Positions 1 to 64,000 are shown, counted from the first letter of the stretch. The stretch: DNA of 64,000 nt from Candidatus Omnitrophota bacterium (GCA_016209275.1 JACQWM010000053.1:11235-75234), one strand, 5' to 3'. A program made the numbers and translations. Notes: generated from the sequence alone by a model not told the origin.

Positions 1-1249
1 TGCTGCGCCGTCCGCCGAAAATGATCGCCGAAATCGGCACGCCCTGGGGATCATTCCAGCGCGGATCCAGCTGGGGGTTGTGCGCCTGCGGCGCGGTGAA
101 CCGGCTGTTCGGGTGCGCGGCTTTCGTCCCTGAAGATGGCGTCCATGGTTTGCCCATCCAGTCGATGCACTGCGGCGGCACCGGGCCATCTTTGCCCTCC
201 CACCACGGGGTCCCGTCAGGCAGCAAGGCGGCGTTCGTAAACAGCGCGTCATGCGACAGGATCTCGACCGCGCTGGGATTGGTCTTCGTGCTCGTTCCCG
301 GGATGACGCCGAAGTAGCCGAACTCAGGATTCACGGCCCGCAGGCGGCCCTGCGCGTCGGCGCGCATCCATGCGATGTCATCGCCGACGGTGGTCACCCG
401 CCATCCCGCCTCGGCGAATCGCCGCGGCGGCCGCAGCATCGCCAAATTGGTTTTGCCGCAGGCACTGGGAAACGCCCCGGTAAAGTACGTGATCTGCCCG
501 TCCGGTGCTTGAAGGCCCGCAATCAGCATGTGCTCCGCCATCCAGCCTTCGCGTTGAGCCAGCGCGCTGCCGATGCGCAGGGCCAAGCATTTTTTTCCGA
601 GCAGCGCGTTGCCGCCGTAGCCGGAGCCATAGCTCCAGATCGTGTTGTCTTGGGGAAAGTGGCAGATGTAGCGGCGGTTCGGATCCAATGCTCCGACGCT
701 GTGGAGGCACTGGGTGAAGGTGGGGCGGTTGCCCAGCTCGCGCAGCGCCACCTCACCCATGCGCGTCATGATGCGCATGCTCAGCGCGACATAGATTGAA
801 TCGGTCAATTGAACGCCGACTTTCGCCAGGGACGATCCGGGGTGGCCCATCAAAAACGGCACCACGTACATCGCGCGCCCCTTCATGCAGCCCTCGAAGC
901 ACTGCCGCAGGGTGCGGTACGCTTCTTCCGGCGCCATCCAGTTGTTGGTCGGGCCGGCCTCATTCTTCGCGGGGGTGCAGATGAACGTGCAGTGCTCGGT
1001 GCGGGCCGTGTCGTTGGGGTGGCTGCGATGCAGGTAACCGCCGGGCAAGACGGTTTGGTTCAGTTCAATGAAGACGCCTCGAGCACAGGCCTCCTTCATC
1101 AGCGCGGCGCGCTCTGCCTCGCTGCCGTTGCACCAGAGGATCGCCTCGGGCTGGCAGAGGGCGGCGCACTCCTGCACCCACTGGTGGAGGGCGGCGTTCG
1201 TTGTTGGCACCTTGATGGCGGTTGGCATCTTCGCAGTCGCGGTACCCAT
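1..1249 (-). CDS. pckG: GTP-dependent phosphoenolpyruvate carboxykinase (N-terminal ~415 aa; C-terminus lies beyond window start)
   Basis: Reverse-complement translation from ATG at 1249 gives [15 protein letters not shown]...[17 protein letters not shown]...[18 protein letters not shown]... (PEPCK-GTP kinase-1a/P-loop motifs). Not in ORF track because the ORF runs off the window edge without a stop; alternative start 1228. Confidence 0.85.
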
Positions 1250-1443
1250 GGTACGATGCCGGCGGCTGTTCCACAAGTGTTTTGTCCATCGACGGCGACC
1301 CACATATTATTGGAATTTCCCTCGTCGGGATGATCACCGGTGCGCATGAGCTGCTGTTTTTGGTAAAATACGGGGCGATGAGCGCGGGAACGGTTCAAGG
1401 ACGGTCTTATCGCCGTGGGGATCGCGCCGCGCGGCACGGGCTC

Positions 1444-2052
1444 ATGGCGCTACTTCTCGCGGCCTGCGGGGTTGCCGGTGCCGCGCCTTCGGCGCTCGGA
1501 GCGCAGAACCAGCTGCGGCCCGCGAACTTGCCATGGCGGCAGGAGCGCGAGCAGGTGGCGGTGTCGGCGGAGATGCTGGACGCCGAGGCGTGCGAAGAGG
1601 TGTTCGGCGTGAATTTCATCGCGCGGAACATCCAGCCGGTGCTGCTGAAGATCGCGAACGACGGCAACAGCACCTACACGTTTTCCAAAGCCTCGGTCGA
1701 CGCGCAGTATCTGCCGGCTGGCACCGTCGCCAAATACGCCTATCCCAACCTGGTCGTCTCGGGGGCCAAGTGGACCGGCCATCTCGTGACCTTTGTTCCG
1801 CGCACGCTCTTTCGCCGCGGCAAGACCCCGGCGCGCCCGCTGACGCGCGGCGATGTGCGGCATGATTTCTCCGCGGAAGAAATCGCCGACGGGCCCATCG
1901 GCCCGAAGACCAGACGCGAGGGCTTTCTCTTCCTCCACGCACGTCCAGAGGGACTGTCCTTGAAGGTGGCGCTCACGAATGCGCAAACCAACACGCCGCT
2001 GACGTTCGACCTGGGAGCCGGCCCCACGCGGGCCGGAGCTCACGACGAATGA
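1444..2052 (+). CDS. hypothetical secreted/lipoprotein
   Basis: Internal start MALLLAACGVAGAAPSALGA (signal peptide) within ORF 1222..2052; stop overlaps next start (ATGA at 2049). Alternative start 1378. Confidence 0.4.
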   Translation: MALLLAACGVAGAAPSALGAQNQLRPANLPWRQEREQVAVSAEMLDAEACEEVFGVNFIARNIQPVLLKIANDGNSTYTFSKASVDAQYLPAGTVAKYAYPNLVVSGAKWTGHLVTFVPRTLFRRGKTPARPLTRGDVRHDFSAEEIADGPIGPKTRREGFLFLHARPEGLSLKVALTNAQTNTPLTFDLGAGPTRAGAHDE

Positions 2053-2720
2053 CGCCGGAATCGGTCTTGTTGTTGGCGACGGGGCTGGTGCTGGGGATGC
2101 GGCATGCCTTCGATCGCGATCATGTCGCGGCGGTGACGCATTTTATTTCGCTGGAGCCGGATCCCATCAAGAGTGCGTGGTTCGGTTTTCGCTGGGCGCT
2201 GGGCCACGCGGTGACCGTGCTCGCGCTCGGTTCGCTTATCTTGATTCTCCATCTGAAGTTTGATCCCCGGTTTGAGCGCTACGCCGAGCTGGCGGTTGGT
2301 GTGACGTTAATCGCGCTGGGGATTTGGCGGCTGGCGTTGTTGTGGCAGGAGCGGCGGCATACGCATCGCCACGCGCATCGCAACACAGAGCACACGCACC
2401 CCCACTCTCATGAGCCTGGGAGGGCGCATGTCCATCGGTTTGCGCCCACACTCGTCGGGATCGTGCATGGCGCTTCGGGCACGGCGGAAGTGTTCGTGCT
2501 GCTGCCGATTACGCTGATCGCGACGACCTGGCTGGCCTACCTCTATATCGGCCTCTTCAGCCTGGGCTGCGCGACGACGATGAGCGCGTACGGCTATGTC
2601 GTCGGCCGATTCTACCGACGGGCCAACGCCACCGGCCAACGCATCTATCGCGCGCTCGTCATCGCGACCTCCCTCTCAGGATTGCTGCTCGGCCTCATCT
2701 GGATTGTGAAGAATCTCTGA
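2049..2720 (+). CDS. NicO/RcnA-family nickel/cobalt transporter with His-rich loop
   Basis: Polytopic membrane protein; H-x4-DH motif (GMRHAFDRDHVAAV) in TM2 and His-rich loop HTHRHAHRNTEHTHPHSHEPGRAHVH typical of RcnA-like efflux proteins. Confidence 0.6.
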   Translation: MTPESVLLLATGLVLGMRHAFDRDHVAAVTHFISLEPDPIKSAWFGFRWALGHAVTVLALGSLILILHLKFDPRFERYAELAVGVTLIALGIWRLALLWQERRHTHRHAHRNTEHTHPHSHEPGRAHVHRFAPTLVGIVHGASGTAEVFVLLPITLIATTWLAYLYIGLFSLGCATTMSAYGYVVGRFYRRANATGQRIYRALVIATSLSGLLLGLIWIVKNL

Positions 2721-2734
2721 GGTACAATGGGCGA

Positions 2735-3436
2735 GTGCTCATGCCCCCCCCAACATTCCTGAGAAAAGCGCGGTTTGCGCTCGTCTATCCTTTGGTCATC
2801 GGCTTGCTGCTCTTCGCGCGCACGACCGAGGGGTCATGGGCATGGGGCATCGCCATCATTGCGCTGGGGGAAACCCTGCGGGTGTGGGCCAATGGCTATG
2901 TCGGCCATGTCAAAGCTGGTCGAGACATCGCCGCCGATCAGACGATTATTCCGAAGGGGCGGCTGATCACCGCAGGGCCGTATGCGTTTGTCCGTCATCC
3001 GTTGTATCTGGGCACGATGCTGCTGGGGTTGGGATTTTGCGTGATGGTGGGGAATGCGTGGCTGGCCCTCATCGCCCTCGTGTTCTTCCTGACGATGTAT
3101 CGCGGCAAGATGGCTGAGGAGGAAGCGCGCATCAAGGACGCGTATCCTGCGTACGCCGCATATGAGCGGGCCGTGCCGCGATGGATTCCCACGGGCCGGC
3201 GCTACCCGGATCGCGCCGGACGATGGACGTGGCAGGGCATTGCCGCCAGCAACGAATGGAAAACGGTCATTTGGGTGACAGTCCTGGTGATCGCCCTGTA
3301 CTTTCGTGAAGAAGTGTTTGAGGGGCGCGAATGGTTAGCGCGGGGCAAGGCGATTCAGCAGGTGTTGTTACTCGCCCTTGCCGCAGCCCTGATCCTCTAC
3401 GACATCGGATATGAATTGGTGAAACGCAGCAGATGA
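2735..3436 (+). CDS. isoprenylcysteine carboxyl methyltransferase (ICMT/PEMT) family membrane methyltransferase
   Basis: Multi-TM protein with ICMT-family signature GPYAFVRHPLYLG. Confidence 0.6.
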   Translation: MLMPPPTFLRKARFALVYPLVIGLLLFARTTEGSWAWGIAIIALGETLRVWANGYVGHVKAGRDIAADQTIIPKGRLITAGPYAFVRHPLYLGTMLLGLGFCVMVGNAWLALIALVFFLTMYRGKMAEEEARIKDAYPAYAAYERAVPRWIPTGRRYPDRAGRWTWQGIAASNEWKTVIWVTVLVIALYFREEVFEGREWLARGKAIQQVLLLALAAALILYDIGYELVKRSR

Positions 3437-3699
3437 GAGCGCCGCGCCTCACTCGACAACTGCTGTACGGTTTCCTTGGCGCGAGCCTCGTCATGCTGGC
3501 GGTGGGTGCGGCCGTTCCGCATCATCACGATGCCGCCGGTGTATGCAAGATTCACGGACACGTTCCAGCGACTCCGCCGCAGCCGGCGATTGAAACCGCT
3601 TCGCCCGCGCGCATCACGCCGATGGCATCTTCTCCCGCACAATGTCTGCGGGCCGTCGACGTCATCCGCGTCACCCTTCCTCGCGCGCCTCCGCTGTAA
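3433..3699 (+). CDS. small hypothetical membrane protein with His-rich motif
   Basis: ATGA overlap with ICMT stop (translational coupling); one TM (LLYGFLGASLVMLAVGAAV) followed by PHHHDAAGVCKIHGH. Confidence 0.25.
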   Translation: MRAPRLTRQLLYGFLGASLVMLAVGAAVPHHHDAAGVCKIHGHVPATPPQPAIETASPARITPMASSPAQCLRAVDVIRVTLPRAPPL

Positions 3700-3702
3700 C
3701 CC

Positions 3703-3750
3703 CAGGTTCCCGCAGAGTATTTCCGCAGATTCCCGCAGATCACTTGCGGT
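3703..3750. promoter_or_regulatory. three direct repeats of TTCC(C)GCAGA plus partial palindrome CCGCAGATCACTTGCGG upstream of the porin-like/znu operon
   Basis: TTCCCGCAGAgtatTTCCGCAGATTCCCGCAGAtcacttgcgg, 20-65 nt upstream of the RBS/ATG at 3767. Confidence 0.3.
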
Positions 3751-3766
3751 GTTATAGGAGGATCCG

Positions 3767-5050
3767 ATGAAACGATTATCCCTACTCATCATTGCTTGCG
3801 CGGCGTTCACTCCCCTGGCGGCTGCCGCCGAGGATGTGGCCACACTGCGTCAAGACGTGCAGCGGCTGGCCGCAGTAGTCCAAGAACTCTCCGCCACGGT
3901 GCAGGCCCAACAACGGCGCCTCACGCTCTTGGAAGGCGAGGCGGGCGGCCAAACCCCACAGCTTCCCATCGTGCCATTGCCGCCTGGCGTGATACCATCC
4001 GGTGGTGGGGCAAACCTCTCTGCCCTCAATCCGGAGATTGGGGTTGTCGCCGATATCGCCGGCCAGCTCTCCGAAAGTTCGGCCGATGGCGAGGGGAATG
4101 ACAAGTTGAGTGTGCGCGAGATTGAACTCATCTTTGGCCATCCCATCGATCCCTACTCGCGATTCGATGTGAATGTGACCTTCTCAGATTTCGAAGAAGC
4201 CGGGCTGGAAGAAGCGTACATCACCCACTGGGGGCTGCCGGGAGAGCTCGTTGCGCGCTTGGGACGTTTTCGGCAGCGAGTCGGCAAAGCGAGCGGGACC
4301 CATACAGAGTTGCTTGACACCGTTGATACACCTCTTGTGGTGACGAAGTATCTGGGTGCTGAGGGGTTGTTTCGAACTGGGGCAGAGATCACCGGGTTTC
4401 TGCCAGCGCCGTGGGATGCGGTGACGCATGAGGTGACCGCTGGCATCATGGAAGGCGGTGTCGGCGAAGGCGGAACGCTCTTCGGCGAGACTCGACGACG
4501 GCCATCGTACTACGCGCACCTGAAGAACTTCTGGGATGTCTCCGACTCGACGAACCTCGAAGTCGGAAGCACGTATCTGTTGGGTTCAAAAGACGCCGAT
4601 CGCCGCTACGAGGTCCATGCCTTTGGTGTGGATACCACGTTCATTCACTATGTCACGCCGACCAATAAGCTGAAATGGCAGAATGAGATGTACTTCCAGA
4701 GCCGGAAAGAATCCCTGTTGGTCGAAACAGCCGAGGGTACCGGCGAAGAGATCAGCGCGAAGCTGAACAAGCATCCCTGGGGATTCTATTCGCTGCTTGA
4801 TTACCGGCTCTCGCCTCGGTTCGGCCTCGGCGGACGGTTCGACTACGTCGAGCCGGTTGATCTGGATCCTAGGATCCGGGCGCGGGATGCGGACACCGCG
4901 TGGTCCGGTTACGCGACGTTCTATCAAAGCGAGTTTGCGCGCTGGCGGCTGCAGTTTAAGCACACGAACTTCGCGGCCGGCGGGGATGACAACAGCATCT
5001 TCGCGCAATGCACCGTGGCCATTGGGGTGCATAAGCATCAATTGCAATAA
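3767..5050 (+). CDS. secreted protein, putative outer-membrane porin (N-terminal coiled-coil + beta-rich domain, DcaP-like architecture)
   Basis: Signal peptide MKRLSLLIIACAAFTPLAAAA; coiled-coil LRQDVQRLAAVVQELSATVQAQQRRLTLLE; strong RBS TAGGAGG upstream; sits immediately upstream of metal ABC uptake genes. Confidence 0.45.
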   Translation: MKRLSLLIIACAAFTPLAAAAEDVATLRQDVQRLAAVVQELSATVQAQQRRLTLLEGEAGGQTPQLPIVPLPPGVIPSGGGANLSALNPEIGVVADIAGQLSESSADGEGNDKLSVREIELIFGHPIDPYSRFDVNVTFSDFEEAGLEEAYITHWGLPGELVARLGRFRQRVGKASGTHTELLDTVDTPLVVTKYLGAEGLFRTGAEITGFLPAPWDAVTHEVTAGIMEGGVGEGGTLFGETRRRPSYYAHLKNFWDVSDSTNLEVGSTYLLGSKDADRRYEVHAFGVDTTFIHYVTPTNKLKWQNEMYFQSRKESLLVETAEGTGEEISAKLNKHPWGFYSLLDYRLSPRFGLGGRFDYVEPVDLDPRIRARDADTAWSGYATFYQSEFARWRLQFKHTNFAAGGDDNSIFAQCTVAIGVHKHQLQ

Positions 5051-5100
5051 CAAGTGGCCAAGTGACCGAGTGGCTACGTGGCCAAGAAGAGGAGATCACG

Positions 5101-6024
5101 ATGAGATTTTTCAGGTGCGCGGCCGTAGTGCTGGGACTCTTGCTCATCGGACAGAGTTGGCCAAGTGAGGCGGCGCAGAAGCTGAAAGTCGTGGCGACGA
5201 TGTCGACGTTCGCGGATCTCGCCAAGACGATCGGCGGCGAACATGTGGACGTGTCGTATATTGCCTCACCGAAATTCAACCCGCACTTCATTGAGCCCAA
5301 GCCCAGTGACGTGGTCAAAGTGAAGCGGGCGGATCTGCTGATCCATGCGGGTCTCGATTTGGAGTTGTGGCGCGGGCCGCTCTTGGATGCGGCTGGCAAT
5401 CGGCGCGTGATGTCAGGCGGAGAGGGCGAATTAGATCTCTCGCGCGGGATCGCGCTGCTTGACGTGCCGGCTGCCGGGGCCACGCGCGCGCAAGGCGACA
5501 TCCATCTCTACGGCAATCCGCACTATTGGGTCGACCCCCAGAACGGGAAAATCATCGCGCGGGAAATTGCGGAAAAACTCAGCGCGATAGATTCGTCTCA
5601 TGCCAACGATTACGAACAGCGCCTGCAAGAGTTGGTGTCGCGCCTCGATCAATCCATCCAGCAATGGCAACAGCGGTTAACCCCGTTTCACGGCCAGGCG
5701 TTGGTGGGCTATCACAACGAATGGCCGTACCTGATGCGGTTTGCCGGCTTGCGGATGGAGCAATTCCTTGAGCCGAAACCCGGGATTCCTCCCACGCCGC
5801 GGCAACTGGAGTTTCTGCGGCAGGAGATGGTGAGCCATCAGGTCCGCGGCATCGTGCAGTCGTCGTACTTTCCGAGGGAAGCGGCCGCATCGTTGGCGAA
5901 ACGCACCGGGGCCACAGTGATCCTGCTGTGCCAAAATGTCGGCGAAGTCTCCCAGGCCTCAGACTATATCGCCATGCTGGAGTATAATGTGAATCAACTG
6001 GTGAGGGCACTGCAGACGAAGTGA
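5101..6024 (+). CDS. metal (Zn/Mn) ABC transporter periplasmic substrate-binding protein, ZnuA/TroA-like (cluster 9)
   Basis: Signal peptide MRFFRCAAVVLGLLLIG; TroA-like fold motifs (KVVATMSTFADLAKTIGGEHVDV, HLYGNPHYW, GYHNEWPYL); followed by ABC-3 permease. Confidence 0.75.
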   Translation: MRFFRCAAVVLGLLLIGQSWPSEAAQKLKVVATMSTFADLAKTIGGEHVDVSYIASPKFNPHFIEPKPSDVVKVKRADLLIHAGLDLELWRGPLLDAAGNRRVMSGGEGELDLSRGIALLDVPAAGATRAQGDIHLYGNPHYWVDPQNGKIIAREIAEKLSAIDSSHANDYEQRLQELVSRLDQSIQQWQQRLTPFHGQALVGYHNEWPYLMRFAGLRMEQFLEPKPGIPPTPRQLEFLRQEMVSHQVRGIVQSSYFPREAAASLAKRTGATVILLCQNVGEVSQASDYIAMLEYNVNQLVRALQTK

Positions 6025-6028
6025 GTAA

Positions 6029-6859
6029 GTGAGTAAGGGAATGATAGATTTTCTCTCGCTGATGGTTCGGCCGTTTGCGGCCTGTCTGATTCTGACCGGG
6101 ATCCACGCGTATCTGGGGCTGCATGTCATTGAGCGAGAGGTGATTTTCGTCGATCTGGCCCTGGCACAGATCGCTGCCTTTGGCGCAACCCTGGGTTTCC
6201 TGTGGGGATTTGGGTTGCACTCCTTTGAAGGATATCTCATCGCCCTGGCGTTTACGCTCATTGGAGCGGCGCTCTTCGCCGCCACCCGATTGCGCAAGCC
6301 GGTGGTGCCGCAAGAAGCGCTCATCGGTGTCGTGTATGCGGTGGCCGCGGCGGCGGCGATTTTGGTCCTAAGCCGCGCTCCAGAGGGCGGAGAGGAGCTC
6401 AAGGCCTTGATGGTCGGCCACCTCTTGTTCGTTGATTGGCCGGAGATCGCCAAGCTCTTCGTGCTGTATAGCCTCATCGGGATCATCCATTGGCGTGTGC
6501 GCCAGCCGTTGCTGGCGATTTCGCAGGATCCGGAGCGCGCGTTTGCCCAGGGGCTGCGGGTGCGCTGGTGGGATTTTTTATTTTACGCGACGTTCGGATT
6601 TGTGGTGACGAGCTCGGTGGAAATCGCCGGTGTGCTGCTGGTGTTTTCGTTCCTCATCGTGCCGGCCTTGTGCGGCGTGTTGCTCGCTCAGACGATTCCC
6701 CAGCGGCTGCTGGTGGGATGGGTGGCTGGGGTCGTCACCACGATGGGAGGGATCAGCGCCTCGTACGTGTGGGATCTGCCGACGGGTGCCACGGTGGTGT
6801 GCGCCTTCGGGGCCTGTCTGGGGATGTGCGCGATGTTATGGAGGATGCGAGAGGCATGA
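6029..6859 (+). CDS. metal ABC transporter permease (ABC-3/ZnuB-like)
   Basis: 8-TM ABC-3 family permease similarity; adjacent to ZnuA-like SBP. No ATPase gene adjacent. Confidence 0.75.
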   Translation: MSKGMIDFLSLMVRPFAACLILTGIHAYLGLHVIEREVIFVDLALAQIAAFGATLGFLWGFGLHSFEGYLIALAFTLIGAALFAATRLRKPVVPQEALIGVVYAVAAAAAILVLSRAPEGGEELKALMVGHLLFVDWPEIAKLFVLYSLIGIIHWRVRQPLLAISQDPERAFAQGLRVRWWDFLFYATFGFVVTSSVEIAGVLLVFSFLIVPALCGVLLAQTIPQRLLVGWVAGVVTTMGGISASYVWDLPTGATVVCAFGACLGMCAMLWRMREA

Positions 6860-7422
6860 GCAGGACGCGGAGCGCGGGTCTGGTCGCGGGGCTCTTGGGT
6901 GGAGTGTGCGCGATGACCGGCCGAGCCGTCATCGCTAGCGCAGAGGAGGCAGCGATGCCACTGACACTGACAAGCGAGGCGTTTGCGGAGGGGGCTCCGA
7001 TTCCGTCCGCCTGCACCTGCGATGGGAAGAATGCGTCGCCGGCGCTCGCCTGGACCGAACCGCCGCCAGGCACGAGAAGTTTTGCGTTGATCGCCGATGA
7101 TCCGGATGCGCCGGGCAACACCTGGGTCCACTGGGTGGTGTACAACATCCCGATCGCGGCGCGGGAGCTGCCGGACGGGCTGCAGAAAACCGCGGAACGC
7201 CCCGACGGCACGCGGCAAGGGCTGAACGATTTTGGGAAGGTCGGCTATGGCGGCCCATGCCCTCCCAGCGGCACGCACCGCTACTACTTCAAGCTGTACG
7301 CGCTCGATACCGAGCTGAACTTCACGACCACCGTCACGAAGGCGAAACTCGAGCAGGCCATGCGCGGGCATATCCTGGGCCAGGCGCAACTGATGGGGAC
7401 CTATCAGCGCCAAGCGCAATGA
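6856..7422 (+). CDS. YbhB/YbcL-family PEBP (Raf kinase inhibitor-like) protein, secreted
   Basis: ATGA overlap with permease stop; signal peptide; PEBP signature ADDPDAPGNTWVHWVVYNIP and GYGGPCPPSGTHRYYFKLYALD. Confidence 0.7.
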   Translation: MSRTRSAGLVAGLLGGVCAMTGRAVIASAEEAAMPLTLTSEAFAEGAPIPSACTCDGKNASPALAWTEPPPGTRSFALIADDPDAPGNTWVHWVVYNIPIAARELPDGLQKTAERPDGTRQGLNDFGKVGYGGPCPPSGTHRYYFKLYALDTELNFTTTVTKAKLEQAMRGHILGQAQLMGTYQRQAQ

Positions 7423-8069
7423 CCGTCCGCATCCGCCGGTATGAGCCGCGCGACCGCGAGGCGATCCGGCAGCTGGCCTGTGATACCGCGGATCGGGGCG
7501 CGCCCGTCGAACGGTTTTTTCCGGACCGCGGAGTGATTGCCGACCTCTTGACGGCGTACTACACCGACTATGAGCCTGACGCGACGTGGGTGGCAGACAC
7601 CGATGGGGTGGTGATTGGCTATGTGACCGGGTGCGTGGATACGCGCCGCTGCCAGCGCATCAGCGCATGCCGCATCATCCCCGGCAGCATCTGGCGGGGG
7701 GTTCAGCGAGGCGCGCTGAGTCGCCGCGAGACATGGCAGATTCTCCGCATGGGATGGCGCACGTTCTGGCGAGGCGGCTACAACCGCACGGTATCTCTCG
7801 CGGAGTATCCCGCGCATCTGCATCTGAATATCCGCGAAGGGTTCCGGGGGCAGGGCATCGCGTCCCAGCTCATGGCGCGGTTTCTCGAGCAGGCTCGTCA
7901 AGCGCGTCGGCGCGGCGTGCATGCGTCAGTGCGCGGCGACAATGCGCCGGCCTGCCGGTTTTTCGAGCGCATGGGATTTTCCGCGATCGGCCGCTATCCG
8001 CTGGTGTTGCCTGAAGATCCCGATGATCGGCCGCATGAGACGGTCATCTATGGCAAGTCCCTCAGCTAG
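7419..8069 (+). CDS. GNAT family N-acetyltransferase
   Basis: ATGA overlap with PEBP stop; acetyltransferase fold motifs (RGQGIASQLMARFLEQAR, FFERMGF). Confidence 0.6.
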   Translation: MTVRIRRYEPRDREAIRQLACDTADRGAPVERFFPDRGVIADLLTAYYTDYEPDATWVADTDGVVIGYVTGCVDTRRCQRISACRIIPGSIWRGVQRGALSRRETWQILRMGWRTFWRGGYNRTVSLAEYPAHLHLNIREGFRGQGIASQLMARFLEQARQARRRGVHASVRGDNAPACRFFERMGFSAIGRYPLVLPEDPDDRPHETVIYGKSLS

Positions 8070-9471
8070 TAGACGATTGATATCAGATATCGCGGCTCGA
8101 CCGCGATATCTGGTATCGCTTGTCTTTATCGTCATCCTTCAGGGATGCCGACCGCCTCAAGGTGTTGATGAGCGCCAATGGCCGCAGGTTGTGCTCGAGC
8201 CTACTGATCGGATTCTGATCCTTGCCCCCCACCCCGATGATGAGGTGATTGGTTGCGGCGGCATCATTCAGGAGGCCGTCGCCAAGCACCTGCCGCTGCG
8301 CATCGTGTTTCTGACTTATGGCGATAACAATCAGTGGTCCTTTCTCCTCTATCGATGGCACCCGGTCATCCTGCCCAAGGCGATTCGCAAGATGGGCCTG
8401 GTGCGGTATCACGAAGCGTTGGCAGCGAGCGTTGTGCTCGGAGTGCCCACAGAGCAATTAACCTTTCTCGGGTATCCGGATTTCGGCACGCTGCAGATCT
8501 GGACCTCGCACTGGGGCGACCGGAATCCCTTCCGCAGCTTGCTGACGCGGGTCACGGCGGTTCCCTACGACAACGCCCTGCGGTTCGGAGCGCCCTATAA
8601 AGGCGAAGAGGTCCTGCGGGATCTGACCACGGTCATCCGCGAATTCCGTCCCACGAAAATCTTCGTGTCCCATCCGGCGGACCACATGCCGGATCATCGA
8701 GCGCTCTATCTGTTTACTCGCGTTGCCCTGTGGGATGTGGAGAAGGAGATGCGCCCAACGCTGTATCCGTATCTTGTGCATTTCGTGCGCTGGCCAACGC
8801 CGCGCGGCTATCAACCCGCCGATTGGCTTGTTCCTCCATCGACGTTATTGTCGCAATGGCCATGGATCGTCCATTGGCTGACCCCGTCACAAGTCCAACG
8901 GAACTATCAAGCCATCAAAGCGCATCGGAGCCAATATCGGTATAGCGCGGCGTACCTGCTGTCCTTCATTCGGCCGAACGAGTTATTCGGTGACGCTCCG
9001 CCGATTACGTTTTCGTCAACGGCGTCCACGGCCTTAGAGCGCAAAGGGTTGATCAACCAGGCTCCGGAAGAGCTCACCGAGGAGGAACGAGCCACGTTCA
9101 TTGGCGTTGAAGTTCGCTCGGTGCAATTGGAGGACCGCGAACTCATCTATTCTATTGAGTGTTCCCGGCCGCTTGCCAAAGCCGTCGAGGCCTCGGTCTA
9201 TCTGTTCGGGTATCGCGCCGACCGGCCATTTGCGCAGATGCCGAAGTTGCATGTGAAAATCGGCGCCCTCTCCCACGAGGTGTTTGACCAAGATCGTTTG
9301 TTGCCGAATAAGGCGGTGACGCTGAGCCGCGGCCTGCGCCAGATCACCCTGCGCGTTTCGCTTGAGACTTTGGGCGAACCTCAGCGGATCTTGACCAGCG
9401 CGCGGACGTATCTGGGTGAGCTGCCGCTGGACTGGGTTTCCTGGCGCGTGCTTGAACTTCCTTCGCCGTAA
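8050..9471 (+). CDS. PIG-L/LmbE-family N-acetylglucosaminyl deacetylase lipoprotein with ~250-aa C-terminal extension
   Basis: Lipobox VILQGC; classic LmbE motif ILILAPHPDDEVIGCGG and HPADHMPDH. Start is ambiguous: ATG 8050 overlaps the GNAT gene, or TTG 8077 lies inside a palindromic repeat. Confidence 0.6.
   Translation: MASPSASRRLISDIAARPRYLVSLVFIVILQGCRPPQGVDERQWPQVVLEPTDRILILAPHPDDEVIGCGGIIQEAVAKHLPLRIVFLTYGDNNQWSFLLYRWHPVILPKAIRKMGLVRYHEALAASVVLGVPTEQLTFLGYPDFGTLQIWTSHWGDRNPFRSLLTRVTAVPYDNALRFGAPYKGEEVLRDLTTVIREFRPTKIFVSHPADHMPDHRALYLFTRVALWDVEKEMRPTLYPYLVHFVRWPTPRGYQPADWLVPPSTLLSQWPWIVHWLTPSQVQRNYQAIKAHRSQYRYSAAYLLSFIRPNELFGDAPPITFSSTASTALERKGLINQAPEELTEEERATFIGVEVRSVQLEDRELIYSIECSRPLAKAVEASVYLFGYRADRPFAQMPKLHVKIGALSHEVFDQDRLLPNKAVTLSRGLRQITLRVSLETLGEPQRILTSARTYLGELPLDWVSWRVLELPSP
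8075..8119. repeat. GATATC-unit palindromic element (locus A)
   Basis: GATATCAGATATCGCGG-ctcga-CCGCGATATCTGgTATC: a 17-bp inverted repeat with 5-nt loop and one mismatch. Confidence 0.8.
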
Positions 9472-9556
9472 CTGCGGCTCATGACCCACGACGCATGACA
9501 CAGGACACATGACCACAGCAGGGCCATCGGCTCGAAGCCGTCGTGAGTCATGGGTC

Positions 9557-10747
9557 ATGAGTCATGGGTCGCCCTTTCGTGGAATTACGGGGCCAGTCCT
9601 GACGTTGGGGTTCGTCAGCTTCTTGACGGATGTCTCCAGCGAAATGATCTATCCGTTGCTGCCCATCTTTCTGACGACCGTGCTCGGAGCCGGCCCGGCG
9701 GCGCTCGGGATGATCGAGGGAGCCGCAGAATCCATGGCGGCGATCGTGAAGCTGCTCTCCGGCGTATGGTCGGATCGCGTGCGCAACCGGTCCCGTTTGG
9801 TGTTCTTGGGCTACAGCCTCTCCTCGTGCTCTCGGCCGCTCGTGGCCGCGGCGACCAGCGCCTCCCACATCCTGTGCATCCGCTTGACCGATCGCGCGGG
9901 CAAGGGGGTTCGCACGTCGCCGCGCGATGCGATGATCGCCGACGCTGTCGCACCCTCAGTGCGAGGCAAAGCGTTCGGCTTCCACCGGTCGATGGATCAT
10001 GCCGGCGCGGTCATCGGCCCGCTCCTCGCGACCGCCCTCCTGACGTGGTGGGTTCATGATCTTCGCGTGGTGTTTTGGCTGGCCAGCCTCCCCGGGCTGT
10101 TGGCGGTGGGACTCATTGCCTGGAAGGTGCGCGAGCCTGCTCCCGAGCGCCGCGCGCTAGCGACGCCGCCAGCGCTCTCGTGGGCATGGCCCAGCGGCGC
10201 CTTGCGCCGCTATCTGCTCATCCTCTTCATCTTCACGCTGGGCAACTCCACGGACGCCTTCCTCTTATTGCGCGCCGCCGGGCTCGGCGTGCCGACCGCG
10301 CAGCTGCCGCTGCTCTGGGTCGTCTTCCACATCGTGAAAATGGTATCCTCGATGCCGCTGGGCGCGCAGTCAGACCGTTTTGGCAGGAGACGTGTGATTC
10401 TCGCCGGGTGGGGCGTCTACGCGCTCGTGTATCTCGGGTTTGCCGCGGCCACGCAGCCGTGGCACGTCTGGGCGTTGTTCGCGCTCTACGGCGTGTTTTA
10501 TGGCTGCACCGAAGGCACGGAGCGAGCACTCCTGGCGGATCTTTCAACGCCGTCGATGCGCGGGGCGGCCTTTGGATGGTATCATGGCATCACCGGCATC
10601 GGGCTGCTGCCTGCGAGCCTGCTCTTCGGCGCGCTCTGGCAGCATGCGGGGCCGCAGGCGGCCTTCAGCGTTGGAGCCGTCTTGGCAGCGGTAGCCGCCG
10701 CCGGGCTGATGCTGTGTCTTGATGTTTCGTCGCGCCTTCACTCGTAA
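9557..10747 (+). CDS. MFS transporter
   Basis: 12-TM major facilitator similarity (GWGVYALVYLGFA, DRFGRRRV motif). Alternative start 9509. Confidence 0.65.
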   Translation: MSHGSPFRGITGPVLTLGFVSFLTDVSSEMIYPLLPIFLTTVLGAGPAALGMIEGAAESMAAIVKLLSGVWSDRVRNRSRLVFLGYSLSSCSRPLVAAATSASHILCIRLTDRAGKGVRTSPRDAMIADAVAPSVRGKAFGFHRSMDHAGAVIGPLLATALLTWWVHDLRVVFWLASLPGLLAVGLIAWKVREPAPERRALATPPALSWAWPSGALRRYLLILFIFTLGNSTDAFLLLRAAGLGVPTAQLPLLWVVFHIVKMVSSMPLGAQSDRFGRRRVILAGWGVYALVYLGFAAATQPWHVWALFALYGVFYGCTEGTERALLADLSTPSMRGAAFGWYHGITGIGLLPASLLFGALWQHAGPQAAFSVGAVLAAVAAAGLMLCLDVSSRLHS

Positions 10748-10786
10748 GAGGTAGGCACGGGGCGCATCGCCCAAGGAGTCCACACG

Positions 10787-12112
10787 TTGGTTCGTGTGCT
10801 TGTGCTCGTGGCTGTGCTGTTGATGCGGCCGTTCGGGCTTGCCGCGGAAGAGCCGGTGACGCCAACCATGCTGACGCTCGCCGATGCCGTCCGGCTCGCG
10901 ACCACACGCTACGCCGAGGTGTTAGCCGCGAATGAGCGAACGCTCCAAGCGCTGGCTCGCCTCGGGCAAGCGCGCGCCACCTTGTGGCCTCACCTCGACG
11001 CCTCGGCGTCGCAATTCCGCCAGACGAGGAACCTTGAAGCCTCGGGCATTCCAATTGCCTTGAGCCATCCGGTCATCGGCCCGTTTAATTCGTTTGATGC
11101 GCGCATTGGGCTGACCCAAACGTTGTTTGATGTCAGCGCCTTCGAACGGTTCCTTACGGCCCGCGCCGGCCGGCAATTGTCCTTAGCGCAGTACGAAAAA
11201 GCCAAGCAAGATGCCATGGCGCTCGTGGCGGCGCTCTTTCTCGAGGCGGTGCGGGCCGCGCAGGCGATTGAGCCGGCGCATGCCCTGTTGACGCGCGATC
11301 AGCGACGGCTCGAGATTGCGTCGACCCAGCACGCCCTCGGCCTTGGATCCGATGTGGACGTGCAGCAGGCCCAGGCCGATGTCGAGGAGAGCCATGCGCG
11401 GTGGCAATCGTCGCTCACGTCCGCGTATGAACGCCAGCTCGATGTGATTGCCGCCTTGCATCTGCCCATGGATCAGCCGCTGATCTTGGTCGATGAGGAA
11501 GATCTCCTCGTGTCCGTACCACGGACCGCTGCCGAAACACAGGCCGCGGCGCAGAGCCATCCGGATGTTGTGGTGGCCCAGCGCGCGCTCACACAGCGCA
11601 CCGCAGAGCAAGCGGCTGAGCGCACCAGCGTCCTTCCCACCATCAAACTCTCCGCGGATTATGGCGCGAGCGGCAAGACCATCAGCGAGAGCGCAGGGAC
11701 CTACACCGTGGGAGCCAGCGTCGCGCTTCCCATCTTCGCCGGTGGCCAGCGCCTCGCGAGAATCCGCGAGGCCGAGAGCCGCGTGCGCGAGGGACACACC
11801 CTATTGGATGACGTTCGTCAGCAGGCAGAGGTGAAGGCGCTGCGCGCCGTCGAAACGCTGCGGCAATCCGCCGTGGTGGTGAAAGCGCAGACGGCCCTGC
11901 TGCAACTGGCCACCACGCACCTCATGGTGGCCCAGCGGCGTCTGCGCAGCGGCCTGGGCAGCGAGCTCGATGTGGTCGATGCGCAGACGAATGCTATGGT
12001 CGCGAAAGACCATCGTGCGGATGCGATAGCGACCTATCGGATGGCGCAAGTGACGCTGGCCCATGCCATGGGCCACGTGGAGTCTTTGGCACGAACACAA
12101 TTCCATGACTAG
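10787..12112 (+). CDS. TolC-family outer membrane efflux protein
   Basis: TTG start; signal peptide; two OEP repeats with coiled-coil/beta pattern; first gene of the efflux operon. Confidence 0.7.
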   Translation: MVRVLVLVAVLLMRPFGLAAEEPVTPTMLTLADAVRLATTRYAEVLAANERTLQALARLGQARATLWPHLDASASQFRQTRNLEASGIPIALSHPVIGPFNSFDARIGLTQTLFDVSAFERFLTARAGRQLSLAQYEKAKQDAMALVAALFLEAVRAAQAIEPAHALLTRDQRRLEIASTQHALGLGSDVDVQQAQADVEESHARWQSSLTSAYERQLDVIAALHLPMDQPLILVDEEDLLVSVPRTAAETQAAAQSHPDVVVAQRALTQRTAEQAAERTSVLPTIKLSADYGASGKTISESAGTYTVGASVALPIFAGGQRLARIREAESRVREGHTLLDDVRQQAEVKALRAVETLRQSAVVVKAQTALLQLATTHLMVAQRRLRSGLGSELDVVDAQTNAMVAKDHRADAIATYRMAQVTLAHAMGHVESLARTQFHD

Positions 12113-12836
12113 CACACAGCAGTTAGCGCACAGCACACAGAGGAACGGTGCTCCCTGTGTGCTGTTTGCTGTGTGCTGTCTGCTCATCTCAGGATGCGAT
12201 CGGTTGATGCGCAACGGGGATTTGCAGTTGACCGGCACGCTGGAGTTGACCGAGCACGCGGTGGGCGCCCGCGTGCCGGGTCGTGTGGCCACGCTGCTGG
12301 TGCAAGACGGTGATGAGGTAAGCGCGGGACAGGTCCTAGCCACCCTGGATCGCTTCGACCAAGCCACGCGGGATGCCGATCGCATCCAGGCGCTCTTCAA
12401 GGCCGGCGGGGCCACGCAACAAGCCGTCGAGCAAGCCGGGTTATCGCTCGAGGACCAACAGGTCGTCTCGCCGGTGACCGGGGTGGTCTTGGTCAAAGTG
12501 CATGAGGCGGGGGAAGTGGTGGGAGCCGGCGCGCCGATTGTCATCATCGGGGACCGATCCTCCCTGTGGGTCCGGGTGTTTGTGCCGGAGGGAAAAGTCA
12601 ATCAGGTGTATTTGCAGCAGCCGGCGACGCTGCGATTTGACGGCCTGGCTCGCACGTACGGCGGCCACATCAGCTTCATCGCGCCGAAGGCGGAGTTTAC
12701 GCCTCGCAATGTGCAAACCGTCGAAGAGCGGATTACGCAAACATTCGCCGTAAAGGTGACCGTGGACCAGCCGGATCCCTCCTTGCGCCCTGGTGTAGCC
12801 GCCGATGTCATCATCCATCTCAAGGGCGACCGATGA
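12105..12836 (+). CDS. HlyD-family periplasmic adaptor (membrane fusion protein) lipoprotein
   Basis: Start overlaps TolC stop; lipobox LLISGC; biotinyl/lipoyl-like and beta-barrel MFP motifs (VLATLD, VSPVTGVV). Confidence 0.65.
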   Translation: MTSTQQLAHSTQRNGAPCVLFAVCCLLISGCDRLMRNGDLQLTGTLELTEHAVGARVPGRVATLLVQDGDEVSAGQVLATLDRFDQATRDADRIQALFKAGGATQQAVEQAGLSLEDQQVVSPVTGVVLVKVHEAGEVVGAGAPIVIIGDRSSLWVRVFVPEGKVNQVYLQQPATLRFDGLARTYGGHISFIAPKAEFTPRNVQTVEERITQTFAVKVTVDQPDPSLRPGVAADVIIHLKGDR

Positions 12837-13765
12837 GCGAGACGATTGCGATTGAGGCGAGAGAGTTGACGCGGCGCTTCGGGACGCTGGTCGCCGTCGA
12901 TCATGTGAGCTTCTCGATTCGCTACGGCGAGATCTTCGGCTTTCTCGGCCCCAACGGCTCGGGCAAGAGCACCACCATCCGGATGCTCTGCGGCATCCTG
13001 GCTCCCACGAGCGGGGCCGCCACGGTCGCGGGCTTCGACGTCAACACGGATCCTGAGCGCGTCAAAACCGCCATCGGCTACATGTCCCAGCGTTTCAGTC
13101 TCTACCACGATCTCACCGTGGAAGAGAACCTGGAGTTTTACGGCCGGATCTACGGCCTGAGCGACGCGGCGCTGCGCGAGCGCAAACAGGAGGTCCTGCA
13201 GCTCACCGGGTTGGATCAGTGGCGCGGCCGCCTGGCTGGGGAGCTCTCCGGCGGATCTAAACAGCGGCTCGCACTGGCCAATGCGGTGTTGCATCAGCCG
13301 CGCCTGCTCTTTCTCGATGAGCCCACGGCGGGCATTGATCCGGTTTCGCGCCGCGCGCTCTGGGAGCTGCTCTATCAGCTGGCCGAAGGCGGCATCGCGC
13401 TGTTTGTGACGACCCACTATATGGAGGAGGCCGAGCGATGCAATCAGATTGCCTTCATCAGCCAGGGACGGCTGCTGAGCATCGGCCCGCCCAACGCGCT
13501 GAAAGCCCGCGTGGGCGGCCAGCTCCTCGAAGTCGAATGCGCGCCGCTGATGAAAGCCTCCCGGGTGTTTCGCCGGCTGCCCGGGGTGACGAACATCACC
13601 GCCTTCGGCACGACGCTGCATCTGAATCTCTCCGTCGATCCGGCCGTGGCGACGCAGGCGATTCGTGATTGCGCCTCCACAGAAGCGATCGAGATCCGGT
13701 CGATTCAGCCCATCGCCGCGACCCTAGAGGATGTGTTCGCCACGATGACCGAGGGAGTGGGATGA
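12833..13765 (+). CDS. ABC transporter ATP-binding protein
   Basis: Walker A GPNGSGKST, signature LSGGSKQRL, Walker B LLFLDEPTAGID; ATGA coupling with MFP. Confidence 0.85.
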   Translation: MSETIAIEARELTRRFGTLVAVDHVSFSIRYGEIFGFLGPNGSGKSTTIRMLCGILAPTSGAATVAGFDVNTDPERVKTAIGYMSQRFSLYHDLTVEENLEFYGRIYGLSDAALRERKQEVLQLTGLDQWRGRLAGELSGGSKQRLALANAVLHQPRLLFLDEPTAGIDPVSRRALWELLYQLAEGGIALFVTTHYMEEAERCNQIAFISQGRLLSIGPPNALKARVGGQLLEVECAPLMKASRVFRRLPGVTNITAFGTTLHLNLSVDPAVATQAIRDCASTEAIEIRSIQPIAATLEDVFATMTEGVG

Positions 13766-14865
13766 CCCGTATCCGGGCGGTGGCGCGCAAAGAGTTTCTC
13801 CAGATTTTCCGCGACCGCCGGACGCTGATTCTCATCACCCTGATGCCGTTCATCCAATTGACGATTTACGGCTATGCGATCAACACGGACGTCAAGCATC
13901 TGGCCACCGCGCTCTACGACGAAGATCAGACGCCGATGAGCCGGCGCCTCGTCGCGACGTTTGAGCAGTCGGCCTACTTCGATGTGACGCTGCGCGTCCA
14001 GTCGCCGCGAGCACTTCGGCGGGCCCTCGATCTGGGGCGGGTCAAGGCCGGCCTGCACATCCCCACGCATTTTGCGCAGGATCTCACCGCCGGCCGCGGA
14101 GCGCCGCTGCAGCTCTTGATCGACGGCACCGATTCCAATCCGGCCAATGCGGCTCTCAACACCGGCCAGGCGATCATCGCGAATTTCGTGCAGCAGGAAG
14201 GCTTCGTCACCGTCAGCGGCCGGCCCATCGATTATCGGCCGCGCATGTGGTACAACCCGGATTTGAAAAGCGCTTTTTTCATGGTCCCGGGCCTGGTGGG
14301 CTTGCTGCTGCAGCTGTTGATCCCCATGATCACCGCGACGGCCGTCGTGCGCGAGAAAGAGCGCGGCAACATCGAGCAGCTGCTGGTGACGCCGATCAAG
14401 CCGTATGAGCTCATCATCGGCAAGCTGCTCCCGTATATGGCGATCGGGATGGTGATCGCCACCCTCGTCGTGGGCGCGGCGTGGCTCTTGTTTCATGTGC
14501 CGGTGCGGGGCAATCCGATCACGCTCTTGGGGCTGACCCTGCTGTTTCTGACGGTGTGCTTGGGGTTGGGATTGTTTGCGTCCACCGTCGCGGAGAACCA
14601 GCAGCAGGCCGCGCAGATCATCATGCTCTTCGCCGCTCCGTCCATTCTGTTGTCCGGCTTTATCTTTCCGCGCGAGGCCATGCCGCTGCCGATTTTCTAC
14701 CTCGGCAACCTCATTCCGCTGACCTATTTTCTGAAGATCGTGCGCGGCGTCATCCTCAAGGGCTTAGGGGTGATGGATTTGTGGCCCCAGATTCTTCCCT
14801 TGGGCCTGATGGCCATCGGCATCCTCACGGTGAGCATTCTGAAATTCCACAAGCGCCTGGCCTAA
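13762..14865 (+). CDS. ABC-2 family transporter permease
   Basis: ATGA coupling with the ATPase; 6-TM ABC-2 permease similarity. Confidence 0.75.
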   Translation: MTRIRAVARKEFLQIFRDRRTLILITLMPFIQLTIYGYAINTDVKHLATALYDEDQTPMSRRLVATFEQSAYFDVTLRVQSPRALRRALDLGRVKAGLHIPTHFAQDLTAGRGAPLQLLIDGTDSNPANAALNTGQAIIANFVQQEGFVTVSGRPIDYRPRMWYNPDLKSAFFMVPGLVGLLLQLLIPMITATAVVREKERGNIEQLLVTPIKPYELIIGKLLPYMAIGMVIATLVVGAAWLLFHVPVRGNPITLLGLTLLFLTVCLGLGLFASTVAENQQQAAQIIMLFAAPSILLSGFIFPREAMPLPIFYLGNLIPLTYFLKIVRGVILKGLGVMDLWPQILPLGLMAIGILTVSILKFHKRLA

Positions 14866-14892
14866 GCATGGGAACCGCCGGAGCCTCAACCG

Positions 14893-15690
14893 ATGCCACT
14901 TGAGCTGTTTGATACGCACTGCCACCTGGATCTGGTGTCGAAGGCCGAGCGGCCCGGCGTCTTATCCCGCGCCCGCGCCGCCAACGTGGTCGGCTGTGTC
15001 AGCATCGGCACGAGCCTGGAGGCGAGCCGAGAGAATGTCGCCATGGCCCGCGCCGAGGGTGCTCTGGTGCGGGCGTCGGTGGGCATCCACCCCCATGACG
15101 CGCACCTTGTAACCGAGCAACAGCTTCGAGATATCGACGCCCTCTCCGCCGATCCCGCGGTCGTCGCCATCGGCGAAGTGGGGCTCGATTTTTTTCGCCA
15201 GACCGGAGATCCTGACGTGCAGCGCCGCATCTTCAGCGCGTTTCTGGCGATGGCCCAGCGGCGGAAGCGGCCGATCCTGATCCATTGCCGCAACGCGTAT
15301 GACGCGCTGCTGGAGCTGCTGCGGGCGGAGGCGACGCTACCGCTGGCCGGCCTGATCCATTGCGCGTCAGGTCCTCCCGAGTTTATCCAAGGCGCGCTGG
15401 CCCTCGGGTTGCATATTTCCTTCGCCGGCAATGTGACGTTTCCCAATGCGCAAGCGTTGCGCGAACTCATCAACGTGGTGCCGGATGATCGGGTATTGAT
15501 CGAAACCGATGCGCCCTTCCTCGCGCCCCAGCCGGTCCGCGGCAAAAAAAACGAGCCCGCGCACCTCGCCTATACCGCCGCGTATATCGCCCAGTGGCGC
15601 GGCAGCAGCCTTGAGCATCTCGCCGCCGTGACCACCCGCAACGCCCGGCGGCTGTTTGGCTTGGCGGATAAATCTGCTACAATCAGCTGA
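14893..15690 (+). CDS. TatD-family metal-dependent DNase/hydrolase
   Basis: N-terminal LFDTHCHLD and conserved His/Asp pattern of the TatD family. Confidence 0.8.
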   Translation: MPLELFDTHCHLDLVSKAERPGVLSRARAANVVGCVSIGTSLEASRENVAMARAEGALVRASVGIHPHDAHLVTEQQLRDIDALSADPAVVAIGEVGLDFFRQTGDPDVQRRIFSAFLAMAQRRKRPILIHCRNAYDALLELLRAEATLPLAGLIHCASGPPEFIQGALALGLHISFAGNVTFPNAQALRELINVVPDDRVLIETDAPFLAPQPVRGKKNEPAHLAYTAAYIAQWRGSSLEHLAAVTTRNARRLFGLADKSATIS

Positions 15691-16685
15691 TGCGCCAGGC
15701 ACCGCACGACCTTCCCGTCATGGCCCCGACGCGCGGCACCCTCACGCGCGAGCGCCAGATCGACGTGAAGGATCTCATGTCGCGGTTTAATTTCGCCTTC
15801 AGCCTCATGAGCGTCATCCCCCTGCTGACATGCGCGTATTTGATCACCGTGCGGTTTTTCTCCGTCCAGGTCCTCTTTACCTCCAACGGCGCCTATTTCT
15901 TTATCGCGCTCGTCATCGCTTTGCTCGGCTTGCTGGCCGGCCACGAGCTGATCCGCGACATGATCCGCCGCTTGGTGGAGGCGAACGCGAAGCTGCAGAA
16001 GCTCAATGAGCAGCAGGCGAGTTTCGTCAGCAACGTGGCGCACGAATTTCGCGCACCCCTCGGGGTGTTCAAGGGCGCGCTCGATAATCTTGGCGATGGG
16101 CTCCACGGCCCGGTCACGGCCGAGCAGATGGAGCCGATTGCGATGTGCCAGAAGGAAGTGAACCGGCTCTCCCGGCTCGTGCGCGACTTGCTGGAGCTCG
16201 CCCGCATGGAGGCGGGCAAAGTCCAGCTGGCCGCTGAGCGCGTGAAACTTCAAGACATCATCGCCGCCGCTACCGAGCTCTTTCGCCTTCCCGCGAAAGA
16301 GCGCAAGCTGACCCTGATCATGGAGGTGGCTGAGGAGCCGGTCTACGTGACCGGGGATACGGATCGGCTCCAGCAAGTGTTCATCAACCTCCTCGGCAAC
16401 GCGGTCAAATACACGGATGTCGGCAGCATTCGCGTGCGGATGGTCGCCGATGCGCGCGAGGCCCAGGTGGAGATCATCGACAGCGGCCAGGGCATCGAGC
16501 AGCAGGATCTGGACAGGATTTTCGATAAATTTGAGCGCGTCGGCAGCCAGACCGAGGAAGGCTCCGGGTTGGGGCTGCCGATTGCGCGCGATATCGTGGA
16601 GCTGCACCATGGGCGGCTGTGGGCCGAAAGCCAATCCGGCCAGGGCAGCCGGTTCATCGTGCAATTGCCTCTCGCGAAGGGGTGA
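15690..16685 (+). CDS. sensor histidine kinase (2 TM, HisKA + HATPase_c)
   Basis: H-box SNVAHEFRAPL, N-box LLGNAVKYT, G-boxes DSGQGI / GSGLGLPIA; start overlaps tatD stop. Confidence 0.75.
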   Translation: MRQAPHDLPVMAPTRGTLTRERQIDVKDLMSRFNFAFSLMSVIPLLTCAYLITVRFFSVQVLFTSNGAYFFIALVIALLGLLAGHELIRDMIRRLVEANAKLQKLNEQQASFVSNVAHEFRAPLGVFKGALDNLGDGLHGPVTAEQMEPIAMCQKEVNRLSRLVRDLLELARMEAGKVQLAAERVKLQDIIAAATELFRLPAKERKLTLIMEVAEEPVYVTGDTDRLQQVFINLLGNAVKYTDVGSIRVRMVADAREAQVEIIDSGQGIEQQDLDRIFDKFERVGSQTEEGSGLGLPIARDIVELHHGRLWAESQSGQGSRFIVQLPLAKG

Positions 16686-16692
16686 GACGTCC

Positions 16693-17292
16693 ATGGGGAA
16701 ATCGCTCTGGGTCTTGGCCAGCCTGCTGGTTGTCGCACCGACGACGGCTGTGGCTTCCGCCGAGGCGGGAACGCCGGCACCCGATGTTCGCCTGATGGAT
16801 TCGCGCGGCACCGCCCGAAGCCTCTCGGAGTTCCACGGCAAGATCGTGGTGCTCGAATGGTGGAATCCGGACTGCCCCTTTGTCAAACGGCATTACGGTG
16901 GGGCGATGCAGCGACTGCAGGACACCTACACCGCGCGGGGCGTCATCTGGCTGATGATCAATTCCTCGGCTCCAGGCAAACAAGGCCGCCTCGCGCCGGA
17001 GGCGGCCAACACCTATGCGGCGACCCATGGGGTGAAGGCGACGGCCATGCTCTTGGACCCTGACGGCGCGGCCGGCCGGTTGTACGGCGCAAAGACGACC
17101 CCGCACATGTTCATCATCGATCCTCAAGGGACGCTCGCCTATGCCGGCGCCATCGACGATCATCCGGCCGTCGATCCGTCGGATCCTCCGCCGGCGTCCA
17201 ATTATGTGACGCAATCCCTTGAGGCGCTGCTTGCTGGCCGGCCGATTCCAGTGAGGACGACCACCTCGTATGGCTGTTCGGTCAAATACTAA
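16693..17292 (+). CDS. thioredoxin-fold redoxin family protein, secreted
   Basis: Signal peptide MGKSLWVLASLLVVAPTTAVASA; redoxin-like core LEWWNPDCPFV. Confidence 0.55.
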   Translation: MGKSLWVLASLLVVAPTTAVASAEAGTPAPDVRLMDSRGTARSLSEFHGKIVVLEWWNPDCPFVKRHYGGAMQRLQDTYTARGVIWLMINSSAPGKQGRLAPEAANTYAATHGVKATAMLLDPDGAAGRLYGAKTTPHMFIIDPQGTLAYAGAIDDHPAVDPSDPPPASNYVTQSLEALLAGRPIPVRTTTSYGCSVKY

Positions 17293-17308
17293 CGACTCGG
17301 AGGTCACG

Positions 17309-18142
17309 ATGCTCGACACGACGCTGGCATTATCAGGGCAGCTGAAGGAAACACTGGAAGCCATCGCGCGGAAGACGGCGTTCCGTCCGCAGATTGGGCT
17401 CGTGCTAGGATCCGGCCTCGGCGGACTGACGAAGTCGGTTCGCGTCGAGACGGAGATCCCGTACGAAGACCTGCCGCACATGCCCAAGGCGACCGCGCCC
17501 GGCCATGAGGGCAAACTCGTGCTGGGCACGATCAGCCAGCAGCGCGTGGCCGTGCTCGCCGGACGGTTTCATCATTATGAAGGCTATCCCATGTCCCAGG
17601 TCGTGTATCCGGTGCAGCTCGTGCGCGCGCTGGGAGCTGAGACGCTAATGCTGACGAGCATCGTCGGCGGCATGAATCCCGCCATGCTGCCCGGCTCGCT
17701 CGTGATGCTTGATGATCACATCAATTTCATGGGGGCGAATCCGCTCTTAGGGCCGAATGATGAGACGATCGGCCCGCGGTTTCCCGATATGTCGCAGCCG
17801 TATGATCCGGCCCTCCAGCAGTTGGCCCGCCAGGTGGCGGCCGAGCAGAAGATTCCGCTGACAGACGGCGTGTATGCGGCGGTGGCCGGGCCGAATCTTG
17901 AGACGCGCGCTGAATACCGCATGCTGCGCGGGATGGGGGCGGATGTGGTGGGGATGTCGATGGTGCCCGAAGTGCTGGCCGCCCGGCATGGCGGCTTGCG
18001 TGTGCTGGCTGTGGTGGTCGTTTCCGACGCGTGCGATCCGGATCACCTGAAGCCCGCCAACATCGAGGAGCTGCTTCGCATCGCTGCGGCCACCGAACCC
18101 AAGCTCACCAAGCTCTTGCAGGGCGTCATCTCCCGACTTTAA
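17309..18142 (+). CDS. mtnP: purine nucleoside phosphorylase family; S-methyl-5'-thioadenosine phosphorylase by context
   Basis: PNP/MTAP family motifs (GSGLGGL, VGMSMVPEV); immediately upstream of mtnA. Confidence 0.65.
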   Translation: MLDTTLALSGQLKETLEAIARKTAFRPQIGLVLGSGLGGLTKSVRVETEIPYEDLPHMPKATAPGHEGKLVLGTISQQRVAVLAGRFHHYEGYPMSQVVYPVQLVRALGAETLMLTSIVGGMNPAMLPGSLVMLDDHINFMGANPLLGPNDETIGPRFPDMSQPYDPALQQLARQVAAEQKIPLTDGVYAAVAGPNLETRAEYRMLRGMGADVVGMSMVPEVLAARHGGLRVLAVVVVSDACDPDHLKPANIEELLRIAAATEPKLTKLLQGVISRL

Positions 18143-18197
18143 CTGCACAGGCGATATCAGATATCGATTTCGATATCTGATATCGCTCTTGCAGTTG
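18141..18197. repeat. GATATC-unit palindromic element (locus B)
   Basis: aaCTGCAcagGCGATATCAGATATCG-attt-CGATATCTGATATCGCtctTGCAGtt: perfect 16-bp arms with an extended outer stem. Confidence 0.85.
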
Positions 18198-18203
18198 ACC
18201 TGA

Positions 18204-19280
18204 ATGCGAGTCAACGGTATCCCTTATCGCACTGTTTGGCTGGAAGGCTCGACGGTGCATCTGATCGATCAGCGCCGTCTGCCGGCGCGGTTTGAGATTC
18301 TTGAGCTGCCCACAGTCCAGCAGACGGCGGAGGCGATTCGCACTATGACCGTGCGAGGCGCTGGGGCCATTGGCGTCGCGGCCGGTTTTGCGATGGCGCA
18401 GGCGGCACTCCTGGCTCCGGCATCCGGCGTGCGCGAAGCGCTCGAGCAGGCGGCGGCGATCATCCGCGCCACGCGGCCCACCGCGCAGAACCTGTTTTAT
18501 GCGGTGCAGCGTATCGTCGACGGCACGCGGTCGGCCCATTCCGTCGACGAGATTCGACGGCGAGCCGTGGTGATAGCTCAACGCATGGCCGATGAAGACG
18601 CCGCCTCCGGCGAGCGCATTGGAATCGTGGGGGCTTCGCTCATCCGCGATGGGGCGTCCGTGATGACGCACTGCAACGCCGGGTGGCTGGCGTTTGCCGA
18701 TTGGGGCACGGCCTTGGCACCCATCTATGTCGCCCATCGAGCCGGCAAACGCGTGTCGGTGATCGTGAATGAGACGCGGCCGCGCGGGCAGGGGGCGAAG
18801 CTCACCGCCTGGGAACTCGGGCAAGAAGGTGTTTCGCATACGCTGATTCCCGATACCGCTGCTGGCTACGCGATGGCGCAAAAACTTGTGGATCTCATCA
18901 TCGTGGGCGCGGATCGCATCGCGGCCAACGGCGATGTGGCGAATAAAATTGGGACGTATGCGTTGGCCGTGTTAGCGCAGGCCCATCAGATTCCGTTCTA
19001 CGTTGCGGCTCCGACCACCACGATCGATGCCGCATGTCCTGAAGGCTCGAAGATTCCTATTGAAGAACGATCCGCTGATGAGGTCGTCTGGACATCAGGT
19101 GTGACCGATGATGGCGCAGAAACCCGCGTGCGCACCGCCCCGGAGCACACCCCAGCGCGCAACTGGGCGTTCGACGTGACACCGGCAGCGCTGATTCGCG
19201 GCCTGATCACCGATCGGGGGATGATTCGCCCTGAGCCTCAGGCGATCGCTGAGGTGATGACCGCGGCGGCGACTCGATGA
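18204..19280 (+). CDS. mtnA: S-methyl-5-thioribose-1-phosphate isomerase
   Basis: eIF-2B alpha/beta/delta-like MtnA family similarity across the full length. Confidence 0.8.
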   Translation: MRVNGIPYRTVWLEGSTVHLIDQRRLPARFEILELPTVQQTAEAIRTMTVRGAGAIGVAAGFAMAQAALLAPASGVREALEQAAAIIRATRPTAQNLFYAVQRIVDGTRSAHSVDEIRRRAVVIAQRMADEDAASGERIGIVGASLIRDGASVMTHCNAGWLAFADWGTALAPIYVAHRAGKRVSVIVNETRPRGQGAKLTAWELGQEGVSHTLIPDTAAGYAMAQKLVDLIIVGADRIAANGDVANKIGTYALAVLAQAHQIPFYVAAPTTTIDAACPEGSKIPIEERSADEVVWTSGVTDDGAETRVRTAPEHTPARNWAFDVTPAALIRGLITDRGMIRPEPQAIAEVMTAAATR

Positions 19281-21268
19281 CTCCTCTTGAGGCGCTCGTC
19301 GCCCGATCTCGACGCATTGGAGCGCAGGAGCGGTTGGGGCTCTTCGGCGGAGGCAACACCTCGATCAAATGCGCGCAGCCGGATCTCTTCGGCCGGCCGC
19401 AGGAGGTGCTGTGGGTCAAAGGCAGCGGCGCAGATTTGAACAATTGTTCCGCGCGGCATTTCGCTCCGCTGGCCCTCGCCCCGCTGCAGCGGATGGCTGC
19501 GCGCGCCGATATGAGCGATGAGGAGATGGTGCGCTTTCTTGAGCGCTGTCTGCTGGATCCGAAAGCGCCGCGCCCGTCGGTGGAAACGCTGCTCCACGCG
19601 TTTATTCCGCAGGCCTCGGTGGATCACACCCATGCCGATGCGATCCTCGCACTCGCCAATACCCGCCGCGGGCGGCACCTCACCCGACGGATTCTTGGTC
19701 CTGAGCTGTTATGGATCCCGTACATCCAGCCTGGCTTTCGGCTCTCGCGCTACGTCTGGGAGGCCTACCGCGATCAGCCACAAGCGCACGGGGCGGTGCT
19801 GGAGAAACACGGCCTCATCACCTGGGGCCCGGATGGGCGCACGAGCCTCAAGCGCACGATCGACGCGGTGTCCCGCGCCGAGCGCTTCATTCATGCCCGG
19901 CGGCGGAAACGATCATGGTCGTCCGTGGGATGCGCCGCACTCAGCCCGAACGAGCGCTCGGCCTGGTTGCGCCGGCGGTTGCCGGTGCTGCGGCGGGTGA
20001 TCAGCCAGCACCGGCGCATGAGCCTGACCGTGTGGGATTCGCCGGACATCCTGGAGTTTGTGAACGCCCGGCGGATGCCGCGAGTCGCCCGCATCGGTCC
20101 GGCGACGCCGGATCACATGCTGCGCACCAAACGCTTGCCGCTGATTGCCCGCGCATCCGACGACATGGCACGGCGGCTTCATCAGTATGCCGACGCGCAC
20201 CGACGCTATTTTCTCACGTATCGCCGCACAGGTCAGGCCATGCAAGACCCCTTCCCGCGCGTCATGCTCATTCCCGGCGTCGGCATGATCACGACAGGGA
20301 AGGATGCTGCCGAGACCGCGCGGGTGGCCATGATCTATCGGCACGCGATGGCCATCATGCGCGATGCCTCAACCGTCGGCGCCTATACGTCGGTGTCGGC
20401 GCGCGAGGCGTTCGGTGTAGAGTATTGGCCGCTGGAGTTGTATAAACTGACCCTCGCCCCGCCGGAGCCGGAATTCGCCCGGCAGATCGGCTTGATCACG
20501 GGAGCTGCCGGGGGCATCGGCCGCGCCATCGCGCACTGTCTGGCCAGCCGTGGGGCTTCGGTCATCGTGACCGATCTTCACGCCGCCGCCGTTGAGCAGC
20601 TCGCGGAGGCGATCAATCGGCGCGTGGGTCGTCGGTGTGCGCTCGGCTTAGGGATGGACGTGACCAGCGAACGCAGCGTGGACGCAGCGCTCGATCGCGT
20701 GCTCCGACAGTTCGGCGGCCTCGACTTTCTCGTGTCCAATGCCGGGATCGCGCACGTCGCGGCCGTGGATCGATTGGAGCTCTCGCAATGGGAACGCAGT
20801 CTGGCTGTCAATGCCACGGGCCATTTCTTGGTGTCGCGAGCCGTCGTGCGTTTGCTCAAGGCGCAGGGCCTGGGGGGTGCGCTCGTGTTTATTGCGTCAA
20901 AAAACGTCTTAGCCCCAGGCAAAGATTTCGGCGCCTATAGCGCGGCTAAAGCGGCGCAAACCCAGCTGGCCCGCATCCTGGCGATTGAAAACGGCGAACA
21001 TCAGATTCGGGTGAATCTGGTGAACCCCGATGGCGTCTTCGAGGGCTCGGGCTTGTGGAACACGATCAAGGCCTCTCGGGCGAAGTCCTATGGCATCACG
21101 CCCAAGGCGCTCGAATCGTATTATCAGGGCCGCAATCTCTTACAGGCGCGCGTGCTGCCGGAAGACGTGGCCGAAGCCGTCGCGTTTTTCATCTCGGCGA
21201 AATCGGCGAAAACCACCGGCTGCATCCTCACCGTCGATGGCGGAGTACGCGAGGCATTTCCGCGATGA
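19277..21268 (+). CDS. bifunctional class II aldolase / short-chain dehydrogenase (RhaEW-like fusion)
   Basis: N-terminal class II aldolase/adducin motif GGGNTS; C-terminal SDR with TGAAGGIGRAIA NAD(P)-binding motif, NAG and YSAAKAA catalytic motifs; ATGA coupling with mtnA and with the next gene. Confidence 0.75.
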   Translation: MTPLEALVARSRRIGAQERLGLFGGGNTSIKCAQPDLFGRPQEVLWVKGSGADLNNCSARHFAPLALAPLQRMAARADMSDEEMVRFLERCLLDPKAPRPSVETLLHAFIPQASVDHTHADAILALANTRRGRHLTRRILGPELLWIPYIQPGFRLSRYVWEAYRDQPQAHGAVLEKHGLITWGPDGRTSLKRTIDAVSRAERFIHARRRKRSWSSVGCAALSPNERSAWLRRRLPVLRRVISQHRRMSLTVWDSPDILEFVNARRMPRVARIGPATPDHMLRTKRLPLIARASDDMARRLHQYADAHRRYFLTYRRTGQAMQDPFPRVMLIPGVGMITTGKDAAETARVAMIYRHAMAIMRDASTVGAYTSVSAREAFGVEYWPLELYKLTLAPPEPEFARQIGLITGAAGGIGRAIAHCLASRGASVIVTDLHAAAVEQLAEAINRRVGRRCALGLGMDVTSERSVDAALDRVLRQFGGLDFLVSNAGIAHVAAVDRLELSQWERSLAVNATGHFLVSRAVVRLLKAQGLGGALVFIASKNVLAPGKDFGAYSAAKAAQTQLARILAIENGEHQIRVNLVNPDGVFEGSGLWNTIKASRAKSYGITPKALESYYQGRNLLQARVLPEDVAEAVAFFISAKSAKTTGCILTVDGGVREAFPR

Positions 21269-22080
21269 CGGCGGTGCCAGGTCCAATCCACGCCGTCATC
21301 CTCGGTGCAGTTGAGGGCTTGACGGAATTTTTGCCGGTGTCTTCCACGGGGCACTTGATTCTCGTCTCCCGCGTGCTGCGGCTGCAGGGCGCCGCCGTAG
21401 ACACGTTTGATGTCGTGATTCAAGCCGGGGCGTTGGTTGCCGTCGTGGGATTGTACCGCCGCCATGTCATGGCCATGGGGCGAGGTCTGCTTGGCCGAGA
21501 TGCCGAAGGCCAGGCGCTGCTCATCAAGGTGCTGATCAGTTTTCTGCCGGCGGCGATGGCCGGAGCAGCGCTGCATCATGCGATCAAGGCGCACCTGTTT
21601 CATCCCGGGGCCGTCATCGCCGCGATGGCGCTCGGCGGGTTGCTCATGATCGCGGTGGATCGCTGGTGCCGCCCTCAGCGCATCGCGTCGCCGCGCACCA
21701 TGATGTCCCTGACGAGGCATCAGGCGCTGATCATCGGCATCGCCCAGTGCGCGGCCCTGTGGCCTGGCACTTCGCGCTCGATGGCGACGATCCTGGCCGG
21801 TATAATGGTAGGGCTGCCGCTGGCTGCGGCCGCGGAGTACAGTTTTTTGCTCGCCCTGCCGACGTTGGGCGCCGCGACGCTGTTTGATGCCGTCAAGGGC
21901 GGTGCTACGCTGTGGCAGCAGATCGGCGGTCTCTCGATCCTCGTAGGATTTGTCAGCGCGGCGATCGTCGCTGCGGTTGCGGTTCGTGGCTTTGTCCAGT
22001 ATGTCAGCCGCCACGGCCTCGCACTGTTTGGATGGTACCGCGTGTTTGTGGCCGCCGTGGTGTGGGTCTATGGACGATAG
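21265..22080 (+). CDS. uppP: undecaprenyl-diphosphatase
   Basis: BacA/UppP signature EGLTEFLPVSSTGHLIL; 8 TM. Confidence 0.85.
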   Translation: MTAVPGPIHAVILGAVEGLTEFLPVSSTGHLILVSRVLRLQGAAVDTFDVVIQAGALVAVVGLYRRHVMAMGRGLLGRDAEGQALLIKVLISFLPAAMAGAALHHAIKAHLFHPGAVIAAMALGGLLMIAVDRWCRPQRIASPRTMMSLTRHQALIIGIAQCAALWPGTSRSMATILAGIMVGLPLAAAAEYSFLLALPTLGAATLFDAVKGGATLWQQIGGLSILVGFVSAAIVAAVAVRGFVQYVSRHGLALFGWYRVFVAAVVWVYGR

Positions 22081-22093
22081 GAGAAAACCATCC

Positions 22094-22654
22094 ATGAAAA
22101 CATCAACCCCTCGGCAACGCGCGATCTCTGCGAGGGATCCTTTGGGCTTCAAACGATACATCCGGAACATTCCGGATTTTCCAAAACCCGGCATCTTATT
22201 TCGCGATATCACGACGCTGCTCCGCAACGGGCCGGCGTTCCACAAGGCGATTCATGCGCTGGCTCAGCGCCATCACGGAACCAAGCCGGATGCGGTGGTG
22301 GCGATTGAGTCGCGCGGCTTGATCGTAGGCTCGGCCCTCGCCTATGAGCTTGGAGTCGGCGTCATCCCCGTCAGAAAGAAGGGCAAGCTGCCCCATAAGA
22401 CATTTCGCGCCAGCTACGAGCTGGAATACGGCACCGACACGCTGGAGATTCACCAGGATGGATTTTCGAGGGGCTCGCGCGTCCTCTTAGTGGATGACCT
22501 GCTGGCCACCGGCGGCACCATGGGGGCGACCATCGACCTCATTGAGCAATGCGGCGGAAACATTATCGAGCTCGCGTTCTTGATCGAGCTGACCGCGCTG
22601 GGCGGGCGCGAGCGCTTAGCACCCTATCCGGTGATTTCCTTGGTGCGGTATTAA
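22094..22654 (+). CDS. apt: adenine phosphoribosyltransferase
   Basis: PRTase motif VLLVDDLLATGGT; full-length APRT similarity; RBS AGGAG upstream. Confidence 0.85.
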   Translation: MKTSTPRQRAISARDPLGFKRYIRNIPDFPKPGILFRDITTLLRNGPAFHKAIHALAQRHHGTKPDAVVAIESRGLIVGSALAYELGVGVIPVRKKGKLPHKTFRASYELEYGTDTLEIHQDGFSRGSRVLLVDDLLATGGTMGATIDLIEQCGGNIIELAFLIELTALGGRERLAPYPVISLVRY

Positions 22655-22671
22655 CACAGGAGGGACGCGCG

Positions 22672-22782
22672 ATGGCGACACGACGGAAAACCGCAAAGCG
22701 GCCAGCCGCCCGGCGCAGCACGGCGCGCAAGCCGGCCGCGAAGCGCAAGTCGATGGGCAGCTGTTCCTGCTGCACGTGTTAA
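22672..22782 (+). CDS. 36-aa highly basic peptide with C-terminal CxCC motif
   Basis: Perfect SD AGGAGGGA 8 nt upstream of ATG; MATRRKTAKRPAARRSTARKPAAKRKSMGSCSCCTC. Confidence 0.35.
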   Translation: MATRRKTAKRPAARRSTARKPAAKRKSMGSCSCCTC

Positions 22783-22788
22783 CCAAAA

Positions 22789-22831
22789 GGCGATATCAGA
22801 TATCGAGCATTCGCTCGATATCTGATATCGC
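22789..22831. repeat. GATATC-unit palindromic element (locus C)
   Basis: GCGATATCAGATATCGAGC-attc-GCTCGATATCTGATATCGC: perfect 19-bp arms. Confidence 0.85.
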
Positions 22832-22837
22832 TCTTGC

Positions 22838-23788
22838 TTGATGGCTGAAAAACTTGTCATTATCGGTTCCGGTCCGGCAGGCCACACGGCGGCGATCTAC
22901 ACCGCCCGCGCCGCCTTATCCCCGGTGATGTTTGAGGGCTTCTCGGCCGGCGGCATCCCCGGCGGCCAGCTCATGACCACGACCGAGGTCGAAAATTATC
23001 CAGGATTTCCCGACGGGGTTGATGGGCAGGAGCTCATGGCCCACATGCGCAAGCAGTCGCTGCGGTTTGGCACGCGCATCTTCACGGAAGACGCCACACG
23101 TGTTGATCTCTCCTCTCGGCCGTTTACCGTGGCCTCCTCCGCGCATGAGGTGAAGGCCGAATCGATCATCGTGGCGGCCGGGGCGACGGCAAAGCGGTTG
23201 AACCTGCCGGGTGAGGCGAGATTATGGAATCATGGCATGTCCGCCTGCGCGGTCTGCGACGGGGCGCTGCCGGTGTTCCGCAACAAGCCGCTCGTCGTGA
23301 TCGGCGGCGGCGACTCGGCCTGCGAGGAATCGCACTTTTTGACGAAGTTCGCCTCGAGGGTGTACCTGGTGCATCGACGCGGCGAGTTGCGCGCCTCGAA
23401 GATCATGCAGGAACGGGTCTTGAAGGATCCGAAGATCGAGGTCATCTGGAACAGCGTGGTCGAGGATGTGCTGGGCAAGACCGCGGTCGAAGCGGTCCGG
23501 CTGCGCCACGCGCAAACGAATCAGACGCGCGAGCTGCCCTGCGGCGGCGTCTTTTACGCCATCGGCTTTACGCCGAATACGGCCATGCTTGCCGGCCAAG
23601 TCGAAACAGATAAGGACGGCTACATCATCACCAAACCGGGCTCAACGCAAACCTCGGTGCCCGGTGTCTTTGCCTGCGGCGATGTCCAAGATAAAAAATA
23701 CCGCCAGGCGATTACCGCCGCCGGCTCCGGCTGCATGGCCGCCATCGACTGCGAACGCTTCCTCGCTGAATCGGATCAGGCAGTTTGA
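22838..23788 (+). CDS. trxB: thioredoxin-disulfide reductase
   Basis: FAD/NAD(P) motifs [10 protein letters not shown] and GGGDSACEE; redox-active CAVCDG. Confidence 0.85.
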
Positions 23789-23987
23789 AGTGTTAGGAAA
23801 ATCGTAAAAGTATCCATGGCTGAAGATCGTTCACAATTCCATGAGATCTGGGTGGAATCAGAAGACGGTCAAACAGGATTTCTCATGTATCTACGTTACG
23901 ATCCGGGATCCAATGGCACAACCATGCCGCTGCTGGAGACTGACCAGAAGCCATCCCTGTAAAAAGACGACAACGGACATCTCGCTT

Positions 23988-24227
23988 ATGAAGAGAGTCA
24001 AAAAAAGGAAACGAGGGCGGCCCATATTTTCCGATCCCAAGCTCAATAAGCGCGTGTTGGAATTGGAGCGTAATGCCCAAGATGGGGAGGATAAGAGTTG
24101 GGTGCACCAGCTGCAGTTGGCCTGGATACGGCATTATCAAGGTACAGGAAAGCGTTCCAAGCGAATCGCCGGCCGCCCCAAAGACCGCCAGTTTTTGCAA
24201 CAGTATCGGTCGCTGCTGGATGCGTAA
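23988..24227 (+). CDS. small basic hypothetical protein (RGRP AT-hook-like motifs) in a low-GC islet
   Basis: MKRVKKRKRGRPIFSD...AGRPKDRQF; overlaps the dedA start by 8 nt. Confidence 0.3.
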   Translation: MKRVKKRKRGRPIFSDPKLNKRVLELERNAQDGEDKSWVHQLQLAWIRHYQGTGKRSKRIAGRPKDRQFLQQYRSLLDA

Positions 24228-24888
24228 GACACGATTGGCGTGGTGGGGGAAATGGAGCCTCGTCGCGTGCGTGGCGGCCGGCGCGTGGATCGGATTGCGC
24301 GCCGCCGGATTCGATATCGGCACCTTCTCGCCGGAGCGGATTCGGACCTATATTCTTTCCTTCGGCATCTGGGCGCCGGCGATGTATCTGGCGGTCTACG
24401 GCCAGCCCCTGATTCCGCTGCCCGCCACGGTGGCGATGGGCCTGGCGGGTGCGGCGTTCGGCCATACGTGGGGAGCGTTCTACGCCATGGCCGGGGCGCT
24501 GCTGCGCGCCGTCAGCCAATTTTTTGTCGCCCGATGGCTGGGGCGCGACGCGGTCGAACATCTGCTGAGGGGGCATGTGGCCGCCGTCGATCAGCAACTC
24601 GGTGAGAACGGTTTCAAAGCGGTGTTCTTCATTCGCCTGATCCCCAATGTCCCGTTCGATTTCCAAAACTACGGCCTGGGATTTTCCAAAGTCCGCCCCA
24701 TGCCGTATATGCTGGGCAGTGTTCTCGGCATCCTGCCGGGGTGCTTGGCGTATGTGTGGCTCGGGGAGTCGGTGATCAACCCGCGGCAGATCTGGAAATT
24801 GGCCCTCGTGCTGGTGGCGGTCACCAGCCTGTCGATGGCGGCCTCTGCGTGGCGGAAGCGGAAATCCGCCGCAGGAGCCGCGCCGTAG
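24220..24888 (+). CDS. DedA/TVP38/TMEM64 family membrane protein
   Basis: Conserved DedA core FIRLIPNVPFDFQNYGLG. Confidence 0.7.
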   Translation: MRKTRLAWWGKWSLVACVAAGAWIGLRAAGFDIGTFSPERIRTYILSFGIWAPAMYLAVYGQPLIPLPATVAMGLAGAAFGHTWGAFYAMAGALLRAVSQFFVARWLGRDAVEHLLRGHVAAVDQQLGENGFKAVFFIRLIPNVPFDFQNYGLGFSKVRPMPYMLGSVLGILPGCLAYVWLGESVINPRQIWKLALVLVAVTSLSMAASAWRKRKSAAGAAP

Positions 24889-24957
24889 CCTCACGCGAGG
24901 GCTGATTGCATCGCTGGATAGAGTGTGGTAGGCTAGCGAACACCACAGGAGGACACC

Positions 24958-25509
24958 ATGCATCGGAGCACGCGGTTGGGCGCTGGAGTGCTGGCGGCGT
25001 TGTTGATGGGCGGATGCTACGGCCCGTTTAATTTGACGCGGACCCTGTATCACTGGAACGGGAATCTTCAAGACAAGTGGGTGCGCGAGTTTGCCTTCAT
25101 CGTGATGGTGTGGGCTCCGGTCTATGGGTTGGCGACGCTGGGCGACGCGGTAATTTTCAACTCGATCGAATTCTGGGGAGGGAAGAACCCTGTCGAGCCG
25201 CCGAAGGGAGCCAGCCTGCCCGCCACCAAGCACATTGTCCGCGGCGATGCCGAGGCCTGGTTGACGTACCGCAACACCGCGGAAGGCCGCGAGCTCCTCG
25301 TGGAGCAATTCCAGCGCGGCCGTCCGGCCGCAACACTCCGGGTGACTGAGCGCCATGGCATGACGGTTGGCGAGGATGCCGACGGCCACGTGCTCTTGAC
25401 GGCCCAATCATTGGCTGATGGCCGGGTCGTCGTCAATAATGGGGAAGGGCAAACGGTGGCTTCCCATCCTGCGACCGAAGGGCCGCATCTCGCCTCCGTG
25501 CGCCGATAA
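24958..25509 (+). CDS. DUF3332-like lipoprotein
   Basis: Lipobox LLMGGC; FNLTRTLYHWN...IFNSIEFW pattern. Confidence 0.5.
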   Translation: MHRSTRLGAGVLAALLMGGCYGPFNLTRTLYHWNGNLQDKWVREFAFIVMVWAPVYGLATLGDAVIFNSIEFWGGKNPVEPPKGASLPATKHIVRGDAEAWLTYRNTAEGRELLVEQFQRGRPAATLRVTERHGMTVGEDADGHVLLTAQSLADGRVVVNNGEGQTVASHPATEGPHLASVRR

Positions 25510-25511
25510 CG

Positions 25512-25547
25512 ACGATATCAGATATCGAATTCGATATCTGATATCGC
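25512..25547. repeat. GATATC-unit palindromic element (locus D)
   Basis: CGATATCAGATATCGAATTCGATATCTGATATCG: a perfect 34-bp palindrome. Confidence 0.85.
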
Positions 25548-25554
25548 TCTGCGC

Positions 25555-26154
25555 ATGTCGAGGATGAGTTACGCTCACACTGTGTCTTCAGACCTTCAAA
25601 CCGCCACCGGCATTCCCAACGGCAAATTGGGCATGTGGCTGTTTCTCGCGTCTGAGGTGATGTTTTTCACCGGGCTCATCGCCGCGTACATCGTCCTGCG
25701 CATGAGCCATGCGCACTGGCCCGGGCCGGCAGGGCAGCTGAGTGTCGTCTGGGGGACGGTCAACACGCTCGTGCTGATTTGCAGCAGCACGACGGTAGTG
25801 CTGGCTCTCGCCGCGGCTCAGCGGGGTGCGATGGGCCCGCTGCGCCTGTGGCTGCTCGTGACGGTCGCCTTAGGCGCGGCGTTCCTGGGCATTAAGGGGC
25901 ACGAGTACGCTGTCAAGTTCCACCACGGCATCGGGCCGTCGACGAACGTCTTCTGGTCGTGCTATTTTGCGCTGACCGGATTTCACGCGCTGCACGTGCT
26001 CGGGGGGATCGGGTTCAACCTGTATATCTTGGCCTTGACGCGCACGGAAGCGCTCTGGCAGGATGCGGGCCGCCGGCTGGAGTACGCCGGGCTCTACTGG
26101 CATTTCGTCGATATCGTCTGGATATTTCTGTTTCCACTGCTGTATCTGCTGTGA
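25555..26154 (+). CDS. heme-copper oxidase subunit III family protein
   Basis: 5-TM COX3-like similarity (LGMWLFLASEVMFF, HVLGG). Confidence 0.65.
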   Translation: MSRMSYAHTVSSDLQTATGIPNGKLGMWLFLASEVMFFTGLIAAYIVLRMSHAHWPGPAGQLSVVWGTVNTLVLICSSTTVVLALAAAQRGAMGPLRLWLLVTVALGAAFLGIKGHEYAVKFHHGIGPSTNVFWSCYFALTGFHALHVLGGIGFNLYILALTRTEALWQDAGRRLEYAGLYWHFVDIVWIFLFPLLYLL

Positions 26155-26157
26155 GCG

Positions 26158-26442
26158 ATGCGCGATTCGCCTGAGTCCACCATCAGAACCTACTTGGCGA
26201 TTTGGGGATGGTTGGCGGGATTGATGCTCATCGGGGTGCTCTTGTCTGAGCTGCGCATCCCGAAGCAAACGATTGTGCTGTTGGTGCTGCTGTTCTCGTC
26301 GATCAAGGCCACGCTGGTGGCCCTCTACTACATGCACCTCAAAATGGATCGGCGCCTGCTCACCCTCGTGCTGCTCGCTCCGCTGACGATTATCGCCCTT
26401 GCCCTCGGTGTTGTCTTCTCCAGCCGCCTCGTCCGCCTCTAA
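26158..26442 (+). CDS. prokaryotic cytochrome c oxidase subunit IV-like small membrane protein
   Basis: 3-TM 94-aa protein immediately after the subunit III gene (4-nt gap). Confidence 0.5.
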   Translation: MRDSPESTIRTYLAIWGWLAGLMLIGVLLSELRIPKQTIVLLVLLFSSIKATLVALYYMHLKMDRRLLTLVLLAPLTIIALALGVVFSSRLVRL

Positions 26443-26451
26443 GAACGCAGA

Positions 26452-26487
26452 GCGATATCAGATATCGAATTCGATATCTGATATCGT
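26452..26487. repeat. GATATC-unit palindromic element (locus E)
   Basis: GCGATATCAGATATCGAATTCGATATCTGATATCG: identical to locus D; sits between convergent genes. Confidence 0.85.
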
Positions 26488-26489
26488 CG

Positions 26490-27359
26490 TTAGATCGAGA
26501 GGCTTGGAACCGGAAGACGGATCTTGCGCAGCGCCTCGACAGGATCCATCGCCGGCAGCTTCGCCGGGTTGCCTTGCGGCAACCGGATCCGCTTGGCCAG
26601 TCCCAACCAGGACAGGAGACGGATCGTCGCGTACGTCATGTCGAACTCCCACCAGCGCAAGCCATGCGCGGCCGAATGCAGATACGCATGGTGGTTGTTA
26701 TGCCAGCCCTCGCCGTACGACAGCAACGCGACCCACCAGTTGTTCGTGGAGCCCTCATTCGTGTCGAAGGTTTTGTAGCCCCACAGGTGCGAGGCGGAGT
26801 TCACCAGCCAGGTGGAATGCCAGACCACCGCGGTGCGGAGAAACACGCCCCAGATCACCCACGGCCATCCCCCCAGCGCTAGCAGGATGAGCCCGAGCAG
26901 CACCGTGTAGAGCACGTGGGTGCGTTCGATGAATTGGTGCACCCGATTGCGGGCCAGATCCGGCACATAGCGCTCATACTTGCTGGGATTGTCCAATACC
27001 TCATCGTATGGGAACAGCCACAGCATGTGCGCCCACCAGAACCCCTTATTCGGGCTGTGGGGGTCTTGCGGCCGGTCAGAAAACGCGTGGTGCACCCGGT
27101 GCGTCGCGACCCACTTCACCGGTCCCCCTTGAACCGACAAGGAGCCGATGACGGTGAGCGCATACTCGAGCCACCGCGGAACATGAAAGCTGCGGTGGGC
27201 CAGCAGCCGGTGGTAGCAGAGGGTGACGCCTAACCCGGTGAGCAGCTGGAGCCAGAAGAAGATCCAGAACCCTGTCCAGGTGAATGTCCAAGGTGCTAGC
27301 ACCGCGCCCGCGTGGATCAGCACCACCCCGAACACAATCGACCACTTCATCTTCGCCAT
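26490..27359 (-). CDS. acyl-CoA/acyl-lipid delta-9 fatty acid desaturase
   Basis: Three His boxes HRLLAH, HRVHH and HNNHH in a 4-TM scaffold. Confidence 0.8.
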   Translation of the reverse strand: MAKMKWSIVFGVVLIHAGAVLAPWTFTWTGFWIFFWLQLLTGLGVTLCYHRLLAHRSFHVPRWLEYALTVIGSLSVQGGPVKWVATHRVHHAFSDRPQDPHSPNKGFWWAHMLWLFPYDEVLDNPSKYERYVPDLARNRVHQFIERTHVLYTVLLGLILLALGGWPWVIWGVFLRTAVVWHSTWLVNSASHLWGYKTFDTNEGSTNNWWVALLSYGEGWHNNHHAYLHSAAHGLRWWEFDMTYATIRLLSWLGLAKRIRLPQGNPAKLPAMDPVEALRKIRLPVPSLSI

Positions 27360-27392
27360 ACGCTGTCCTCCTCAATCACATCCGACCGACGA

Positions 27393-28208
27393 CTAATACC
27401 GCTCAATCTGCCGCAATAAACAATAGACAAGGCGATGGTGGATCAGGAGCATGGTCAGCCCCTGGCGCAGAGCGGCGAGGCAGTCCTCGGCCGAGACCGC
27501 GAGGGCCTCGGCGGATGCGTGCTCAGTGAAAAAGTTGAGAAAATAGGCGTCGATGGCTCGCTGCGGCCGCTGCGGCAGCGTCTTGACCGTGGTGTAGACC
27601 AGATCCTGGTGGTAGTCGTTGAGGAATTCGTAGGGCGCGCACCGCAGATAGCTATACGGTGTCAGATTGCGCTGGCGCGGATCCGCCGGCTGCTCCAATG
27701 TCCGGTAGGCCTCAAGGATCAACGGCCAAAAACGCTGCCGCAGCCACTGCGCGAGCGACGGGGCGACGGGGGTCTGGGCGAACTCCAGGACGCAGACGCG
27801 GAAGACGCTGTGCACGATCCGCGAGTAATCCTTGTCGGTGACCGCGCGATAATCGCCCCGGATACCGGCTTTGTGCTTCTGGTCCCGCGGCAGAAACCGG
27901 CACCCCTCAGTGGAGAGCAGATAGTCCCAGCAGGCGGTGCTCCAGGCGAACAGCGGCGCAAATTCCAGCACGAGTTCCTGGTAGTCCGGCCCCAGGGCCG
28001 CCTCGGGCTCCTGCTGCTGGCGCCGGAAAATGTGCGCCACCAGCGCTTCGACGTTGGCGAGCTTGCCGCGCTGCAGGGTCATGAGTTCGGGCTGCTCGAA
28101 GACCTGCGGCAGCGCGATGTCCAGGGCCGGCTCATCCTGGACATAGACCAGATTCCCGTCGGAGATTGGCTCAAGATTGAGGTCAAGCATCGCACGCCAT
28201 TGTAGCAT
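27393..28208 (-). CDS. hypothetical protein
   Basis: Long ORF with no recognisable motifs; start chosen at MLQWRAMLDLN; divergent from a response regulator gene. Confidence 0.35.
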   Translation of the reverse strand: MLQWRAMLDLNLEPISDGNLVYVQDEPALDIALPQVFEQPELMTLQRGKLANVEALVAHIFRRQQQEPEAALGPDYQELVLEFAPLFAWSTACWDYLLSTEGCRFLPRDQKHKAGIRGDYRAVTDKDYSRIVHSVFRVCVLEFAQTPVAPSLAQWLRQRFWPLILEAYRTLEQPADPRQRNLTPYSYLRCAPYEFLNDYHQDLVYTTVKTLPQRPQRAIDAYFLNFFTEHASAEALAVSAEDCLAALRQGLTMLLIHHRLVYCLLRQIERY

Positions 28209-28304
28209 AGATGCCGTGGCGTTCCTATCGGGATCGTCCCTTGACAAGGCGGCGCACCACCAGCCATAGTCTAGACAGCAGGTTTCTGCGAAGAGGCGCT
28301 GCGC

Positions 28305-28703
28305 ATGACCATGATGACCCATCAGCCCCGCATCCTCGTGGTGGAGGATGACCCAGATGTGGCTTCAATGCTCGCGATCCGGCTGGTCGCGGCGCGCTAC
28401 GAGGCCCAAATTGTCCGCACCGGCGCGGTCGCGCTGGGCCGGCTCATGACCGAACGGCCGGATCTCGTGCTCCTGGACATTCAGCTGCCAGATATCAGCG
28501 GCTACACGGTCTGCGAAGAGCTGCGCCATCGGTATGAGCGGGGCACGCTGCCCGTCGTCATGTTCACCGTCTTGGATCGGCCGAGCGAGCAGCAGCGCGG
28601 GCTGGCGGCCGGGGCGGATGCGTACTTAAGCAAGCACGATAATATCGCCACCCTCCTGAAGACCATCGCCTTCCTCTTGTCCTCGCGGCCCGCCCCTGCC
28701 TGA
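28305..28703 (+). CDS. single-domain response regulator (CheY-like receiver)
   Basis: ILVVEDD...LVLLDIQLPDISG...AGADAYLSK receiver motifs. Confidence 0.75.
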   Translation: MTMMTHQPRILVVEDDPDVASMLAIRLVAARYEAQIVRTGAVALGRLMTERPDLVLLDIQLPDISGYTVCEELRHRYERGTLPVVMFTVLDRPSEQQRGLAAGADAYLSKHDNIATLLKTIAFLLSSRPAPA

Positions 28704-28745
28704 TTGGAGCTTGGCATTTAGCGGTTTTTTGCTAGACTCATCCTG

Positions 28746-30380
28746 ATGGATTCCCCATCGGCTCGTCGCATCGCGTGGTGGCTGCCGCCCATCCTCCTCT
28801 CGCTGGCCACCGCCTGGGCCTATCACAACAGCCTGCACGGGCCTTTTATTCTCGACGACACGCGGTGGATCATCGACAACCCCCAGGTGCGCAGCCTCTG
28901 GCGCATCGCGGATCCTCACGTGGCGGCGCCACTCGCCAAAAGCGTCGCCGGCCGGCCGCTGCTGACCCTTTCGCTGGCGCTCAATTACGCCCTCGGCGGC
29001 ACGAGCGTCGTGGGATATCACTTCGTCAATGTCCTCGCCCATCTCGCGGCTGGGCTGCTGCTGTTTGGGATCATCCGACGCACGCTCCGCAGCGCTGCGA
29101 TCGCCCTGGCAGCCGCACTCCTATGGCTGCTCCATCCGCTGCAGACGAGCAGTGTCACCTACGTCATCCAGCGGGCCGAAGTCCTCATGGGTCTGTGTTA
29201 CTTGGCGACGCTGTATGGCGTGATCCGAAGCGCGGCCTCGCCGCGCCCCAAGCGATGGTATGCCGTGTCCATCGCGGCCTGCGCGGCCGGCATGGCCGTG
29301 AAGGCCGTGATGGTGACCGCGCCGCTGATGATCTTGCTCTACGATGGTGTTTTTCTGTCAGGCTCGGTGCGCGAGGCCTGGCGTCGACGACGACCGGTGT
29401 ATCTGGGTTTGGGCGCGACCTGGATCTGGCTTGCCGCGCTCGTTATTACCGCGCAACACGGGGTGACGACTCCGACGGTGGCTTCGGCCCAGCAAGCGAG
29501 CCCGTTCGCCTACGGCGCCACACAGCTTGGCGTCATCCTGCATTATCTTCGGCTGGCCATCTGGCCCGCCGGCCTCTGTATCGATTACGACTGGCCGATG
29601 GCCGCGACGGCTGCCGACATCATCCCGCCGCTGGCGATGGTCGCAGTCCTTCTGGCGGCGACCGTGTGGGCGCTCATGTATCATCCTCGGATGGGGTATC
29701 TCGGGGCCTGGTGGTTTGTGATCCTCGCCCCCACATCCAGTATCATTCCGCTGGCGGATCTGGTCTTTGAGCATCGCCTGTATCTGCCGCTAGCCGCGGT
29801 CGTGCTGCTCATCGTGCTCGGGGCGGATGCCATTATGCGTCGCATGATTCCTGTTGTTGGCGCGCGCCGAGCGCTGGCCGTGCTGCTGGTGGGAAGTGCT
29901 GCCCTCGGGTTGGGGATCGCGACCCTCCATCGCAATGCGGTCTATCAGACCGAAGAGTCCATCTGGCGCGACGCCGTCGCCAAACAGCCCCGCAACGGCC
30001 GCGCGCACAATAACGTAGGCATTGCCCTCGGGAAGCAGGGCCGCTACGATGAGGCGGCGGAGCATTTTCTGATCGCCCTCTCGCGCGACCCCGCTAATAC
30101 GCAGCTCTACAACAACCTGGGCATTGTGCGGTCGCGCCAAGGCCGGAGTGATGAAGCGATCCGTTGGTATCAGAAAGCGCTGCAGCAGGACCCGGATGAT
30201 CCGAGCGTTCGCAATAATCTCGCGGTCCTGCTCGCCAAGCAGGGGAGATTTGACGACGCTCTCGCGCAGTATCGCGCAGCGCTGCGCGTCAATCCGGATG
30301 ATGTGGAGGCTCGCAAGAATTATGACGAGCTGACCCGCTGGCTGGCAGCGCAGAGGCCCTCAGGCCCAACGACGCCATGA
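28746..30380 (+). CDS. TMTC-like membrane protein: N-terminal polytopic DUF1736/PMT-like GT-C domain + C-terminal TPR repeats
   Basis: FILDDT..., AKSVAGRPLLTLSLALNYALGG..VGYHFVNVLAHL (matches the eukaryotic TMTC SYRPL...NY...GYH.VN motif); ~9 TM; TPR repeats at the C-terminus. Confidence 0.65.
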   Translation: MDSPSARRIAWWLPPILLSLATAWAYHNSLHGPFILDDTRWIIDNPQVRSLWRIADPHVAAPLAKSVAGRPLLTLSLALNYALGGTSVVGYHFVNVLAHLAAGLLLFGIIRRTLRSAAIALAAALLWLLHPLQTSSVTYVIQRAEVLMGLCYLATLYGVIRSAASPRPKRWYAVSIAACAAGMAVKAVMVTAPLMILLYDGVFLSGSVREAWRRRRPVYLGLGATWIWLAALVITAQHGVTTPTVASAQQASPFAYGATQLGVILHYLRLAIWPAGLCIDYDWPMAATAADIIPPLAMVAVLLAATVWALMYHPRMGYLGAWWFVILAPTSSIIPLADLVFEHRLYLPLAAVVLLIVLGADAIMRRMIPVVGARRALAVLLVGSAALGLGIATLHRNAVYQTEESIWRDAVAKQPRNGRAHNNVGIALGKQGRYDEAAEHFLIALSRDPANTQLYNNLGIVRSRQGRSDEAIRWYQKALQQDPDDPSVRNNLAVLLAKQGRFDDALAQYRAALRVNPDDVEARKNYDELTRWLAAQRPSGPTTP

Positions 30381-32224
30381 GCGCTCAGGTGATCCTGATC
30401 CTGCTCGCAGGCCTTGCGGCGTATGCGAACAGTTGTTCCGTGCCGTTTCTCTTCGATGATTTCAGCTCCATCGTCCACAATCCGCACCTGGCCCATCCGT
30501 GGTCGCCGGCGTTGTGGCTGACCGGGGGGCGGCCGATGACCGCGCTGTCATTCGCCATCAACTATGCCCTCGGAGGTTTTCAGGTGTGGGGGTATCATGC
30601 GGTCAATCTCGCCTTGCATCTTGCGGCTGCCCTCACCCTCTATGGCGTGATCCGGCGAACGTTGCAGACATCGCTGCTGCGCCCTCGATGGAAGCAGGAA
30701 GCCGCAGGCACCGCCTTCGCCGTGTCGCTGTTGTGGACCGTGCATCCGTTGCAGACCGAAAGCGTCACGTATATCGTTCAGCGGGGCGAATCGCTCATGG
30801 GCTTCTTCTACCTGGCGACCCTCTACGCGTTCATTCGGGGTGCAGCGACCCGTCGTTCGGCGTGGCGCAACATTTCGGTCATCGCCTGCGCGTTGGGGAT
30901 GCTCTCCAAACCGGTGATGATGACCGCCCCCGTGGCCGTGTGGCTCTATGACGCATTGTTGCTCTCACCCGGCTGGCTGGCGGCGTTGCGCCAGCGTCGA
31001 GGCTACTACCTCAGCCTCGCGGCCACATGGCTGCTCGGTCTTTTCTGCCTCTGGTTGGCGAGAGAGCAAGAGCTCGCCCGGCCTCATTCACAACTCGGCT
31101 CCATGCCGCTGGCGGCCACCCCGTTGGCGTATGCCGCGACACAACCCGGCGTCATTCTCCAGTATCTTCGGCTTGCCGTCTGGCCGCACCCGTTGGTGCT
31201 CGATTACCTCTGGCCGCTCGCGACCACGACGGCAGCCATCGTGTGGCCCAGCGCGGCGATCGGCATCTTCGTGATGGTGACAATCGTGGCGTTGATCCAG
31301 CGTCGGCCGATCGGGATGCTCGGCGCGTGGATCATCCTCACCCTGGCTCCCAGCTCCAGCGTCATCCCCATCAGAGATCTCGCGGCGGAGCACCGGATGT
31401 ATCTGCCGCTGGCCGCGGTGATTGCCTTCGCGGTGTTCACGGCATGGTGGCTCATCGGCCGGACTGTCAAGGGGCCGGCCGAACAACGCCGGCTCGCCAT
31501 CGGTCTCGTGATCGGCATCGCGGCGATCTTCACCGGCCTGACCATGCGGCGCAATGCGGATTATCGCAGCGAGTTGAGCATGTGGCAGGACATCATCGCG
31601 AAGCGGCCCCAGAATTTCCGAGCCCAGAACACGCTTGGCTCAGAGCTGCTACATCTTGGCCGGCGCGCAGAGGCGGTGAGCCATTTTGAGGCGGCGATTC
31701 GGCTGAAGCCCGACTATGTCGAGGCCTACTATAATCTCGGCTTAGCCCGGATGCTGCTCGGGCAGGCGGAGGCGGCCAAGGCGGCATTCCATCGCGCGCT
31801 TGAGCTGAAACCGGATTTGCCTGATGCGTATCATAATCTGGGTGTCGCACTGGCTGGCGAGGGTGATTTGGCTGGGGCAGAGGCCAATTACCGCGAAGCG
31901 CTGCGGTTGTTACAACAGGAGAAAGAAGCGCCCCCGGTGGCTGGTGTACGCTGGGTGTCTCGCGGGGACGAGCTGATGACGCATCTCGCCCTCGGCGCCG
32001 TCCTGGCTCGGCAGGGTCGATTCGAGGAAGCCGCGGCCGAGCTGCAAGCCGTGGTGCGGATCGCGCCCAATGACCCGAATGCCCACTACAATCTCGGCAA
32101 CGTGTATGTTGAGCAGGGGCGGCTGGAGGACGCCATCGCCGAGTACCGCGCGACTCTTCGCCTCGATCCGCAGCATCCCCAGGCGAAAGCGAACCTTGAC
32201 CTCGCCCTCGCCCGCGTGCCATGA
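30377..32224 (+). CDS. TMTC-like membrane protein paralog (DUF1736/PMT-like + TPR)
   Basis: Tandem paralog of the previous gene (AINYALGGFQVWGYHAVNLALHL); ATGA coupling; longer TPR region. Confidence 0.65.
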   Translation: MSAQVILILLAGLAAYANSCSVPFLFDDFSSIVHNPHLAHPWSPALWLTGGRPMTALSFAINYALGGFQVWGYHAVNLALHLAAALTLYGVIRRTLQTSLLRPRWKQEAAGTAFAVSLLWTVHPLQTESVTYIVQRGESLMGFFYLATLYAFIRGAATRRSAWRNISVIACALGMLSKPVMMTAPVAVWLYDALLLSPGWLAALRQRRGYYLSLAATWLLGLFCLWLAREQELARPHSQLGSMPLAATPLAYAATQPGVILQYLRLAVWPHPLVLDYLWPLATTTAAIVWPSAAIGIFVMVTIVALIQRRPIGMLGAWIILTLAPSSSVIPIRDLAAEHRMYLPLAAVIAFAVFTAWWLIGRTVKGPAEQRRLAIGLVIGIAAIFTGLTMRRNADYRSELSMWQDIIAKRPQNFRAQNTLGSELLHLGRRAEAVSHFEAAIRLKPDYVEAYYNLGLARMLLGQAEAAKAAFHRALELKPDLPDAYHNLGVALAGEGDLAGAEANYREALRLLQQEKEAPPVAGVRWVSRGDELMTHLALGAVLARQGRFEEAAAELQAVVRIAPNDPNAHYNLGNVYVEQGRLEDAIAEYRATLRLDPQHPQAKANLDLALARVP

Positions 32225-32236
32225 TGAACTGCGTCG

Positions 32237-33664
32237 ATGTCTTTTAACACGCTAGAATTCGCCGTCTTTTTTATCGTGGTGTACGGGCTGTACTGTGGCT
32301 TAGGCCACCGGTGGCAAAACCTCATGCTGCTCGTGGCCAGTTATGTTTTTTACGGCGCCTGGGATTGGCGATTTCTCGGCTTGCTCTTGATTTCAACCGT
32401 CTTGGATTTTTTCTGTGGCCTGGGCATCCATGGAGCCCACTCGGCGCGGATCAAGCGCATGGTGTTGGGTCTGAGCGTGGCTGGGAACCTCGCCATCCTG
32501 GGGTTCTTCAAGTATTTCAATTTCTTCGCGGGGTCATTCGAGAGCCTCCTCGCATCCGTCGGATGGACGGTGCATCCTCACACGCTGCAGATCATCTTAC
32601 CGGTTGGCATTTCGTTCTATACGTTCCAGACGATGAGTTACACCATCGACGTCTACCGGGGTCAGCTTCAGCCCACGCGCCGATTTCTTGATTTTGCGCT
32701 GTTCGTGACGTTCTTTCCACAGCTCGTCGCCGGTCCCATTGAGCGGGCGAAAAACCTCCTCCCGCAGGTGCTTGCGCCGCGCACGCTGAGTCTGGAACGT
32801 TTTGAGGAAGGGTGTTTCCTCATCCTGTGGGGCTATCTGCAGAAGGTTCTGGTGGCCGACTCGCTGGCCCAATTCGTCGATCCGGTGTTCACCGCGGGCT
32901 CGCCTGCGAGCGGACCGGTCGTGCTCATCGCCGCGTACGCGTTCGCCTTTCAGATTTACTGCGATTTCGCGGGGTATTCGAACATCGCCCGCGGGCTCGG
33001 CAAATGCATGGGCTTCGAGTTGATGGCGAATTTCAATTTGCCGTATCTCGCCACCAATCCGAGGGAGTTCTGGAACCGGTGGCACATCAGCCTCTCGACA
33101 TGGCTGAGGGACTATCTCTACATCCCGCTGGGAGGCGGCCGTGGGCACGCGCTGACGATATTCAGAAACCTGGCGGTGACCATGCTCCTCGGCGGATTAT
33201 GGCACGGCGCTTCGTGGACCTTTGTGGTCTGGGGGGCGTATCATGGCGGCCTGCTGATTGCGCACCGGCTGGTAGAACCCGCCAGGCAAGCACTCTCAAC
33301 CGACAAGAGGTCGTTTCCTGGCATGGTGTGGCAGGTGGTGAACATGGTGGTGTTCTTCCATTTGGTCTGCATCGGGTGGGTGATCTTCCGGGCGCCGTCA
33401 ATCAGCGCGGCTTGGGAGTTGCTCACTCGAATGGCATTGCAGGTGAACGCGCGGGATCTCTGGCAGGCTATGATGGCGCAGCGCTGGTTGGGGTGGCTCG
33501 CGCTCTTTGCTGTGGTGGAGTACAGCCAGTTCAGGCGCGGGGACCGTCCGGCGATCCTGGCACGGCATCCACTGCTCCGAACAGCCGGCTATATGCTCGT
33601 CTTCTATGTGACCATGTTCTTCGGCGCGACCGCGGGGAAGCCGTTCATCTATTTTCAATTTTAA
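32237..33664 (+). CDS. MBOAT family membrane-bound O-acyltransferase (AlgI/DltB-like)
   Basis: MBOAT conserved region WHISLSTWLRDYLYIPLGG and catalytic-region His (WHGASW). Confidence 0.8.
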   Translation: MSFNTLEFAVFFIVVYGLYCGLGHRWQNLMLLVASYVFYGAWDWRFLGLLLISTVLDFFCGLGIHGAHSARIKRMVLGLSVAGNLAILGFFKYFNFFAGSFESLLASVGWTVHPHTLQIILPVGISFYTFQTMSYTIDVYRGQLQPTRRFLDFALFVTFFPQLVAGPIERAKNLLPQVLAPRTLSLERFEEGCFLILWGYLQKVLVADSLAQFVDPVFTAGSPASGPVVLIAAYAFAFQIYCDFAGYSNIARGLGKCMGFELMANFNLPYLATNPREFWNRWHISLSTWLRDYLYIPLGGGRGHALTIFRNLAVTMLLGGLWHGASWTFVVWGAYHGGLLIAHRLVEPARQALSTDKRSFPGMVWQVVNMVVFFHLVCIGWVIFRAPSISAAWELLTRMALQVNARDLWQAMMAQRWLGWLALFAVVEYSQFRRGDRPAILARHPLLRTAGYMLVFYVTMFFGATAGKPFIYFQF

Positions 33665-33781
33665 CCGGGGCAGGAGAAGTCCATTTCCGAAGAGCGCACG
33701 TCGTTAACGCCAGAGCACATCGCGTTTATCCAGGCCAACTGGAAGACGGCCAGCTGCCGCCAAATCGCGAAGCACCTCAAC

Positions 33782-34954
33782 GTGCCGCGCTCCGACGTGG
33801 CGGAGGCCATCCAGGCTTTGCAGCGCGTCCAGCGCGCTCGATGGCGCGGGGCGAGCGGCTCGCAACTGGCCATCACGCTCTTCTTGAGCCTGACGGTCGT
33901 GCCGGCACTCATCGGGAAACTCGTGATTCCGCTGGAGTGGTACGCCTTTCGATGCTGGGAAGTGATGGTGGATCAGCGGCCCGCTGGGGCCAGACCGGGA
34001 TGGTGGTATCCCAACCAGGTGCTGCAGAAGCTGGAGCACGACGATTTGGTGCCACGCACGCGGTATTCGAAGCCGCGGAATGTGGTGTGGTACACGGATG
34101 CGTACGGCTACCGGAATCGTCCGCGGCCGGGGAACGAGCCCATCGACATCGTGGTGATCGGTGATTCAGAAATCGTCGGCTCATCGATGACGCAGGACGA
34201 CATCCTTTCAGAGGTGTTGGAGCGCATGACCGGCCGCCCGGTGTACGCATATGCCCCGGCGTACTTCGGCAAATTCGTGGAGGATCCGCGGTTTCAACAG
34301 CGCCCGCCAAAGGTCGTCGTGTTTTCCTTCATGGAACGGTCCGTGGCTTGGCGGTTGGTACCCCTCGGCGTCCCATATCCTGGTCGCGTGCGGGTTGGCG
34401 GCCCACCGAACCCGTACAGGCTACTTCCGGCACGCGCGCAGATCGCGTGGGACAAGATTCGGAAGAAACCGTTTCTCGTTTCGCATCTGATCCGTCGAAT
34501 CACCGGGCGTCATCCTCTAGGGCTCTCGGTGATCAAGAGCAACCAGTCTGATATGTTTTTCTTCCGCGATGATCTTGCGGCGATCGGCTACCACCAGCAG
34601 CATCCAGAGGACATCGACAGGACCGTGCGGGTGATTCGCCAGTATCATCACGCCATGGCGATGCGGGGCGTACAGTTTCTCTTCGTGGGAAATCCGAGCA
34701 AGGAGATCGTCTATTGGGATTTGGTCCCGCCGGAATATCGGCGAGGCCTTCGCCCCCCGGATTTTTTCACGCAGCTGCTCCCCAAACTGGAAGCGGCTGG
34801 CGTGCCCACACTGGATTTGCGCCAGGTGTATCGCGAGGCTGGCGTGCCTCAGGGCGAACTCGTCTTTCACCTGGGGAATACACATTGGAATCCGCACGGC
34901 GTGCGCCTGGCGGCGAAGGCGATTGCGGAACGTCTTACCCCCTGGCTGGAATAG
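33782..34954 (+). CDS. membrane-anchored SGNH/GDSL-like partner of MBOAT (AlgX/AlgJ/DltD-like)
   Basis: Signal-anchor TM then IDIVVIGDSE (GDS block); adjacency to MBOAT. GTG start; the in-frame upstream region 33665-33781 has no stop but no canonical start. Confidence 0.45.
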   Translation: MPRSDVAEAIQALQRVQRARWRGASGSQLAITLFLSLTVVPALIGKLVIPLEWYAFRCWEVMVDQRPAGARPGWWYPNQVLQKLEHDDLVPRTRYSKPRNVVWYTDAYGYRNRPRPGNEPIDIVVIGDSEIVGSSMTQDDILSEVLERMTGRPVYAYAPAYFGKFVEDPRFQQRPPKVVVFSFMERSVAWRLVPLGVPYPGRVRVGGPPNPYRLLPARAQIAWDKIRKKPFLVSHLIRRITGRHPLGLSVIKSNQSDMFFFRDDLAAIGYHQQHPEDIDRTVRVIRQYHHAMAMRGVQFLFVGNPSKEIVYWDLVPPEYRRGLRPPDFFTQLLPKLEAAGVPTLDLRQVYREAGVPQGELVFHLGNTHWNPHGVRLAAKAIAERLTPWLE

Positions 34955-35016
34955 GACAGCCCCGGTGAGTGAGCGTCACCGACGCGATCGCCGCATCCGC
35001 CGATCCTGCCGCGCGG

Positions 35017-35409
35017 CTACGCCAGCGTCACTTCTCCGAGCAGGAGCGTGACCGTTTTCAGCAGCTCCATCGGCTCAAACGGCTTGGTCATGTAGGCATC
35101 GGCCCCGAAGGCATAGCCGCGCAATTGGTCGATGGGCTTATCCATGGCTGTCAACATCAGAATCGGCACTTCCCACGGATGGCACAGCTTCCGCAGCTGC
35201 TTGCACACTTCATACCCGGTGATATCGGGCAGCCGCAAATCCAAAATCACCAGGTCTGGCCGATGCTCCGCCACATAGCTCAGCGCCGGCTTGCCGGCGT
35301 GCTCGGCATGGACCTCGAACCCGGAAGATTCCAAGTGCCATTTCACCAAGCTCGCGAGCGACGTTTCATCCTCCACAATCAAAATCTGTTTGCGATGGGC
35401 CATCATCAC
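35017..35409 (-). CDS. single-domain response regulator (CheY-like receiver)
   Basis: ILIVEDE...LVILDLRLPDITG...FGADAYMTKP. Confidence 0.75.
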   Translation of the reverse strand: MMMAHRKQILIVEDETSLASLVKWHLESSGFEVHAEHAGKPALSYVAEHRPDLVILDLRLPDITGYEVCKQLRKLCHPWEVPILMLTAMDKPIDQLRGYAFGADAYMTKPFEPMELLKTVTLLLGEVTLA

Positions 35410-35801
35410 CGATGCGCCTCCTTCCCTTGAGAGAGCTTCGCCTCCACACTGCTCAAGAGCTCCTCCATGCTGACAGGCTTCGCCAGAAAGAAATTTCCCC
35501 CGATATAGCCGCCGGTGTCTCGCGCCTCCTCTTTCGAGACGACGGCGGTCAGAAAGACGATCGGGATGGCGTTCAGCGTGGCATGTTCCCGGAGCTGCGC
35601 GCCGATTGCCGCGCCATCCGCATCGGGCATGATGATATCCAGCAGGATCAGGTCCGGGTGAAACGCCTCGGCCTCGGCGAGCGCCCGCGCTCCCTCGTTG
35701 ACCTCTCGGACCTCATACCGGCCCGCTTGCTCCAGGTTCAACCGGAGCAGCCGCGTGAAACTTGGTTCGTCATCGATGATCAGGATCCGTTCTTTGCCCA
35801 T
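35406..35801 (-). CDS. single-domain response regulator (CheY-like receiver)
   Basis: ILIIDDE...LILLDIIMPDADG; overlaps the neighbouring gene. Confidence 0.75.
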   Translation of the reverse strand: MGKERILIIDDEPSFTRLLRLNLEQAGRYEVREVNEGARALAEAEAFHPDLILLDIIMPDADGAAIGAQLREHATLNAIPIVFLTAVVSKEEARDTGGYIGGNFFLAKPVSMEELLSSVEAKLSQGKEAHR

Positions 35802-38113
35802 CGGCCATCACCTCCTTCGTCATGATCGGCTTTCAGCACAATCGTTGCGCGCGCCCCGCCTTCCGGCCGGTTCTTCACCGTGATCATTCCGCCGTGCAAC
35901 CGGATGATCGTTTTGGTCACCGCCAGGCCCAGCCCGGTGCCCTTGCCGGTGGGCTTCGTCGTGAAAAAAGGATCGAAGAGCTTCAGCAGGTGGACATCGG
36001 GGATCCCCACCCCCGTGTCATCGACTTCGACCATGACTACGGCATCTCCCGCGGCAAACACGCCGGTGTCGCGATGCCCCACACCGTCGGAGGCCTCGGG
36101 CAACGTTGTCTGATACGTGCGGATGGACAGCGTGCCTCCCTCAGGCATCGCATCGATGCTATTCATGAAGAGGTTGACGAAGACTTGCTCGAGTTTGGTC
36201 TGATCGCGCCTCACCATCGGCAGGCGCGGCTCAAAAGAGGTCGCCACGCGGACATGCTGCTTGTCCAGCGCATGCCGGACCAGGAGCAGGGCCTGTTCAA
36301 TAGTGGCATTGAGGTCGCCGGCCTCCAGGTTTACCTCAGTCGGCGCGGAGAAATCCAGCAATCCTTTAATGACCCGATCCGCCCGCCAGGCGGCTTGGTT
36401 CAAATCCTGCAGGACGACGCCGACATGCGGCCCGTTGCCCTGCACGTGTCGTGAGAGATAGTCGATGCCCATCACCATAATCGCGAGCGGATTTTTCACC
36501 TCATGCGCCACGCCGGCGGCCAGGCGGCCGACGGATTCGAACTTCGCCGCTTGAATCAATCGCAACTGGGCTTCTTGCAGCTCCTGGTTCGCTCGCCGAT
36601 ACTTGGCCAGCGTTTGCAATAATTCCTCCTGCTGCTCCTTGAGCAATGTGTTGGTTTGCTCCAGCTGGATGGCCGCGCGCTTGCGTTCCGTGATATCGCG
36701 GATAATGGCGGTGACGAATCGTCCTTCCTGGGTCATCCAGCTCGCCAGGGATAATTCCAGCGGAAATTCCATCCCATTCTTTCGTTGGCCGGCCAGCTCG
36801 ATGGTTCTCCCCATGACCCGGGCTTCCCCCGTCTTCAGAAACCGGTTGAAGCCTTGTTGATGCGCCTCATGGAATCGCTGCGGCATCAGCAGGGTCAGCG
36901 GCTGGCCCAGCGCCTCCTGCGGCGCATACCCAAACATCGCTTCAGCGCCCTTGTTCCATGCGATCATGTTCCCCGCGTGATCGGCAGAAATGATGGCATC
37001 TTGCGCGGATTCCACGACCGCCCGCAACCGTTCTTCGCTGGTGCGCAGCGCATGCTGGATGAGCTTGCGTTCGGTGATATCGAGGAGGACGTAGACCGTT
37101 CCGGCCCGAGTCCCCCGCGGATCCATGATGGTGGCGGCCGAGACGCTCACGTCGACTGGTTCCCCAGGCTTGGTTCGGCAGACCATCTCGCGATCCCGAA
37201 TGATGGCTTGCTCGGTGAGATGCGCCATGGGCATGGCGCGTTCAAGCGACGTTTCAAACAGCCTGGTAATCGGCTGGCCGATGAGTTCAGCAGGCGAGTA
37301 GCCCAGCAGTTCACTGACGGCGCGATTGGCGACGCGGACGTCGCCCTCCATATCGACGACGAGGACGCCTCCGTTCATCGTCTCCAAAATTTGGCTCGTT
37401 GCAAACTGCGGTGTCAGATCGACGAGCCGGTACCGCCAAATCGCCCGCGCGACCAGGCCGAGGAAGATCAGCACTGGCACATACCCGAACGGGTAGGCTG
37501 GGAGCCCAAATTTGGCCAGATAATCCCAGGTGCCGAGATAGAGAATGCCGAACGCGCCCAAAAATGTCCGGCTGCGTTGCCACCGCGCCGTGCCTGGTCG
37601 CGCCTGGCGGTATTCCACCCAATACAACCGCAGGCTCATGACGAGCATGCCGAAGAAAAAGGTCAAGTAGGAGACGCTGAGCCATCCATACCGCGGGTAA
37701 TAGCCCCACCGGTACTGATAGAGCCCGCCAATCAGGGCATCGGTGCTGACGATGGCTGAGGCAAACGACACCGCGAGGAACCAACCGAGCCAAAGGATCA
37801 CCCGGTTTTCTCGATACATCCCCAACGAGACGGCGGCAAAATGGCTGACGGCGACCGGGATGAGCGGAATGGTGAGATACGCAGTTTTCGCCCACCACAA
37901 GGCCATGTCGACATCAGCCGCGCCATACATGTGGGAAAACGCGAAGAGCCACCAGCCGATCGTCGCGCTCATCAGCAGAAACAGCAGGCTGACGACGGAG
38001 GCGCGTTCGCGAATGACGACCGCCAACGCCAACCCGAAGGCGGCGAACGCGGTCAGGCTTGTGGCAGCAGCCAGAGGTTGATCCATAGTGTCAGCCAACA
38101 AAAGACCCTTCAC
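35780..38113 (-). CDS. hybrid-architecture sensor histidine kinase: N-terminal multi-TM sensor + 3 PAS + HisKA + HATPase_c
   Basis: ~8 TM N-terminal; PAS repeats; H-box AHEVKNPL; G-box GTGLGLAV. Confidence 0.8.
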   Translation of the reverse strand: MKGLLLADTMDQPLAAATSLTAFAAFGLALAVVIRERASVVSLLFLLMSATIGWWLFAFSHMYGAADVDMALWWAKTAYLTIPLIPVAVSHFAAVSLGMYRENRVILWLGWFLAVSFASAIVSTDALIGGLYQYRWGYYPRYGWLSVSYLTFFFGMLVMSLRLYWVEYRQARPGTARWQRSRTFLGAFGILYLGTWDYLAKFGLPAYPFGYVPVLIFLGLVARAIWRYRLVDLTPQFATSQILETMNGGVLVVDMEGDVRVANRAVSELLGYSPAELIGQPITRLFETSLERAMPMAHLTEQAIIRDREMVCRTKPGEPVDVSVSAATIMDPRGTRAGTVYVLLDITERKLIQHALRTSEERLRAVVESAQDAIISADHAGNMIAWNKGAEAMFGYAPQEALGQPLTLLMPQRFHEAHQQGFNRFLKTGEARVMGRTIELAGQRKNGMEFPLELSLASWMTQEGRFVTAIIRDITERKRAAIQLEQTNTLLKEQQEELLQTLAKYRRANQELQEAQLRLIQAAKFESVGRLAAGVAHEVKNPLAIMVMGIDYLSRHVQGNGPHVGVVLQDLNQAAWRADRVIKGLLDFSAPTEVNLEAGDLNATIEQALLLVRHALDKQHVRVATSFEPRLPMVRRDQTKLEQVFVNLFMNSIDAMPEGGTLSIRTYQTTLPEASDGVGHRDTGVFAAGDAVVMVEVDDTGVGIPDVHLLKLFDPFFTTKPTGKGTGLGLAVTKTIIRLHGGMITVKNRPEGGARATIVLKADHDEGGDGRWAKNGS

Positions 38114-38303
38114 CTCAATGAAGCGAAGGGCATCGCCGACGCTGTCTTCGGCAACCCAGCTGCCCTGTCGCTTCTTGAAGTGCGGGCCTATGGTTTTGCG
38201 TCCCCGGTTTTCGCGGGGTTTGCTCGTTCGGACAGGTCGTGCACGATAACTACATGTTCTATATCATATTTTTTGCCTTCGTTTCAAGGTATACTCTAGA
38301 TTT

Positions 38304-41300
38304 ATGCCCACAGCATACTGTTCAGCGTTTTCGGTAGACCATCCCCGGTTGGTCATTGGCCTGACCGCTGTGATCACGCTGCTCTTCGGCGCGCAGTTTT
38401 CGAAGATCACCGTCGACACGGACCCCAAGCACATGCTCCCCGCGACCTCACCGGTGCGGCAGTACAACGACCAGGTCGAGCGGGAGTTTGTCCTGCATCC
38501 GGATGTCATCGTGCTGGGCATCGTCACCCCACCACCTGCAGCAGCGCCAGGCGTGATCAATCCGCGCACGCTCAAGACGGTCGCGGAGCTGACCCGCGCT
38601 ATTCAGCGGATTCCTGGGGTCATCTCGCGTGACGTGGACAGCCTGACCAGCGTGGACAACGTGACTTCAGTGAATGGCGAGCTCGTCGTCAAACCCGCCG
38701 TGGGAGACATTCCGCAATCTGAGCGAGAGCTGCTCCAACTTCGGGAGTCATTGCTTGGCAATCCCCTGTTAGTCAACCGTCTGATATCGGCTGATGCCAC
38801 CGCTACGGCGATCTTCATCCCCATTGAACCCACGGCGAATGGCAAGGTGGTGGCGGACAAGATCCGCGCCCTGCTTCCGAAAGCGCCAGACGGTGAGCAG
38901 TTTTACCTTGCCGGCGATCCGGTGGCCCGCGACACCTTCGGCGCCGAGATGTTTCGGCAGATGGCCCTCTTTTCGCCGATCGCCGGGATGGTCATGTGCG
39001 TGGCCCTCTGGCTGATGTTCCGCAGCGGGACGGTGATTTTGGCGAACATGAGTGTGGCGATGATCAGCATCATCTGGAGCCTGGGCGGCTTGATCGGGTT
39101 AGGGTATCCCGTGCACATCATGAGCTCCATGAGCCCGGTCTTTCTGATGGCGATCGCCACGGATGCGGTCCACATCTTTAACGAGTTTGCTTTTCAAGTT
39201 CGAGAGATCAAGGACAAGCGCCGAGCCGTCTTGGAAACGATGGCGGTGGTCGGGGGGCCGGTGTTCTACTCCGATGTCACGACGGCGGTGGGCTTCGCCG
39301 CGCTGGCTAGCGGCGCCATTATTCCAGTCAAGATCTTCGGCCTCGTCGTGGGCTTCGGCACCATGGTCATTCTGCTCATGAGCTACACCCTCGTACCGGC
39401 GCTCCTCATGCTGATGTCGAATGAACGCATGACGAAGATGACGCGGCCACAGACGGCAACGAGCCGTTCGTCGTTTCAGTGGCTATCACGCCTGGGCGAG
39501 TTCTGCGTGCGCAGGACGAAGGCGATTCTCTTGGCAGGCCTGGGATTGTTCGTCGTGGCCGCAATCGGTCTGGCGCGCATTCATGTCAACAACAACATGG
39601 TGCACTGGTTCAAGTTCCACAGCGTCGTGAGGACGGCCGACCGGGTGCTGAATGAGCGCTTAGGAGGCACGTCAACCGCCTATCTGGTCGTGCAAGCACG
39701 CACAGAGGGAGCGATGGGAGAGCCGGCGATGCTGCGCCAGATTGAGGGCCTCCAACGGGAGCTGGAGCGCGATCCCTTGGTTGGCAACACCCTCTCCGTC
39801 GCCGATTACCTCAAGCGGGTCAATCGAGTGCTGCACGATGACGATGCGGCCTTCGAGCGCATCGCGGCGTCCGCCCGCGAGGCCGGCCAATACCTGTTCC
39901 TCTTGCAGTCCGCCGCCAAACCGCGCCACCTTGATAACGTCGTCGATTTCTCGCTCCAGCAGGCGAACATCCTCCTCCAACTGAAAAGCTGGGATGCCGG
40001 GGTGATGGAACAGGTGATGGCTCGCACACAGGCGTACCTGGCTCAGCATCCCCTCCCTGATGAGGCCATCGTGAAACCCGCCGGCATCGCCTACTTCAAC
40101 ATGGTCTGGAACCATGAAGTGCTCTGGGGGATGCTCATGAGCTTCCTCTGGGGGCTCGCACTGGTCTTTATCCTCTTGATGATTGAAACCCGGTCGTTCT
40201 TCTGGGGGATCGTGAGCTTCCTGCCGCTGTTATTCACGATCGCCGTGATCTACGGGGTCGTCGGGTTCATCGGCAAGGATTTCGACATGCCGGTGGCGGT
40301 CCTCTCCACGCTCTCCCTCGGCATGGCCATTGATTTCGCGATCCACTTTGTCGGCCGCTTCCAGCAACGGTACCGGGAGCAGCCGGATCTTTCGGCGGCG
40401 CTCGTCTGGACCGTGACTCGACCGGGGAAGGGCATTTTTCTCAATGCGATCCTGTTTGCGCTGGGGTTTGCCGTGATGGCCTTCGCGGACCTCACCCCGT
40501 ACATCACCGTGGGCGTCTTCATGGCGGCGATCATGGTTCTCTCTTCGGTCATGAGCGTCATCTACCTGCCGGCGTTGATCCAGCTGTTGAAGCGCGTGTT
40601 GCTCAAAGGGGGTGGGATGAAACCTGTCACGTCGATGCTGCTGGTGCTGTTGCTGTCTGCTGGCGTGTGGAGGCCTCGCGCGGCTCAGGCCGCCGAACCC
40701 CCTAGCGGTCGCTCCATCATGGAGCAGACGCTCCTCGCCTACTACTACTCAGGCAAGGATGCCAAGGAAGAGGTGCTCATGCGGATCGTGAACCGCCAGG
40801 GTCAGGCACGGAAACGCCGCCTGACGCTGTTGCGCAGGGATCAGACCGACGGGGGCGAGCAGTCCTATTACCTTTACTTTCATGAGCCCGCCGATGTGGA
40901 GGGGATGAGCTTCCTCGTCGAAAAGCACCCAGGGCGGGATGATGACCGCTGGCTCTATCTGCCGGCTATTGATTTGGTCAAACGGATCGCCACGTCTGAC
41001 AAGCGCACCAGCTTCGCCGGCTCCGATTTCACCTACGAGGATGTGTCCGGCCGGGATCTTGACGAGGATGCGCATGAGGTCGTGGGCGAGGAAGCGCTCG
41101 GCGAGCATGCCGCGTTCGTGGTCAAGAGCACGCCAAAACGTCCAGAGGGGGTGGAGTTTAGCTACCGCAAATTTTGGATCGACAAGGCCACGCACCTGCC
41201 GCTGAAGGTGGAGCATTACGATCTTCAGGGCGCGCTGTACAAGGTCTACGAGACGCAGGAGATCCAGACGATCCAAGGCACGCCCACGATCACGAAGGCG

Positions 41301-41432
41301 GTGATGAAGGATCTGGGAAACGCGCGGTTCACGGAGATGGCGCTGCACGCGGTGTCCTACGACATGGGACTCTCAGCCGATGTCTTTCAAGAACGCAGCC
41401 TGCGCAGGCCGCCGGCGCAGTGGATCCGCTAG
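38304..41432 (+). CDS. MMPL/RND-superfamily exporter fused in-frame to a C-terminal LolA-like (outer-membrane lipoprotein-sorting-like) periplasmic domain
   Basis: 12-TM MMPL topology with two large periplasmic loops (~780 aa); then a signal-peptide-like hydrophobic segment MKPVTSMLLVLLLSAGVWRPRAAQA and a ~250-aa soluble domain resembling LolA-like proteins; single uninterrupted ORF. Confidence 0.65.
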   Translation: MPTAYCSAFSVDHPRLVIGLTAVITLLFGAQFSKITVDTDPKHMLPATSPVRQYNDQVEREFVLHPDVIVLGIVTPPPAAAPGVINPRTLKTVAELTRAIQRIPGVISRDVDSLTSVDNVTSVNGELVVKPAVGDIPQSERELLQLRESLLGNPLLVNRLISADATATAIFIPIEPTANGKVVADKIRALLPKAPDGEQFYLAGDPVARDTFGAEMFRQMALFSPIAGMVMCVALWLMFRSGTVILANMSVAMISIIWSLGGLIGLGYPVHIMSSMSPVFLMAIATDAVHIFNEFAFQVREIKDKRRAVLETMAVVGGPVFYSDVTTAVGFAALASGAIIPVKIFGLVVGFGTMVILLMSYTLVPALLMLMSNERMTKMTRPQTATSRSSFQWLSRLGEFCVRRTKAILLAGLGLFVVAAIGLARIHVNNNMVHWFKFHSVVRTADRVLNERLGGTSTAYLVVQARTEGAMGEPAMLRQIEGLQRELERDPLVGNTLSVADYLKRVNRVLHDDDAAFERIAASAREAGQYLFLLQSAAKPRHLDNVVDFSLQQANILLQLKSWDAGVMEQVMARTQAYLAQHPLPDEAIVKPAGIAYFNMVWNHEVLWGMLMSFLWGLALVFILLMIETRSFFWGIVSFLPLLFTIAVIYGVVGFIGKDFDMPVAVLSTLSLGMAIDFAIHFVGRFQQRYREQPDLSAALVWTVTRPGKGIFLNAILFALGFAVMAFADLTPYITVGVFMAAIMVLSSVMSVIYLPALIQLLKRVLLKGGGMKPVTSMLLVLLLSAGVWRPRAAQAAEPPSGRSIMEQTLLAYYYSGKDAKEEVLMRIVNRQGQARKRRLTLLRRDQTDGGEQSYYLYFHEPADVEGMSFLVEKHPGRDDDRWLYLPAIDLVKRIATSDKRTSFAGSDFTYEDVSGRDLDEDAHEVVGEEALGEHAAFVVKSTPKRPEGVEFSYRKFWIDKATHLPLKVEHYDLQGALYKVYETQEIQTIQGTPTITKAVMKDLGNARFTEMALHAVSYDMGLSADVFQERSLRRPPAQWIR

Positions 41433-42726
41433 GAGGTCCATCGTCGTCGGCGCTGGCCTCGCCGCTGTTGGGCTCTGGCTGTTCCCAGCACGCGTGCGGG
41501 CCGGCGGACAGCTCCCAGATCTCCACGGGTTTGTCGAAGCGGTCTATGGCCCGAAGTTCCTCGGGGATGAGCGCACGCAGAAGGACGAGTTCAACGTCTT
41601 GGAGCAGCGCTTTCAATTAAAAGCCGCCTGGCGGCCGCCCCGCTCAGCACCGTTGGCCTCGTGGAACCCTGAAGTTTTCTACAAAGGGGATCTGGTCGTT
41701 GATGAGTACGACGAAGCCCTCCGCTACAAGATCCGTGAGGCGCATGTCTCGGCCAGCCCCTTGGCTTGGCTGGATGTCAAGCTGGGCCGGCAGATTCTCA
41801 CCTGGGGAACCGGCGATCTGCTCTTCATCAACGATGTCTTTCCGAAAGATTTTGTCTCCTTCTTTATCGGCAGGGATGATGAATATCTCAAGATGCCTTC
41901 TGATGCGGCGAAGCTCTCTTTCTTTAGTCCCTGGGCTTCGCTCGATCTGATCCTCATCCCCTTCTTTACGCCTGACACCCCCATCACCGGCAACGGCTTA
42001 AGCTTCTTTGACAGCCTCCTTGGCCGTCTGGCCGGGAAGGAGTCGAATCGCCTGTTAACGGAGCCATCGTTCCAGCCGAAGAACACCGAGATCGCCGGTC
42101 GGGTCAGCCGAATCATTGGCGGCTATGAAGTCGCCGGGTATGCGTTCCGAGGATTCTTCAAGCAAGCCATGGGCATCAAGAACCAGGATGCCCGGGAGCT
42201 GTTCTATCCGGAGCTTGCGGTCTACGGGGCGAGCCTCCGGGGCCCTGTTCCAGCGATTGGCGGCATCACCTATGGCGAGATCGGCTACGACGACTCGCTG
42301 GAGGATCGCAGCGGCAAGAACCGCCTGATTGAAAATGCCTTGATGAAATACCTCGCAGGCTATGAGCGCGATTTTCCAAACGATCTTCGCATTGGGCTCC
42401 AATATTACGTCGAGCAGATGCTGGACTTCGATCAGTTCACGGCCGGCTTCCTGCCCGGGGATGTGCCGCGTGATCAGTTCCGAGAACTTGTGACGTGTCG
42501 GATCACCAAGCTGTTCTGGATGCAGACGCTTGAGGCCTCTTTCTTCGTCTTGTACTCACCGACCGACGAGGACGCGCACCTGCGCCCCCGGCTGACGTGG
42601 CAGGTCAATGATCAGTGGAAGGCCACCATCGGGGCCAACGTCTTCTTCGGCACGCATGACTGGACCGAGTTCGGGCAGCTTGAAGATAACGATAATCTGT
42701 ATGTGAGAGTGCGGTACAGTTTCTGA
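41380..42726 (+). CDS. DUF1302-like putative outer-membrane beta-barrel protein
   Basis: Signal peptide; beta-rich; C-terminal ...YVRVRYSF (terminal Phe typical of OMPs); partner of the RND/LolA-like gene. Confidence 0.5.
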   Translation: MSFKNAACAGRRRSGSARRSIVVGAGLAAVGLWLFPARVRAGGQLPDLHGFVEAVYGPKFLGDERTQKDEFNVLEQRFQLKAAWRPPRSAPLASWNPEVFYKGDLVVDEYDEALRYKIREAHVSASPLAWLDVKLGRQILTWGTGDLLFINDVFPKDFVSFFIGRDDEYLKMPSDAAKLSFFSPWASLDLILIPFFTPDTPITGNGLSFFDSLLGRLAGKESNRLLTEPSFQPKNTEIAGRVSRIIGGYEVAGYAFRGFFKQAMGIKNQDARELFYPELAVYGASLRGPVPAIGGITYGEIGYDDSLEDRSGKNRLIENALMKYLAGYERDFPNDLRIGLQYYVEQMLDFDQFTAGFLPGDVPRDQFRELVTCRITKLFWMQTLEASFFVLYSPTDEDAHLRPRLTWQVNDQWKATIGANVFFGTHDWTEFGQLEDNDNLYVRVRYSF

Positions 42727-42751
42727 CGCCAATGAAGAAGGTTGTGGCGTT

Positions 42752-43252
42752 TTGACCATGAGGCAAAAGGTTGTTCTTCAGCCAATCGGCAGGGTGCGCG
42801 GCAACGCACTTCAGATTCACAAACGCTGGGCGCAAGGGCTCGAAGGCATCGAGCAGTTCTCCCACGTCGTTGTTCTGTTCTGGCTGCATCAGGCGAAGAA
42901 GCCTGAGCTGAAGATTCATCCCAAGGGCTTCAAGGAACTACCGAGGATTGGATTCCTGGCTACGAGGACGCCGCACCGGCCTAACCCGATTGGCTTGACG
43001 GTGGTGAGGCTGTTAAAACGACGAGGCTCACGGCTTTGGGTAGAAGGTTTGGATGCATGGAATGGCACCCCCATCTTGGACATCAAACCGTACACGAAGA
43101 AAGAATCCGTCAGGCAGTTCAGAATTCCTGCGTGGGTGCGTCAGTTGGACAAGCTTGAGACGGATCCCAATTGCGTGGGGGGGTGCTTGGGCGATGTGGA
43201 CCAGTGCATGGTGGATCGACGCGTGTTGAGCAAGCAGGGGATCCGGCGCTGA
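42752..43252 (+). CDS. trmO: tRNA (adenine37-N6)-methyltransferase TrmO (YaeB/TsaA family)
   Basis: RPNPIGLTVVRL...GTPILDIKPY family signature. Confidence 0.75.
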   Translation: MTMRQKVVLQPIGRVRGNALQIHKRWAQGLEGIEQFSHVVVLFWLHQAKKPELKIHPKGFKELPRIGFLATRTPHRPNPIGLTVVRLLKRRGSRLWVEGLDAWNGTPILDIKPYTKKESVRQFRIPAWVRQLDKLETDPNCVGGCLGDVDQCMVDRRVLSKQGIRR

Positions 43253-43270
43253 TTTTTTGTCACCTGCGAT

Positions 43271-43286
43271 ATCCGCATAGGCGGAT
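43271..43286. promoter_or_regulatory. perfect 6-4-6 palindrome ATCCGC-ATAG-GCGGAT just upstream of acr3 start (candidate ArsR/SmtB-type operator)
   Basis: Seen directly in the sequence 16-31 nt upstream of the ATG. Confidence 0.35.
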
Positions 43287-43301
43287 GAGAGGGTGGGACT
43301 G

Positions 43302-44342
<1,041 letters not shown>

Positions 44343-44364
44343 GGTAAGGGTAGGTAGTAAGTAA

Positions 44365-44390
44365 GGTGACAGTCACTTTTGGGGACAGGC
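44365..44390. repeat. REP-like palindrome GGTGACAGTCAC + GGGGAC flanking the RAYT 3' end
   Basis: GGTGAC-A-GTCAC perfect palindrome followed by GGGGACAGGC. Confidence 0.6.
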
Positions 44391-44990
44391 ATTTTTGGCT
44401 GGGCGGCGCTGGAACAAATAGGCCGGTCCTCCGATGGCCGTGGCGGCGCTGAAGATGAACCTCGCGGTCTCGGAGGAATAGTCGATGGCAGACAGCGAGG
44501 GCGGGAGTGCTGGCGGCAGATAGGGATCGAGCAGCTCGTCGGGAACCCCAAGATGGTAATGCCGGTAGCTACTGTGCGGGTAAGCCGCCGGTTCCTTGCA
44601 GAGGCCTGCCCGAATAGGGTTGAACTCCACGTACGTTCCGCACGCGGTAAGATACTCCTCACTTTCGATCGGCAAACTTTTGTATCGTTCCCTCCAGAGC
44701 GGGCCTTTCCATCCATATTTCCTACGCATCCAAATCGTGTACCTCCACTTGAGCTGGGCCAGGTGCGCTGAGAGGGCGTGTTGGGTTGTCGCCTGAAGGA
44801 CGAAGTGGAAGTGCGTGTGCATGATCACGTAGTGAAACAGGCGGAGGGGAAAGTCGCGTTTCGCCTGCTGCTGCAGCTTGCGGAAGCGGGAGAAGTCTTC
44901 AGGGTCCCTGAAGATATGGGTTTGATTGATGGAACGAGAGATGACGTGGTAGTACCCGTTGTCCTGAATGAATCGGGCAGTTCGTGGCAT
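44373..44990 (-). CDS. REP-associated tyrosine transposase (RAYT; IS200/IS605-like HUH Y1 transposase)
   Basis: YHVISRS..., HUH motif HTHFHFVL, catalytic Tyr region; flanked by palindromic REP-like sequences. Confidence 0.75.
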   Translation of the reverse strand: MPRTARFIQDNGYYHVISRSINQTHIFRDPEDFSRFRKLQQQAKRDFPLRLFHYVIMHTHFHFVLQATTQHALSAHLAQLKWRYTIWMRRKYGWKGPLWRERYKSLPIESEEYLTACGTYVEFNPIRAGLCKEPAAYPHSSYRHYHLGVPDELLDPYLPPALPPSLSAIDYSSETARFIFSAATAIGGPAYLFQRRPAKNACPQK

Positions 44991-45010
44991 CCGGTCCTCA
45001 ACTCGATGTC

Positions 45011-45047
45011 TGTCCCCGGCGGTGACTGTCACCAGTGGGGACGGCCG
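45011..45047. repeat. REP-like palindrome GTCCCCggcGGTGACTGTCACCagtGGGGAC flanking the RAYT 5' end
   Basis: GGTGAC-T-GTCACC core with CCCC/GGGG outer arms. Confidence 0.6.
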
Positions 45048-45052
45048 TTTCC

Positions 45053-46576
45053 TTACCAAAGTTGACGATCGAGGCTGCGATACTGGATCGCTTCGGCCAG
45101 ATGCTCAGGGAGAATCTCCTCCGACGCGGCCAGATCCGCGATCGTCCGGGCGATTTTAAGGAGCTTGCCGTAGGAGCGGGCCGAGACCCCCAGCTCCTGC
45201 AGCGCGGATTTCAGCAGCGCGGCAGCCTGCAGGCTGAGCGGGCAGGCGTTCGCCAAGTCGCGGTGGCGCAGCTGCGCGTTGCAGGCCACGCCAAGCGGTC
45301 TCAAGCGCTTCCGGGCTCGCCGCCTCGCGGCCACCACGCGCGCCTTGATCGCTTGCGATGATTCTCCGTCGGCCGGATGCGTGAGCGTCTCAAACCGCAC
45401 CGCCGGCACTTCCACGTGCAGGTCGATGCGATCCAGCAGCGGGCCGGAAATCTTCGCCAGGTACTGCGCCACTTTGTGGGACGGGCAGCGGCACCGCCGC
45501 CTGGGATCGGTGAGGTAGCCGCACGGACACGGATTCATCGCGGCCACGAGCAGAAACCGCGCGGGAAAGGTGACTGAGCGTTTCGCGCGCGCGACGCTGA
45601 TCACGCCGTCCTCGAGCGGCTGCCGCAAACTCTCCAAGGCGTCTCGATGGAACTCCGGCAGCTCATCCAGAAACAAGACTCCATGGTGCGCGAGCGACAC
45701 TTCGCCGGGCTTGGGGGTCGCCCCGCCGCCGACCAGGGCCACGGCCGAGGTGGTATGATGCGGCGCGCGGAACGGCCGCTGCGCGATGAGCGGCGCCTCA
45801 TGCAGCAACCCCGCCACGCTGTGAATCGCGGTGGCTTCCAACGCCTCATCCAGCGAGAGGTCCGGCTCGATGGTGGCCATGCGCTGGGCGAGCATGGTCT
45901 TGCCGGAGCCGGGCGGGCCGATCAGCAGCGCATGATGGCCGCCGGCCACGGCGACTTCCAACGCGCGCTTGACGTGCGCCTGGCCGCGGACATCGGCGAA
46001 ATCGACCGGATAGCGTGCGGGCGCGCGGAGCGCTCGGCGTGACGCTGAAGGCGCTGGGGCAGCGGCACTCGGCGCGGAGAGCCAGGCGACCGCCTCGGTC
46101 AGCGACGCCACCGGCACGACGTGAAGGCCGCCGATGAGGCGGGCTTCTTGGGCATTGGCCCTCGGCACCATCAACGGCCGTCGGTTGTGGCGCAGTGCCA
46201 GCGCAATCGGCAAGACTCCGGGCACGGCGCGCACGCTGCCATCCAACGCGAGCTCTCCCATCGCCATCAGCGAGGCCACCCGATGAGGATCGGCTTGCCC
46301 TGTGGCCGCAAGCATCCCTAAGGCCATCGCCAAATCAAAAATGCCGCCCTCCTTTTTGACATCCGCCGGGGCGAGGTTGATGGTGAGCCTTGAAGAGGGC
46401 AGCTGATATTGGCTATTGAGGATGGCCGCGCGGATGCGCTCTTTGGCTTCTTTCACCGCCTGATCCGGCAAACCGATGATGGAGAAAGTGGGCAGCCCGC
46501 GCGCGGCATCGACCTCCACGTCGACCGCAACGGCGTGCAAGCCCAGTGTCGTATACGATGTGGTGCGCGCGAGCAT
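45053..46576 (-). CDS. comM: YifB/ComM-family Mg-chelatase-like AAA+ ATPase
   Basis: N-terminal Lon-like domain; Walker A GPPGSGKT; Zn-ribbon-like CPCGY...CRC. Confidence 0.85.
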   Translation of the reverse strand: MLARTTSYTTLGLHAVAVDVEVDAARGLPTFSIIGLPDQAVKEAKERIRAAILNSQYQLPSSRLTINLAPADVKKEGGIFDLAMALGMLAATGQADPHRVASLMAMGELALDGSVRAVPGVLPIALALRHNRRPLMVPRANAQEARLIGGLHVVPVASLTEAVAWLSAPSAAAPAPSASRRALRAPARYPVDFADVRGQAHVKRALEVAVAGGHHALLIGPPGSGKTMLAQRMATIEPDLSLDEALEATAIHSVAGLLHEAPLIAQRPFRAPHHTTSAVALVGGGATPKPGEVSLAHHGVLFLDELPEFHRDALESLRQPLEDGVISVARAKRSVTFPARFLLVAAMNPCPCGYLTDPRRRCRCPSHKVAQYLAKISGPLLDRIDLHVEVPAVRFETLTHPADGESSQAIKARVVAARRRARKRLRPLGVACNAQLRHRDLANACPLSLQAAALLKSALQELGVSARSYGKLLKIARTIADLAASEEILPEHLAEAIQYRSLDRQLW

Positions 46577-46728
46577 GATGCCTCCATGGGGTTCAATGGT
46601 CCGGTGAATGCGAGGAAGGGCGGAGCTGGAAGCGGCGCGGCGAGGTTGAAAAAGCGCTTGTCTTTTGCGACGTCCGGAGTATACTAAACGCTAACACAAT
46701 TGCCTTCCGACGGTCAAGGAGATTCCCC

Positions 46729-47337
46729 ATGACATCTACGGCAAGTCGTCTATTGGTCATCGGATTAGCGCTGCTCGCCCTCAGCAGTTTATGGCACGCC
46801 TGGTCTGTTGAAGGCGACCGGCGGCGCCTGGCCAAGGCGAATCAGGAGATTGCGAAACAGCTACAGGAGCTGGAAGCCGAACGCGCGCAGCTCAACGAGG
46901 CGTTGACCAAGGCCGCGCAGACGATTGAAGGGCAAGCCGGCGATCTCGCCGGCTACCGTCATGAGCTGGAACTGGCACAGCAGCGCCTCACACGCGCCGC
47001 TGTGGAATTGGCGTCCCTCAAACAGGAGCAGGATGCGCTGCTCTCAAAGAACGTCGCCCTCACGAACGACCTGAATGCCGTCAGCGCGCAAAAGCAGCAG
47101 TTGGAAGCGAAGCTCTCCGATCTCCGAGCGCTTCGGCTGGCCATCCGCGACGTCAAGCACAAGATCTGGGAGCAGCGGTTTGCGGCTTGGCGGATGCGCA
47201 TGCAAGCCGAGCGAGAAGCCGACCGGCAGCGGCTGGCCATAGGCAATCGCGGCTACCTCGTGCGGGATGGCGCCTCGACGATGATTGGAGACACTCCGCG
47301 ACGGCATGTGCACGTGCTGGAGCCGCAAGCGCAGTAA
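46729..47337 (+). CDS. hypothetical membrane-anchored coiled-coil protein
   Basis: N-terminal TM LLVIGLALLALSSLW followed by ~150 aa of coiled-coil heptads. Confidence 0.4.
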   Translation: MTSTASRLLVIGLALLALSSLWHAWSVEGDRRRLAKANQEIAKQLQELEAERAQLNEALTKAAQTIEGQAGDLAGYRHELELAQQRLTRAAVELASLKQEQDALLSKNVALTNDLNAVSAQKQQLEAKLSDLRALRLAIRDVKHKIWEQRFAAWRMRMQAEREADRQRLAIGNRGYLVRDGASTMIGDTPRRHVHVLEPQAQ

Positions 47338-47346
47338 CGCGTTCGC

Positions 47347-47793
47347 ATGCTGGCCATCTTGAACGCCTGGGGGGCGAATCAGGCGTTTTGCTCGTGGCTG
47401 CTCGCGTGCGTGATTTCGCAAGCGATCAAGATGGCGCTCGGAGTCATTCGCCTGAAGCGGTTTGATTTTCGCTGGCTCATCGGCACCGGGGGCATGCCCA
47501 GCACCCATGCCGCCGGGGTATGCGCGCTGTCCACCTCCATCGGGTTCCTCCAAGGATTTGATTCCCCCCTCTTCGCGGCTGCGGCGGCCTTCACGGTCAT
47601 TACGCTCTTCGATGCCCAAGGGGTTCGCCGGTGGAGTGGACGGCAAGCCCAAGTCCTGAATAAGATGATGGAAGATATGTATTTTAAGCGGCGGATTCAG
47701 GAACAACGGTTGAAGGAGCTGCTCGGCCATACGCCCCTCGAAGTCTTGGCCGGGGCGGGGCTGGGCATTGCGACCGCGATGGTCTTGCGGTGA
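47347..47793 (+). CDS. divergent PAP2 (DUF212/YuiD) family membrane protein
   Basis: Signature GGMPSTHAA. Confidence 0.6.
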   Translation: MLAILNAWGANQAFCSWLLACVISQAIKMALGVIRLKRFDFRWLIGTGGMPSTHAAGVCALSTSIGFLQGFDSPLFAAAAAFTVITLFDAQGVRRWSGRQAQVLNKMMEDMYFKRRIQEQRLKELLGHTPLEVLAGAGLGIATAMVLR

Positions 47794-47811
47794 TCGGAGA
47801 GGGAGCTAAGG

Positions 47812-48723
47812 ATGATGCGTCGTCGAATCGTGGTGGCGGTTGTCGCAGCGGGAGTCGCTCTGGCAGTGATCGGGCTGCTCATGGTCGCCGGCCAGCAGGG
47901 ATGGTTTGGCGGCAAGCCCAAGCGCCTTTTAGCGCGGGGCCTGCACGCGCAGCAAGCCGGGCAGTGGCCTGAGGCGCAGAAAAATTTCGAGGAGCTCATT
48001 GCCACCTACCCCGATGCGCCGTGGACGGATCAAGCCCTGCTGGGATTGGGGCAGGTGTACGAAGCCCAGCAGCAATGGGTGGAAGCCCGCGCGACCTACC
48101 AGCGGCTGGTGGAGCAATTTCCGAATTCGCGCCTGATGTCGGCGACCCAGAGCCGCTTGGGCCATGTGAATGTTTCGCTGCTGTTTTCTCCCACCCTGAC
48201 CGATTTGGATCGGGAGTATGAGGTGCAGCCCGGCGACTCGCTCGGAAAAATCGCCGCCGCGAACAGCACGACGGTGGAATTGTTGCGCAAGGCGAATAAT
48301 CTCAAGAGCGATGTGATCCGCCCGCGGCAGAAATTGAAAGTGCCGAAAGGCAAATTCAGCATTGTCGTCGACAAATCCCAGAATGAGCTGCTGCTGACAG
48401 AAGAGGACCGCTTCGTCAAGAGCTATGTGATCGCCACCGGCAAGGACAACTCCACACCGGTGGGCGCGTTTAAGATCGTGACAAAGATTCCGAATCCCGT
48501 CTGGTATAAGCAGGGGGCGGTGGTGCCCCCGGAGAGCCCGGAAAATATCCTTGGCACGCGGTGGCTGGGGCTGAATAAGCAAGGCTACGGCATCCACGGC
48601 TCGGTCGATCCGGCGGCGCTGGGCAAGCAGGTGACCGCCGGCTGCGTGCGGATGGCCAATCATGACGTCGAGGAGCTCTTCGGGATCGTGCCGGTTGGCA
48701 CCGATGTGACGATTGTCGATTGA
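47812..48723 (+). CDS. L,D-transpeptidase with LysM and TPR-like N-terminal region
   Basis: LysM (YEVQPGDSLGKIAA); YkuD catalytic GYGIHGS...TAGCVRM. Confidence 0.75.
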   Translation: MMRRRIVVAVVAAGVALAVIGLLMVAGQQGWFGGKPKRLLARGLHAQQAGQWPEAQKNFEELIATYPDAPWTDQALLGLGQVYEAQQQWVEARATYQRLVEQFPNSRLMSATQSRLGHVNVSLLFSPTLTDLDREYEVQPGDSLGKIAAANSTTVELLRKANNLKSDVIRPRQKLKVPKGKFSIVVDKSQNELLLTEEDRFVKSYVIATGKDNSTPVGAFKIVTKIPNPVWYKQGAVVPPESPENILGTRWLGLNKQGYGIHGSVDPAALGKQVTAGCVRMANHDVEELFGIVPVGTDVTIVD

Positions 48724-48729
48724 GCGGGG

Positions 48730-49797
48730 ATGGCCACCACGCCTTCGGAACGCGCCTCTGAACGACGATCCGCCCCCAAGCGATCGTCTCCGCTCCCCAA
48801 GCGGGCGGCAGCGACCAGCGGCGGGTTGAACGGCTATCGGTACGATTTCGAAAAGCCTATCGCCGAGCTAGAGCGCCGCCTCAGCGAGCTCCAATCAGCG
48901 CCGGATCGCGAGCGAAACGCCGAGCTCGCGGCGTCTCTCCAAGCGCAGCTTGAGCAGCTCAAGCGCGCCGTCTACGCCAATCTCACCCCCTGGCAGCGCG
49001 TGCAGTTGGCCCGGCATCCCCAGCGGCCCTACACCCTGGATTATCTGCCGCTGCTGCTGACGGACTTCGTGCAGCTGCACGGCGATCGGCTCTTCAGCGA
49101 TGATCGCGCCATGGTCGGCGGCGTGGGAACATTTGACGGGCGCTCCTGCGTGGTCATCGGCCATCAAAAAGGCCGGGACACGAAGGAAAATTTGATGCGC
49201 AATTTCGGCTCGGCCCATCCGGAAGGCTACCGCAAGGCGCTGCGCCTGATGCGGCTCGGGGAGAAATTCCACTGGCCGGTGTTCATCTTCATTGATACGC
49301 CGGGGGCTTATCCAGGGATCGGAGCGGAGGAGCGCGGCCAGGCCCACTCCATCGCCTTCAACATGCGCGAGATGGCCGGCTTAAAGATTCCGATGTACAT
49401 CTGCGTCATCGGCGAGGGCGGCTCAGGCGGCGCGCTTGGCATCGGCGTGGGGGATTGGATGGCCATGCTGCAGCACGCGTACTACTCGGTGATCTCGCCG
49501 GAGGGGTGCGCGGCCATTTTGTGGCGGGATCGCGCGCGGGCACCTGAGGCCGCCGCCGCCCTCAAGCTCACCTCGGATGATTTATTGCGCGTGGGGATTG
49601 CTGATGAAGTGCTTGACGAGCCGCTCGGCGGCGCCCATCAAGATCCCGCGGCGGTGGCGCGCCAGATCAAGACGTCGATACAGCGATTCTTGCGCCTGAC
49701 GGATGGGCTGCCGGTGGCCGCGCTGCTCGCGCGCCGCTACGAGCGCTTTCGACGGATCGGCGTCTTCTCCGCCCAACCGCTGCCGCACGCTTCTTAA
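48730..49797 (+). CDS. accA: acetyl-CoA carboxylase carboxyltransferase subunit alpha
   Basis: LDFEKPIAELE...; FIDTPGAYPGIGAEERGQ; full-length AccA similarity. Alternative TTG start 48826. Confidence 0.85.
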   Translation: MATTPSERASERRSAPKRSSPLPKRAAATSGGLNGYRYDFEKPIAELERRLSELQSAPDRERNAELAASLQAQLEQLKRAVYANLTPWQRVQLARHPQRPYTLDYLPLLLTDFVQLHGDRLFSDDRAMVGGVGTFDGRSCVVIGHQKGRDTKENLMRNFGSAHPEGYRKALRLMRLGEKFHWPVFIFIDTPGAYPGIGAEERGQAHSIAFNMREMAGLKIPMYICVIGEGGSGGALGIGVGDWMAMLQHAYYSVISPEGCAAILWRDRARAPEAAAALKLTSDDLLRVGIADEVLDEPLGGAHQDPAAVARQIKTSIQRFLRLTDGLPVAALLARRYERFRRIGVFSAQPLPHAS

Positions 49798-50171
49798 CCC
49801 GCCGTCCCCAGCGCTTCCTCGACCCGCCGCAAGAGCATCACGTGCGTTCCGGGTTTTCCCATGATGTGGCCTCGCGGATCATCCGGCGCGATCGGCTGCC
49901 AATGCTCCGGCGGAAAATCCGCGGTGAAGATGATGATGGGGACCGTGGCGGTGCTCGGCCGCGACCGAAGCGCGGCATAGACCTCGGTGCCTTTCTGATC
50001 CGGCATCCGCTGGTCGATGAGGATCAAATCATGAGACTGCGCCTCCGCCAAGCGCAGCCCCTCGCCTCCGGAGCCGGCCACAGCCACGTCAAAGCCATGG
50101 TTTTTGAGCCGGACCGCAAACGCCAGCCGGTTATCCGCGTTATCGTCGATCAACAACAGCCGCTTTGGCAT
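49794..50171 (-). CDS. single-domain response regulator (CheY-like receiver)
   Basis: LLLIDDNADNR...LILIDQRMPDQKG. Confidence 0.7.
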   Translation of the reverse strand: MPKRLLLIDDNADNRLAFAVRLKNHGFDVAVAGSGGEGLRLAEAQSHDLILIDQRMPDQKGTEVYAALRSRPSTATVPIIIFTADFPPEHWQPIAPDDPRGHIMGKPGTHVMLLRRVEEALGTAG

Positions 50172-50192
50172 CTGTTCCAGGCGATATCAGAG

Positions 50193-50276
50193 TGCCGGAG
50201 GAGGGAGTCGAACCCTCATGGCCTTGCGACCACGGGTTTTTGAGACCCGCGTGTATACCAGTTCCACCACCCCGGC
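50193..50276 (-). tRNA. tRNA-Leu (anticodon CAA)
   Basis: Minus-strand sequence GCCGGGGTGGTGGAACTGGTATACACGCGGGTCTCAAAAACCCGTGGTCGCAAGGCCATGAGGGTTCGACTCCCTCCTCCGGCA: 7-bp acceptor stem, anticodon loop CUCAAAA, long variable arm, GGTTCGA T-loop; CCA not encoded. Confidence 0.8.
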
Positions 50277-50280
50277 CTGA

Positions 50281-50376
50281 AGTTCGATATCAGATATGAA
50301 ATAGCCATTTCATATCTGATATGAAACAGGCAATCCATATCAGATATCAAAACGCCATTTCATATCTGATATCGCC
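50281..50376. repeat. cluster of GATATC-unit palindromic elements (locus F) adjacent to the tRNA-Leu 5' end; an additional half-site at 50181-50191 abuts the tRNA 3' end
   Basis: TTCGATATCAGATATGAAAT-agcc-ATTTCATATCTGATATG ... CATATCAGATATCAAAAcgccATTTCATATCTGATATCGCC: two tandem degenerate hairpins. Confidence 0.8.
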
Positions 50377-50384
50377 TTGTCGGT

Positions 50385-51137
50385 TCACTTCTTTTCGAGG
50401 AAGGGCTTGATCAGATCAATCGGAATCGGAAAGATCGTCGTGGAGTTTTTGTCCGACGTGGCGATTTCGGCCAGTGTTTGCAGGTAGCGCATCTGCAGCG
50501 ACATGGGCTGCTCGCTCATTAAGGCCGCGGCATCCACCAGCTTCTGGGCCGCCTGAAATTCCGCGTCCGCCCCGATGATCTTCGCCCGCCGCACCCGCTC
50601 GGCCTCGGCCTGCCTGGCCATCGCGCGCCGGATCTCTTCCGGCAGGTCGACCTGTTTGGTTTCGACGGCTGACACTTTAACCCCCCACGGGTCGGTGTGC
50701 CGATCGATGAGCGCTTGGAGCTGCTGGTTGAGTTTGTCGCGCTGGGCGAGCAGTTCATCCAATTCAACTTGTCCCAGCACGCTGCGCAGGGTGGTCTGGG
50801 CCATCTGGGAGGTGGCGAAGAGGTAGTCTTCCACTTCCACAATGGCCTTGTTCGGATCGATCACGCGGAAGTAGATCACCGCGTTGACCTTAATCGACAC
50901 GTTATCTTTCGTGATCACATCTTGCGGCGGCACATCCAGGGTGACCGTGCGCAAGCTGATGCGCACCATCCGGTCGATCGGAAACAGAATGAAAATCAGC
51001 CCCGGTCCGAGCGGTTGCGAGAGCATGCGTCCCAAGCGAAACACGACGCCGCGCTCGTATTCATTCAAGATTTTGATGCAGTTCATCACCCAGAAGACCA
51101 GTAAGATGACGACTGGAAACAGCCCATAGCCCACCAT
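50385..51137 (-). CDS. SPFH/band-7 (stomatin/prohibitin-like) protein
   Basis: N-terminal TM then SPFH domain ([10 protein letters not shown]...); classic NfeD partner. Confidence 0.8.
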
Positions 51138-52528
51138 TATGCCCCTCCTGGCTTGGCCCCGCCGTTGACGGCGTGAACCGGCTCAACGAACAATTGAAGC
51201 CCTTCGATCTTCTTGATCCGCACGCGCGCGCCTTCAGGCACCGTCTTGCTGCTCACAGCGCTCCACAGCTCTCCGTGGACAAACACGGTGCCGTCAGGTT
51301 TTAGCGCCGTCCTCGCCACCCCGATGGATCCGATCAGTCCCTGGACGCCTGTCGTGACGCGCCGGCGCTGGGCGCTGAGTGCGCGTGTCACGACGAAGAG
51401 GATGATGCCGGCTAGCGTGGCGACCGTCGGCACAATGACGTTCCAGGACACGCGCAGCGTCGGGTCCGGAGATTCAAAGAGCATGAGGCTGCCCAGGGTC
51501 AGCGCGATGATGCCTCCGACGGCCAGCAGGCCATGGCTGATGATTTTGATTTCGGCGATCAAGAGTCCGACGCCCAGCAGAATCAGGGCGACGGCGGCAT
51601 AATTGATCGGCAGCGCTTGAAACGCATAAAGCGCTAACAGCAGACAGATCAATCCGGCAATGCCGGGAAAACCAACGCCAGGATGCGTGAACTCCACGAA
51701 CAAGCCAAGCAGGCCGGCGAGCATGAGCAGATAGGCGATGTTGGGATTGGTGATGACGGCCAAAAATTCCTGGCGCTTGGACATCGGCACCGTCACCACA
51801 TCGGCCGGCACCGTATGCAGCTCAACCGGGGTACCGGCGAGCTCAATTTTTCGTCCTTCGATTTTTTTCAGCAACTCCGGGACATCGATCGCAATCAGAT
51901 CGATGACGTGTTCCTTGAGCGCCTCAGTTTCCGTGATCGAAAAGCTGTGCGTCACGGCTTTTTTGGCCCACTCCTCGTTGCGTCCGCGAGTCTTCGCGAT
52001 GGTGGTGACCCAGGCTACCGTGTCGTTGATGATTTTCTCGGTCATGGGATCGGTCTCGGTTTCTTCCACTTCTTCTTTTTCTTTCTCTTTTTCGCCAGTG
52101 GCTCGCTTCACTAATCGTTTAATCGGTCCGCCCTCGCCCATGACCACCGGATGGGCCGCGCCAATGTTCGTCGAGGGCGCCATCGCCGCCACGTGCGCGG
52201 CGAGCGTGATGAAGACACCGGCCGAACCGGCCCGGGAGCCTGAGGGGGCCACGTAAACCGCAATCGGCACTTTGGCGTTCATCATGCGCTTGACGATCGC
52301 GCGGGTCGATTCCAGCAAGCCGCCCGGCGTATCGAGCTTGATCACGAGGCAGACCGCGCCGTCAGACTCGGAGCGCTCAATCGCATCGACAATATATTGC
52401 TGTGTGACCGGGCTGATGATCTGATTATCCAGCTCGATGACATTGACGTGGGCGGCTTCGCTGGCGGCGCTGCGTAGCCCAGTTAACCCACAGATTCCGA
52501 TGATCAGCAAATATCGAAAAAGTTTCAT
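51137..52528 (-). CDS. NfeD-family membrane-bound serine protease (ClpP-class) with C-terminal OB domain
   Basis: Signal peptide; ClpP-like region; multi-TM; C-terminal NfeD beta-barrel; start chosen at MKLFRYLL. Confidence 0.7.
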
Positions 52529-52549
52529 AGTGTTATCGCGAGAAATGCG

Positions 52550-52622
52550 TGGAGCAGACGGGGATCGAACCCGTGACCTCCACAATGCCATTGTGGCGCT
52601 CTCCCAGCTGAGCTACTGCCCC
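52550..52622 (-). tRNA. tRNA-Ala (anticodon GGC)
   Basis: Minus-strand GGGGCAGTAGCTCAGCTGGGAGAGCGCCACAATGGCATTGTGGAGGTCACGGGTTCGATCCCCGTCTGCTCCA: G3:U70 Ala identity pair, anticodon loop AUGGCAU; followed at 52625-52635 by GTGACGGTCAC palindrome. Confidence 0.8.
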
Positions 52623-52706
52623 GCGTGACGGTCACTATACCGTAGCTTACTCGACGGTGTCAATCTCATCGCGTTGTCCCGGCTCAGTATGGTATCATCA
52701 GAAACT

Positions 52707-53585
52707 ATGCGGCTAGGGGTGCACGTGCCGATTGCAGGGGGGCTCCACAAGGCGCTGGCGTGGGCCGGGACGACCGGCTGCACTACGATCCAAATCTTCA
52801 GCCGCAGCCCGCGCGGCGGCAAGGCCCCGCCGATTCTTCCCCAGGTCGCCGCAGACTTTACCCGCCAGCGGCTCGCCTTAGGGATCGAGCCGCTCGCCAT
52901 CCACGCGCCCTACATTATTAATTTGGCCTCGCCTGAGCCGGCTAAGTGGACATGGTTTGTCGAACATTACGGTCAAGAGTACGCGCGAGCGGTCGCGCTT
53001 GGCGCGACGTACTTGGTGACCCATGTCGGTAGCCATCGAGGAGAAGGGGAAACCGAAGGCATCGCGCGCGTTGCCGCGGCCATCAACAAGACGCTGGCAT
53101 CGTCCGATGGAAAGGTCATCATTTTACTCGAGAACACCGCCGGCTCAGGCCAAGGGCTCGGCTACACCGTTGAGCAGTTGGCGGCGATCCGCGCCGGCGT
53201 GAAGGAGCAAGCGCGTGTGGGCATTTGCCTTGATACCGCCCATCTGTTTGCATCCGGCTATGCGATTCATACGCCCGAAGGGCTGGAAGACACGATCGCA
53301 GCCTTTCAACGCGCCGTCGGGATGGAACATCTCAAGCTGATTCATCTCAATGACTCGAAGGTGCCGTTCGGCTCGCGGGTGGATCGCCATTGGCACATCG
53401 GCAAAGGCCATATCGGCCTGCCAGCCTTCCGCCGCATTGTCAATCATCCAAGACTTCAGGACGTCCCCTTCATCCTTGAAACACCAAAAGCCACTGCAGC
53501 AGATGATATCAAGAATCTTACAACCGTCAGACGGCTCGCTAGATCCCTCGGCCCCTCGGCCCCTCGGCCACGTGGTCGCGCATGA
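52707..53585 (+). CDS. nfo: deoxyribonuclease IV (AP endonuclease family 2)
   Basis: TIM-barrel Nfo motifs (LGVHVPIAGG, THVGSH, LENTAG, CLDTAHLFASGY, HLNDSK). Confidence 0.8.
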   Translation: MRLGVHVPIAGGLHKALAWAGTTGCTTIQIFSRSPRGGKAPPILPQVAADFTRQRLALGIEPLAIHAPYIINLASPEPAKWTWFVEHYGQEYARAVALGATYLVTHVGSHRGEGETEGIARVAAAINKTLASSDGKVIILLENTAGSGQGLGYTVEQLAAIRAGVKEQARVGICLDTAHLFASGYAIHTPEGLEDTIAAFQRAVGMEHLKLIHLNDSKVPFGSRVDRHWHIGKGHIGLPAFRRIVNHPRLQDVPFILETPKATAADDIKNLTTVRRLARSLGPSAPRPRGRA

Positions 53586-54289
53586 GGCATGTTCACCCGT
53601 TTGCGCTGTGGGGGGCGGATCATCTCACGGCGCTCGGCCTCGTCCTGGCAGCCATCGCCGCCCTCATCATCGTAGCACCGTCGCTGCGCAGGCAGCAGGA
53701 TCTGCCGCTGCGCCGCGCGTGCGCGCTGCTGCTCTTGGCGAATGAGGCCGGAAGCCTAGCGTGGGCGGCGGCCCACGGGCACGTGCGCGTGCCGCTGCAA
53801 CTGTGCGACTTGGCCGCTTTCCTGACGATTTGGTCCCTGTGGAGCGTGCAGCCATGGGCGTGCGAGCTGGCCTACTTTTGGGGATTGGCCGGCAGCACGC
53901 AAGCGCTGCTCACACCGGATCTGCCATGGGGCTTTCCCGATTATTGGTGGATCAAATTTTTCGCCACCCACGGCGGCGTCGTCATCGGCGTCGTGTATCT
54001 GGCGGCGAGCGGCCGCGTCGCGCCCAGCGGCGGATCGGTCTGGCGAGTATGGCTCATCACCAATGGCTATGTCGCGCTCGCGGGGATCGTCAACTGGCTC
54101 TGGGGCACGAACTACGGATATCTTTCGCATAAGCCGATGCATCCGAGCCTGTTGGACGCTTTCGGCCCATGGCCCTGGTACATCCTCGCCATGGATTTGG
54201 CAGCCCTCGGGCTGTTCCTCTTGTGCTATACTCCTTTCATTAACCACAAGGAGGGCAGATGGCAGCGCGCATCGGCACGTCGGTCGTGA
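53582..54289 (+). CDS. YwaF/TIGR02206-like integral membrane protein
   Basis: ATGA coupling with nfo; 6-7 TM with WGFPDYWWIKFFATHGG. Confidence 0.4.
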   Translation: MRHVHPFALWGADHLTALGLVLAAIAALIIVAPSLRRQQDLPLRRACALLLLANEAGSLAWAAAHGHVRVPLQLCDLAAFLTIWSLWSVQPWACELAYFWGLAGSTQALLTPDLPWGFPDYWWIKFFATHGGVVIGVVYLAASGRVAPSGGSVWRVWLITNGYVALAGIVNWLWGTNYGYLSHKPMHPSLLDAFGPWPWYILAMDLAALGLFLLCYTPFINHKEGRWQRASARRS

Positions 54290-55167
54290 CGGGCTTTCGC
54301 TCGGCGAACCGCAGTTGGCTAGGCATCGGCCTGTATGCGGCCGGCTGGCTCGTGATCGGGGTCATCAGCCTTGCCAGCCTGCTGGTGACCAGTCCACCGC
54401 AGGCGCTCTTTGAGGACGCCGACACTCCGGCACCCGCGGTGACCGCGCAGGCTGACGCGCAGATGGTCGAAGCGCGCAACACTGAGCGCGAGCGCATCAT
54501 CAACGCCTGGTTTTTCCGCGCGTGGCCCGTGCTGCTGGGGCTCGCCATCGTGTATGTCCTGGCGACGACCTGGCTGACCGGCGGGCAGCTCGGCTACGCG
54601 GCCCAACTCGTCAGAACGCCGCATGCGCATCTTCGGGACTTTCGCGCGGCAGGCTCACGGCACTTCGGCCCCCTCTTGGGCGCGCTGGGATTGGGGCTTG
54701 CGGTCAGCGTCATCGCCTTTGCCGCGGTCATCGCGTTGGTGATGGTGAGCGCGGCCGCCGGCCGGGGCGTGCTCGTCGCACTCAGCGTGGCGGCACTGCT
54801 CGTGGCGAGCGTTGCGCTGGTGTGGCTGGGGGTCCGCCTGGTGTTTTGGTGGATCGCGATCGTCGGCGACGGGCTCGGCCCGATCGCGGCGCTGAAGGCG
54901 AGCTTCCGCGCAACGCGCAAGCGCTGGTGGAGAACCATGGGATTAGTCGCGCTGCTGGGAGTGATCAATGCGGGTGCCAGCATTGTCTGCCGCGCCATCG
55001 TGATTTTTGGCGGCGTGCTGGGCGGTGTCGGCGGCGTGCTGCTGATCCTCGCGGGGGTGCTGCCCTTGATCATCTGGAGTTTGTACTTTACCTTCGTCTT
55101 TACGGCCGCCTCCATCCGGTTTTATGACGATGCGACCAAATCCGCGCCCTCGGCGTCAGTCGCGTAA
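54259..55167 (+). CDS. hypothetical polytopic membrane protein
   Basis: Long hydrophobic ORF overlapping its neighbours; no recognised motif. Confidence 0.35.
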   Translation: MAARIGTSVVTGFRSANRSWLGIGLYAAGWLVIGVISLASLLVTSPPQALFEDADTPAPAVTAQADAQMVEARNTERERIINAWFFRAWPVLLGLAIVYVLATTWLTGGQLGYAAQLVRTPHAHLRDFRAAGSRHFGPLLGALGLGLAVSVIAFAAVIALVMVSAAAGRGVLVALSVAALLVASVALVWLGVRLVFWWIAIVGDGLGPIAALKASFRATRKRWWRTMGLVALLGVINAGASIVCRAIVIFGGVLGGVGGVLLILAGVLPLIIWSLYFTFVFTAASIRFYDDATKSAPSASVA

Positions 55168-56347
55168 CCAGCGCATCGCCGTCAGCCTGCTGCTCCTTGG
55201 CCTGACCGGCTGCGGAGGGATCAAGGCGTACGTGCGCAGCGGATTCCTGGAGCATCCGCCGCGGCGCGTGGCCATCCTGCCCATGGTGATCACGTATCCG
55301 TACGACCTGGCCGTCGGGCAACCCATCCCGGCGGAGCATCTGCTGGGGCGCGATCTGTTCCGCCAGCGGTTGTACAACGCCTTCGCCCCCTACGGCTATG
55401 AGGATATGCCGCCGGCCGACGTGGATGCGAAACTGGCGGCAGCGTTCGGGCCCCTCGATGAGGGGGTGTGGCGCGCCGCCACACCGCAAGCGCTCGGCGA
55501 TGCCTTGGGCGTTGATGCCGTGGTGCACGGCGAGATCAGCCACATTGCGCACATCGCCTCGCCTGTGTATACCGAAACCAGCCTTGCGGCTTCCTTACGC
55601 ATGGTGGAGACTGCCTCAGGCGATGTGCTGTGGCGCACGCGGGTTCAGGAGGCTGATCGAGGCGGGGCGCTGATGCAGAAAGGCCAGGTGGTGGACTTTG
55701 TGCAAGATCAAATCAGAAGCCGGCGCGCCGACGTCAAATTTCTCCGCGTGGCGGCTGAGGCGGCGCGCGTCGCGTTGAAGGGTCTTCCGAATCCTCCGAT
55801 GGCGGCGGCGCCCCGTGCTCGCGCCTCCACCGCCCCGCGCATCGCGGTGCTGCCGCTGGCAGCCGCGAAACCGTCATTCGGCAAGGGAGCGAAGACGTTG
55901 CGCTATGATCTGGCGGTCAATCTGCAGGACGGGGTATTCGAGGCTGTGGAATTGCAGCACGTTGACGCCGCACTCGCCGCCCACGACGGCATCTCGCTGG
56001 CCGACTTGAGGCAAGCCCTTGGGGCTGACGCCGTGCTGCGGGGCGCCGTGACCGAATGGGGCAAGCATTACCTGCTGCTCCAATCCTGGGTGGCGGCAGG
56101 GCTTGAGCTTGAGCTCGTGGATGCGGCCACCGGCACCGTCCTGTGGAGAGGAAAAAAGACGAGCAGCCGTCAGGCGGGATTGTCGAAAGGGCCCACCGGC
56201 TATAAATCGGTGGTGATGGCGCCCATCACCGGCTTGAAGACCAGGTATTTGGAGCGCGTGGCGGACGGCCTCGCCCGCGACATGGTGGAAGAGCTTGCGG
56301 CCTCGCCTGAGGTCGTGAACTACGTTCAGACCCACCGGTCCCCGTAA
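55124..56347 (+). CDS. hypothetical lipoprotein with two internal ~180-aa repeats
   Basis: Lipobox LLGLTGC; repeats RVAILPMV...GDVLWRTRV and RIAVLPLA...GTVLWRGKK. Confidence 0.45.
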   Translation: MTMRPNPRPRRQSRNQRIAVSLLLLGLTGCGGIKAYVRSGFLEHPPRRVAILPMVITYPYDLAVGQPIPAEHLLGRDLFRQRLYNAFAPYGYEDMPPADVDAKLAAAFGPLDEGVWRAATPQALGDALGVDAVVHGEISHIAHIASPVYTETSLAASLRMVETASGDVLWRTRVQEADRGGALMQKGQVVDFVQDQIRSRRADVKFLRVAAEAARVALKGLPNPPMAAAPRARASTAPRIAVLPLAAAKPSFGKGAKTLRYDLAVNLQDGVFEAVELQHVDAALAAHDGISLADLRQALGADAVLRGAVTEWGKHYLLLQSWVAAGLELELVDAATGTVLWRGKKTSSRQAGLSKGPTGYKSVVMAPITGLKTRYLERVADGLARDMVEELAASPEVVNYVQTHRSP

Positions 56348-56359
56348 CCGAGTGCGTTC

Positions 56360-56722
56360 ATGGCGATTGATCCGCGCGCGTTTGCCCGAACGCTGGTGCG
56401 ATTGAACGTCGTCTATACGGCGATCAAGGCCAAAACCACATCGCGCGCGCTCACCCGCGATGTCGGAGGCGAAGGTTTAAGCTTCTTGGCCGATGCGCCC
56501 CTTGAGTTGGGAGAGCAGGTGAAGGCCGAACTCTCCTTGCCGGATCGCGCCGAAGCGATTTCCTTTACCGGGGAAGTCACGCGGTGCACGGCGGCCCCCG
56601 AAACGACTGGAAGCGAAACCGCTGCGCATCTGATTGTGGTGAAATTCGTCATGATCGATCCCAAGCAGTTGTCCATGATTCAGCAATACGTCCGGCTCAA
56701 CGCGCTGCCGCTTGAAGGGTGA
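56360..56722 (+). CDS. PilZ-like domain protein
   Basis: RxxxR-like N-terminus (RAFARTLVR) and RDVGGEGLSF block; the paralog downstream has the same layout. Confidence 0.45.
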   Translation: MAIDPRAFARTLVRLNVVYTAIKAKTTSRALTRDVGGEGLSFLADAPLELGEQVKAELSLPDRAEAISFTGEVTRCTAAPETTGSETAAHLIVVKFVMIDPKQLSMIQQYVRLNALPLEG

Positions 56723-57096
56723 TGACGACCGAGCGCTGGCAATTGGTGCGGATCCGATCGCGGCTGAATGCGATCGTGCGGTTTTCGAGCCGCGAAGAGA
56801 TCATCCGAGCGCTCACCCGTGATATCGGCGTCTCAGGCATCCGGCTCCTGACGGAAGGGCCGCTGGCCAGCGGAGAGCTCATCGGGGTGGAGCTCGCCTT
56901 GCCGGATCGCGCGCAGCCCATCGTCTTTACCGGCGAAGTCGTCTGGAGCAAGTCCATCGATGGCGCGGTGGTGGGCGAAGATGAATCCGCGATTGAAAAC
57001 GGCATTAAATTCGTGACGATCGATCCGAAGGACCGCGAAGCCCTCATGCAGTGGGTCGCCCTCAACGCGCTGCATCCTAACCTTGGCGACCGCTAA
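56719..57096 (+). CDS. PilZ-like domain protein (tandem paralog)
   Basis: RIRSRLNAIVR...RDIGVSGIRLL; ATGA-type overlap with the previous gene. Confidence 0.45.
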   Translation: MMTTERWQLVRIRSRLNAIVRFSSREEIIRALTRDIGVSGIRLLTEGPLASGELIGVELALPDRAQPIVFTGEVVWSKSIDGAVVGEDESAIENGIKFVTIDPKDREALMQWVALNALHPNLGDR

Positions 57097-57145
57097 AAGG
57101 GGTCAGACCCCATTTCAAAAAGGGGTCTGACCTCTTTTCACAGAC

Positions 57146-59722
57146 ATGGCTGAGAAATATCCGTTCCACGAGATTGAGCCAAAATGGCAGCGCGTCTGGG
57201 AAGACCAGAAGACCTTCCGCGTGACCGAGGGAGGCACCAAGCCGAAATACTACGTGCTCGATATGTTTCCCTATCCCTCAGGGGCCGGCTTGCACGTGGG
57301 GCACCCCGAAGGCTACACGGCGACGGATATCGTCGCTCGCTACAAACGGATGCGCGGCTTCAACGTGCTGCACCCGATGGGCTGGGATGCGTTCGGCCTG
57401 CCTGCCGAGCAATACGCGATCGAAACCGGGACCCATCCGGCGGAGACCACTCGCAAGAACATCGCGACCTTCAAAGCGCAAATCACGCGGCTGGGATTTT
57501 CCTACGATTGGGATCGCGAGATCAATACCACCGATCCTGGCTATGTGAGATGGACCCAGTGGATCTTTCTGAAATTGTACGAGCGCGGCTTGGCCTACAT
57601 GGCGGAGGCTCCGGTGTGGTGGTGTCCATCCTGCGGCACGGTGCTCGCCAATGAAGAAGTCGTCGACGGCACGTGCGAGCGCAAGGGCCACCCCGTCGAG
57701 CGCAAGCCGATGCGCCAGTGGATGCTCAAAATCACCGCGTATGCCGAGCGGCTGCTCGCCGACTTAGACGCGTTGGATTGGCCGGAGCATATCAAAGATC
57801 AGCAGCGCTATTGGATCGGCAAGAGTATCGGCGCTGAGGTCTGGTTTGCGTTAGACACCAAGGGGCCACCCATTCCAGACGCGTTGATGGATGGAACGCG
57901 GCTGCGGCGGCGCCACGGCGCCGTCGAGTGCAAGATTTACACGACGCGTCCAGATACGCTCTTTGGCGCCACCTACCTCGTGCTCTCACCGGAGCACCCT
58001 GCGGTCTTGGCCATCACGGCGGAGAACCGTCGTGTCACGGTTGAGCAATATCGACTGGAAGCGTCGCGCAAAAGCGAACTGGAACGCTCCGAACTGGCCA
58101 AAGAGAAAACCGGGGTGTTCACCGGCGCGTATGCCGTTAATCCGGTCAATCAAGAACACATTCCCATCTGGATCGCGGATTACGTGCTGGCCAGCTACGG
58201 CACCGGAGCCATCATGGCCGTGCCGGCCCATGATCAGCGCGATTTGGAGTTTGCGCTCACACACGGCTTGGATGTCCGCATCGTGATCATGCCGGAGGAT
58301 CATGCGCTTGAGCTTGTCGGCTTGACCCAGGCGTACACCGAGCCGGGCCGCATGCATGACTCCGGGCCATTTACCGGATTGCCGAGCGAAGACGCCAAGG
58401 GAAAAATTACTGACTGGCTCAAGGCTCAAGGCTCGGGGCTGAAGGCGACAAACTACAAACTGCGCGACTGGCTGTTTTCTCGACAGCGGTACTGGGGTGA
58501 GCCGATCCCGATCGTGCACTGCCCGAAGGATGGCACGGTGGCTCTGCCGGAGTCGGCGCTGCCGCTGACGTTGCCCCCGATCGATGATTTCAAACCGACG
58601 GGGACTGGGGAACCGCCGCTGGCGAAAACCAAGGCGTGGGTGACCACCACGTGCCCTACCTGTCGCGGCCCGGCTCAGCGCGAAACCAACACGATGCCGC
58701 AGTGGGCCGGCTCATGCTGGTACTACCTGCGTTACCTGGATCCGCGCAACGCTCAACGCGCGTGGGATCCATCGAAGGAGCAGTCTTGGATGCCGGTGGA
58801 TCTCTACATCGGGGGGGCCGAGCATGCGGTGCTGCATTTGCTCTACGCGCGGTTTTGGCACAAGGCGCTGTACGATCTCGCACTCGTTTCCACGTCGGAG
58901 CCGTTTCAGCGGTTGGTGAATCAGGGATTGATCCTCGGCGAGGACAACGAGAAAATGTCCAAATCGCGCGGCAATGTCGTCAACCCCGATGAGGTCATTG
59001 CCGCCCACGGGGCGGATGCGTTTCGGCTCTACGAGATGTTCCTGGGGCCGCTGGAAGCGGTCAAGCCCTGGAGCACGCGCAGCATCGAGGGCATTGACCG
59101 GTTCCTGAATCGTGTGTGGCGCCTCGGCGACATGATTGCTCAGGGCTCAGGGCTCAGGGCTCAGGGTGAACGCCCATCCACGCAGGATAAAGAATTTGAG
59201 CGAAAACGCCACGAGACGATCAAACACGTCACAGAGGATATCGAGCAGTTGCGGTTCAATACCGCGATTTCGTCCATGATGGTTTTTTCAAACCTCATTG
59301 CTGACGCGCTCGAGCGGCCCCGAGCCCCGAGCCCCGAACCCCGAGCCATCCGTCAGGCATTTGAGACGCTGGTCTTGTTGCTCTCACCCTTTGCCCCGCA
59401 TCTATGCGAGGAGCTCTGGCAGCGACTCGGCGAAAGCCGAGGAGTCCCGAGCGCAGTCGAGGGACGGCTGGGCCATGCGAAGAGCCTGGCGTATGAACCG
59501 TGGCCATCGTTTAATGCGGCCGCCCTGCAGACGGCCGAAGTCACGCTGGTCGTGCAGGTCAACGGCAAGGTGCGCGGGCGCATCACGGTCGCCTCCGATG
59601 CCAGCGAGGAGGCCGTGAAGGCCGCGGCCCTGGCCAATGACCAGGTCAAAAAATTCGTCGACGGCCAACCCGTGAAGCAATTCATCATCATCCCGAAACG
59701 CTTGGTGAATATTGTCCTCTGA
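57146..59722 (+). CDS. leuS: leucine--tRNA ligase
   Basis: HMGH-type (HVGHPEGY) and KMSKS motifs; full-length class I LeuS similarity including the editing domain. Confidence 0.9.
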
Positions 59723-60071
59723 ACGGGTCTCCTTCACGCTGGGTGTGGTCGGTCTTGCGGCCACCGCATGGCTGAGCCTGGTCGCGTGGCTGAGGATAGC
59801 GCCTCCCGCGCGGCCGGGCGCTGCGATGGCGCCTGTGCCGGCGGCGTCATGGGACCTTGCGCTTTCGCGCGCACGGCGGATTGACATCAATGCGGCGAGT
59901 GGTGCAGAATTAGAGCGGTTGCCTGGTGTCGGGCCTGCGCTGGCCTCGCGCATCATCGCGTACCGCCAATCGGCCGGGCCGTTTGCAACGGCGGAGGGGT
60001 TGCGCGAGGTGCCAGGGATCGGCCCGAAAACGTTTGAGGCGCTTCGCGACTACGTGAGCGTTGATGGGTAA
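59712..60071 (+). CDS. comEA: ComEA-family helix-hairpin-helix DNA-binding protein
   Basis: N-terminal TM then [29 protein letters not shown]...GIGPKTFE (tandem HhH). TTG start is uncertain. Confidence 0.65.
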
Positions 60072-60222
60072 TTTGGGATTATCTGAGCTGCTCGTGATTT
60101 TTGCGATCGCGCTGCTCGTCATCGGCCCGAAGCGGCTGCCCGAGGTGGCCCGGGGGTTGGGCAAGGCGGTGCGGGCGTTTCAAGAGGCGCTCAAAGGCCC
60201 CTCGAGCGGTTCAAAGGATTGA
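60064..60222 (+). CDS. tatA: Sec-independent protein translocase TatA/E
   Basis: [45 protein letters not shown]; too short to appear in the ORF track; start overlaps the comEA stop. Confidence 0.7.
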   Translation: MGNLGLSELLVIFAIALLVIGPKRLPEVARGLGKAVRAFQEALKGPSSGSKD

Positions 60223-60248
60223 CAGCGCGCCCGCTCATCAGGTAAGGT

Positions 60249-60542
60249 TTGTTCGAAGCCATGAACCCAGAACTTCGCAGCCGTCTCGCGTCGGCCGCGA
60301 ACGATGCACAAACGCGCGAGGTCATCACGTTTTTCTTCCGCGACCATCCGCAGGGAGCGTCCTTCGATGGGCTCAAGGAGATGCTCTTTCTTCATGACGC
60401 CTTCGAAGAAACGCAGATGACCGAGCTCGTTGACCAAGGCATTCTCATCTTCGACGGCAAACGCTACAAACTCGCACCCACCGCCCGCCAAATTCTCGAC
60501 CGCGACGCGACCATCCTCATGGATGAGTTCCTCCGTGAGTGA
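60249..60542 (+). CDS. hypothetical small protein
   Basis: ORF only; no recognisable motifs. Confidence 0.3.
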   Translation: MFEAMNPELRSRLASAANDAQTREVITFFFRDHPQGASFDGLKEMLFLHDAFEETQMTELVDQGILIFDGKRYKLAPTARQILDRDATILMDEFLRE

Positions 60543-60631
60543 GTAAACCTCCTCCACCGCGCTAACATCCATTGACGGTTGAACCGTTATATGATAGATT
60601 TTCTAGTAGATAGAAATACAGGAGATAGGCC

Positions 60632-60910
60632 ATGGCGCGGGCGATTGTGAAGGTCCAGAAGAATAAGAATATTACACTGCCGATGTGGCTGATCAGCCGG
60701 TTTCACGTCCAGATCGGCGATTTTGTTCGCTTGGAAGAGACGAAGGACGGCGTGCTCATGAAACCGGCCAAATTGATCGATCCCTCCCAAGCGTACTTTT
60801 GGTCGAAGGAGTGGCAGGCGGGCGAGCGAGAAGCCGAGGAGGACGTCCGCAAAGGCCGCGTGAAAGGTTTTAAGAGCGTCAAGGACCTCATGACTGATCT
60901 GCATCGGTGA
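60632..60910 (+). CDS. AbrB/MazE/SpoVT-type antitoxin
   Basis: Swapped-hairpin antitoxin pattern (KNKNITLPMWLISRFHVQIGDFVRLEE); overlaps the downstream toxin gene by 4 nt; lower-GC islet. Confidence 0.55.
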   Translation: MARAIVKVQKNKNITLPMWLISRFHVQIGDFVRLEETKDGVLMKPAKLIDPSQAYFWSKEWQAGEREAEEDVRKGRVKGFKSVKDLMTDLHR

Positions 60911-61167
60911 TGCAGGTCTTTCGCACGGAACGCTTCAAGAAAGATTTCAAACGCCTTCCACGCGAGATTCAAGCACGACTCCCCGATGTCCTCGAACGCT
61001 TCGTCGACAATCCGCGTCATCCATCGCTCCAGACGAAGAAAATGGAAGGGGTTCGTGATATCTGGGAACTCCGTGTGACACAAAGCTATCGCATCACGTT
61101 TCAATTCGTTCTCGAGGGCGTCCTTTTGCGTCGCGTGGGCACACACGATGTGCTACGTCAGCCATGA
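60907..61167 (+). CDS. RelE/ParE-family type II toxin
   Basis: ~86 aa; FKKDFKRL...IWELRVTQSYRITFQ pattern typical of RelE/ParE mRNA interferases. Confidence 0.55.
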   Translation: MMQVFRTERFKKDFKRLPREIQARLPDVLERFVDNPRHPSLQTKKMEGVRDIWELRVTQSYRITFQFVLEGVLLRRVGTHDVLRQP

Positions 61168-61186
61168 GTGAGACGTCTCGCTACTG

Positions 61187-63217
61187 ATGACGCGGACCTT
61201 CACGATTTCTTCTTCAGCGAGCCTCAAGTTTCACCTCGACTTGGAGCAGGATCTCAACAACGCCCAGCGCGCCGCGGTGACCTGCGGCGAGGGGCCGAAG
61301 CTCGTCATCGCGGGCGCCGGCTCGGGCAAGACCCGCACGATCACCTATCGGGTGGCCTTCCTCATCGCCAAGGGAATCCACCCCAGCCAGATCCTCTTGG
61401 CCACCTTTACCAATAAGGCCGCGCGGGAAATGCTCAGCCGCGTCGAACAATTGACCGGCGGCGACGCCAGCGGCCTGTGGGGTGGGACATTCCACGCCAT
61501 CGGCAATCGGCTGCTGCGCCAGCACGGGACGCTGGTGGGGCTGCAGCCGAACTATTCCATTCTGGATGAGGAAGATCAGCGGGACTTGATCAAAGTCTGC
61601 ATCACCGAGGCCAAGGTGAAGGTTGAAGAGAAACGGTTTCCAGCGCCGTCGCTCATCGGGGATCTGATCAGCATGGCGTTCAACCTGCAGAAACCTCTGG
61701 CGGCTGTCATCGAGGCCCGCGCGCCGCATTTTGGCCTGTGGGCGCCGGAGCTTGAGCAGGTGGCCGCGCGCTATGAGGCGAAGAAGCGGTCGACGAATGC
61801 GCTGGATTACGACGATCTGCTAAAGTTTTGGCTGAAGCTGCTGGAGACCAAGCCTGAGATGGCGGAGCGGCTGAGTCGGCAGTTTCGCCACATCCTCGTC
61901 GATGAGTATCAAGATACGAATGTGGTCCAAGCGCAGATCGTCGAACGTCTGGCCCAGCGCAATGGCCGCAATCTCATGGTCGTCGGAGACGATGCGCAGA
62001 GTATTTACCAGTTCCGCGGGGCCAACTATGACAACATCCTCAAGTTTCCCGAACGCAACCCCGGCACGGAGATCTTCAAGCTGGAAACCAACTACCGCTC
62101 CACCCCGGAAATCCTCGAGTTCACCAACGCGAGCATCCTGCATAACCAGCACCAGCACCGCAAGACCTTGGTCGCGCAGCGCGACCGGGGCCGCCTGCCG
62201 GTCGTGGTCCCCGCGAACGACATGTATCAGGAAGCGGCGTTTGTCGCCGAGCGGATTTTACAATTGCGCGACGACGGCATTCCCTTGGAGGAGATGGCCG
62301 TGCTCTACCGGGCGCACGCGCACTCCTCGATGCTGCAGGCCGAGCTGATCAAGCGCAACATCCCCTACGACGTGCGCTCCGGGGTGCGGTTTTTCGAGCA
62401 AGCGCACATTAAAGATGTGGTGGCGTATCTGAAGGTGCTCGACAATCCGCATGATGAGATCGCCTGGCGGCGGCTGTGGCTCATGCTGCCGAGAGTCGGC
62501 CATGTGACGGCCGCACGGCTCTGGGAGGCGATTGCCAGCGCCGTGAATCCATTCGATGCCGCGCTGACCGAGGCGGTGGCTCGCACGCTGCCGCCGGCCG
62601 CCCAGGCCTACTACAAACGATTTCAGCACGACCTGCGACGGCTCTCGGCGTCCCGCGAGGATGTCTCGCCGCAGGAGCTGATCCGGGCGGTCATGGAGAG
62701 CGGCTATGCGGATTATCTGCGCGCGAAGTACGACGCGTTTCAATCAAGGCTGGAAGATCTGCAGCAGCTTGCGGTCTTTGCGCGGCCGTATCGCAGCCTG
62801 CGCAGCCTGCTCTCGGAGCTGGTGTTGCTCGGCGAGCTGTACGGCCAAGAGGTTGGTCCGGGTTCGGCCGAGACCGAACGGCTCATCCTCAGCTCGGTGC
62901 ATCAAGCCAAAGGATTGGAGTGGCGCGTGGTCTTCGTCATCCGGATGTGCGAGGGCAGCTTTCCGTCGGAGATGGCGTTGCGCGAAGAGCGCGGGGAAGA
63001 GGAAGAGCGGCGGATTTTTTACGTGGCCACGACCCGTGCCAAAGATGAGCTGTACATCACGCATCCGCTCATCGATCTCTCCCCGCGCGGCAACAGCCAG
63101 CTCCTGCTGCAACCCTCGCGCTTCCTGCGCGAGATCCGCTTTACCCTCTATGAGCAAGGCCAGATTGATCAGACGGTTGATATCAGATATCATCAGTCTG
63201 ACGCCGATGATATCTGA
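61187..63217 (+). CDS. UvrD/PcrA/Rep-family ATP-dependent DNA helicase
   Basis: Walker A GAGSGKT, motif II VDEYQDTN, later helicase motifs; the 3' end reads into a palindromic repeat (locus G). Confidence 0.85.
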   Translation: MTRTFTISSSASLKFHLDLEQDLNNAQRAAVTCGEGPKLVIAGAGSGKTRTITYRVAFLIAKGIHPSQILLATFTNKAAREMLSRVEQLTGGDASGLWGGTFHAIGNRLLRQHGTLVGLQPNYSILDEEDQRDLIKVCITEAKVKVEEKRFPAPSLIGDLISMAFNLQKPLAAVIEARAPHFGLWAPELEQVAARYEAKKRSTNALDYDDLLKFWLKLLETKPEMAERLSRQFRHILVDEYQDTNVVQAQIVERLAQRNGRNLMVVGDDAQSIYQFRGANYDNILKFPERNPGTEIFKLETNYRSTPEILEFTNASILHNQHQHRKTLVAQRDRGRLPVVVPANDMYQEAAFVAERILQLRDDGIPLEEMAVLYRAHAHSSMLQAELIKRNIPYDVRSGVRFFEQAHIKDVVAYLKVLDNPHDEIAWRRLWLMLPRVGHVTAARLWEAIASAVNPFDAALTEAVARTLPPAAQAYYKRFQHDLRRLSASREDVSPQELIRAVMESGYADYLRAKYDAFQSRLEDLQQLAVFARPYRSLRSLLSELVLLGELYGQEVGPGSAETERLILSSVHQAKGLEWRVVFVIRMCEGSFPSEMALREERGEEEERRIFYVATTRAKDELYITHPLIDLSPRGNSQLLLQPSRFLREIRFTLYEQGQIDQTVDIRYHQSDADDI

Positions 63218-63226
63218 TATCGCCTT
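63178..63226. repeat. GATATC-unit palindromic element (locus G)
   Basis: GATATCAGATATCATC-agtctgacgcc-GATGATATCTGATATC: perfect 16-bp arms; overlaps the uvrD-like stop codon. Confidence 0.8.
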
Positions 63227-63236
63227 GAGGTAAGCC

Positions 63237-63599
63237 ATGCAAGAGCGGCGGAAGTTTGTCCGGTTGGATACGCGGCTGGAGATCAGCGTCACCGAGGTGC
63301 CCGGCGCGCCGGCCCGCAAAGCGGTGTCGAAAAATCTCAGCGGCGGCGGCCTCTGCCTGGTGACGGAGAAAGAAGCCCCACCGGGGACCCAGTTGCAGGT
63401 GGCCATGAAATTACCCGAGCAGGAGCAGCCGGTGACGTTTACCGCCCAGGTCGTGTGGTGCGAGCCCTACGAGATCATCGGCAAGGGCCATCGCCATCGC
63501 GGCGTTGAGATGGGGGCGCGTTTCGTAGATATCTCGCCGAAAGATTACCAAGCGATTTTGCAGCACGTCATTCTGAGTCTCAAGACTCCGCGTCAGTAA
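63237..63599 (+). CDS. PilZ domain protein
   Basis: RRKFVR (RxxxR) and NLSGGG (DxSxxG-type) c-di-GMP-binding motifs. Confidence 0.65.
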   Translation: MQERRKFVRLDTRLEISVTEVPGAPARKAVSKNLSGGGLCLVTEKEAPPGTQLQVAMKLPEQEQPVTFTAQVVWCEPYEIIGKGHRHRGVEMGARFVDISPKDYQAILQHVILSLKTPRQ

Positions 63600-63628
63600 C
63601 TCCCTGCACTTCTGGACACTCCAACACG

Positions 63629-64000
63629 ATGAGCGCCCCGCTTGTTCCTGTCACCATCGTCTTCATCCTTGGCATTGCGCTTCAGCTCTTCCGCCCCTGT
63701 CCTCTCGGTCTTGTTGCGGTTGTCGGATTGCTGGCCGGATCTTTCGTGTTGCTGAATCGCCGGTCATGGGTCATGCGCCATGGATCGCTCTTGGTCTTAT
63801 GGTTGTGTCTCGGGATGCTCCGCATGGCCGTGTGGCAAGCCCATCCGGACCACCGGTTGTCATCGAGGCTCCCTGAGGCGCCGACCGCGGTGCGAGCGCA
63901 TGGCGTGGTCATCAGCGATCCGGTGGAGCGCTGGGGTTGGCAGGATCGTCTGGAGCAGCGCTGCGTGCTGCGGCTTCTGCCGATGGCGGGGCGCGTGCAG
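63629..64000 (+). CDS. comEC: DNA internalization competence protein ComEC/Rec2, N-terminal part (continues beyond window)
   Basis: N-terminal TM helices then ComEC N-terminal OB-like region (VRAHGVVISDPVER); the ORF runs off the window end. Confidence 0.6.
   Translation, partial: MSAPLVPVTIVFILGIALQLFRPCPLGLVAVVGLLAGSFVLLNRRSWVMRHGSLLVLWLCLGMLRMAVWQAHPDHRLSSRLPEAPTAVRAHGVVISDPVERWGWQDRLEQRCVLRLLPMAGRVQ

What the first reader, a model, noticed from the sequence alone, without database searches (positions are those of the whole stretch)
38304..42726. MMPL/RND exporter fused in-frame to a LolA-like periplasmic domain via a signal-peptide-like 13th TM, followed by a DUF1302-like outer-membrane barrel
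The 1042-aa ORF has a complete 12-TM MMPL transporter (to ~aa 780). It then continues without a stop into MKPVTSMLLVLLLSAGVWRPRAAQA-AEPP (a Sec-signal-like segment) and a ~250-aa soluble LolA-like domain. The next gene (41380-42726, overlapping) is a signal-peptide protein ending ...VRVRYSF, like OM beta-barrels of the DUF1302 family. RND + LolA-like + DUF1302 triads are recurrent but functionally unassigned putative lipid/lipoprotein exporters. A covalent fusion would place the lipid-carrier-like domain in the periplasm, tethered to the pump. Alternatively the internal ATG marks an independently translated nested gene, or a stop codon was lost.
Basis: partly seen in the sequence, partly recalled or inferred. 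Interest (0 to 1): 0.7.

Follow-up and report, generated by a model that had tools for sequence, protein, structure and literature searches.

The report
Pump and carrier genes fused in-frame
Two neighbouring genes of a three-part envelope export system (an inner-membrane pump and its periplasmic lipid-carrier-like partner) have become one reading frame here through a net 2-base loss, a fusion that recurs in other bacteria and probably does not change the mature proteins.

Summary
Window 38304-41432 is one 1042-aa ORF made of a 12-TM MMPL/HAE3 RND transporter plus a full LolA_like domain (PF17131). It overlaps by 53 nt a 448-aa gene for an 18-strand outer-membrane barrel related to DUF1302.

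The fusion is specific to this lineage. All 17 closest relatives examined (Omnitrophota metagenome genomes and contigs) have two genes. Eleven of them join the genes by an ATGA stop/start overlap with a Shine-Dalgarno inside the pump's last codons. The window is net 2 nt shorter there (GGTG-TCAC-ATGA becomes GGTG-GG-ATGA), so the pump frame runs into the carrier's own start codon.

The "13th TM" is the carrier's native Sec signal peptide: a hydrophobic core of about 14 residues followed by AQA|AE. I expect signal-peptidase cleavage, internal initiation at the retained ATG, or both, giving the same mature proteins as in relatives.

The fused architecture is not new. At least 54 of 144 sampled 50%-identity clusters carry it, and one case is published (Thalassolituus TOL_3187). 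A rough tree needs at least 13 fusion/fission switches.

An assembly error cannot be excluded without reads. The substrate is unknown. Interest is modest.

The parts
38304..40616 (+). MMPL/HAE3-type RND transporter portion (aa 1-771): 12 TM helices and two periplasmic domains, with conserved Asp motifs in TM4 (AIATDAVHIF) and TM10 (GMAIDFAIHF)
   Evidence: Pfam MMPL E 5e-33. TIGR00921 HAE3 E 1.6e-55, below its cut-off. AF2 helices. Foldseek matches to MmpL4/5/3 and HpnN, TMt 0.6-0.79. The 768-aa orthologs end here.
40605..40620 (+). Fusion junction AAAGGGGGTGGG-ATGA. It holds the remnant Shine-Dalgarno (AGGGGG), the former ATGA stop/start overlap (now out of register) and the site of the net 2-nt loss (TCAC to GG at 40614-40616)
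   Evidence: Alignments with L001, L002, L003, L022 and L023.
40617..40691 (+). Ancestral start codon and Sec signal peptide of the LolA-like protein (aa 772-796, MKPVTSMLLVLLLSAGVWRPRAAQA). The predicted signal-peptidase I site lies between A796 and A797
   Evidence: Stand-alone 271-aa orthologs start at this Met with 100% coverage. The hydrophobic core is about 14 aa. pLDDT is below 50. A-x-A retention statistics.
40692..41432 (+). Mature periplasmic LolA-like (PF17131 / TP_0789-like) domain, aa 797-1042, plus the stop codon
   Evidence: Pfam PF17131 E 1.3e-58, full model length. PDB sequence matches 9tp6 (E 1e-33), 4z48 and 3bk5. Confident beta-rich fold.
41380..42726 (+). Outer-membrane 18-strand beta-barrel related to DUF1302, with a signal peptide of about aa 1-41 (..PARVRA|GG). 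It overlaps the preceding gene by 53 nt
38114..38321 (+). Non-syntenic 5' region: an AT-rich leader and the first 6 or so codons of the pump gene, which replace the ArsR-family regulator (and, in L001/L003, a 190-aa membrane protein) found upstream in relatives
   Evidence: Homology to L001 and L002 begins near 38322. ArsR is conserved upstream in relatives and has no homolog in the window.

Best explanation
This is the three-gene envelope system typical of Omnitrophota. It consists of an HAE3/MMPL RND transporter in the inner membrane, a Sec-exported LolA-like carrier in the periplasm and an 18-strand DUF1302-related barrel in the outer membrane.

By analogy with HAE3 systems, it is inferred to move a hydrophobic or amphiphilic molecule from the inner membrane to or across the outer membrane, driven by the proton gradient. 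That is inferred, not shown.

In relatives the first two genes are translationally coupled. The pump's TGA stop overlaps the carrier's ATG (ATGA), and a GGAGG lies inside the pump's last codons. In this genome a net 2-nt loss just before the ATG (TCAC to GG) puts the ATG in the pump's frame and removes the stop from it. That yields one 1042-aa ORF. This step is shown.

The pump's C-terminus is cytoplasmic, so the carrier's signal peptide still enters the membrane N-in/C-out. It should be cut by signal peptidase I after AQA796. The carrier can also still be made separately from the retained ATG, which keeps an SD-like AGGGGG upstream. Either route gives the same mature soluble carrier as in relatives, plus a pump carrying a tail of about 28 residues. 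The fusion would therefore be a near-neutral polyprotein form, not a new tethered machine. These processing steps are inferred.
For: **The window is fused and its relatives are split.**
- The ORF and its domains are confirmed.
- All hits at 65-89% identity are about 768 aa.
- The junction DNA of 17 relatives is split. Eleven have the ATGA overlap and the rest have spacers of 26-125 nt.
- Stand-alone 271-aa carriers begin at the same Met.

**The linker looks like a signal peptide.**
- The h-region is about 14 aa and is followed by AQA|AE.
- The AF2 model gives no confident 13th TM.

**The fused form is viable and recurs.**
- Clades at about 50% identity are fused: P0065, P0101, P0105, P0108, P0114 and P0118. 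They occur in independent samples and each is followed by a 374-430-aa protein with no Pfam hit, presumed to be the barrel homolog.
- 54 of 144 sampled 50%-identity clusters are fused, and a rough tree needs at least 13 fused/split switches.

**Fused junctions keep a cleavage-type site.**
- Strict A-x-A occurs in 31 of 46 fused junctions and in 36 of 61 genuine stand-alone signal peptides. After uncleaved TM1 it occurs in 10 of 46, and after TM7 in 14 of 46.
- Many fused proteins lack an internal Met.

**The genes are under selection and the assembly looks sound.**
- Selection on the window branch is not relaxed: N/S is 9/27, 3/12 and 7/31, similar to relatives.
- Five other 4-nt gene overlaps in the window are intact, so there is no sign of systematic indel errors.

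**Function by analogy.** AmeABCD (PMC6394551), the DUF1302/DUF1329/RND cofitness cluster (bioRxiv 072470) and TOL_3187/3188, induced on n-C28 (PMC6304351).
Against: - No reads are available, so the 2-nt difference in a G-rich stretch cannot be verified.
- The exact fused protein is not in the protein collection.
- The fused junction is absent from JGI metagenome contigs.
- Nobody has shown cleavage of an internal signal peptide for any member of this family. The A-x-A enrichment is indirect evidence.
- The SD-to-ATG spacing is shortened to about 4 nt, and termination-reinitiation coupling is lost, so carrier output could be altered.
- The substrate and the direction of transport are unknown.
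- The barrel matches DUF1302 only at its C-terminus.
Confidence: 0.55

Rival explanations
1. Sequencing or assembly artefact. The genome really has two genes with an ATGA-type overlap, and two bases were lost in the G-rich run GGGGGTGGG (40608-40616).
For: - All 17 close relatives are split.
- Adding one G to each G-run would restore an in-frame TGA overlapping the ATG (read directly).
- The fused junction was not found in an independent collection.
Against: - The difference from relatives is TCAC to GG. That is not a simple homopolymer length change of any observed relative sequence.
- The rest of the window keeps long ORFs and at least five intact 4-nt overlaps.
- All three genes are otherwise intact and conserved.
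- Genuine fusions at this junction are common elsewhere.
Confidence: 0.22
2. A true, stable tethered fusion. The signal-peptide-like segment stays uncleaved as a 13th TM helix and holds the LolA-like domain at the pump's periplasmic face.
For: - The topology is compatible (N-in after TM12).
- Stable fused clades exist, many without an internal Met.
- Tethering could favour substrate hand-over.
Against: - The hydrophobic core is only about 14 residues and has positive charges right after it.
- A canonical AQA|A site is present, and such sites are retained across fused clades at the frequency of real signal peptides.
- AF2 places no confident helix against the TM bundle.
Confidence: 0.15
3. A decaying operon. 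The fusion is one of several lesions in a locus that is losing function, alongside the loss of the ArsR regulator and upstream gene and the replaced 5' end.
For: The 5' end of the pump gene and its upstream regulator have been replaced. Mobile-element genes lie nearby.
Against: - There are no internal stops or frameshifts in 4.4 kb.
- Lineage-specific N/S counts are as low as in relatives.
- All motifs, signal peptides and the 53-nt overlap are intact.
Confidence: 0.05

Closest known systems
Thalassolituus oleivorans TOL_3187 / TOL_3188 (PMC6304351)
   Same: TOL_3187 is described as a single protein with two MMPL domains plus a LolA-like domain. The gene immediately after it encodes a porin-like protein without conserved domains. 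That is the same fused architecture and the same gene order.
   Different: It comes from a gammaproteobacterium, and both proteins are induced on n-C28 alkane (42-fold for TOL_3187). I did not compare the sequences directly. In the window the fusion is a recent event specific to the lineage, inside a clade that is otherwise split.
AmeABCD of Castellaniella defragrans (HAE3 RND AmeD + DUF1329/LolA-superfamily AmeB + DUF1302 AmeA + COG4447 AmeC; PMC6394551), and the DUF1302/DUF1329/BNR/RND cofitness cluster (bioRxiv 072470)
   Same: An HAE3-type RND pump is combined with a periplasmic LolA-superfamily protein and a DUF1302-type outer-membrane protein. The inferred role is efflux or export of hydrophobic compounds.
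   Different: - The window has three components, not four. No COG4447/BNR gene lies in the operon.
- The carrier is PF17131 (about 245 aa when mature), not the larger DUF1329 (about 450 aa).
- The barrel is 448 aa against about 600 aa and matches only the C-terminus of DUF1302.
- The gene order is reversed: here the pump comes first.
HpnN hopanoid transporter and mycobacterial MmpL3/4/5 (PDB 5khn, 9gi0, 8zkp)
   Same: Same 12-TM RND fold with two periplasmic domains, and an Asp in TM4 and in TM10. These are lipid or amphiphile exporters driven by the proton gradient.
   Different: Sequence identity is only 13-17%. NCBIfam HpnN and MmpL3 scores are far below their cut-offs. None of these has a fused or adjacent LolA-like carrier or a dedicated barrel.
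Bradyrhizobium japonicum FbcH cytochrome b-c1 polyprotein (from memory: Thony-Meyer et al. 1991, PNAS)
   Same: A polytopic membrane protein with a cytoplasmic C-terminus is fused in-frame to a periplasmic partner through that partner's signal peptide. Signal peptidase cleaves the precursor into two proteins.
   Different: The protein families are unrelated. Cleavage is demonstrated experimentally there and only inferred here.
LolA/LolB of the LolCDE lipoprotein pathway
   Same: The half-barrel with lid fold class, shared at the level of the LolA superfamily.
   Different: There is no LolA or LolB family match and no LolCDE partner. The partner here is an RND pump, and the cargo is probably not a lipoprotein.

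Membership tests
RND superfamily, MMPL/HAE3 branch | 12 TM helices with large periplasmic loops between TM1-2 and TM7-8 | tested here: met
   AF2 model helices and two alpha/beta periplasmic domains. Foldseek matches to MmpL4/5/3 and HpnN, TMt up to 0.79. Pfam MMPL E 5e-33.
RND superfamily, MMPL/HAE3 branch | Charged proton-relay residues in TM4 and TM10 | tested here: met
   Asp in AIATDAVHIF (TM4) and in GMAIDFAIHF (TM10). Both are conserved in P0001-P0006, P0065 and P0105. Their function was not tested.
NCBIfam TIGR00921 HAE3 subfamily / HpnN equivalog | Score above the curated cut-off | tested here: not met
   TIGR00921 scores 188.5 bits against a cut-off of 351.9. HpnN NF052374 scores 54 against 1100. 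HAE3 is the best match, but this is a distinct subfamily.
LolA_like / TP_0789-like (PF17131) | Full-length match above the gathering score | tested here: met
   198.2 bits against a cut-off of 30, model positions 1-184 of 184. PDB homologs 9tp6, 4z48 and 3bk5.
Genuine LolA/LolB lipoprotein chaperones | LolA/LolB family match and a LolCDE partner | tested here: not met
   No LolA or LolB model is among the NCBIfam hits. The neighbours are an RND pump and a barrel, not LolCDE.
DUF1302 (PF06980) outer-membrane proteins | Pfam match above the gathering score over the domain | tested here: inconclusive
   39.1 bits against a cut-off of 23.2, but only model positions 493-541 of 541 are matched. Many orthologs carry a precomputed PF06980 hit. 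The protein is about 150 aa shorter than typical DUF1302 members.
Outer-membrane beta-barrel | Signal peptide, closed antiparallel barrel, C-terminal aromatic residue | tested here: met
AmeABCD-type four-component HAE3 cassette | COG4447/BNR beta-propeller protein encoded in the cassette | tested here: not met
   The operon is pump-carrier, then barrel, then TrmO. Upstream lies a divergent histidine kinase. The syntenic loci L001 and L002 also lack a propeller gene. The rest of the window was not scanned.
Fused MMPL-LolA_like proteins (architecture class) | A single ORF spanning TM12, a signal-like linker and the LolA_like domain, conserved among orthologs | tested here: inconclusive
   The single ORF is present, but it is not conserved among the 17 nearest relatives. 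On a rough tree the window is an isolated fused tip inside a split clade.
Signal-peptidase-processed polyprotein | Cleavage at the internal signal peptide | not testable with these tools
   Only indirect evidence is available: an AQA|AE site, a short h-region and A-x-A retention in fused clades.

The most novel reading that the evidence does not exclude
Fused MMPL-LolA_like proteins, this one included, are polyprotein precursors. Signal peptidase cuts them at an internal signal peptide that has been kept by selection, so pump and carrier are made 1:1 and the carrier is released right beside its pump.

The evidence for this is the repeated gain and loss of the fusion (at least 13 switches) together with retention of the cleavage motif. 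If true, it would be a widespread and so far undescribed biogenesis mode for an RND system. The only analogue I know is the Bradyrhizobium cytochrome b-c1 FbcH precursor.
Probability: 0.35. Interest if true: 0.55.

Novelty: new member of a known kind. Interest (0 to 1): 0.3.

Why it matters
- **A clean natural example of gene fusion.** Two translationally coupled genes that share an ATGA overlap sit one small indel away from fusing. Here the before and after states can be seen in close relatives.
- **The fusion may not be what it seems.** The signal-peptide linker suggests the fusion may exist only at the level of translation. That is a caution against reading such ORFs as tethered multidomain machines.
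- **An uncharacterised family.** The pump + LolA-like carrier + barrel family is very common in uncultivated phyla, with thousands of homologs, and its substrate is unknown. Fused members offer a simple experimental handle: is there one band or two, and does a signal-peptidase inhibitor change that?
- **Limited reach.** For this window alone the consequence is small.

Tried and rejected
- **Exact look-up of the fused protein** in the assembly collection: not on record.
- **Scan of JGI metagenome contigs** for the fused junction with a degenerate 32-nt pattern: no match. No independent confirmation was obtained.
- **Genome collection:** the window's own genome is not among the species representatives. 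The best loci are 86-90% identical.
- **Scar hypothesis.** L002 carries a 122-nt perfect-hairpin element at the junction (z = -8.8). A GGTG-microhomology deletion of such an element would give exactly the window's GGTGGGATGA.
  - For: four-taxon informative sites mildly favour window+L002 (96 against 71 and 69).
  - Against: the element has no other copy in the window or in any locus. The signal-peptide DNA just 3' of the ATG resembles L001 and L022, not L002.
  - Verdict: kept as an unproven idea (about 0.3-0.4), not a conclusion.
- **Link to the nearby transposase.** The Y1_Tnp (IS200/RAYT-like) genes of the window and of L002 are only 59% identical. No inverted repeats were found around the window copy. 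No link was established.
- **Promoter and terminator scans** of the operon showed nothing above the shuffled expectation.
- **The afdb50 fold library** was not available.
- **Literature searches** for TP0789, HAE3+LolA and MMPL+LolA gave nothing beyond the Thalassolituus and Castellaniella papers.
- **Pseudogene decay** was rejected because lineage-specific N/S counts match those of relatives.


Full report
**1. What is in the sequence**

Window 38304-41432 (+) is one uninterrupted 1042-aa ORF. A 448-aa ORF at 41380-42726 (+) overlaps it by 53 nt.

Pfam finds MMPL in the first about 770 residues. It finds a complete LolA_like domain (PF17131, 1-184 of 184 positions, E 1.3e-58) at aa 851-1035. 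The best NCBIfam match is the HAE3 subfamily TIGR00921, but it is below the curated cut-off. HpnN and MmpL3 models score far below theirs.

An AlphaFold2 model built on 71 sequences (pLDDT 80) shows the standard RND layout. TM1 is followed by a periplasmic domain and TM2-6, then TM7, a second periplasmic domain and TM8-12, ending at residue 768. A short low-confidence helix follows (773-785; residues 769-797 have pLDDT below 50), then a confident beta-rich domain. Foldseek matches the transporter part to MmpL4/5/3, HpnN and NPC1 (TMt up to 0.79). No solved structure covers the fused C-terminal domain.

The carrier part has sequence relatives among solved stand-alone "outer membrane lipoprotein-sorting" proteins of unknown function: 9tp6, 4z48 and 3bk5.

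**2. The junction**

The DNA reads CTC AAA GGG GGT GGG ATG AAA CCT..., with the ATG at 40617. The protein reads ...LLKGGG-MKPVTSMLLVLLLSAGVWRPRAAQA-AEPP.

The hydrophobic core is only about 14 residues (V775-W789) and fails a 19-residue TM hydropathy scan that finds the other TM helices. An A-Q-A motif follows it. This is the anatomy of a cleavable Sec signal peptide, not of a membrane anchor.

**3. Relatives: split nearby, fused further away**

A search of 5.8 billion proteins with the whole ORF returned about 768-aa proteins covering 73% of the query for every listed hit at 65-89% identity. Most are from Omnitrophota metagenome genomes. Six hits at about 50% identity are 1033-1037 aa and cover 99%.

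The carrier part alone finds stand-alone 271-aa proteins at 83-89% identity that begin at the same Met and cover 100%.

I read the junction DNA in 17 relatives: L001/L004, L002, L003, L005-L016, L022 and L023. None is fused.
- In eleven, the pump's TGA overlaps the carrier's ATG (ATGA).
- The others have 26-125 nt between the two genes.
- In the Omnitrophota relatives a GGAGG-like Shine-Dalgarno sits in the pump's last codons or in the short spacer before the ATG.

The closest relatives read ...GGTG TCAC ATGA (L003, L022, L023) or ...GGTA TTAC ATGA (L001). The window reads ...GGTG GG ATGA. That net loss of 2 nt puts the ATG in the pump's frame and takes the TGA out of it. The fusion is thus a frame change at a 4-nt overlap.

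The locus is otherwise syntenic with L001 and L002: pump, carrier, barrel, TrmO and ComM.

**4. Real or artefact?**

I cannot see reads. The exact protein is not on record. The fused junction is absent from JGI metagenome contigs. The window's genome is not among the species representatives. The stretch is G-rich, and adding one G to each run would recreate an ATGA overlap.

Several points argue against an artefact:
- The change from the relatives (TCAC to GG) is not a homopolymer length error of any observed sequence.
- The window keeps at least five other 4-nt gene overlaps and long ORFs.
- The three genes show lineage-specific nonsynonymous/synonymous counts (9/27, 3/12, 7/31) like those of relatives.

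I put the artefact at about 0.2.

**5. Origin**

The change is complex and sits on a short branch, so a single event is more likely than three. L002 carries a 122-nt perfect-hairpin element inserted exactly at the ATGA, with the ATGA duplicated. Deleting it between GGTG microhomologies would produce exactly the window's GGTGGGATGA.

Informative sites mildly group the window with L002, and do so strongly within the carrier gene. However, the element has no other copies, and the signal-peptide DNA next to the junction is not L002-like. This remains a hypothesis.

**6. The fused architecture elsewhere**

An exhaustive HMMER search of 1.84 billion cluster representatives used a 393-aa query spanning TM9-12, the junction and the carrier. 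About 40 of the best 150 hits are proteins of about 1000-1160 aa aligned across the junction.

A local re-analysis classed 54 of 144 representatives as fused. A rough neighbour-joining tree of the carrier domain needs at least 13 fused/split switches, with the window as an isolated fused tip inside a split clade. The tree is crude, and some singletons may be errors.

The fused clade at about 50% identity occurs in independent samples (L019, L020, L021). Each copy is followed by a 374-430-aa protein with no Pfam hit, presumably the barrel.

The literature already reports such a protein. Thalassolituus oleivorans TOL_3187 has two MMPL domains plus a LolA-like domain and is 42-fold induced on n-C28. 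It is followed by the porin-like TOL_3188 (PMC6304351).

**7. Processing**

Nearly all 46 full-length fused representatives keep three features after TM12: a basic linker, a short hydrophobic core and a small-x-small motif followed by an acidic or polar residue. Many have no internal Met, so they are true fusions.

A strict A-x-A motif within 25 residues of the core occurs in:
- 31 of 46 fused junctions;
- 36 of 61 genuine stand-alone carrier signal peptides;
- 10 of 46 cases after TM1 and 14 of 46 after TM7 of the same proteins.

The RND C-terminus is cytoplasmic, which is established topology for RND pumps. The signal peptide therefore has its normal N-in orientation. I infer that the fused precursors are cut by signal peptidase I, here between A796 and A797, releasing the usual soluble carrier.

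The Bradyrhizobium FbcH cytochrome b-c1 polyprotein is a precedent; I cite it from memory. In the window the carrier may also be translated on its own from ATG 40617. That codon keeps an AGGGGG SD-like element, although its spacing is shortened to about 4 nt.

**8. Function**

What is shown is the parts list, the tight coupling of the three genes (ATGA overlap, and a 53-nt overlap conserved in L002, L022 and L023) and the conserved Asp residues in TM4 and TM10.

What is inferred from HpnN, the MmpL transporters and AmeABCD (PMC6394551; bioRxiv 072470) is the mechanism. The pump would extract a hydrophobic molecule using the proton gradient, hand it to the LolA-like cavity, and the carrier would deliver it to the barrel. 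The substrate is unknown.

**9. Comparison and verdict**

The system is a three-component relative of the AmeABCD / DUF1302-DUF1329-BNR-RND cassettes. It has no propeller protein, a smaller PF17131 carrier and a shorter barrel.

The fusion adds a new, probably recent instance of an architecture that is already catalogued and has been published once. It is worth recording as an example of how such fusions arise and as a pointer to the polyprotein question. It is not a new kind of system.

Noticed in passing
window 38114-38321, compared with L001:5086-6018 and L002:1-146: Synteny with relatives starts only at about codon 7 of the pump gene. Relatives have an ArsR-family (HTH_5) regulator immediately upstream, and L001/L003 also have a 190-aa membrane protein there. 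The ArsR is conserved in L003, L006, L008, L009, L013-L015 and in the fused clade L019-L021. The window has no ArsR homolog anywhere in its 64 kb and instead has an AT-rich leader.
   Followed up: partly
window 35017-38113 (-): Divergent from the operon lies a 777-aa histidine kinase (7TM sensor region, PAS domains, HisKA and HATPase) followed by two receiver-only response regulators with no output domain. This could be the replacement regulator of the operon, or it could be unrelated.
   Followed up: no
window 43293-45059: An SBF/ACR3-like permease (43293-44342, +) and an IS200/RAYT-like Y1 transposase (44373-45059, -) lie between TrmO and ComM. L001 has neither. L002 has a Y1_Tnp at the same place, but it is only 59% identical, against about 85% for the flanking genes.
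   Followed up: partly
L002:2436-2557: A 122-nt element with perfect 15-16-nt terminal inverted repeats and a very stable fold (-48.5 kcal/mol, z = -8.8) is inserted exactly at the pump/carrier ATGA overlap, with the ATGA duplicated. Both genes stay intact. No other copy was found in any fetched sequence.
   Followed up: partly
L019:1766-4860, L020:1943-4947, L021:33-2246: In the stable fused clade the operon is preceded by DsrE, DsrE, DsrH, a Pyr_redox_2 flavoprotein, an ArsR-type HTH_5 regulator and a DrsE_2 protein. This hints at a link to sulfur or persulfide handling, and possibly at a hydrophobic sulfur species as cargo. It is speculative.
   Followed up: no
window 41380-41432; L002:3321-3373; L022:1462-1514; L023:855-907: The barrel gene starts 53 nt inside the carrier gene in all close relatives. 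ATG 41380 is the only in-frame start that keeps the barrel's signal peptide. The gene call for L001 (414 aa) is probably too short, because the upstream ATG gives 447 aa.
   Followed up: yes
window 33782-34954 (+): A 390-aa ORF has an AlgX-type SGNH-hydrolase-like domain (PF16822, E 6e-18), the kind of domain found in polysaccharide O-acetylation proteins. It lies upstream of the two-component genes.
   Followed up: no
operon alignment of the window with L001, L002 and L003: Support at informative sites switches between partners along the operon. The window groups with L002 in the carrier gene and with L001 in parts of the barrel gene. This suggests recombination among these Omnitrophota lineages.
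   Followed up: no

Follow-up and report, generated by a model that had tools for sequence, protein, structure and literature searches.

A probable REPtron in Omnitrophota: a RAYT gene beside comM and its GTGAC hairpin repeats

The 64-kb stretch of Omnitrophota DNA analyzed here (hereafter the window) carries a gene for a RAYT-like transposase bracketed by palindromes with a GTGAC core, together with a second palindrome family built on GATATC. The locus thus raises the question of whether the gene and its flanks constitute a RAYT with its own cognate repeats, and of which palindrome family such an enzyme would mobilize. Based on profile, structural and comparative evidence, we consider it probable, with a confidence of about 0.8, that this locus is a REPtron: a single-copy, vertically inherited RAYT of the TnpA_REP-like HUH/Y1 type with cognate hairpin repeats.

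The RAYT protein and its chromosomal site

The RAYT gene (44373..44990, minus strand) encodes a protein of 205 amino acids, annotated merely as "transposase". Its start was placed at the ATG at 44990, preceded by the Shine-Dalgarno-like GAGGA 4 nt upstream, rather than at an upstream TTG, because all homologues begin at the same MPR. The HUH/Y1 signature that the original prediction attributed to this ORF is borne out on careful alignment. The translation contains both YHVISRS and HTHFHFVL, with H60-F-H62 as the HUH motif, Y120 (in TYVEFNP) as the catalytic tyrosine and a conserved N124. The sole PDB sequence match is 4ER8, the TnpA_REP of Escherichia coli, in which H59/H61 and Y115 (in DYIYINP) align with H60/H62 and Y120, respectively; in an alignment of 32 homologues H15, R19, H60, H62, Y120 and N124 are unchanged throughout. 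The Pfam model Y1_Tnp matches with an E-value of 1.4e-12 (48 bits vs a cut-off of 23), and the best model by far is NCBIfam NF047646, REP_Tyr_transpos (70.7 bits, E 1.2e-19, profile positions 2-146 of 146). This score falls short of the equivalog threshold of 80 bits, and the protein is therefore a divergent relative of the family rather than a curated equivalog. Structural comparison leads in the same direction: with an AlphaFold2 model (pLDDT 91.4) as query, the top Foldseek match in the PDB is 4er8_A (E 1.2e-7, 170 columns, TMt 0.76), the next being ISDra2 and IS608 at E-values of about 1e-4 and over about 105 columns. The predicted fold is thus nearer to TnpA_REP than to the TnpA of the IS200/IS605 family. 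Among the matches listed, residues 1-157 share 31-45% identity with RAYT-type genes from many bacteria, Pseudomonas and Stutzerimonas among them; the C-terminal tail, from about residue 145 to residue 205, is clade-specific.

A protein identical to this RAYT is on record from a Candidatus Omnitrophota MAG. We found 95 further homologues, most of them 50-66% identical, mostly on one contig each and many from Omnitrophota MAGs. Nine orthologous loci (L001, L002, L004, L006, L086, L087, L088, L089 and L211) were compared, which together with the window makes ten genomes. Directly upstream of RAYT, and on the same strand, the window has a comM/yifB-type gene encoding a Mg-chelatase-like AAA+ protein (45053..46576, minus strand), and comM is found directly 5' of RAYT wherever upstream genes are annotated, which is the case in nine loci. 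The order in these loci is AccA - YkuD/LysM - DUF212 - orf~206 on one strand and comM - (orf88 in some) - RAYT on the other, and the window shares this order (AccA ... comM - RAYT) with its relatives. The gene 3' of RAYT, in contrast, differs in every genome: an SBF/ACR3-type transporter in the window; AbiEi, FGE-sulfatase, MazE/PIN, TPR proteins and others elsewhere. With its constant upstream and variable downstream genes, RAYT is thus a stable resident of one chromosomal site, located at a synteny break. A single Y1 gene is present in the 64 kb, and one in each related locus. Together with the comM synteny (9/9), this suggests that RAYT is single-copy and vertically inherited in this Omnitrophota clade. 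The linkage is clade-specific: among the matches listed in a scan of a genome collection with protein alignment, mostly distant proteobacterial RAYTs, comM is absent near all 79 distant RAYT loci.

Such a constant neighborhood may also be read as the sign of a functional tie, in which RAYT was co-opted to work together with ComM. The DNA on which the two proteins act is single-stranded or branched, and the order comM-(hairpin)-RAYT is invariant in the clade while the downstream genes vary. RAYT might then process hairpin-marked single-stranded DNA when cells are transformed or recombine their DNA, with the repeats as marks of a hot spot for recombination or integration. We regard this partnership as unlikely.

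Repeats at the flanks and elsewhere in Omnitrophota

Exact matches to GTGACNGTCAC are found at 44366, 45022 and 52625, that is, three where 0.01 were expected, a number reached in none of 100 shuffles. The first two do flank RAYT as predicted: they belong to the arms of a 28-nt inverted repeat (44365-44392 / 45006-45033) that are 82% complementary, and the gene is thus accompanied by a repeat family in inverted orientation, as in REPtrons. The 3' unit (44365..44392) reads GGTGACAGTCAC-TTTT-GGGGACAGGCAT, or ATGCCTGTCCCC-AAAA-GTGACTGTCACC on the gene strand, where it codes for the last residues of RAYT, (N)ACPQK, and for its TGA stop codon (44375-44373), which lies inside GTGAC. The 5' unit (45006..45048) is located in the 62-nt spacer between comM and RAYT and forms the nested palindrome CTGTCCCC-GGCG-GTGACTGTCAC-CAGT-GGGGACGG (45010-45044), with CTGTCCCC and GGGGACGG as outer arms and GGTGACTGTCACC (45021-45033) as core; on the gene strand it reads CCGTCCCC-ACTG-GTGACAGTCAC-CGCC-GGGGACAG. 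As single-stranded DNA this unit folds weakly, with an energy of -9.8 to -10.8 kcal/mol and a z-score of -1.3 to -2.0; the window's 3' unit barely folds and is essentially without structure. The units of the relatives reach -13 to -22 kcal/mol, with z between -4 and -9.

The repeat consists of two modules, a core GGTGAC-W-GTCACC and an outer module, which is (ATGCC)TGTCCCC on one side or TGTCCCC...GGGGACA on both sides. The units read TGTCCCC-N3-5-GTGAC-W-GTCACC, with neither GTAG nor GTGG at the foot of the hairpin. The arrangement had been described as a canonical RAYT with its cognate REP; the RAYT and its cognate flanks stand, with the nine further genomes described below in their favor, but the GT[AG]G 5' foot, a canonical REP feature, is absent from the repeats that flank this gene. 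When GGTGACNGTCACC was searched at one or two mismatches, no convincing copy was found in the 64-kb window beyond the two flanks. Apart from the copy beside tRNA-Ala, the degenerate candidates were rejected, all of them lying inside long ORFs and lacking the TGTCCCC module; that these look-alikes are all in coding sequence points to an effect of codon composition, as in the codon run GTG-ACG-GTC-ACC in G+C-rich coding sequence.

The third GTGACGGTCAC palindrome (52625..52635) is a doubtful member of the family. It is indeed next to a tRNA-Ala gene, as had been noticed: tRNA-Ala(ggc) is at 52549-52622 on the minus strand, and the palindrome is thus 2 nt upstream of the mature 5' end, between this end and the -10 box of a TTGACA-N18-TATAGT promoter (11/12 match to sigma-70), overlapping the TATAGT box, which ends at 52634. 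Its membership of the family does not hold up as well. Its center is G/C, where the gene-side units of all ten genomes have A or T; it has neither the GG/CC extension nor the GGGGAC module; and in L004 and L089 the promoter is kept 5' of the orthologous tRNA-Ala and the palindrome is missing. On the basis of its center, its missing flanks, its overlap with the -10 box and its absence in two relatives, we reject this copy as a probable family member. It is probably unrelated to the RAYT repeats, although it could have arisen by chance, at a probability of 1%, or be a solo copy that has degenerated.

Taken alone, the window is equivocal as to whether the flanking palindromes are unique to this locus. 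The comparison settles this point, since the same core brackets the orthologous RAYT in all nine other Omnitrophota genomes, at 50-66% protein identity, and dispersed copies exist as well. In the ten genomes, 44 core units are found next to the gene, in 13.6 kb reaching from 600 nt upstream to 150 nt downstream, vs 15 in the remaining 209 kb of these loci, a density about 45-fold lower. Around the 79 distant RAYT genes among the matches listed, which served as negative control, 1.1 Mb contained two motif matches. The positions of the units are stereotyped. In 9 of the 10 genomes, 26-43 nt separate the end of the last upstream unit from the ATG, the exception being L211, with 2 nt to the called start; the downstream unit contains or follows the RAYT stop codon, which lies within GTGAC in seven of the ten. 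Upstream, the window, L004, L088, L089 and L211 display the complete nested hairpin TGTCCCC-N-core-N-GGGGACA, and L001, L002, L006, L086 and L087 a doublet, GGTGACTGTCACG-YTYTT-YGTGACTGTCACC; one form of the GTGAC doublet is GTGACTGTCACG-TTTTT-CGTGACTGTCAC. Because the GTGAC palindromes bracket the orthologue in nine further genomes and are enriched 45-fold beside it, we regard them as the cognate repeat of this RAYT.

Copies are also found away from the gene. L087 and L088 have doublets several kilobases from RAYT, in both orientations. Two relatives have in-frame insertions within the RAYT gene itself, a doublet in L087 (P0068, "GACH..CDWH") and a single unit in L002 (P0037, "GDSH"), both in the variable C-terminal region after the Tyr motif. 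A metagenome scan for GTGAC doublets, with 80 loci among the matches listed, brought up the contig L092/L213, which belongs to Omnitrophota (Pgk 83-89% identical to that of many Omnitrophota MAGs). This contig provides the clearest evidence of movement. Here, 13 units (six doublets and a single), several of them nested in GGGGACGG...CCGTCCCC arms, lie between the genes of an 11.4-kb pgk-tpiA-secG-...-ETF array; the syntenic array of L214, with a Pgk 88% identical to that of L213, has zero units, even when one mismatch is allowed. Dispersed copies are thus present in L087, L088 and L213, and none were found in the 10-20 kb sampled from L002, L004, L086 and L089: the element is dispersed in some Omnitrophota genomes, with insertion polymorphism. 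The 80 doublet loci among the matches listed encode no Y1 or ComM homologue and have no recurrent neighbor gene. Their main doublet class consists of perfect A..T hairpins whose gap is 7 nt long; the four contigs tested from this class are Anaerolineales/Chloroflexota, and are therefore uninformative on Omnitrophota. Among the metagenome matches listed, the RAYT-cognate family comprises only L092/L213 and probably also L135, L164 and L111. An identical 11-nt core constitutes a dispersed hairpin family in Anaerolineales (Chloroflexota), with hairpins AGGTGACAGTCAC, and the RAYT/repeat system could be common to both phyla or have been transferred between them.

The repeat is conserved as DNA rather than as protein. 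The stretch TGCCTGTCCC(C)AAAAGTGA is translated as a terminal ..NACPQK in 27 of the 96 homologues and as ..KCLSQK in 13, and some homologous ORFs continue into the core as GDSH, GDCH or VTVT. In L211 the core has become GTGCC-A-GGCAC, a change on both sides that preserves the palindrome. All eight copies in L087 read GTGCC-T-GTCAC ... GTGAC-T-GGCAC; the single units are no longer palindromic, but the units of a doublet still pair with each other. When 18 distinct doublets, drawn from seven loci, are set against the proposed 18-bp hairpin, pairing holds in 93% of the cells, vs 34-51% with slid partners. Eight of the 18 hairpin pairs change on both sides, and the covariation score was attained in none of 500 shuffles; the varying pairs are mostly those of the feet, which are outside the selected core and were not part of the search pattern. 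Compensatory changes, translation in two reading frames and presence or absence at orthologous sites together show a hairpin-forming, mobile DNA element.

Fixed positions ahead of the ATG and at the stop are what one would expect, too, if the palindromes were mainly regulatory or structural parts of the comM-RAYT unit, for instance an operator, a terminator or attenuator after comM, or a stabilizer of the mRNA 3' end. REPs are known from the literature to influence termination and mRNA stability, and the perfect dyad GGTGAC-W-GTCACC, with its symmetric L211 variant, would suit a co-evolving dimeric binder. However, the units also occur in the spacers of unrelated housekeeping operons, where they are polymorphic for presence, and within the RAYT coding region; the single units of L087 have lost the dyad and kept the doublet hairpin; and at the window's two flanks we found no known RNA family, no sigma-70 promoter or consensus and no intrinsic T-tract terminator. 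As the main explanation, regulation is thus rather improbable. The two roles are compatible: the constant location of units shortly upstream of the ATG and at the stop makes an additional regulatory function plausible, and a RAYT binding its own flanks could autoregulate.

The GATATC family and the insertion-sequence alternative

The GATATC palindromes are frequent in the window (7 loci, about 15 units) and form doublet hairpins with the same A...T center layout as the GTGAC family. As the window has a single Y1 gene, they might be the working repeat population of RAYT in this genome, the GTGAC flanks being relics. Yet the 5 kb on either side of RAYT contain no GATATC unit, and the family was not found in 146 kb around the orthologous RAYT of eight relatives; being absent from the relatives and not flanking the gene, it does not qualify as the cognate repeat, and we consider this reading very improbable. 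In the systems described so far, every RAYT has a REP family of its own at its flanks, and several RAYT/REP pairs may coexist in one genome. Omnitrophota do possess a second, unrelated RAYT lineage (29% identical), in L214. The likeliest source of the GATATC family would therefore be a separate enzyme encoded elsewhere in this genome. No second Y1 gene was found in the window, and none between the GATATC doublets at 25507 and 26446, an interval that encodes cytochrome-oxidase-like membrane proteins. On the question of which family RAYT mobilizes, the evidence thus favors GTGAC over GATATC.

The Y1_Tnp domain, the hairpins directly at both ends of the gene and the clear structural relationship with the transposases of the IS200/IS605 family would also suit an autonomous insertion sequence of that type, in which the transposase would move as one with the subterminal hairpins to its left and right. 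The IS200/IS605 TnpA (IS608, ISDra2) does share with RAYT its catalytic core and, by inference, a hairpin-guided single-strand chemistry, and serves as a template for the mechanism proposed below. Nevertheless, the Omnitrophota gene keeps the same site downstream of comM in all nine annotated loci at 50-66% protein identity; it is neither multi-copy, with one Y1 gene in the window and in each related locus, nor mobile as a unit, and it has no tnpB partner. Its ends are mutually inverted repeats, as in REPtrons, and not two different hairpins on the same strand; the repeats spread without the gene; and the IS200 model NF033573 scores only 13.6 bits vs a cut-off of 55. An insertion sequence of this kind is thus largely refuted and has a very slim chance. 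Finally, the notion that the flanking palindromes result from chance or composition, for which one could invoke the look-alikes at one or two mismatches in G+C-rich coding sequence, is already refuted by the excess of exact matches and by the recurrence of the arrangement in nine independent genomes.

Proposed mechanism, related systems and significance

In the REPtron that we propose, the gene is set between two inverted units, a full nested hairpin upstream and a unit overlapping the last codons and the stop downstream. By homology with E. coli TnpA_REP and with the TnpA of IS608 and ISDra2, the enzyme would bind the repeat hairpin when it forms in single-stranded DNA, possibly in the lagging-strand template at the replication fork. 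The DNA would be cut beside the hairpin with the help of the HUH-bound metal and Tyr120, giving a 5'-phosphotyrosyl intermediate, and the strands would then be rejoined, so that repeat units or doublets (REPINs) are excised and re-inserted elsewhere while the RAYT gene itself stays put. RAYT itself is predicted to perform the hairpin cleavage, and it may be active in this genome, where 64 kb contains just the two flanking copies. The conserved TGTCCCC module, located 3-5 nt from the core, is more speculatively a candidate for the guide or cleavage region, in the manner of GTAG in E. coli.

The E. coli REPtron (Ton-Hoang et al. 2012; Messing et al. 2012, PMC3479197) is the closest reference. 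TnpA_REP (YafM; 4ER8) has the same HUH/Y1 fold, is the best match in both sequence and structure, and has the HUH motif, the catalytic Tyr, the NP motif and W94 in common with RAYT, at about 17% identity in the structural alignment; it is likewise encoded by a single gene with inverted flanking hairpin repeats that are also present elsewhere in genomes. The Omnitrophota enzyme differs by its clade-specific C-terminal tail of about 60 residues, and its repeat by the missing GTAG foot, by a short core palindrome of 5-6 bp nested in TGTCCCC/GGGGACA arms and by the stop codon that it contains. The residues of E. coli TnpA_REP reported to touch the GTAG guide include W94, Q95, E100 and H101; according to the alignment, W94 is kept and the other three are replaced by K, R and E, which would fit a repeat lacking GTAG.

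The REPIN-RAYT systems of Pseudomonas and enterobacteria (Bertels & Rainey 2011, PMC3116915; Bertels et al. 2017, PMC5581495) are similar in their single-copy, vertically inherited RAYT at a fixed locus, in flanking repeats that also occur as long-hairpin doublets and in insertion polymorphism between related genomes. The copy number seen in Omnitrophota is, in comparison, low and very uneven: outside the flanks, neither the 64-kb window nor several 20-kb loci contain a credible copy, vs 13 in 11 kb in L213; and, unlike in Pseudomonas, the 11-nt core is conserved over a clade whose RAYT proteins are just 50-66% identical. Atypical or intragenic REPs have also been reported by Quentin et al. 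(2018, PMC6006769) for TnpA_Y1 of subclass 2.6, class 3 and subclass 2.4, in a survey from which Omnitrophota are absent. The TnpA_Y1 of subclass 2.6 are flanked by secondary structures without GT[AG]G that have copies elsewhere in the genome, as are the repeats described here. Subclass 2.4 has in-frame REP insertions inside the tnpA_REP gene, but there they are between HUH and Tyr, whereas those of L087 and L002 come after the Tyr motif. In a search of the full-text literature, we found Omnitrophota unmentioned in the context of RAYTs or REPINs.

The Omnitrophota system thus belongs to the known RAYT/REP ("REPtron") kind, with non-GTAG repeats, and reveals no new mechanism. It is distinctive in these repeats, in an enzyme that scores below the equivalog cut-off and in a repeat core and a site beside comM that are both deeply conserved. 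A practical consequence is that the repeat causes spurious N- or C-terminal extensions (VTVT, GDSH, ACPQK/CLSQK) in called proteins. The comparison set offers clean compensatory variants of the hairpin (GTGAC/GTCAC, GTGCC/GGCAC and the mixed form of L087) and a repeat copy number ranging from the two flanking copies only to one unit per kilobase. REPIN/RAYT-type systems, previously studied almost only in Proteobacteria, are hereby extended to Omnitrophota, a clade useful for studying the rise and death of repeat populations under one conserved enzyme.

The GATATC family and minor repeats of the window

The GATATC palindromes, the other repeat family of the window, are abundant there (8071-8122, 18145-18189, 22790-22834, 25507-25553, 26446-26492, 50278-50374 and 63171-63221), yet they are absent from eight related Omnitrophota loci totalling 146 kb. 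Their units are perfect palindromes of 34 nt, CGATATCAGATATCG-AATT-CGATATCTGATATCG; an array of 4 x 25 nt belonging to the same family lies immediately 5' of tRNA-Leu(caa) (50192-50276), and a cytochrome-oxidase-like two-gene unit is flanked by the pair at 25507 and 26446. Within the window, no enzyme was found that would mobilise this family, if any such enzyme exists. Two further small repeats were returned by the repeat finder, namely a CACAG/CTGTG-rich inverted repeat (12111-12184) and a direct repeat, GTCATGGGTCATG..., present at two distant sites (9547-9576 and 63763-63792).

GTGAC cores and doublets at other loci

The 11-nt core of the GTGAC family is also found in metagenome loci (L090-L169), where, among the matches listed, it forms part of dispersed perfect hairpins of the form AGGTGACAGTCAC-YTnnnRA-GTGACTGTCACCT (for instance, L169 8134-8162 and L109 3252-3280). 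Among these same listed matches, the G+C content of the contigs bearing the hairpins ranges from 35 to 73%, the A..T order outnumbers T..A by approximately 45 to 3, and the available flanks contain neither a Y1 nor a ComM gene. All four of the hairpin contigs tested originate from Anaerolineales/Chloroflexota.

The doublets of the GTGAC family were aligned from six Omnitrophota loci (L001, L002, L006, L086, L087 and L213) and the metagenome locus L135. In this alignment, the 5-7 nt on each side of the conserved doublet core vary from copy to copy, even among copies of one genome, yet the two sides are mutually complementary. Such flanks could arise if the units inserted at the tips of hairpins already in place, or if long stems are selected for. 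A RAYT of a second lineage (163 aa, 29% identity to that of the window) is encoded at 19567-20058 of the Omnitrophota contig L214, between the ETF-alpha gene and an HTH_17 gene, and has its own flanking inverted repeats. In the syntenic contig L213, the exact site of this gene (9895-10202) is occupied by a GTGAC doublet with the bounds GGGGACGG...CCGTCCCC.

The comM-RAYT region and its downstream border

The comM-RAYT interval of several related genomes holds a conserved 88-aa ORF with a C-terminal CPLCQ motif (L001 9662-9928; L086 9653-9919; L087 9569-9835), which has no Pfam match, is flanked by repeat doublets in each instance and is absent from the window. In L001, a segment comprising the 3' part of comM, a repeat doublet and this ORF is duplicated with 100% identity (8648-9930 and 11854-13134; spacing 3206 nt), the RAYT, a 131-aa ORF and an AbiEi_2 gene lying between the copies. 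Either the segment was recently duplicated in tandem at the repeats, or the duplication is an artefact of assembly.

Between the 3' repeat unit and the neighbouring gene of the window lies a purine-rich spacer with many plus-strand stop codons (44343-44364; TAAGGTAAGGGTAGGTAGTAAGTAAGG), and the 3' units of two relatives (L004 and L006) are followed by similar CCTT-rich tracts on the gene strand. That neighbouring gene encodes an SBF/ACR3-type transporter (43293-44342), and among the loci examined the downstream neighbours in relatives encode AbiEi, MazE/PIN, FGE-sulfatase or TPR proteins. The block upstream of the RAYT is constant and the gene on its 3' side is not the same in any two genomes; synteny therefore breaks at the RAYT and its repeats, which may also be a hot spot of integration.
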